DNA from: a virus
Lineage: Duplodnaviria > Heunggongvirae > Uroviricota > Caudoviricetes
IMG/VR virus record: IMGVR_UViG_3300017917_003727
Direction: 5' to 3' (one strand)
Length of the DNA stretch: 24,745 nt
Below, one piece after another: positions 1-24,745 of the stretch. How positions within the stretch are numbered: position 1 is the first letter of the stretch; every line of letters begins with the position of its first letter. Below the pieces are notes generated by a model, which was not told where the DNA came from, did no database searches, and saw only the letters and a program-made list of their open reading frames with translations. Position numbers and translations under genes: made by a program.

Positions 1-81
1 GGTACTTCAGGTTCTTCAGGAACTAGCGGTACTTCAGGTTCTTCAGGAACTAGCGGTACTTCAGGTTCTTCAGGAACTAGC
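1..81 (+). repeat. 27-bp tandem repeat x3 (GGTACTTCAGGTTCTTCAGGAACTAGC) encoding GTSGSSGTS
   Basis: Exact copies at 1-27, 28-54 and 55-81; a degenerate 9-bp periodicity continues to about 162. Confidence 0.95.
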
Positions 82-831
82 GGTTCTTCAGGAACAAGTG
101 GTTCAAGCGGCTCTTCAGGAAGTTCAGGTAAATCAGGAACATCTGGTTCAAGTGGAACAAGTGGTGTTGTATCATCAGTGGCGACAGGATACGGATATCC
201 AATAGTTTATTTACCTGATAGTCAAATATTTGGATACTGTGAAAACATGTTCCAATACAATGGAGGAGGACTTGTTTTTGGAGCAACCCCAGATGCAACT
301 TTATCGGCAGATACTTTCATTAATACTGGTGTTGTAAGTCATTACCCAATAAGTTATAGTGATGGTGGTCTAACACCTTTAGCACAAGGTCAGGGTGATG
401 GTAGAATAATGAAAGGTATTACAAGCGGGACCTTAGCCGCAGCATCTCTTTGTTATATGACTACTACGGTTGGTGGTGGAATATATACAAATGTGGGTAG
501 ATGGGCTAACACAGACGCAGACGCACCTCAAAACTCAAGGGGATTATTAGGAGTAATACTTTCAGGTTCAACAGGAAATGACCAATTAAGAAATTTTGTG
601 GTTGACGGATTGGTTACAGTACCAACAAACTTAATTCAAAACAAACCAGCAACAGAAACAAACGCATTGGGTGTTCCAATATACATCAGCCCAACTGCAG
701 GTAATTTTGATGTGGTTGCACCATCCACATCAGGTCAAGTTGTTAGAATTGTTGGTCACGTTGTGGCGGTTTCCCAAGGTCAATGGTGGACAATACTATT
801 TAGACCTGATGGAACATGGTTAGAAATATAA
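1..831 (+). CDS. 5'-truncated collagen-like (Gly-X-Ser) repeat protein, probable virion fibre/decoration protein
   Basis: Frame 1 is open from base 1 into ORF 178..831, so the true start lies upstream of the window. Bases 1-162 encode 18 Gly-X-Y triplets (GTS/GSS/GKS). The C-terminal Gly-rich beta domain (WANTDADA...GLLG...G.V...IYISPTAG...APSTSGQVVRIVG) resembles phage capsid-decoration/fibre domains. TAA at 829-831. Confidence 0.75.
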   Translation, partial: GTSGSSGTSGTSGSSGTSGTSGSSGTSGSSGTSGSSGSSGSSGKSGTSGSSGTSGVVSSVATGYGYPIVYLPDSQIFGYCENMFQYNGGGLVFGATPDATLSADTFINTGVVSHYPISYSDGGLTPLAQGQGDGRIMKGITSGTLAAASLCYMTTTVGGGIYTNVGRWANTDADAPQNSRGLLGVILSGSTGNDQLRNFVVDGLVTVPTNLIQNKPATETNALGVPIYISPTAGNFDVVAPSTSGQVVRIVGHVVAVSQGQWWTILFRPDGTWLEI

Positions 832-836
832 TAATA

Positions 837-867
837 AAAAAGGTCGGACTAAAATTCCGACCTTTTT
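837..867. terminator. Bidirectional rho-independent terminator
   Basis: AAAAAGGTCGGA (837-848), 7-nt loop, TCCGACCTTTTT (856-867): a perfect 12-bp inverted repeat with A/T tracts on both sides, lying between convergent genes. Confidence 0.9.
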
Positions 868-918
868 ATTTAAATTATCACTTGTTTGTAATACCCCAAT
901 CAAAAGTTGAAAAATCAA

Positions 919-3204
919 TCATAATCCTAAGATATTAAAAACTTGTAATGAAGTAATTGATTTTTGGCAAATATGTTGTAACTCTGTTCCTTTATAAACA
1001 GGACACCAATCCCAATCACCTGAATCAAACACATGTACTGGGTCATTCCAACATTTAATACAAACATCGTTGGTTATTTTTGTTAAGTTACTTGTAAATT
1101 CATGACCTTCTTGAACAAAACCATTAATCATATATGTATATTTTCCTAACGCCCAATTTATCCAAGATAAACCTGAACCTAATCCAATAAATTTATCCGC
1201 ATAATGTAAATAAGTTGCGACATCATCTAAAGGTCTCCCTGATATATTTTTAACACCATGCATGTGATACGGTTTTCTTGTTAAAACCACAACTTCATAA
1301 CCTAATTGTTTTATTAATTTACTTAAAGAGACCCAATTTTCATAAGACCATTCTTTACATCCCGCAGTTGCTTCAGGACCAAAAACAATATATTTTTCTT
1401 TTATTGGACGTTTACCAATTTTTAAATTTAAACCATAATTTTTTTCTTCAAACTCAAGACCTAATATATCTGTTGCTGTTTTTTGTAGGGGGATTAGGTT
1501 AACCTGATTTGGATAATAGTCAAATTTTTTCCATCCACCATTATCATCTCTAAACCAACCAATTCTATATACAACCTCACAAGTGGTTGAGCCACCTGGT
1601 AATAAAAATTCAATATCTTCGTAATCTTTTAAACCTTTAAACCAATCATTATTGAATGTACTTAATATTACTTTACAGTTGTGTTTTTTTGCAAAATCAA
1701 CAGCGTACGGTGCCCATGCAATTGTGTCACCAACAGACTTAGATTCAAATGATATTAATACTCTTTTACCATCTAATGACAATTCACTTTGTATTTCACC
1801 ATTCACTTTTATTTGCCAAGGTATGTAGTATTTTTTACCACAAGCGACCCACATATTATTAGTTATTTTGGCTGAGTGTAAAACCTCCTCAGTTTCTTTA
1901 TTTATAAATTCAACAAAATATTGTTGATAATCATCACCCAATATTTCAACACGAGGACCATCAAGATAAGTAACATTTATTGTGTTTTTTTTAGTTAATT
2001 TTTCAGTCCAAGGTTTTCTACTTATGAAATCATTTATTGTTTCCAAACCAATTTTAGCAACATTATCCCAATTAAATTTTTCATGAATTTCTTTTGATTC
2101 CAACAAACATTTATTTTTTATTTCATCATAAAATTCATATGAAAACCTCATTTTTTCAGATAAATCCTCAAAGTTCGGTTCATAATAGTTTCCAACATTA
2201 TCGTTAAAATGATTGTATGAACTTGCACTCACAGGTAACTCACCAATAATGTTTACAGGTATTCCTCTACCTTCGGCAAATTCTAATTGACCTGAACAAT
2301 TAGAATAAATTGATGGGACGCCACATGACATGGCCTCAATTAAAGGTAAATTCCAACCTTCGGAACGCGCACAAGATAAAAACACGTTACAAGATTTTAA
2401 AATATCAATATAATCTGTTCTTGATGGGAAATGTAAAACTTTGATTCTTTCATCATTCAAACCATAATACTCTAATCTTTCCTCAGTAGATTTAAAACCA
2501 TCATTAGAGAATGGATTATCAACTGATATGATTAAATCAACAGGTTCATTTTTATTAAAAGTCTTTAAAAAAGTTTCAATAATTTCTTTTGTCGATTTTC
2601 TATAGTCCCACCTACCCGCTAAGAAAAATTTAAATCTACCATCAGAAGTTAATTGGTGTTTTACATTTGGGTTAGGAAAAAAAACTGATGTATCAACACC
2701 TTCAGGAACTACTTTAATTTTATTTTCAGGATAACCTTGTTTTATTGTGACTTCTTTTTGCCATTTAGACGGAACCCACAACTCATCAAATTCCATTAAT
2801 TTATTGAAAAATTGTGATGGTTGTAATGTTGATTCCCAAACATTATAAGCAATTTTTGGTCCAATGTAATTGTCGTAAAAAATGTGGTGATTAGTTTCAC
2901 ATAACACAATATTTAAATCAGGAAAAAATTCTTTTGATTTATCAGGATAAATAGGAAAATCACTTCTTGTATTATCGGTATTCCACAATATTTGTTGATA
3001 TAACATTTTTCTATCAACGTCGTTAAAATAAGGCTCATTATCATGCGGGGTTTCATTATAACCTTTCCAAGAATTACCGATAGTAAAATTTCTTATTTTT
3101 ATGTCGGTATAATTAGATAATGCTCTAAAAAAATCTCTAGTATGTTGATTATATCCTGTTGTTCCAACATAAGAGCCATGAACAAAAATTTTAGGTTTTT
3201 TCAT
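919..3204 (-). CDS. Bifunctional glycosyltransferase: N-terminal GT4 (GT-B) fused to a C-terminal TibC/Aah-type (BAHT) autotransporter O-heptosyltransferase-like domain
   Basis: GT4 motifs: LWVPSKWQK, VVPEGVD, GRWDYRK, ARSEGWNLPLIEAMSCGVPSI. BAHT-like motifs: GPRVEI, KSVGDTIAWAPYA, CKEWSYENW, FIGLGSGLSWINWALG, and the four-Cys motif CIKCWN...DWDWCP...HICQKSI. Confidence 0.85.
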   Translation of the reverse strand: MKKPKIFVHGSYVGTTGYNQHTRDFFRALSNYTDIKIRNFTIGNSWKGYNETPHDNEPYFNDVDRKMLYQQILWNTDNTRSDFPIYPDKSKEFFPDLNIVLCETNHHIFYDNYIGPKIAYNVWESTLQPSQFFNKLMEFDELWVPSKWQKEVTIKQGYPENKIKVVPEGVDTSVFFPNPNVKHQLTSDGRFKFFLAGRWDYRKSTKEIIETFLKTFNKNEPVDLIISVDNPFSNDGFKSTEERLEYYGLNDERIKVLHFPSRTDYIDILKSCNVFLSCARSEGWNLPLIEAMSCGVPSIYSNCSGQLEFAEGRGIPVNIIGELPVSASSYNHFNDNVGNYYEPNFEDLSEKMRFSYEFYDEIKNKCLLESKEIHEKFNWDNVAKIGLETINDFISRKPWTEKLTKKNTINVTYLDGPRVEILGDDYQQYFVEFINKETEEVLHSAKITNNMWVACGKKYYIPWQIKVNGEIQSELSLDGKRVLISFESKSVGDTIAWAPYAVDFAKKHNCKVILSTFNNDWFKGLKDYEDIEFLLPGGSTTCEVVYRIGWFRDDNGGWKKFDYYPNQVNLIPLQKTATDILGLEFEEKNYGLNLKIGKRPIKEKYIVFGPEATAGCKEWSYENWVSLSKLIKQLGYEVVVLTRKPYHMHGVKNISGRPLDDVATYLHYADKFIGLGSGLSWINWALGKYTYMINGFVQEGHEFTSNLTKITNDVCIKCWNDPVHVFDSGDWDWCPVYKGTELQHICQKSITSLQVFNILGL

Positions 3205-3205
3205 A

Positions 3206-3238
3206 TTGAAAATATATTAAAAAACATTATATTTTCAA
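3206..3238. promoter_or_regulatory. 11-bp perfect inverted repeat filling a 37-bp divergent intergenic gap; probable back-to-back promoter elements or operator
   Basis: TTGAAAATATA (3206-3216), 11-nt spacer, TATATTTTCAA (3228-3238). Each arm places TATATTTT 4-6 nt before one of the two divergent ATGs (3204 on -, 3242 on +). Confidence 0.55.
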
Positions 3239-3241
3239 CAT

Positions 3242-3886
3242 ATGGCTAATGGAGTTTATAAAATAACTGAAGATTTTGAGAAAGTGTTATCTGACTACAC
3301 AGGGGCCCCTTATGTTGTTACAGTAGATAATCAATCAAACGCTTTGTTTTTGTCTTTATACTATGAAAAAAATATAAAAAAATCTATAACCCAAGACACT
3401 ATTACAATACCAAATAGGACTTATCCATCAGTTCCTTGTGAAATAATACATACAGGATTAAAAGTTAATTTTTTTGAAATTGAAGGTACTAAATTAAAAG
3501 GAGCTTACAAACTTCAAGGTAGTAATGTTTGGGATTCAGCATTGAGATTCACTGCGGATATGTATATCCCTAATTCACATATGTGTATTTCATTCACAGG
3601 TCCATATAAACATTTTAAATTAAGTAAGGGTGGTGCGATATTAACAGACAATCACGAAGCTTATTTGTGGTTTAAGAGAGCTCGTTATAGTGGTAGAAGA
3701 GAATGTTCATATCATGATGACTACTTTGATATGTTGGGTTGGAATTTTTATATGATGCCAGAACTCGCAACTAGAGGTTTATTGTTAATGAATCAATTTT
3801 ACAATATAGATGGTACAAAAAAATACAACGAGGATTTAGAATTACCATATCCTGACTTATCAAAATTTGAAATTTATAAAAAATAA
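3242..3886 (+). CDS. Compact DegT/DnrJ/EryC1/StrS-family PLP-dependent sugar aminotransferase
   Basis: Motifs: VTVDNQSNALFLSL, ITIPNRTYPSV, WDSA (PLP-binding Asp), SFTGPYKH...KGGAILTD (Schiff-base Lys region), GWNFYMMPELATRGL. Only 214 aa, much shorter than typical members (about 370 aa). Confidence 0.8.
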   Translation: MANGVYKITEDFEKVLSDYTGAPYVVTVDNQSNALFLSLYYEKNIKKSITQDTITIPNRTYPSVPCEIIHTGLKVNFFEIEGTKLKGAYKLQGSNVWDSALRFTADMYIPNSHMCISFTGPYKHFKLSKGGAILTDNHEAYLWFKRARYSGRRECSYHDDYFDMLGWNFYMMPELATRGLLLMNQFYNIDGTKKYNEDLELPYPDLSKFEIYKK

Positions 3887-3887
3887 T

Positions 3888-4430
3888 ATGTTTTACACAA
3901 AAGAAGAATTAAATAAAATAGGGTTTAAATCTATTGGTGAAAACGTTTTAATATCTGACAAAGCTTCAATATATGGTGCTAAAAATATTGAAATAGGTTC
4001 TAATGTTAGGGTTGATGATTTTTGTATTTTAAGTGCTGGTGAAGGAGGTATTAAAATTGGTAATTACATTCACATTGCTTGTTACGCTCATTTAATAGGT
4101 TCAGGTCAAATAATTGTCGATGACCACGCTCAAATATCTGGAAAAGTCTCAATATATTCATCATCTGACGATTTTTCGGGTGATTTTTTAGTTGGACCAA
4201 CAGTCCCAAAAGAATTTACTAATGTCAAAAATTTGACAGTTCATTTGAAAAAATATGTAGTTTTAGGGTGTAACACGGTTGTTTTACCTGGTGTCACAAT
4301 TGAAGAAGGTACCGCTGTTGGTGCTATGAGTTTAGTCAATAAATCTTTACCCGAATATTGTATATATGGTGGTAACCCAATAAAATTCTTGAAAGAAAGA
4401 ACTAAGGGGGTACAAAAATACGAAATATAA
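3888..4430 (+). CDS. vioB: VioB-like dTDP-4-amino-4,6-dideoxyhexose N-acyltransferase (hexapeptide left-handed beta-helix)
   Basis: GFKSIGENVLISDKASIYG...VRVDDFCILSAGEGGI...IYSSSDDFSG...LPGVTIEEGTAVGAMS closely matches my recollection of E. coli O7 VioB. ATG 3888 directly after the aminotransferase stop is preferred over the track's TTG at 3867. Confidence 0.75.
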   Translation: MFYTKEELNKIGFKSIGENVLISDKASIYGAKNIEIGSNVRVDDFCILSAGEGGIKIGNYIHIACYAHLIGSGQIIVDDHAQISGKVSIYSSSDDFSGDFLVGPTVPKEFTNVKNLTVHLKKYVVLGCNTVVLPGVTIEEGTAVGAMSLVNKSLPEYCIYGGNPIKFLKERTKGVQKYEI

Positions 4431-4455
4431 AATTGTCATATATATTTTAAAAAAA

Positions 4456-5442
4456 ATGGAATTACCATACGAAGAAGGAAAATTTAATTTTATTGTTGAT
4501 TTATTTATACCATTTGAAAAAATGTTAACAGGTGGTTTAATGGTTTTGCATAAATTAGCCTACAAATTGGCGGAAAAAGGACACAATGTTTATATTTTTT
4601 GCAAACCTGAATATCCACATCCAAACATAAAAGTAATACAAAGCAGTTTAACTTTTGACGAAAGTGGATTTATACAACAATATAATTGGGAAGGGTTCAC
4701 GTTCCCAATTGAAAATACAATATCAATATATCCTCAAATAACAAGATACAATCCATTTAACACTAATCATGTTGCTAGGTGGATATTATATGACACTCAA
4801 AAAGAAATAGAAGACACTTATGGCGAAAATGACGTATATTTTAATTATTTGAATTTTAAAACGTTTAAATTAGTCCCCCAAAGAAAACTAACCGTACTTG
4901 ATTATAAGTTAGATTGGTTGTATGTTACGAACACAGGAAAAAGAAAAACTTTTTGTCATTTAATACACAAAAATACACCACCAAACGGAGAAAAAATATT
5001 CAAAGACTTAAATTCTTTTGATTTGACCGATTGGATGAGCAAAGGCGTTACTGATGGATACAACCCTTATGATTATTTAAGAGACACATTCAATCAATAT
5101 GAATATTTTTTAACCTATGACCAAAAAACATATTTTAGTGTTATGGCAGCATTATGCGGGTGTAAAACAATCATATTAAATCCAGGAACACCATACGAGT
5201 TTGTACCGAATGCAAACACTAACCTAAAATTAAAAGATAACATTACACCAACCGAATTTAGATTAAATAATTATTTACAACAATTTGGTATAGCGTATGG
5301 TTGGGATGATATAAAATGGGCTAAAGATACTCTACCTTTAGTTAGGGATTATATTGAAGATTTAGAGACTATTGACGACAAAACTGTTGATAATTTCATA
5401 AATTATTGGAAGGAAAAAAATTTAAAAAATGATAACATATAG
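4456..5442 (+). CDS. Putative GT-B glycosyltransferase (WavQ-like)
   Basis: N-terminal TGGLMVLHKLAYKLAEKGHNV, IYPQIT..NP...VARWILY, and C-terminal FNQYEYFLTYDQKTYFSVMAALCGCKTII pattern. Confidence 0.55.
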   Translation: MELPYEEGKFNFIVDLFIPFEKMLTGGLMVLHKLAYKLAEKGHNVYIFCKPEYPHPNIKVIQSSLTFDESGFIQQYNWEGFTFPIENTISIYPQITRYNPFNTNHVARWILYDTQKEIEDTYGENDVYFNYLNFKTFKLVPQRKLTVLDYKLDWLYVTNTGKRKTFCHLIHKNTPPNGEKIFKDLNSFDLTDWMSKGVTDGYNPYDYLRDTFNQYEYFLTYDQKTYFSVMAALCGCKTIILNPGTPYEFVPNANTNLKLKDNITPTEFRLNNYLQQFGIAYGWDDIKWAKDTLPLVRDYIEDLETIDDKTVDNFINYWKEKNLKNDNI

Positions 5443-6379
5443 AGGACTTTCAGAAGATAAAAAAAGTATTTTTTATTCACCAACACAAGAGGGAACAACC
5501 CAAATTGAAATAAAAGTTTATGACTCATATACTGATGGTTTTATTTTTCACAGTGAAATTGACGTGACACATGGTTGGAATTACTATACATATATTCCCG
5601 CAGCATGGAAAAACAGGAATGTATACATATATAATAAAAATACCAAAGAATTATTAGCACCGTTTGTAATTGATGGGACAAATTCATTAGAAAATTATGA
5701 TAGAGAATTATATCTAAAAAAATTGTTTAAAATTGAAAAAAATGAAAGTCACCAAGCTGGTATTCATGATGTTTTACGAGAACATTTATTTGATAGACAG
5801 TATAAAGACATTGTTGATGTTGAAAATGGTGATGTAGTTTTTGATGTTGGTTTTAATTTTGGTATATTTTCTTTGGGCGCGTTAAACAATGGTGCCTCTA
5901 AAATTTATGGTTTTGAACCAAATAAAAACATATATAATATAATTAAAGAAATTTATCCTGATAAAGATAAAGTACAGATATATAATGTTGCTGTTTCAGA
6001 TAAAAATGAAATATTAACATTTTATGAGGGAGAAAATACACTAGCGTCAAGTCTAGAAAATAACGTTGGTGATTATAAAGAATCATACGAGGTTGAATGT
6101 ATCAATTTTTATGATTTTATATTGAAAAATGAAATTAAAAAAATTGATTTTTTAAAGATAGATTGTGAAGGTGCTGAATATCAAATATTCGAGTCTATTC
6201 CCGATGAATATTTTTCAACAATAAATAAAATCCATGTTGAGTTTCACTTTAATGAGGGTGAAAAAATTAAATCATTAATCAATAAATTGGAAAAAAATAA
6301 TTTTGAATGGTGGTTTGAGCGAGATAGAGGAATGTTAAGCGACATTGGTTTAATATTTGCAAAGAAAATAAAAACATGA
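5429..6379 (+). CDS. FkbM-family (Methyltransf_21) SAM-dependent methyltransferase with an N-terminal beta-rich extension
   Basis: VVFDVGFNFGIFS, IYGFEPN, NVAVSDK, IDFLKIDCEGAEY, IHVEFH. Confidence 0.9.
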   Translation: MITYRGLSEDKKSIFYSPTQEGTTQIEIKVYDSYTDGFIFHSEIDVTHGWNYYTYIPAAWKNRNVYIYNKNTKELLAPFVIDGTNSLENYDRELYLKKLFKIEKNESHQAGIHDVLREHLFDRQYKDIVDVENGDVVFDVGFNFGIFSLGALNNGASKIYGFEPNKNIYNIIKEIYPDKDKVQIYNVAVSDKNEILTFYEGENTLASSLENNVGDYKESYEVECINFYDFILKNEIKKIDFLKIDCEGAEYQIFESIPDEYFSTINKIHVEFHFNEGEKIKSLINKLEKNNFEWWFERDRGMLSDIGLIFAKKIKT

Positions 6380-8247
6380 AATTGAAATTAATACAATTAT
6401 GGATTGGTAAAATTCCTGATTATTTTTGGTTTCACTACGAAACGACTAAAAATTTAAAAGACGTTGAATTTTTAATTTTTACTGATGATGATTTAGTAGT
6501 CGATTCTCCAAATTATAAAGTAGTACCAATAACAAAAGATGAAATAGAAAATAAAATTTCATCAATGCTTAATTACAATTACAAAATCATTAATTCTAAA
6601 AAAATTAATGATTTAAAATCCTGTTTAGGTGAATTATTTGAAGATTATTTAACTGATTGCAATTTTTTCGGTTTTTATGATATAGATACATTATTTGGTG
6701 ATTTCCAAAAATGGATTTTACCATATACGAGTGAATATGATGTAATATCTTTTGCGGACAGTATCCACCATGATAGGTTGTGCGGTCCATTAACTATTTT
6801 TAGAAATACCTATGATAACCTTAGATTATATAGAAATAGATTTGATGAGTTTTTAAATACATTAAATCATGATAGTATCGATGCTTTTGAGGAGCATCAA
6901 CTATCACAAATAGTTTTAGAAAAATGTAAGGTAAAATTAATTTATGATTCTACAAACTGTGAAACACATAACGGTGGAAAAAACACGTATGAGGCTTATT
7001 GGAGTGGGGGTAAGGTTTTTGTAAACAACGAGGAAAAACTACTCTATCATTTTTATAGAAAAAACCATACAAAATTTCAAAAAATAGGTAATACAATAAG
7101 CGTTCACTATGATAAAAAAATTATTGACGATTTTTTATGGGTTGTCCATTTTTCAGAAAAATATGAAACATTATTACCGTATTTGATTGACTCAATTAAA
7201 AAATACTCAAACAGAAAATGTGTTTTATATTCAATAAATTACAGTCCAAATTTTTTATTTAAAACACAATTTGAAAGCGAACAATTTATTTTTAGGAGAA
7301 TTGATATGGAGCCTGGACCATTAGATAATAGAGGGCGAGACAGTAGAATTATGAATTCAAAACCACTAATTCTAATGGATGCAATCAAATCATTTCCAAA
7401 TAAAAAATTTGTTCACATTGATACCGACATTTATTTAACAACTAATGCTGATGATATTATAAAATACTTTAATAGACTTGAAGATTACCCATTAATGAAT
7501 TCGCACATTCATGATGTTATGTATCTTTCAGGTATTAGACATGACGAAGAATGGACTAGTTCACTACATGTTTTATTGGATGCAATGAAAGAAGAAAAAC
7601 AACCAATATTCCCAAGAAGAAAATGTAATGTTATTTTATTTGATGAACGTAGTTATTGGTTTTTTGAGGAACAAATGTTAATATATAATCAATATAAAGA
7701 TAGTGGAATACCAGGAATATTAGCAATTTTTGATGAGGACACCGCAAATGCGTTATTAGCAAAATATCAATTTAAAAATTCTCTACCGTTAATTGATATT
7801 GAAGAGAGTCATAATTTAAATATTGAAAAAATACACAACTACAGTTATAATATGACAGGCACATCTCCTTGGGTTGAACTTCCAAAAAACATTAACGATT
7901 TTTTAGTTTTTCATGGTTTTAAATCAATTTCAGATTATCAACAAATACAAAGAGATTATGGTTTATCTACTTTAGATTGTGAAGAGTTTGTTATAACATA
8001 TACAAATAATTTATTACTTTTTGAGAAAAATTCATTCATGACAACAAAGAAAGTGGCCCAAGTTGTTGATTTTATTGTAAACGATTTAGATGGTAATGAA
8101 CTTTATAGATTAAGTAATCAAAGATTTTACGATTATTGGTATTTTTATTTATCTGATATAATTTTAGAACCTAAAAAATATTCTATTAAGATAGTTGAAA
8201 CTAACAGTAATAAATGTATCTTTAACGACATATTAGAAATAAAATGA
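6376..8247 (+). CDS. Two-domain putative glycosyltransferase (DUF6625-like domain plus GT-A DxD domain) with a C-terminal beta-rich module
   Basis: N-domain: IQLWIGKIPDYF...FFGFYDIDTLFGD...GPLTIFRN. Second domain: NSKP...FVHIDTDIYL. ATGA overlap with the previous gene. Confidence 0.65.
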   Translation: MKLKLIQLWIGKIPDYFWFHYETTKNLKDVEFLIFTDDDLVVDSPNYKVVPITKDEIENKISSMLNYNYKIINSKKINDLKSCLGELFEDYLTDCNFFGFYDIDTLFGDFQKWILPYTSEYDVISFADSIHHDRLCGPLTIFRNTYDNLRLYRNRFDEFLNTLNHDSIDAFEEHQLSQIVLEKCKVKLIYDSTNCETHNGGKNTYEAYWSGGKVFVNNEEKLLYHFYRKNHTKFQKIGNTISVHYDKKIIDDFLWVVHFSEKYETLLPYLIDSIKKYSNRKCVLYSINYSPNFLFKTQFESEQFIFRRIDMEPGPLDNRGRDSRIMNSKPLILMDAIKSFPNKKFVHIDTDIYLTTNADDIIKYFNRLEDYPLMNSHIHDVMYLSGIRHDEEWTSSLHVLLDAMKEEKQPIFPRRKCNVILFDERSYWFFEEQMLIYNQYKDSGIPGILAIFDEDTANALLAKYQFKNSLPLIDIEESHNLNIEKIHNYSYNMTGTSPWVELPKNINDFLVFHGFKSISDYQQIQRDYGLSTLDCEEFVITYTNNLLLFEKNSFMTTKKVAQVVDFIVNDLDGNELYRLSNQRFYDYWYFYLSDIILEPKKYSIKIVETNSNKCIFNDILEIK

Positions 8248-9170
8248 AAAAAGTCGCATTAATAAGTTCTTTTTGTGATACAGAAGAAAAAATATATGTT
8301 TTAGAAAAAAATATTAAAACTGTTAAAAATTTAGGTATTGATGTAATATTAATCAGTCCAATTTTTTTACCTGAAAGAATAACATCAATTTGTGACTACT
8401 ATTTTCAGACTAAAGATAATTTAGTTTTAGATTGGCCATTACGCTCAATGTTTATATGGAGGGAATTATATATTAACAATTTAAGACATAAAATTACAAA
8501 AACATATGGTGATTATGGTTGGGCGGGATTAAACCAAGTAAAACAATTAAGTGAAATTGCTTTATTATTTGAATATGAACAATTTTTTCATATGATATAC
8601 GATTTAAAAATTGATGATAACGTATTAAACGGTTTAAACTCTGAACGTATTTGTAATGTATATCCATCAAAAAGAGATAATGACGTATGGAAAGTCGGAT
8701 TACATTTTATGGTATTTGATAGAAAGAATTTAAGAAGATTCGTATCGAACATTCATCTTGACAGTTATCTTTCTTTAAAAGGTGCGGACGCTTTTGTTTG
8801 GTTACATAATTTACAAAACATATTTCCATATGAAAATGAGGAAACACCTGTTGAAGATGAAATATATTATTATGATGGGTATGATTTTTTTAATTATTCA
8901 CCAATCAAAGAACAACCATTTTTTATTGTTAAAGATGATGAATTATTGGACAGTGTAAAACTATTATTCTATTCTGTTAGAGAAACAAAACCAATACAAA
9001 TTATTGTGGATGATAATATAATAAATGATTTCACATATGAGTATCATCTAATAGATTTAGGGTTTAATAAATTAAATCCAAAAAAAGTAAAAATATTGTA
9101 CGATAACAATGAATACGATATTACGGAAACAATTAATAAAGTAAAACACAACACATTTAGGAAAGATTGA
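8244..9170 (+). CDS. Hypothetical protein, probable GT-A-like glycosyltransferase
   Basis: Rossmann-like start (KVALISSFC...GIDVILISP...CDYYF...DN), FFHMIYD at the position where a DxD-like motif is expected, and ATGA coupling within the GT operon. Confidence 0.45.
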
Positions 9171-9171
9171 T

Positions 9172-9720
9172 ATGATTGAAAACATACATCTATGGTCTGC
9201 CGATAGAGGAACCTATTTTGATAGAAATGTTAACATAATTTCTTGGAGTGACCAATACAAAATAAACACAGGAAAATACTGTTCAATCGGAAGAGATTGT
9301 AATTTCTTTTTACACGCCAATCACAGAGTTGATTGGATAACAACAAGTTCACAATTGTGGGGTCCTGTAACACCTGAGGTTGCTGACTTACACATGCAAA
9401 TGGGTCATCCTGAATCTAAAGGTGATATTGTAATTGGTAATGATGTTTGGATTGGGGCTAAATCTACAATAATGTCTGGTGTTAAAATTGGTGATGGGGT
9501 TGTTATCGGTTCAGGTTCTGTAGTTGCAAAAGATGTTCCACCTTATGCGATTGTTGTTGGAAATCCCGCCAAAGTAATTAAATACCGTTTTGAAGAACAA
9601 CAGATTAAAGACCTATTAGAGATTGCTTGGTGGAATTGGCCCGAACACAAAATTAAAGAAGAAGCAATGTTATTGTGGAGTAAAGACATAAATTATTTTA
9701 TAGACAAACATAAAAAATGA
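9172..9720 (+). CDS. CatB/Vat-related hexapeptide O-acetyltransferase, probably acting on a sugar
   Basis: [61 protein letters not shown]. Confidence 0.85.
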
Positions 9721-10559
9721 TAAACATAACTTATAATTCAGAAGGTATAAGAGTCGATGTTGGTGAAATTAGTAAATACAACAATAACAATCCCTTAAGA
9801 CTCAGAATATTAAAACATGTCAGTGGTGAAGAACAATGGGTTACAAACCTTAATGACTTTTGGTTTGCAACATTTCCAAATACAGAGATGTTCGATGTTC
9901 AAATAACAGACTCAAGAGGTGTTGTTGTGTATGAAAAATTTTGGGATGTATTTGAACACGGAAACCATTTTTATAAATCACTTTGGTTATATAATAAAAA
10001 AGTCTTATCAAATGGTAAGTTACCAAAAGGTTTGGTAATTGGTACACATGATGGTGAGTTTGGTGAGTGGGTTCCTATTGTTTTAAGAAGAGAAGCAAAT
10101 GTTGTTTTGGTTGAGGCATCTGACGCTCAATTTAATAAGTTATCAAATAACTACAAAAATAATTCATTAGTAAAACCAATAAAAAATTTAATAACACCTA
10201 ATGGTGGTGATGTTGAGTTCTTTGAAGGTGGTGCTGGTTACACAAATACTGTTGTTGAAAAGGTGATAAGACATTGGGAAACCGAAGAAGTACATTCAAC
10301 ACTAAAACCGTCAATCAGTATTACTGATTTAATATTAAATGAGTGTGGTGGAAGTATTGATTGGTTACACTTAGATGTGGAAGGTTTGGATGCAAAATTG
10401 ATTATGGGTATTGACGAAAATAAAGTTAAATTACCTGATTTTATAATTTTTGAGGATTATAATTTATCTTCAGAAGAAAAAGAACAAATATATACATATC
10501 TACATGATAGAGGATATAAAACTAAATCCGAAGGTGGAATCTGTGAGGCAATAAGATGA
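9717..10559 (+). CDS. Divergent FkbM-family methyltransferase with an N-terminal beta-rich module
   Basis: [44 protein letters not shown] overlap. Confidence 0.75.
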
Positions 10560-10945
10560 TTAGTAATACAAAAATATATATAGACCAAAGTCCCGTTCAT
10601 GGATGGGGAGTTTTTGCAAAACAAGATATTAAAAGTGGGGAATTAATTGAAGAATGTCCCGTTTTAACTTTACCAATATCAAAAGGGGAGGTAACACCAT
10701 TATTAATTGATTATAGATTCAATTGGCCACAAGGTACCGAATGGGAAGAACAAGTAATTGCCTTGGGGTACGGTTCATTGTATAATCACAGTAATACGCC
10801 AAACGCAATATGGGTGTCAAGTGACACAAAAAAGTGTTTTATATTCTACGCAACAAGAGACATTAAAGAAGGTGAGGAAATATTTGTTTGGTATGGTGAT
10901 GAAAATTATTGGAACGATGGAAGAACACACACAAATCTTATCTGA
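10556..10945 (+). CDS. Stand-alone SET-domain protein-lysine methyltransferase
   Basis: SPVHGWGVFAKQDIKSGELIEE, GYGSLYNHSNTPNA (NHS motif), ATRDIKEGEEIFVWYG. Confidence 0.92.
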   Translation: MISNTKIYIDQSPVHGWGVFAKQDIKSGELIEECPVLTLPISKGEVTPLLIDYRFNWPQGTEWEEQVIALGYGSLYNHSNTPNAIWVSSDTKKCFIFYATRDIKEGEEIFVWYGDENYWNDGRTHTNLI

Positions 10946-10948
10946 TGG

Positions 10949-10955
10949 TATTTAT
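10949..10955 (+). promoter_or_regulatory. TATTTAT motif (putative late promoter element)
   Basis: 5 nt before ATG 10961. The same motif precedes 13282, 14481(-), 14584 and 20087; the variant TATTTAC precedes 12049. Confidence 0.45.
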
Positions 10956-10960
10956 TGTAA

Positions 10961-12034
10961 ATGCCAAATCCAATTAAGTATAACACAAGTACAGAAAATT
11001 TATCACTAAAAAAAGGAAACTTTTGGATAGGTAATGGTTCGGTTGATAAAGGACCAACTTCTACAACTGGTTTCTATAACGGAATAACTCCACCTTCAGG
11101 TGGTTATACCATTTATGTAAACAAAGCAACTGGTGGCCCAAGTATCATGGTTGCAAACAATGATGCTAGTTTAATTACTATTACCAATTCTATTGCAGGT
11201 GCTAATTACACAACAGTCGCTCAATGTTTCTCATATTATAATTCACAAAATGATAAATTGTGTGTAAATCAAGATTTCCCTACCGATTACCCTTATATTG
11301 TTCTTGATGGACTTTATATGTATTTAGATGCTGGTGTATCTTTAAGTTACCCTGGCTCAGGAACTGTTTGGACTGATGTTAATGGATTGAGAACAAAAAA
11401 TAATAGTACATTAACTAATGGACCAACATATAACTCAGGTTTTGGTGGACATTTAACTTTTGATGGTTCTAATGATTATATTTCGGTAACTCCATCACAA
11501 GGTATTGATGTTGGTGTTAATTTCTCAATACAAACATGGGTAAAAATAACTAGATGGGGTGGAGGACCTAATTGGAATAGAGGTAGTATTGTTACAAATT
11601 CATACCCATATCAAAACGGAAAAGGATTTTGGATATCATGTACAAGTCAAGCTAGTGCAGCACAAGGTTTCATAGCAACACCAGGGTTAGAATCTTTTTT
11701 TATGAGTATGGGTGGTGATGAATATTGTGTTGCACCAACACCTGGAAGTTTATCGGCATACACAAATAGTTGGTTTAATTTGGGTGTAAGTTGTAATGGT
11801 ACAAATCCATTGAAATGTTATATAAACGGTGTCCAACCAACAACATATGGTTGTCAGTCAAATGGACCATCATCTTATTCATATGATTCAGGTCCATTTT
11901 CATTAGGAAATAGAAACAATAATGATGAGTATTTGAGTGGTTCTATTGCTAATTTTATGATGTACAACAGAACTATGTCTGATGCAGAATTTTTACAAAA
12001 CTTTAATGCTCAAAAATCAAGATTTGGTTATTAA
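10961..12034 (+). CDS. LamG/concanavalin-A-like lectin domain virion protein (paralog 1)
   Basis: GLYMYLDAGVSLSYPGSGTVWTD, LTNGPTY, FDGSNDY, FSIQTWVK, LKCYING, GSIANFMMYNRTMSDAEFLQNFNAQKSRFG. The N-terminal ~105 aa are shared with 12314..13267. Confidence 0.85.
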   Translation: MPNPIKYNTSTENLSLKKGNFWIGNGSVDKGPTSTTGFYNGITPPSGGYTIYVNKATGGPSIMVANNDASLITITNSIAGANYTTVAQCFSYYNSQNDKLCVNQDFPTDYPYIVLDGLYMYLDAGVSLSYPGSGTVWTDVNGLRTKNNSTLTNGPTYNSGFGGHLTFDGSNDYISVTPSQGIDVGVNFSIQTWVKITRWGGGPNWNRGSIVTNSYPYQNGKGFWISCTSQASAAQGFIATPGLESFFMSMGGDEYCVAPTPGSLSAYTNSWFNLGVSCNGTNPLKCYINGVQPTTYGCQSNGPSSYSYDSGPFSLGNRNNNDEYLSGSIANFMMYNRTMSDAEFLQNFNAQKSRFGY

Positions 12035-12048
12035 AAATATTTACAAAC

Positions 12049-12312
12049 ATGATTAATGATGAACTATATATAATTTTTGATGTATCTGAAATAAATAAGA
12101 TAGATTTTAATCAAGTAGAAGAAACATCAGAAAATACACTAAGAAAATCCGTAAATAAATTAAAAACATTTGTCAAATGGGTTGGAAGTACTCCAACATG
12201 TGTTCAAAATTTGACAACTAAAGTTGGACCGTATACACATGAACAAATGTCCATTATCTTATCAACCACTGAATGGTCAAGTAATTCTGGACCAATAGGT
12301 TATTGTCAATAA
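12049..12312 (+). CDS. Small hypothetical protein adjoining the LamG genes (possible fibre accessory/chaperone)
   Basis: 87-aa ORF between the two LamG paralogs with TATTTAC 4 nt upstream; sequence YIIFDVSE..IDF.QV.ETS..TLRKS...TFVKW...GPYTHE. Confidence 0.75.
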   Translation: MINDELYIIFDVSEINKIDFNQVEETSENTLRKSVNKLKTFVKWVGSTPTCVQNLTTKVGPYTHEQMSIILSTTEWSSNSGPIGYCQ

Positions 12313-12313
12313 A

Positions 12314-13267
12314 ATGCCAAACGTCTTTAAATATACAACAGGAACTGCACCAACAAATACTCTAAAAAAAGGGAACTTTTATGTTGGTAATAACGTTGCC
12401 GATTATGGGTCAACATTTTATACAGGAATATCACCAGCTTCAGGTGGTTACACGATATATCAAAACAAAGCGGCTAACGGTCCATCAATATATGTTGCCG
12501 CAAATGATGCTGAACTTATAAGCTTTACAAATCATATTGCTAATACATCTTATAATACAGTTACACAATGTTTTAATTATTTCGCTGGACAATCTGACAA
12601 AATGGTTGTCCAAAGAGATTACGAAGAAATTGTAAGTAATGGATTGATGTTAAATTTGGATGCTGGTTATATACCATCATATCCACAAAATGGCACTTCA
12701 TGGTACGATATAAGTCTTAGTGGTAATAATTCAGTTTTAACGAATGGACCAACTTTTAATACATCAAATGGTGGTTCTATAGTATTTGATGGTTCAGATG
12801 ATTATGTCAATGTAAACTCAGGTGCTAGTTTATTATCTAATGTTAATTACACTAAAATAGCTTGGTTTTATGTGACAAATTTTGCAACAGCTAATAATAT
12901 AATTTCAGGTGGTAATACAGGGCAACATGCTTTTTGGTTATTTACCTCTAATAAATTAAATGCAGGACACAATGGAAATTGGAATACTGTTGTAAGCACC
13001 ACCACTTTATCGTTAAACACTTGGTATTGTGGGGCGGTAACATTTAATACAACTAATGGTTGGAAATTATATTTAAACGGTACCCAAGAGGCGACATCTG
13101 TAAGTACAACAACATTTACAGGAACTGGAGATATACAATTAGGTAGATATCAAACAGGTAATAACTACACAGGAAGAATCGCTATTGCACAAGTATACAA
13201 TAGAGTATTATCTGGTGCTGAAATTTTACAAAACTATAATGCACAAAAATCGAGATTTGGTTTGTAA
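12314..13267 (+). CDS. LamG/concanavalin-A-like lectin domain virion protein (paralog 2)
   Basis: GLMLNLDAG...SYPQNGTSWYD, LTNGPTF, FDGSDDY, WYCGAVTF, WKLYLNG, GRIAIAQVYNRVLSGAEILQNYNAQKSRFG. Confidence 0.85.
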   Translation: MPNVFKYTTGTAPTNTLKKGNFYVGNNVADYGSTFYTGISPASGGYTIYQNKAANGPSIYVAANDAELISFTNHIANTSYNTVTQCFNYFAGQSDKMVVQRDYEEIVSNGLMLNLDAGYIPSYPQNGTSWYDISLSGNNSVLTNGPTFNTSNGGSIVFDGSDDYVNVNSGASLLSNVNYTKIAWFYVTNFATANNIISGGNTGQHAFWLFTSNKLNAGHNGNWNTVVSTTTLSLNTWYCGAVTFNTTNGWKLYLNGTQEATSVSTTTFTGTGDIQLGRYQTGNNYTGRIAIAQVYNRVLSGAEILQNYNAQKSRFGL

Positions 13268-13281
13268 TTATATTTATTAAT

Positions 13282-13368
13282 ATGTCAAACCAATTTGAAA
13301 ATAGAGGGCTCATTATTTTTAATTTAATTTCAACAATTTTGACAACAACTGAATTTACAAACCAATAA
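13282..13368 (+). pseudogene. 28-aa internally deleted remnant or mini-paralog of the 12049..12312 gene
   Basis: Translates to MSNQFENRGLIIFNLISTILTTTEFTNQ*. LIIFN resembles YIIFD near the start of the 87-aa protein, and ISTILTTTEF resembles MSIILSTTEW near its end. Same position after a LamG gene, with TATTTAT 4 nt upstream. Confidence 0.55.
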
Positions 13369-13372
13369 AATT

Positions 13373-14305
13373 ATGGCAACTACAAGACCCTTTGCATATA
13401 ATACAGGTTCAACAATAAGTGGAACTGACCAATTGGGAAATTTGGCTATTGGTGTTTCCGCTCAAGAGTATTCCAAAAATATTGGTGGTGTAAAGTGGTG
13501 GATGGGCCCTGATGAGGACTTAGGTTATGTAATTGCACACCAAACCACAAGTGGTAATCAACCAAATCCATTATCTGTACCAGCTTATTTAGGTTTTTGG
13601 AGAACCCCAAGTAAAACAGACCAAGAATTTATTAACCTATCACAGTATGTTTCAAGAGAACATGGTTCACCTCAAATATTCTCTGATACTTCCCAAGCTA
13701 AAACTTGGTTGAATAATAATGGGTATTGGACCTCATATGTTGCTGTACCACCAACTCCATCTGTTACACCAACCATAACACCATCAATTACACCATCAGT
13801 TACACCAACTAAGACAGTTACACCATCAATTACACCGACAATAACACCATCACCATCACAAACCGCTTACACATATTATAGATGGCAAATAACCGAAGCC
13901 AAGACAATGCCACCTAATGCGAACTGCGTTCAGGCTGCGGAATTTGTTTTCAGACTAAATGGTGTAGACCAAAGTATGGCGGGAGTTACAGTCACAAATC
14001 CAAGTGGTAATAATCCAGTTGGTGAAGAACCATCAAAATTAGTGGACGGTAACTTGAATACAAAGGCCTTAGATTTGAATTTTGTTAGTAATGGTAATGT
14101 TACCAACTTTATATTCCAATTTGGAAGTGCGAAAGCATTTAATGGATACAGATGGGCAACTGCGAATGATGAAGAAAGTAGAGACCCTAAGTCGTGGACA
14201 ATTGCGGGAAGTAATAATGGTACAACTTGGACAACTCTACATACAGTTTCAGGATTTGCTGCCACAACAACTAGAAACACTTATCAAACAGCACAAACGT
14301 ACTAA
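13373..14305 (+). CDS. Virion protein: N-terminal anchor-like module, Pro/Thr/Ser linker, C-terminal discoidin (F5/8 type C, CBM32-like) domain
   Basis: Linker PPTPSVTPTITPSITPSVTPTKTVTPSITPTITPSPS at about 13747-13860. C-domain: NPVGEEPSKLVDGNLNTK...YRWATAND...RDPKSWTIAGSNNGTTWTTL. Confidence 0.8.
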   Translation: MATTRPFAYNTGSTISGTDQLGNLAIGVSAQEYSKNIGGVKWWMGPDEDLGYVIAHQTTSGNQPNPLSVPAYLGFWRTPSKTDQEFINLSQYVSREHGSPQIFSDTSQAKTWLNNNGYWTSYVAVPPTPSVTPTITPSITPSVTPTKTVTPSITPTITPSPSQTAYTYYRWQITEAKTMPPNANCVQAAEFVFRLNGVDQSMAGVTVTNPSGNNPVGEEPSKLVDGNLNTKALDLNFVSNGNVTNFIFQFGSAKAFNGYRWATANDEESRDPKSWTIAGSNNGTTWTTLHTVSGFAATTTRNTYQTAQTY

Positions 14306-14310
14306 AGAAT

Positions 14311-14481
14311 TTATTTCTTTTTATTATTAATTTGATTGTAAGTGCGCATCAATTTCAAACTATCCTTATAATTTTTTTCCAATCTTTCAAGTTCTTTTTC
14401 ACTTACGTTTCTTTCTAAAGCAGAATTGTACGCTTCCTCAGATTCTTTTATTAACTTTTCTATAGTTTTTAATAGTTTCAT
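14311..14481 (-). CDS. 56-aa charged helical hypothetical protein (not in the ORF track)
   Basis: MKLLKTIEKLIKESEEAYNSALERNVSEKELERLEKNYKDSLKLMRTYNQINNKKK*. It fills the gap between + genes, with TATTTAT 6 nt upstream on the - strand and TATCTTTG further upstream. Confidence 0.7.
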   Translation of the reverse strand: MKLLKTIEKLIKESEEAYNSALERNVSEKELERLEKNYKDSLKLMRTYNQINNKKK

Positions 14482-14503
14482 TTTACTATAAATATATTCA
14501 ACA

Positions 14504-14511
14504 CAAAGATA
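14504..14511 (-). promoter_or_regulatory. Bacteroidota-type -7 promoter element (TAnnTTTG)
   Basis: + strand CAAAGATA reads TATCTTTG on the - strand, 22 nt before ATG 14481. The nearest TTTG (-33 candidate, 14537-14540) is 25 nt away, longer than the usual spacing of about 19-21 nt. Confidence 0.45.
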
Positions 14512-14583
14512 AAAACTGGTCCCGTTCTTATATTCACAAACATTTCAAAAACCATATTATTAAGAAAAACCTTTTTATTTATA

Positions 14584-15849
14584 ATGAAAACCAAAAAAAA
14601 CTCAAAAATTTTTGTTCAAATTGCATCCTATAGGGACCCACAATTAAGACACACAATTGCAGACATGATTAAAAACGCCAAAAGACCTGAAAAACTAGTT
14701 ATTGGTGTTGCAAGACAGTTTAATGAAGAAGATGGTTTTGATGACTTATCTGATTATCAAGATGACGAAAGATTTAGAATATTAAATATTCCTTATAGTG
14801 AAGCTGAGGGAGTTTGTTGGGCCCGAAATTTAGTACAACAATTATATCAAGACGAACAGTATACATTACAAATTGATTCTCATATGAGATTTGCCCCTAA
14901 TTGGGATGAAGAGATGATAAACATGATAAAACAACTACAAAAGAAAGGATACAAAAAACCACTTTTGACAGGTTATGTTTCATCATTTGACCCTGATAAT
15001 GACCCAGCAGGTAGAGTACAGGAACCTTGGAGAATGGCTTTTGACAGGTTTATTCCTGAAGGTGCTGTGTTCTTCTTACCTGAAACCATTCCGAATTGGA
15101 GAGAATTAAAAGAACCTGTACCCGCCAGATTTTACTCGGCACACTATTGTTTTACTTTGGGAGAGTTTTCAAAAGAAGTACAACACAATCCTGAATATTA
15201 TTTCCACGGAGAAGAAATTTCTATTGCCGCCAGAGCGTACACTTGGGGATATGACTTGTTTCACCCACATAAGGTTTTAATTTGGCACGAATATACTCGT
15301 AAAGGTAGAACAAAACAGTGGGACGATGATAAATTGTGGGTTTCAAGAAATAACCACTCTCATTTAACAAATAGAAAACTTTTTGGTATGGATGGAGAAA
15401 CTCAAGAAGGACATGATGGTATGTTTGGTTTTGGACCAATTAGAAGTCTTAGAGATTATGAAAAATACTCAGGTTTATTATTTGAAAAAAGAGCGGTACA
15501 ACAATACACATTAGATAAACAATATCCACCAAATCCATATGAATTCAAAAACGAAGATGAGTGGAAAAATAGTTTTGCAACCATATTCAAACACTGTATT
15601 GACGTAGGATATTCTTCAGTACCTGAGAAAGATTATGATTTTTGGGTTGTTGCTTTCCACGATGAAAATGATGAAACTATTTTTAGAAAAGATGCCGACA
15701 GAGGTGAAATCCAAAGAATGATGAATGACCCTGACGGATATTGTAAAATATGGAGAGATTTTCAAACAACACACAAACCCAAATATTGGGTTGTGTGGCC
15801 ACACTCAGAATCTAAAGGATGGTGTGAAAGATTAACAGGACAATTATAA
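14584..15849 (+). CDS. GT60-family (PF11397 GlcNAc; Gnt1-like) polypeptide GlcNAc-transferase with a C-terminal extension
   Basis: IFVQIASYRDPQL, GVCWARNLVQQLY, LQIDSHMRFAPNWD, KPLLTGY, YFHGEEISIAARAYTWGYDLFHP, WHEY. Confidence 0.85.
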   Translation: MKTKKNSKIFVQIASYRDPQLRHTIADMIKNAKRPEKLVIGVARQFNEEDGFDDLSDYQDDERFRILNIPYSEAEGVCWARNLVQQLYQDEQYTLQIDSHMRFAPNWDEEMINMIKQLQKKGYKKPLLTGYVSSFDPDNDPAGRVQEPWRMAFDRFIPEGAVFFLPETIPNWRELKEPVPARFYSAHYCFTLGEFSKEVQHNPEYYFHGEEISIAARAYTWGYDLFHPHKVLIWHEYTRKGRTKQWDDDKLWVSRNNHSHLTNRKLFGMDGETQEGHDGMFGFGPIRSLRDYEKYSGLLFEKRAVQQYTLDKQYPPNPYEFKNEDEWKNSFATIFKHCIDVGYSSVPEKDYDFWVVAFHDENDETIFRKDADRGEIQRMMNDPDGYCKIWRDFQTTHKPKYWVVWPHSESKGWCERLTGQL

Positions 15850-15853
15850 ATTT

Positions 15854-16225
15854 ATGAAAATGCCAATAAGCGAAATATTGGATAGATATTCTATCGCAAT
15901 ATTAAAAAAAGAAAGAGCTAACGCTGAGAACGAAAAAGAAATTTTTGATTTGAATAAAGAAATTGAAAATTACAAAAACATTAATGAAGAAATAATTGAA
16001 AATTACATTCAAAAACTTATTGAAATAAACGGACAAATTTGGGATTTAGAGTCAGATATTAGAAAAGGAAAAGAAGGAGTGTTAGGTCTTGAAGAGGTCG
16101 GTAGAAGAGCAATAAAAATTAGAGAGAATAACAAAATCAGAGTGACATACAAAAACGAGATTGTTGAAATTTTTGAAGAAGGTTATAAGGACATAAAAAT
16201 TAATCACGTAAGTTCAAATGACTAA
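15854..16225 (+). CDS. DUF6165-like all-helical protein
   Basis: ISEILDRYSI.ILK...LIEINGQIWDLESDIR...AIKIRENNKIRVTYKNEI pattern. The start may be the second ATG at 15860. Confidence 0.6.
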   Translation: MKMPISEILDRYSIAILKKERANAENEKEIFDLNKEIENYKNINEEIIENYIQKLIEINGQIWDLESDIRKGKEGVLGLEEVGRRAIKIRENNKIRVTYKNEIVEIFEEGYKDIKINHVSSND

Positions 16226-17030
16226 AGTAGTTGTAAGTTTAACCACCGTACCTGAAAGATTAAATCAGCCTGTTGAGGACGGGTTCAAATTAGTTTTGAA
16301 ATCAGTATGTGAACAAAACTACGATGAATATGAAGTTCATTTAAATCTACCAAACGTTTATGCGGTAACAGGTGAATTTTACCTGATACCTGATTGGTTA
16401 GATAATTATTTAGAAGAATATCAACATTTAAAATTATTTAGAACTGAAGATTTGGGTCCACCAACAAAAGTAGTCCCAACAATTCAAAGAGTTGATGGAG
16501 ATACATTAATTGTTGTGGTTGATGACGATTTAGTTTATCATCCCGATATGATTCAGGAACATGTAAAATACCACGCTCAATTACCTGACTCGGTAATTCT
16601 TTATGATGGTAGAAGTTTGGTACCACCAAAATTTTCAGACCTAAGAGATTCATGGGTTTTAACGGTGGGTGAAATATCAAGAGTAAAAGAACTCCAACAC
16701 TATAAGTCTGCATCTTATTTTGCCAAATATTTCCAAGAAGATTTCTTTACAAACTTTTTAGGACATACAAAGTCTGATGATATTTTAATGTCCTATTATT
16801 TTAAGTTCAAAAAAATTAAAATGTTTGTAGTACCATATGAACCTGAGATTGAAAAAGTCAAATCATATGATGATTGGTATTCGTATCAGGGTGTTACTAC
16901 ATTTCCTGTTTTAAGACACTCAAACAGCTTGATGAATACTGGTTGTAATCACCCAACAATGTTAGAAAAGGAACCAAAATTTTTTATTCCTGAAACATTT
17001 AAATTTATACATACATTACCAATTGATTGA
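16218..17030 (+). CDS. GT-A (GT2-like) glycosyltransferase
   Basis: VVVSLTTVPERL, VHLNLP, DLGPPTKVVPTI, IVVVDDDLVY (DxD), SDDILMS. Confidence 0.75.
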   Translation: MTKVVVSLTTVPERLNQPVEDGFKLVLKSVCEQNYDEYEVHLNLPNVYAVTGEFYLIPDWLDNYLEEYQHLKLFRTEDLGPPTKVVPTIQRVDGDTLIVVVDDDLVYHPDMIQEHVKYHAQLPDSVILYDGRSLVPPKFSDLRDSWVLTVGEISRVKELQHYKSASYFAKYFQEDFFTNFLGHTKSDDILMSYYFKFKKIKMFVVPYEPEIEKVKSYDDWYSYQGVTTFPVLRHSNSLMNTGCNHPTMLEKEPKFFIPETFKFIHTLPID

Positions 17031-17698
17031 TGAACGATTTGATAAAAATTTGGGACGAAGAACTTGTTGAAAAGCATGTTGGAACTGAAATAAAATATTT
17101 AATTGAATATTTTACTGAAAATAAAAAATTGAATTACATTGATATAGGTGCTAATGTAGGAAAGTTTTATGATGTATTATCAAAAACGTATGAACTTGGT
17201 GATGTATATATGGTAGAACCAGCACCACAGTTATTTGAATACATTAGTGAGAAGTTTAAAGACAAACCAAACTGTAGGTTATTTAATTTTGCGGTTTCCA
17301 ATAAAAACGGAGAAACATATTTTCAAACAGAATGTATTGAGGGTTCAACCATAGATAGAATTGATATGGGGGTTTCCAAAATCCACGAAACAAATAACGG
17401 ACATTTAGTTCAAACAGTTAGTGGTGAATATTTTTTAACAAAAATTGTTGAGGATTTAGAAACAATTGATTTTATTAAAATAGATACTGAAACTCACGAT
17501 TATTTGATTTTAGAATCTATAACTCCAATCATCGAAAAACTTAATAAAAAACCATTTATTTTGTTTGAACATAACTACCATTCAATGATGACAGACCAAG
17601 AAGCTGAAAAGATTATCAATGAATTCACAAGTAGGTGTGGATATGAGAATAAAGAATTTAAATCACTAAACGGTGATTGTTTTATCAAACCATTATGA
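17027..17698 (+). CDS. FkbM-family methyltransferase
   Basis: YIDIGANVG, VYMVEPAP, NFAVSN, IDFIKIDTETHD, ILFEHN. ATGA overlap. Confidence 0.85.
   Translation: MMNDLIKIWDEELVEKHVGTEIKYLIEYFTENKKLNYIDIGANVGKFYDVLSKTYELGDVYMVEPAPQLFEYISEKFKDKPNCRLFNFAVSNKNGETYFQTECIEGSTIDRIDMGVSKIHETNNGHLVQTVSGEYFLTKIVEDLETIDFIKIDTETHDYLILESITPIIEKLNKKPFILFEHNYHSMMTDQEAEKIINEFTSRCGYENKEFKSLNGDCFIKPL

Positions 17699-24745: not shown

What the first reader, a model, noticed from the sequence alone, without database searches (positions are those of the whole stretch)
919..3204. GT4 fused to a TibC/Aah-type heptosyltransferase with intact four-Cys metal motif, in an apparent phage
Seen: the C-terminal ~350 aa carry GDTIAWAPY, a conserved Lys in CKEW, and C-x2-C...C...C (CIKC, WCP, HIC; ~960-1065). 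Established: BAHT enzymes (TibC, Aah) are iron-binding oligomers that transfer heptose from ADP-heptose to Ser of autotransporter passenger domains. No autotransporter and no ADP-heptose synthesis genes are visible in the window. Inference: the enzyme has been repurposed for a virion acceptor and possibly another donor sugar, with the fused GT4 adding a second sugar.
Basis: partly seen in the sequence, partly recalled or inferred. Interest (0 to 1): 0.75.

Follow-up and report, generated by a model that had tools for sequence, protein, structure and literature searches.

The report
Phage TibC-like enzyme beside collagen-like fibre
A large aquatic T4-like phage encodes a two-part sugar-transferring enzyme whose second half is a true relative of the E. 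coli adhesin-glycosylating enzymes TibC/Aah. Gene-neighbourhood comparison suggests it sugar-coats the phage's own proline-free, serine-packed collagen-like fibre; no experiment has tested this.

Summary
ORF 919-3204 (-) encodes a 761-aa soluble protein with an N-terminal GT4 domain carrying an EX7E motif. Its C-terminal domain scores above the curated cut-off of the TibC/Aah model (220.8 vs 200 bits). An AlphaFold model of that domain superposes on TibC at TM 0.88, against about 0.5 for LPS heptosyltransferases.

The catalytic Asp, the Thr/Lys phosphate binders, the heptose-contact Trp and all four metal-binding Cys are conserved. The adenine-contact Arg286 is Val, and the beta-hairpin thumb that builds the TibC dodecamer is missing.

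The fusion is conserved in about 45 viral contigs. Some of these carry the T4 gp23 capsid gene.

New here: proline-free Gly-Ser/Thr-Ser collagen-like genes lie beside the enzyme gene in the window, in 15 of 33 related phage loci and in 20 of 35 bacterial loci of the thumb-less or short-thumb, or Arg-less, branches. Classical Arg+thumb enzymes sit beside autotransporters instead (32 of 45). The likely acceptor is therefore the collagen-like fibre.

The donor sugar is unresolved. One relative encodes ADP-heptose genes, while a 98%-complete relative and Microcystis phage Mel-JY01 do not.

The scan's earlier notes reach the same reading on other phage DNA. Those notes are not independent evidence.

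The parts
919..3204 (-). Whole gene: 761-aa GT4 + TibC-like fusion (P0001); stop codon at 919-921
   Evidence: Homologous fusions of 756-782 aa occur in about 45 IMG/VR loci at 53-69% (TibC half) and 56-73% (GT4 half) identity.
2020..3204 (-). GT4 (GT-B, retaining-type) domain, aa 1-395, with EX7E motif at aa 282-290 (nt 2335-2361)
   Evidence: PF00534 49.5 bits, PF13692 40.7 bits, phrog_2170 107.7 bits. Motif located.
1744..1986 (-). TibC-type N-terminal beta-barrel, aa 407-487
   Evidence: PF21129 TibC_1st at aa 413-467, 24.1 bits, E 3.7e-5, below its 27-bit cut-off. The AF2 model shows eight strands here at pLDDT 97-98. This region is included in the TM 0.88 superposition on TibC.
922..1743 (-). 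TibC-type catalytic domain, aa 488-761: Asp493 (base), Thr613/Lys617 (beta-phosphate), Val662 (position of TibC Arg286), Gly676 (position of Pro300), Trp681; thumb hairpin deleted around aa 646-653
967..1062 (-). Four-Cys metal ('iron-finger') motif: Cys715, Cys718, Cys734, Cys746
   Evidence: These align with TibC Cys339/342/358/370. They are invariant in 30 of 30 phage homologues and present in 136 of 141 cluster representatives.
1..831 (+). 3' part of a collagen-like fibre gene: 19 proline-free Gly-Ser/Thr-Ser triplets (open at the window edge) followed by a non-repeat C-terminal domain of about 220 aa; candidate acceptor
   Evidence: PF01391 35.4 bits; PHROG tail-fibre families; triplet count; conserved linkage with the enzyme gene.
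837..867 (.). Bidirectional intrinsic-terminator hairpin (12-bp stem, T runs on both strands) shared by the convergent fibre and enzyme genes
3205..3241 (.). 37-nt divergent intergenic region holding a palindromic pair of sigma-70-like promoters (TTGAAA-16-TATATT on both strands). It separates the enzyme gene from the plus-strand glycosylation operon.
   Evidence: consensus match only
3242..10559 (+). Divergent operon of sugar-modifying and glycan-building enzymes: short DegT-type aminotransferase, two hexapeptide acyltransferases, two FkbM methyltransferases, DUF6625 and two unassigned proteins. It is syntenic with the relatives.
   Evidence: Pfam; synteny in 6-18 related loci.

Best explanation
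The gene encodes a soluble, cytoplasmic, bifunctional protein O-glycosyltransferase of a large T4-like aquatic phage.

Shown:
- The C-terminal domain is a genuine TibC/Aah-type enzyme. It has the beta-barrel, an inverting GT-B core with the Asp base and the Thr/Lys/Trp donor contacts, and a Cys4 metal finger.
- It is fused to an apparently competent GT4 domain.

Inferred:
- The TibC-like domain puts the first sugar on Ser/Thr of the phage's own proline-free Gly-Ser/Thr-Ser collagen-like fibre, encoded tail-to-tail next door. This happens before or during virion assembly.
- The GT4 domain adds a second sugar.
- The divergent operon of aminotransferase, acyltransferases and FkbM methyltransferases supplies or trims further sugars.
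- The many regularly spaced Ser residues of the repeat would be hyperglycosylated, in parallel with TibC acting on the repeats of TibA.

Open points:
- The donor may be ADP-heptose taken from the host (about even odds). It may instead be another nucleotide sugar, because the adenine-contact Arg is lost.
- The enzyme probably does not form the TibC dodecamer ring, because the ring-forming thumb is absent.
For: Enzyme identity:
- TIGR04414 scores 220.8 bits against a cut-off of 200.
- TibC is matched at E 1.8e-36 over chain residues 13-383.
- The AF2 model has pLDDT 94.2. All 21 top PDB matches are TibC chains at TMq 0.83-0.88, while WaaC and WaaF reach only 0.42-0.50.
- Asp, Thr/Ser, Lys, Trp and the four Cys are conserved in all 30 phage homologues. 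Their roles are taken from PMC4358343.

Phage setting:
- The fusion and its divergent operon are syntenic in IMG/VR contigs.
- Three of five long relatives carry gp23.
- In a 173-kb contig the two halves are adjacent separate genes lying between gp23, a gp13-like gene and the tail sheath gene.

Acceptor:
- In the window the collagen-like gene ends 88 nt from the enzyme gene's stop, and the two share a terminator.
- Ser/Thr-rich, Pro-free GXY ORFs lie within 10 kb in 15 of 33 non-redundant phage loci, often 34-1,100 nt downstream and convergent. One is also present near the homologue in huge phage LR756501.
- In whole contigs totalling 761 kb there are only 7 GXY ORFs. One is 94 kb from the enzyme gene. 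The others are 43 nt to about 13 kb away, counting one across the ends of G001 if that contig is circularly permuted.
- In bacterial genomes, classical enzymes (Arg286 plus full thumb) neighbour AIDA-like autotransporters in 32 of 45 loci and S/T-rich GXY ORFs in 0 of 45. The other branches neighbour S/T-rich GXY ORFs in 20 of 35 loci and autotransporters in 2 of 35.

Protein rather than lipid-linked glycosylation:
- The protein has no transmembrane segment.
- No flippase, polymerase or initiating transferase was found in the window. The island does hold a GT60/Gnt1-like polypeptide GlcNAc-transferase (PF11397, 225.6 bits).

Heptose:
- Relative G004 encodes an HldE-like kinase (133 bits), an adenylyltransferase (104 bits) and an HldD-like epimerase (177 bits) side by side.
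Against: - No glycan on any fibre has been shown. The acceptor rests on gene linkage only.
- The linkage is largely a split between clades. Only 3 phylogenetically independent contrasts exist, so the Fisher p of about 1e-9 overstates the evidence.
- 18 of 33 phage loci show no collagen-like ORF within the DNA held. The split-gene relative L052 shows none within 10 kb either.
- Six-frame GXY frames were not checked for expression.
- TibC Arg286, whose Ala mutant abolished or largely diminished TibC activity, is Val here and is never Arg in the phage clade.
- The heptose genes occur in only 1 of 31 relatives' records. They are absent from a 98%-complete relative and from the complete Mel-JY01 genome. 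LPS of Microcystis, the host genus of Mel-JY01, lacks heptose (PMC4515613).
- The G004 heptose-like genes score below their equivalog cut-offs.
Confidence: 0.6

Rival explanations
1. The enzyme glycosylates other phage structural proteins rather than the collagen-like repeat. Candidates are the Pro/Thr-rich 932-aa protein, the LamG or discoidin fibre proteins, the SprB-repeat protein, or capsid or tail proteins. On this reading the collagen-like gene is merely a neighbour in a fibre and host-range island.
For: The island is interleaved with several Ser/Thr/Pro-rich structural-like genes. In L052 the split enzyme pair sits in the head-neck-tail module with no collagen-like gene within 10 kb. 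More than half of the related loci show no collagen-like ORF in the DNA held.
Against: None of those other proteins is conserved next to the enzyme gene (0-3 loci each). The collagen-like class recurs across phages at 40-69% identity and across bacterial phyla.
Confidence: 0.17
2. The enzyme is an auxiliary 'host surface' gene. During infection it modifies host LPS, capsule or another lipid-linked glycan, for example to block superinfection. This is the conventional reading of cyanophage LPS gene clusters.
For: The nearest non-TibC folds are LPS heptosyltransferases, and PF01075 matches at 25.9 bits. PHROG files the GT4 half under 'moron, auxiliary metabolic gene and host takeover'. Sigma-70-like promoters rather than late-type ones precede the gene. 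Papers on cyanophages read such clusters as cell-wall modification (PMC12801897).
Against: The match to TibC is far closer than to WaaC or WaaF: TM 0.88 against about 0.5, and TIGR02193 scores 22.7 bits against a cut-off of 185. The only characterised members of the family act on proteins. The window holds no Und-P transferase, flippase, polymerase or ligase. This reading would not explain the linkage to collagen-like genes in phages and bacteria.
Confidence: 0.13
3. It is a classical BAHT acting on a host or phage autotransporter adhesin with ADP-heptose, exactly as TibC and Aah do.
For: It scores above the TIGR04414 equivalog cut-off. JGI annotation names many homologues 'autotransporter strand-loop-strand O-heptosyltransferase'.
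Against: No autotransporter beta-domain is present in the window, in three long relatives or in Mel-JY01. The thumb and Arg286, which mark the autotransporter-linked branch, are absent. The window's domain lies in a 100%-supported clade of 37 rows, of which 29 are viral contigs, 6 are metagenome representatives, one is the window itself and one is a MAG contig.
Confidence: 0.03

Closest known systems
TibC (ETEC H10407) and Aah (DAEC 2787), bacterial autotransporter heptosyltransferases; BAHT family, TIGR04414, PDB 4RAP/4RB4 (PMC4358343)
   Same: The domain order is the same: beta-barrel, then GT-B core, then Cys4 finger. The catalytic Asp110, Thr226/Lys230, Trp305 and all four Cys are conserved. 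Sequence identity is 26-28% at TM 0.88. A small residue (Gly) sits at the stereoselectivity position, as with Ser294 of Aah. The protein is soluble and cytoplasmic. The presumed target is a long regular repeat rich in Ser.
   Different: It is fused to a GT4 domain. Arg286, the adenine N1 contact, is Val. The beta-hairpin thumb (Phe265/Val266) that links dimers into the dodecamer is deleted. No autotransporter is nearby. The neighbour is a proline-free collagen-like fibre gene. It is encoded by a phage. Donor and metal are untested.
Bacterial TibC-like enzymes lacking the full thumb or Arg286 (Methylococcales, Arenicellales, Burkholderiales and other MAGs and genomes; uncharacterised)
   Same: They share the shortened thumb region and the four Cys. 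They are also linked to short Ser/Thr-rich, Pro-free GXY genes, in 20 of 35 loci.
   Different: Identity is 30-39%. They are mostly stand-alone proteins of about 375-400 aa without GT4. Some keep Arg286. Their collagen-like neighbours are small (110-530 aa) rather than giant fibres.
Microcystis phage Mel-JY01 gene product WWT39291.1, annotated 'methyltransferase FkbM'
   Same: It has GT4 at the N-terminus and a TibC-like domain at the C-terminus, at 47% and 40% identity respectively. A Gly-Ser/Thr-Ser repeat frame lies just upstream. It comes from an isolated phage with a known host.
   Different: It is 1,226 aa long, with a middle segment of about 450 aa between the two domains. The record's annotation does not mention the TibC-like domain and calls ORFs on the other strand over the repeat.
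LPS heptosyltransferases WaaC/WaaF (GT9, PF01075)
   Same: They share the GT-B fold and the ADP-heptose-binding C-lobe motif region. PF01075 matches aa 601-689.
   Different: TM is only 0.42-0.50 at 12-15% identity. They have no barrel and no Cys4 finger. TIGR02193 scores 22.7 bits against a cut-off of 185.
Mycobacteriophage virion O-glycosylation (Freeman et al. 2023, cited in PMC12619734) and glycosylated collagen-like BclA of Bacillus anthracis (the latter from my own knowledge)
   Same: These are precedents for phage-encoded glycosyltransferases decorating virion proteins, and for O-glycosylated bacterial collagen-like Gly-X-Thr repeats.
   Different: They involve unrelated enzyme families and different acceptor sites (capsid and tail-tube C-termini; Gly-Pro-Thr repeats).

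Membership tests
BAHT / TIGR04414 (TibC, Aah) | Scores above the curated equivalog cut-off of TIGR04414 | tested here: met
   220.8 bits against a cut-off of 200; aa 407-758 cover model positions 10-370 of 374.
BAHT / TIGR04414 (TibC, Aah) | TibC protomer fold: N-terminal flattened beta-barrel packed on a GT-B catalytic core | tested here: met
   The AF2 model has pLDDT 94.2 and eight N-terminal strands. Foldseek ranks TibC chains 1-21 at TMq 0.83-0.88 and E down to 2.7e-31; GT9 enzymes follow at TM about 0.5.
BAHT / TIGR04414 (TibC, Aah) | Catalytic base Asp110 plus donor contacts Thr226, Lys230 and Trp305 | tested here: met
   These correspond to Asp493, Thr613, Lys617 and Trp681. They are invariant in 30 phage homologues.
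BAHT / TIGR04414 (TibC, Aah) | Arg286 contacting adenine N1 (basis of ADP specificity; the Ala mutant abolished or largely diminished TibC activity) | tested here: not met
   The position is Val662 here. In 30 phage homologues it is V, I, S, T or L, never Arg. It is Arg in 3 of 3 autotransporter-linked references and in 33 of 141 cluster representatives.
BAHT / TIGR04414 (TibC, Aah) | Four-Cys iron finger (Cys339/342/358/370) | tested here: met
   Cys715, 718, 734 and 746 align with the four TibC Cys. Whether the metal is Fe or Zn cannot be told from sequence.
BAHT / TIGR04414 (TibC, Aah) | Beta-hairpin thumb and ring-shaped dodecamer | tested here: not met
   The TibC thumb segment holding Phe265/Val266 falls in a 9-residue gap. 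The region is 11 residues long here and 20 in Aah. The oligomeric state itself is not testable with these tools.
BAHT / TIGR04414 (TibC, Aah) | Adjacent autotransporter substrate with strand-loop-strand repeats | tested here: not met
   The window's proteins give no autotransporter or target-repeat match. PF03797 is absent from G001, G002, G003 and Mel-JY01. Classical enzymes have such a neighbour in 32 of 45 loci.
BAHT / TIGR04414 (TibC, Aah) | ADP-heptose as donor | not testable with these tools
   Indirect evidence points both ways. HldE/HldD-like genes are present in relative G004. They are absent from 30 other records, including a 98%-complete one, and from Mel-JY01.
GT4 (Glycos_transf_1, retaining GT-B) | Pfam GT4 C-terminal domain above cut-off, with the EX7E motif | tested here: met
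   PF00534 scores 49.5 bits against a cut-off of 26.4, and PF13692 scores 40.7 against 27. The motif is E282-x7-E290.
GT9 LPS heptosyltransferases (WaaC/WaaF) | Full-length match to the LPS heptosyltransferase models and fold | tested here: not met
   TIGR02193 scores 22.7 bits against a cut-off of 185.3. PF01075 matches only aa 601-689. TM is 0.42-0.50.

The most novel reading that the evidence does not exclude
TibC-like transferases lacking the full thumb may form a widespread, undescribed system in phages and bacteria. It would hyper-O-glycosylate proline-free Gly-Ser/Thr-Ser collagen-like repeats, in giant phage fibres of up to about 3,000 aa. The sugars, rather than Pro/Hyp, would stabilise or shield the triple helix. 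The autotransporter-specific BAHTs of enteric pathogens would then be one specialised offshoot of this older family.
Probability: 0.45. Interest if true: 0.8.

Novelty: new variant of a known kind. Interest (0 to 1): 0.65.

Why it matters
BAHT enzymes are known only as virulence-associated modifiers of enterobacterial autotransporters. This gene belongs to a much larger set of relatives: 1,288 cluster representatives at E ≤ 0.001 in 1.8 billion proteins. One branch is common in large aquatic phages and sits beside giant proline-free collagen-like fibre genes.

If the fibre is the substrate, three things follow:
- It would be a new kind of virion glycosylation.
- It would give a rationale for how Pro-free collagen repeats fold.
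- It would provide a new acceptor class for a structurally well-understood enzyme.

The hypothesis can be tested directly, because a relative (Microcystis phage Mel-JY01) is in culture and the proteins are soluble. Glycan-coated fibres would also bear on phage host range and on how phages evade host or grazer recognition.

Tried and rejected
- Finding the window's own contig: a 50-nt exact search found nothing in viral contigs or metagenome contigs. Megablast against GenBank phages found nothing. No whole genome is held. The rest of this genome therefore could not be searched for gmh/hld genes.
- Homodimer prediction of the TibC-like domain, two copies with alignment A1, returned no verdict. 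It is not used either way.
  - An HMM of the barrel finds nothing significant elsewhere in the window.
  - Profile-profile comparison gives at most 25% probability, for the N-terminus of the FkbM protein at 9717-10559.
  - An AF2 model of that protein shows a seven-strand N-terminal beta module. Whole-chain Foldseek returns only methyltransferases.
  - The question is unresolved and not supported by sequence.
- Mel-JY01's 639-aa 'cytidylyltransferase like protein' as an HldE candidate: only a marginal PF01467 match and no NCBIfam match. Rejected.
- Phylogenetically independent contrasts for the neighbour association: only 3 pairs, so no test is possible.
- Literature: searches for phage TibC-like enzymes, Mel-JY01 and glycosylated collagen-like phage fibres found no paper on this.
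Full report
**1. What is in the sequence**

ORF 919-3204 on the minus strand has an ATG start and encodes 761 aa. No 19-residue window is hydrophobic enough for a membrane span; the maximum Kyte-Doolittle mean is 0.88.
- GDTIAWAPY at aa 492-500
- CKEW at aa 616-619
- CIKC at aa 715-718
- WCP at aa 733-735
- HIC at aa 744-746, which puts the Cys cluster at nt 967-1062

The gene is convergent with a plus-strand gene that ends at 831. The two share a 12-bp-stem hairpin at 837-867 flanked by T runs on both strands. Upstream, only 37 nt separate its start from a divergent plus-strand operon. That spacer is a palindrome carrying TTGAAA-16-TATATT on both strands. These are consensus matches only.

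**2. The two domains**

The N-terminal half is GT4:
- PF00534 scores 49.5 bits and PF13692 scores 40.7 bits.
- phrog_2170 scores 107.7 bits over aa 91-390.
- An EX7E motif lies at aa 282-290.

The C-terminal half (aa 407-758) matches TIGR04414, the Aah/TibC equivalog model, at 220.8 bits against a cut-off of 200. It matches the TibC crystal-structure sequences at E 1.8e-36 over chain residues 13-383.

An AlphaFold2 model of aa 400-761, built with 33 aligned homologues, has mean pLDDT 94.2 and an eight-strand N-terminal barrel. Foldseek ranks TibC chains 1-21 at TMq 0.83-0.88, with E down to 2.7e-31. The next hits are GT9 LPS heptosyltransferases at TM 0.42-0.51.

**3. Residue-level comparison with TibC**

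The TibC paper (PMC4358343) names these residues:
- Asp110 is the catalytic base.
- Thr226 and Lys230 bind the beta-phosphate.
- Arg286 contacts adenine N1.
- Trp305 contacts heptose O4.
- Pro300 (Ser294 in Aah) determines D,D- versus L,D-heptose selectivity.
- Cys339/342/358/370 bind iron.
- A beta-hairpin thumb (Phe265/Val266) joins dimers into the dodecamer.

From the alignments, the phage protein has Asp493, Thr613, Lys617, Trp681 and Cys715/718/734/746 at the matching positions. It has Val662 in place of Arg286 and Gly676 in place of Pro300. The thumb segment falls in a 9-residue gap.

Across 30 non-redundant phage homologues, the Asp, Thr, Lys, Trp and four Cys are invariant. The Arg286 position is V, I, S, T or L and never Arg. 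The Pro300 position is Gly or Ser.

The catalytic machinery and the metal site are therefore intact. The adenine contact and the ring-forming element are not.

**4. It is a phage gene, and the fusion is a conserved family**

The window itself has no hallmark gene. No whole genome is held for it and its own contig could not be found.

The TibC-like domain finds 50 IMG/VR loci. In about 45 of them the same GT4 + TibC-like fusion of 756-782 aa is present. The divergent operon of the window is syntenic in them.

Three of five long relatives, including a 295-kb contig rated 98% complete, carry the T4-type capsid gene gp23.

In a 173-kb metagenomic contig the two halves are adjacent, overlapping, separate genes of 358 and 363 aa. 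They lie between gp23, a gp13-like gene and the tail sheath gene.

More distant homologues occur in isolated Microcystis phage Mel-JY01 and in three 636-735-kb huge phages:
- The Mel-JY01 protein is 1,226 aa, runs GT4 - middle segment - TibC-like, and is annotated only as 'methyltransferase FkbM'.
- The huge-phage homologues and Mel-JY01 were found; details are.

In a tree of 175 domains the window falls in a 100%-supported clade of 37 rows. Of these, 29 are viral contigs, 6 are metagenome representatives, one is the window itself and one is a MAG contig.

The wider family is large:
- 1,288 cluster representatives match at E ≤ 0.001 among 1.84 billion proteins.
- At least 578 matches occur in bacterial species genomes.
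- Of 50 sampled multidomain representatives, 22 carry GT4 and 10 carry FkbM.
- JGI's automatic annotation already names many of them after TIGR04414.

No paper in the searchable library discusses such enzymes in phages.

**5. The likely acceptor**

The gene convergent with the enzyme gene (1-831, open at the window edge) encodes 19 proline-free Gly-Ser/Thr-Ser triplets followed by a non-repeat C-terminal domain of about 220 aa. It matches the collagen Pfam model and PHROG tail-fibre families.

I scanned all related loci for runs of eight or more GXY triplets. Ser/Thr-rich, Pro-free collagen-like ORFs lie in 15 of 33 non-redundant phage loci. They reach 894 triplets in one ORF and up to 3,034 aa in length. 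Many lie 34-1,100 nt downstream of the enzyme gene and convergent with it, as in the window. The same holds for Mel-JY01 and for huge phage LR756501.

As a control I read four long contigs in full, 761 kb in all:

| Contig | Length | GXY ORFs | Position relative to the enzyme gene |
|---|---|---|---|
| G004 | 145 kb | 1 | 43 nt away |
| G003 | 190 kb | 1 | 3.1 kb away |
| G005 | 130 kb | 3 | two are about 4 kb and 13 kb away, the third is 94 kb away |
| G001 | 295 kb | 2 | at the two contig ends: one 9 kb away, the other about 11 kb away only if the contig is circularly permuted; probably one gene |

I then sorted 80 bacterial loci by enzyme subtype:

| Subtype | Loci | AIDA-like autotransporter within 6 kb | Ser/Thr-rich GXY ORF within 6 kb |
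|---|---|---|---|
| Classical (Arg286 + 20-residue thumb) | 45 | 32 | 0 |
| Other branches (short or missing thumb, or no Arg286) | 35 | 2 | 20 |

Fisher p is about 1e-9 for each contrast.

Caveat: the subtypes are largely separate clades. Only three phylogenetically independent contrasts exist, so this is a clade-level association rather than many independent events. The linkage nevertheless persists from 30% to 69% identity and across phages and several bacterial phyla.

I reached this reading. Only did I see that the scan's earlier notes reach the same reading on other phage DNA: 84 notes hold the search words, in at least 68 genomes, and the eight shown all read it this way. Those are AI notes, not independent evidence.

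**6. Protein glycosylation rather than envelope glycans**

- The enzyme is soluble.
- The only characterised family members glycosylate proteins in the cytoplasm.
- No Und-P transferase, flippase, polymerase or ligase was detected in the window.
- The island also holds a GT60/Gnt1-like polypeptide GlcNAc-transferase, PF11397 at 225.6 bits.
- In relative L010, prolyl-hydroxylase-like 2OG oxygenases are present, one fused to GT2.

**7. Donor sugar: unresolved**

For heptose:
- The domain passes the family model's cut-off.
- The heptose O4 contact (Trp) and the phosphate binders are conserved.
- The 300 position holds a small residue, as in Aah, which accepts both heptose epimers.
- Relative G004 encodes, side by side, an HldE-like kinase (133 bits), an adenylyltransferase (104 bits, better than the TagD model at 70 bits) and an HldD-like epimerase (177 bits). 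All three score below their equivalog cut-offs.

Against heptose:
- Arg286 is lost. Its Ala mutant abolished or largely diminished TibC activity.
- Only 1 of 31 relatives' records has the kinase-like gene.
- The 98%-complete G001 lacks gmhA and both rfaE domains.
- The complete Mel-JY01 genome lacks them too. LPS of Microcystis aeruginosa, a species of its host's genus, lacks heptose (PMC4515613).
- The window's own sugar genes (short DegT aminotransferase, acyltransferases, FkbM methyltransferases) point to other sugars.

I put heptose at about even odds.

**8. Oligomer and metal**

The four Cys argue for a structural metal site. Whether it binds Fe or Zn cannot be told from sequence. Without the thumb, a TibC-type ring is unlikely. 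A homodimer prediction gave no verdict and is not used.

**9. Verdict**

- The enzyme is a true TibC-type protein glycosyltransferase in a phage, fused to GT4.
- It is most likely aimed at a virion component.
- It is not a repurposed autotransporter enzyme. It belongs to a separate branch linked to collagen-like repeats.
- The best candidate acceptor is the adjacent Gly-Ser/Thr-Ser fibre.
- Donor, metal and oligomer remain to be measured.

I rate it a new variant of a known kind, of considerable interest because it is directly testable.

Noticed in passing
L010:11080-11976 (+); also L007, L009, L011, L017/L018, L026, L037, L046, L048, L049, L050: Many relatives carry a second TibC-like paralogue of about 298 aa without the barrel, directly downstream of the fusion gene. 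It is about 29-31% identical to aa 81-358 of the domain. In L010 it is followed by a DUF6165 gene. The window lacks this paralogue; the collagen-like gene follows the fusion directly.
   Followed up: partly
L053:1-1878 (-) = G004:C1:40546-42423: Relative G004 has an operon of an HldD-like epimerase (177 bits), an HldE-like heptose-7-P kinase (133 bits, a short 246-aa ORF with a possible disruption at its N-terminus) and an adenylyltransferase (104 bits). No gmhA was found. Only 1 of 31 relatives' records has this operon.
   Followed up: partly
window 14584-15849 (+); L010:14816-16675 (-) and L010:18523-19107 (-): The window holds a GT60/Gnt1-like polypeptide GlcNAc-transferase (PF11397, 225.6 bits). 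Relative L010 has prolyl-hydroxylase-like 2OG-Fe(II) oxygenases, one fused to GT2. This hints at a second, hydroxyproline- or Thr-directed glycosylation of the Pro/Thr-rich proteins.
   Followed up: no
window 23110-24744 (+): This Ser/Thr-rich structural-like protein carries SprB repeats (PF13573, 39.1 bits), a repeat of Bacteroidota gliding adhesins. It is a weak hint that the host is a member of the Bacteroidota.
   Followed up: no
window 3242-3886 (+): This DegT-type aminotransferase is only 214 aa long; Pfam matches just profile positions 24-96 of 360. The short form is conserved at 76-81% identity in 10 related loci, so it is not a recent truncation.
   Followed up: partly
window 10556-10945 (+): A stand-alone 129-aa SET-domain protein (PF00856, 70.4 bits) sits between the enzyme operon and the LamG fibre genes. 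It is also present in L051 and L047.
   Followed up: no
window 9717-10559 (+) and 5429-6379 (+): The FkbM methyltransferases carry an N-terminal beta module of about 75-130 aa. In the AF2 model of 9717-10556 it forms seven strands at aa 2-74. Its likeness to the TibC barrel is not supported by HMM search or hhalign (at most 25% probability) and was not resolved by structure search.
   Followed up: partly
L001:2-3049 (PP395634.1, Mel-JY01): A 1,016-aa open frame with about 200 Gly-Ser/Thr-Ser triplets lies just upstream of the fusion gene. The GenBank record instead calls ORFs on the opposite strand there, which is possibly a misannotation of a collagen-like fibre gene.
   Followed up: no
window 3205-3241: The divergent intergenic spacer is a near-perfect palindrome that places identical sigma-70-like -35/-10 boxes on both strands. 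It may be a shared regulatory site for the enzyme gene and the sugar operon.
   Followed up: no
window 20087-22885 (+): This 932-aa protein has repeated Cys-containing modules separated by long Thr-Pro/Ser-Val-Thr-Pro linkers. It has no Pfam match and only a match to phrog_15511. Homologues occur in L021, L025 and L046. It is another possible glycosylation target.
   Followed up: no

Follow-up and report, generated by a model that had tools for sequence, protein, structure and literature searches.

Glycosyltransferases of family 60 (GT60) add alpha-GlcNAc either to the hydroxyproline of Skp1, in Dictyostelium and Toxoplasma, or to threonine in the mucins of trypanosomatids. The Skp1-hydroxyproline alpha-GlcNAc-transferase Gnt1 (Q8T1C6) is a soluble cytoplasmic protein that, following the action of a dedicated prolyl hydroxylase, modifies a single hydroxyproline on a single protein. 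Other protist members of the family, OGNT of Trypanosoma cruzi and pp-alpha-GlcNAc-T2/GntB of Dictyostelium, are Golgi type II membrane proteins that act on Thr/Ser in Pro-rich, mucin-like repeats. The related GT27 enzymes (ppGalNAc-transferases) are lumenal, initiate O-glycans on Thr/Ser near Pro and carry a ricin-type lectin domain of ~130 aa. To our knowledge the initiating enzymes of both families are regarded as eukaryotic, and we found no study of a prokaryotic or phage branch in the literature searched for bacterial or phage GT60 or PF11397. Phage-encoded cytoplasmic transferases are thought to O-glycosylate capsid or tail proteins in mycobacteriophages; these belong to other transferase families, and the sugars go onto extensions at the C-termini of capsid and tail-tube proteins, not onto fibre TP linkers.

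We analysed a stretch of 24,745 nucleotides of a tailed-phage genome (Caudoviricetes; IMG/VR record IMGVR_UViG_3300017917_003727), hereafter the window, which is part of an 88.7-kb contig. Relatives of this genome carry a T4-type major capsid protein, and its source is a large uncultured T4-like phage; megablast of the window DNA against the phage collection gave no match. An initial annotation made from the letters alone had singled out one gene as encoding a GT60-like polypeptide GlcNAc-transferase and the probable initiator of mucin-type glycosylation. The gene and its two domains are as follows.

14584..15849, plus strand: GT60-family glycosyltransferase gene (421 aa; PF11397, PHROG 24687, AlphaFold2 model)
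14602..15537, plus strand: catalytic GT-A domain (residues 7-318; Foldseek alignment to Gnt1)
15574..15846, plus strand: C-terminal extension, a small beta-sandwich domain (residues about 331-421; separate model)

Our analysis confirmed that the product is a genuine GT60 enzyme, related to GT27 and distinct from ordinary GT2 enzymes. It matches PF11397 ('GlcNAc', GT60) with E=1.7e-66 and 225.6 bits against a cut-off of 21, the Pfam scan reported no GT2 family for the protein (PF00535 and PF13641 gave no match), and PHROG 24687 spans residues 8-418 (E=2e-163). The motifs on which the initial annotation had relied could all be located, with DSH at residues 98-100 (nt 14875-14883), FHGEE at residues 207-211 and CID...YDFWVVAFHD...WVVWPHS...GW within the last ~90 residues. 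Across an alignment of 54 diverse homologues D98, S99 and H100 are at least 90 % conserved while E211, which belongs to an acidic GEE-type loop, R217 and H235 are invariant. D98-S99-H100 is probably a DxH-type metal site with the invariant H235 also a ligand, these residues being the putative equivalents of the Mn2+ ligands of GT27. The AlphaFold2 model (pLDDT 95.3, pTM 0.89) has Gnt1 as its top Foldseek match in Swiss-Prot (E=1.2e-24, 24 % identity, residues 7-318), and AFDB entries and clusters named 'Glycosyltransferase family 60' match it as well. In the PDB the first 37 Foldseek matches (E about 1e-10, TM about 0.5) are all GT27 ppGalNAc-transferases; these closest solved structures, such as human GalNAc-T2 (PDB 2FFU), have the GT-A fold and the DxH metal motif in common with the phage enzyme but only 10-15 % sequence identity, and sequence searches of the PDB, made with the protein and with a profile of 54 sequences, gave no relative. 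An ordinary GT2 polysaccharide synthase could be rejected, as the protein lacks a GT2 profile match, GT2 teichoic-acid and galactan structures enter the PDB ranking only from rank 38 and the window encodes no membrane proteins.

The phage enzyme resembles Gnt1 in its PF11397 domain, GT-A fold and DxH-type motif and in being soluble, cytoplasmic and free of a signal peptide; the phage protein has no membrane segment (peak 19-residue hydropathy 0.76). GT60 enzymes are retaining transferases that use UDP-GlcNAc to place alpha-GlcNAc on hydroxyl groups of polypeptides, a reaction that the 421-aa enzyme may share. The phage enzyme differs from Gnt1 in its C-terminal domain, in having an HtrL-like partner enzyme and in the repetitive TP tracts encoded nearby, and from OGNT and GntB, whose type of acceptor it is proposed to share, in being a soluble protein of a prokaryotic virus. 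The C-terminal extension lies outside the Gnt1 alignment, is present in bacterial and jumbo-phage homologues and, as the PHROG 24687 match runs to residue 418, is part of a recurrent phage family. Modelled alone (pLDDT 94.8; 7 strands and one helix) it takes the form of an FN3/Ig-like sandwich of roughly 90 aa, for which VIA-align ranks FN3 domains highest (Z 7.6, rmsd 2.7 A, 78 residues aligned), scores that are generic. Foldseek against the PDB gave nothing at E<=0.001, with no ricin-type or other lectin prominent. The earlier suggestion that the extension could stand in for the ppGalNAc-T lectin domain found no support, and a role of that kind is pure speculation.

The gene lies in a large sugar-modifying island whose contents include acetyltransferases, methyltransferases and an aminotransferase-like gene, and it is flanked by the following features.

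10961..13267, plus strand: a pair of fibre-like proteins of the LamG (concanavalin-like) type, separated by an 87-aa ORF (PF13385, E=1e-13 and 2e-21)
13373..14305, plus strand: upstream candidate acceptor protein, 310 aa, with a conserved N-terminal module, a Thr/Ser-Pro linker and a C-terminal F5/8 type C (discoidin) domain
14311..14481, minus strand: 56-aa ORF, uncertain as a gene (six-frame reading of 14306-14583)
15854..18381, plus strand: variable cassette of four ORFs between the GT60 and HtrL-like genes (Pfam)
15854-16225, plus strand: 123-aa ORF of the cassette, no Pfam match
16218-17030, plus strand: GT2-like transferase of the cassette (Pfam)
17027-17698, plus strand: FkbM methyltransferase of the cassette (Pfam)
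17677-18381, plus strand: methyltransferase-like ORF of the cassette (Pfam)
18386..20056, plus strand: two-domain transferase, HtrL_YibB-like plus GT-A (GT2/TAGT-like), 556 aa (Pfam)
20087..22885, plus strand: Thr/Pro-rich, Cys-rich protein of 932 aa directly 3′ of the island, the main candidate acceptor

The neighbours of the GT60 gene resemble virion or tail proteins. The LamG-type pair matches PHROG 8510 ('virion structural protein') and has its N-terminal module in common with the 310-aa protein, in which the linker (nt 13736-13855) holds 9 TP/SP in 40 aa and the C-terminal domain matches PF00754 (E=5.5e-7) and a PHROG 'tail protein'. The 932-aa protein contains 77 TP/SP dipeptides, with 19 % Thr and 12 % Pro, and has homologues after the island in the most syntenic relative, G019 (60 % identity), and is also represented in the near-complete relative G001. 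The GT60 and HtrL-like genes of G019 are both 83 % identical to those of the window, while the cassette ORFs have no BLAST counterpart between them. Upstream, a gap of 278 nt containing the opposite-strand 56-aa ORF separates the 310-aa protein gene from the GT60 gene. One copy of the T4 late-promoter word TATAAATA falls 90 nt 5′ of the GT60 start, from which we draw no conclusion. Neither this word (5 matches against 5.5 expected) nor TATTTAT (14 against 18.4) occurs above chance in the window, and scans of the window for sigma-70-like promoters and terminator-like sequences gave background levels.

The link to Thr/Ser-Pro-rich proteins extends beyond this window. Among 42 loci dereplicated at 95 % GT60 identity, the ORF directly upstream of GT60 is TP/SP-rich in 28, compared with 6 % of the other 567 ORFs; as the phage loci are of common ancestry, these do not amount to 28 independent events. 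The immediate neighbour is not TP-rich in the remaining 14, nor in the cultured phages XacN1 and RAS14, and since TP linkers are common in the structural genes of such phages the adjacency could partly mirror a position in the structural region. In bacteria an S/T/P-rich gene sits beside GT60 in all nine evaluable loci. Loci of Saprospiraceae, Lewinellaceae, Bacteroidia and Gemmatimonadaceae, spanning up to 21 kb, contain just one strongly TP-rich stretch, at a distance of 141-675 nt from GT60, and compact three-gene modules of GT60, an HtrL-like enzyme and an S/T/P-rich protein are found in two phyla. In phages as well as two bacterial phyla, gene order ties GT60 strongly to Thr/Ser-Pro-rich proteins.

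The 18386-20056 product, which the initial annotation did not mention, matches PF09612 with E=3.2e-18 and PF20691 weakly, and in 88 of 93 loci an HtrL-like homologue lies 3′ of GT60 in the same orientation. The distance between the two genes is 12 nt in Gemmatimonadota, 12-51 nt wherever they are adjacent, at most 2.4 kb in Saprospiraceae and at most 9.3 kb in phages, and a single protein (P0150) fuses HtrL and GT60 domains. We presume that this conserved partner of GT60 acts as a chain extender. The GT60 family itself is large, comprising over 7,000 clusters at 90 % identity, 4,517 at 50 % identity and 350 IMG/VR contigs. In Bacteroidota the gene is patchy and not a lineage core gene, with a match in 1 of 301 Bacteroidota genomes (the centre genome itself) and in 7 of 201 Saprospiraceae genomes. 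Our GT60 tree leaves out loci L006, L010, L012 and L013 and near-identical viral loci, the row for L009 is disregarded (wrong ORF), and as the tree is unrooted we claim no direction of transfer.

XacN1 and RAS14 are cultured phages with a GT60 gene. Homologues in the Xanthomonas jumbo phage XacN1 (ORF334), in Xoo-sp13 and in Stenotrophomonas CM1/RAS14 are 45-47 % identical to the window's enzyme over 97-98 % of its length, C-terminal domain included, and the HtrL-like homologues of XacN1 and RAS14 are 39-41 % identical to its partner. XacN1 has the same GT60...HtrL-like island and many TP-tract proteins, with 15 TP-rich ORFs in its genome, but it belongs to another phage lineage with another host, has a carbamoyltransferase in its cassette and lacks TP-rich genes as immediate neighbours of GT60. 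XacN1 virions contain at least two periodic-acid-Schiff-positive glycoproteins, known as stained bands only (PMC5852040). Its authors proposed ORF334 and ORF328, a GT9 gene near the island, for the virion glycoproteins (PMC5852040).

On balance we think it probable that the window encodes a soluble cytoplasmic GT60 that starts sugar chains on fibre or decoration proteins of the phage itself, at their Thr/Ser-Pro tracts, with the HtrL-like enzyme and the cassette extending them. Our computations establish the family, the fold, the absence of membrane segments and a gene neighbourhood conserved across phages and bacteria; that the acceptor is a protein, that Thr/Ser is modified, which sugar is donated and in what order the enzymes act are inferences. 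While fibre or decoration proteins are being made in the host cytoplasm, the GT60 enzyme would take the first sugar, probably a HexNAc and for instance alpha-GlcNAc, from a UDP-sugar and attach it to hydroxyls in their Thr/Ser-Pro linker tracts, candidate acceptors being the 13373-14305 and 20087-22885 products. The HtrL-like transferase and the swappable cassette of transferase and methyltransferases would then extend and decorate the chain.

A first alternative is that the acceptor is not a protein, so that GT60, the HtrL-like enzyme and the cassette build or alter a soluble or cell-surface glycan, for instance modifying host polysaccharide or lipopolysaccharide against superinfection, with the TP-rich neighbours a coincidence. 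Going by its family name, HtrL/YibB was originally associated with loci for the lipopolysaccharide core, the source annotations read 'cell wall biosynthesis', and the sugar-modifying character of the whole window would fit, as would the GT60 neighbours in XacN1 and RAS14, which are replication genes and a carbamoyltransferase rather than TP-rich genes. However, hydropathy analysis finds a membrane-like segment in no window protein, and hence no lipid-linked assembly or export machinery is encoded there; a polyprenyl-phosphate transferase, a flippase and a polymerase are likewise missing from the window. The nearest structural relatives are protein-acting, GT2 polysaccharide enzymes ranking below them, and the bacterial three-gene modules pair GT60 with an S/T/P-rich protein. 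We regard a non-protein acceptor as unlikely.

Glycosylation of hydroxyproline instead of Thr, by analogy with Skp1, is more doubtful still. A phage- or host-encoded 2OG-Fe(II) prolyl hydroxylase would first make hydroxyproline, either in the TP tracts or in a collagen-like fibre, and GT60 would glycosylate this residue, as does the hydroxyproline-specific Gnt1, the closest named structural relative. The initial annotation saw no prolyl hydroxylase in the window and took Thr in the TP repeats as the acceptor. The first part was borne out: Pfam detected no PF13640-type hydroxylase in 22 of the 23 gene-sized ORFs (15854-16225, the 123-aa ORF, matches nothing in Pfam), and phmmer with four prolyl 4-hydroxylase (P4H)-like seeds found none among all six-frame window ORFs of at least 70 aa. 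The complete XacN1 and RAS14 genomes, both with GT60, have no PF13640 match, but G001 has two, and G019, G020, G021 and G039, one near-identical contig group with a GT60 83 % identical to that of the window, carry a P4H-like gene ~24 kb from GT60. A Lewinellaceae module (L007) has a PF13640 gene, homologous to that of G001 (E=1e-16), directly after its TP/SP-rich gene, and dioxygenase-GT60 fusion proteins are present in AFDB. Since G001, the G019 group and one bacterial module carry P4H-like genes, a hydroxyproline acceptor is possible and the argument from a hydroxylase-free window to Thr is weak; what is supported of the earlier reading as a mucin-type initiator is the GT60 identity and the gene-order link, together with the glycosylated virion proteins of a cultured relative. 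Against hydroxyproline, the spot of the P4H-like gene in G019 is occupied by only 88 nt in the window, the P4H-like genes of G001 and G019 adjoin a collagen-like gene and not GT60, only one of nine bacterial modules has such a gene nearby, and the polypeptide alpha-GlcNAc-transferases of T. cruzi and Dictyostelium, also of GT60, use Thr/Ser.

The window also encodes a candidate for a second, independent protein glycosyltransferase, likewise absent from the initial annotation.

919..3204, minus strand: fusion of a GT4 domain with a protein O-heptosyltransferase domain of the Aah/TibC type (TIGR04414)

Enzymes of the Aah/TibC type work in the cytoplasm, where they glycosylate Ser within the repeats of secreted adhesins. 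The match to TIGR04414 covers residues 407-758 (E=2.6e-65, 220.8 bits, curated cut-off 200), and PF00534, PF01075 and PF21129 also match the protein. This enzyme could serve the same TP tracts as GT60. That it starts the fibre glycans, leaving GT60 to serve another protein or to add a later sugar, strikes us as very unlikely. The family match above the curated cut-off, the conservation of homologues in G001 (67 % identity) and G019 and the GT9 gene near the XacN1 island speak for this arrangement, but the gene adjoins a collagen-like gene (1-831) and not the TP-rich genes, the bacterial TP/GT60/HtrL modules do without it, and both systems can coexist with different targets. Glycosylation of modified bases in phage DNA, as in T4-type phages with hydroxymethylcytosine, is in our view extremely improbable: relatives have the T4-type capsid protein and the second domain of the HtrL-like enzyme weakly resembles a TET-associated glycosyltransferase (E=0.0012, below cut-off) and the PHROG beta-glucosyl-HMC-alpha-glucosyltransferase (E=6e-4), but both matches lie below curated thresholds, GT60 has no such match and the GT60/HtrL pairs of bacterial chromosomes adjoin secreted S/T/P-rich proteins.

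Beyond the proposed initiation of fibre glycans by GT60, we tentatively suggest, as a possibility short of probable, that GT60 and the HtrL-like enzyme form a conserved prokaryotic module for cytoplasmic 'mucin-type' O-glycosylation, with which bacteria coat S/T/P-rich proteins before export and which abundant large T4-like phages, probably infecting Saprospiraceae-like hosts, took up and placed beside their fibre genes, with a swappable, glycan-varying cassette inserted between the two end genes. The presumed bacterial S/T/P-rich targets of such a module bear twin-arginine-like signals and, in Bacteroidota, type IX secretion tails as well. XacN1 is cultured and tractable, and together with public virion proteomics data (PXD008065) it makes the idea directly testable. 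A soluble prokaryotic and phage branch of GT60, set apart by an additional domain, a constant partner enzyme and neighbouring Thr/Pro-repeat genes, would, if real, mean that viruses can make mucin-like protein coats in the bacterial cytoplasm. Given the size of the GT60 family, glycan-coated phage fibres could be common in nature, and they would bear on host recognition, on particle stability and on escape from proteases or grazers.

The window is 32 % G+C and densely filled by same-strand ORFs, among them the gene:

14584-15849, + strand, GT60 gene encoding the 421-aa product P0001

P0001 is almost certainly a genuine member of GT60, as the score against Pfam PF11397 (GlcNAc, GT60 family), proposed as a check in the initial annotation, was 225.6 bits (cut-off 21, E = 1.7e-66), and every GT60 motif quoted for the gene was found in its product. 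Across 54 aligned homologues (32-83 % identical) conservation reaches at least 90 % for D98, S99 and H100 and is complete for E211, R217 and H235. The reported C-terminal extension of ~90 aa is genuine, since PHROG 24687 ('glycosyltransferase', E = 2e-163) covers residues 8-418, so that the tail belongs to a recurrent phage protein and is no artefact. The sequence and an AlphaFold2 model place the first beta-strand of the fold immediately at the N-terminus and the highest 19-residue hydropathy stretch reaches only 0.76, indicating a soluble protein without a signal peptide. The gap preceding the gene contains a 56-aa lysine/glutamate-rich ORF on the opposite strand (14311-14481, -) and the word TATAAATA at 14487-14494 (+), 90 nt upstream of the start, the frequency of which within the window is not above chance.

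The AlphaFold2 model of P0001 is confident (pLDDT 95.3, pTM 0.89) and its best match among Swiss-Prot models is Dictyostelium Gnt1, the Skp1-hydroxyproline GlcNAc-transferase (E = 1.2e-24, 24 % identity, query residues 7-318), followed by GT27 polypeptide GalNAc-transferases. GT27 enzymes also occupy ranks 1-37 among solved structures (E about 1e-10). P0001 did not classify as an ordinary GT2 polysaccharide enzyme, with no GT2 family reported by the Pfam scan and GT2 enzymes of teichoic-acid and galactan synthesis appearing only from rank 38. Matches in AFDB include clusters named 'Glycosyltransferase family 60', dioxygenase-GT60 fusions and two entries covering the full length of P0001, tail included. 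Many relatives (P0121-P0132, P0150) are giant proteins that reach 2,461 aa and contain between two and five GT60 stretches. P0001 belongs to an uncharacterised prokaryote/phage branch of GT60.

Modelled separately, residues 316-421 form seven strands and one helix (pLDDT 94.8). Foldseek returned no PDB match at E ≤ 0.001, and exhaustive alignment placed FN3/Ig-like sandwiches at the top (Z 7.6, rmsd 2.7 Å over 78 residues), an arrangement rated as common by the tool. Neither search linked the predicted sandwich to sugar binding, and a role like that of the GT27 lectin domain, as suggested for the extension, is speculative. The domain is kept in bacterial and jumbo-phage GT60 homologues and is absent from Gnt1 and from many multi-domain relatives, which match P0001 only over residues ~5-310.

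A second transferase accompanies the GT60 gene:

18386-20056, + strand, HtrL-like partner with an HtrL_YibB domain and a GT-A domain

In 88 of 93 fetched loci a homologue of this gene follows GT60 on the same strand, at a distance of 12 nt in Gemmatimonadota, up to 2.4 kb in Saprospiraceae and 0.8-9.3 kb in phages (17.5 kb in the related uncultured phage contig G001), and in the metagenomic protein P0150 an HtrL domain is joined to a complete GT60. The intervening cassette varies. In the window it comprises a 123-aa ORF, one GT2-like and two methyltransferase-like genes. The cultured Xanthomonas phage XacN1 and phage RAS14 also have the GT60/HtrL-like pair, placed around a carbamoyltransferase, and five genes unrelated to those of the window fill the space in a second related contig, G019, where both end genes are 83 % identical to their window counterparts. 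None of the window proteins has a membrane-like segment, which argues against lipid-linked polysaccharide assembly.

To identify TP-rich neighbours we called ORFs in the 93 loci and scored the ORF just upstream of GT60 for at least 6 Thr/Ser-Pro dipeptides per 40-aa stretch. Of 42 loci left once GT60 genes were dereplicated at 95 % identity, 28 had a TP-rich upstream ORF, compared with 6 % of 567 other ORFs, although the phage loci share ancestry and these are therefore not independent events. Lengths of these upstream proteins span 188-1,182 aa in the dereplicated TP-rich loci (to 2,194 aa across all fetched loci), and their terminal domains differ. In the window, a TP linker joins a conserved N-terminal module to a discoidin domain in the 310-aa upstream protein, and the 932-aa protein after the island contains 77 TP/SP dipeptides. 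Bacterial loci carry more weight as evidence for a protein acceptor than phage loci. Loci of Saprospiraceae, Lewinellaceae, another Bacteroidia genome and Gemmatimonadaceae have a single strongly TP-rich stretch in as much as 21 kb, at a distance of 141-675 nt from GT60, and when S/T/P content is measured more loosely such a neighbour is present in each of the nine evaluable bacterial loci. These proteins contain RRxAxK-type twin-arginine-like motifs, with an additional type IX secretion tail (PF18962) in Bacteroidota, features that would permit cytoplasmic glycosylation ahead of export. The Gemmatimonadaceae neighbour (L011:9245-9970, +) opens with a PqqD-like domain (PF05402, E = 1.5e-7), a fold that recognises peptides in RiPP pathways, and continues with a twin-arginine-like motif and a pure TP-rich tail. 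In Saprospiraceae a 691-aa sulfotransferase-domain protein (PF13469; L001:6373-8448, -) adjoins the TP-rich gene, so the glycan or protein may be sulfated as well.

An experimental hint comes from XacN1, whose virions are reported to contain at least two proteins seen as periodic-acid-Schiff-stained bands, a glycosylation that its authors proposed to be the work of the two XacN1 glycosyltransferases, ORF334 and ORF328 (PMC5852040). We find ORF334 to be the GT60 homologue (46 % identity, 98 % of the length aligned) in a genome with 15 TP-rich ORFs of the same xTPxTP style, one of which encodes a 3,313-aa protein 9 kb from ORF334.

The proposal that Thr of the TP repeats is the acceptor is favoured in the wider form of Thr/Ser, with hydroxyproline as a live rival. 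No P4H-like ORF (PF13640-type 2OG-Fe(II) prolyl hydroxylase) was found in the window, as first noted, but this argument by itself proves little because such genes occur in relatives. These include two PF13640 genes in G001, one P4H-like gene about 24 kb from GT60 in G019 and three near-identical contigs, and a Lewinellaceae 2OG oxygenase (PF13640; L007:7374-8000, -) directly after the TP/SP-rich type IX secretion protein that adjoins the local GT60 and HtrL-like pair, homologous to a 195-aa G001 phage gene (E = 1e-16). However, the P4H-like genes of G001 and G019 flank a collagen-like gene instead of GT60, the syntenic spot in the window holds just 88 nt, and the complete XacN1 and RAS14 genomes contain no PF13640 match; Thr/Ser is therefore favoured. 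Clustering with long collagen-like (GPQGAQ / GTS repeat) fibre genes (G001 287687-294628, G019 2-4464) suggests that these relatives have a separate collagen-hydroxylation system, with no P4H-like gene at the syntenic spot of the window.

Close homologues of P0001 (77-85 % identical) are carried by 350 viral contigs in IMG/VR, the longest of 295 kb, and are found in >7,000 metagenomic protein clusters. G001 (294,914 bp, CheckV-estimated completeness 98 %) encodes a T4-type major capsid protein (PF07068, E = 3e-64) and shares most window genes at 44-82 % identity in a different order, while G019 (71.7 kb) is collinear with the window through the collagen-like gene, sugar-enzyme block, LamG-type fibre genes, GT60, cassette, HtrL-like gene and TP-rich protein. 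On this gene content the window derives from a large uncultured T4-like phage. Directly 3′ of the G001 capsid gene, a 140-aa TP-rich protein (104655-105077, -; within L111), whose Cys-containing N-terminus (MACKK...) resembles those of TP-rich proteins upstream of GT60 in the loci L028, L030 and L039, is a possible glycosylated head-decoration protein. A 129-aa SET-domain protein (10556-10945, +; PF00856, E = 2e-19) between the sugar-enzyme block and fibre genes is conserved in G001 (69 % identity). The 214-aa protein at 3242-3886 (+) matches the DegT/DnrJ aminotransferase profile over its first quarter only, and its equal length in G001 and G019 (77-83 % identity) marks it as a short conserved protein, not a broken gene. 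Viral GT60 sequences form a single clade (support 95/99) with Saprospiraceae/Bacteroidia genes as nearest neighbours (tree row L009, a wrong ORF, was disregarded). This affinity, along with SprB repeats, known from Bacteroidota gliding adhesins, hints at a Bacteroidota host:

23110-24744, + strand, 3′-open, SprB-repeat ORF (PF13573, E = 5.7e-10)

The window also encodes a further glycosyltransferase, adjoining the collagen-like gene 1-831 and with homologues in G001 (67 % identity) and G019:

919-3204, - strand, 761-aa fusion of GT4 and Aah/TibC-type autotransporter O-heptosyltransferase (TIGR04414, 220.8 bits, cut-off 200)

This enzyme is an alternative candidate for initiating glycosylation. 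The initially proposed role of GT60 as initiator of mucin-type glycosylation draws on true family membership, fold and TP-rich neighbours, and in its most likely form, to which we give somewhat better than even chances, P0001, acting together with the HtrL-like partner, would initiate O-glycosylation of phage fibre proteins at their Thr/Ser-Pro tracts. Judged from its genes, the phage has enzymes of two unrelated families for which cytoplasmic protein glycosylation is known or suspected, a pairing which strengthens the general picture of particle-protein glycosylation.
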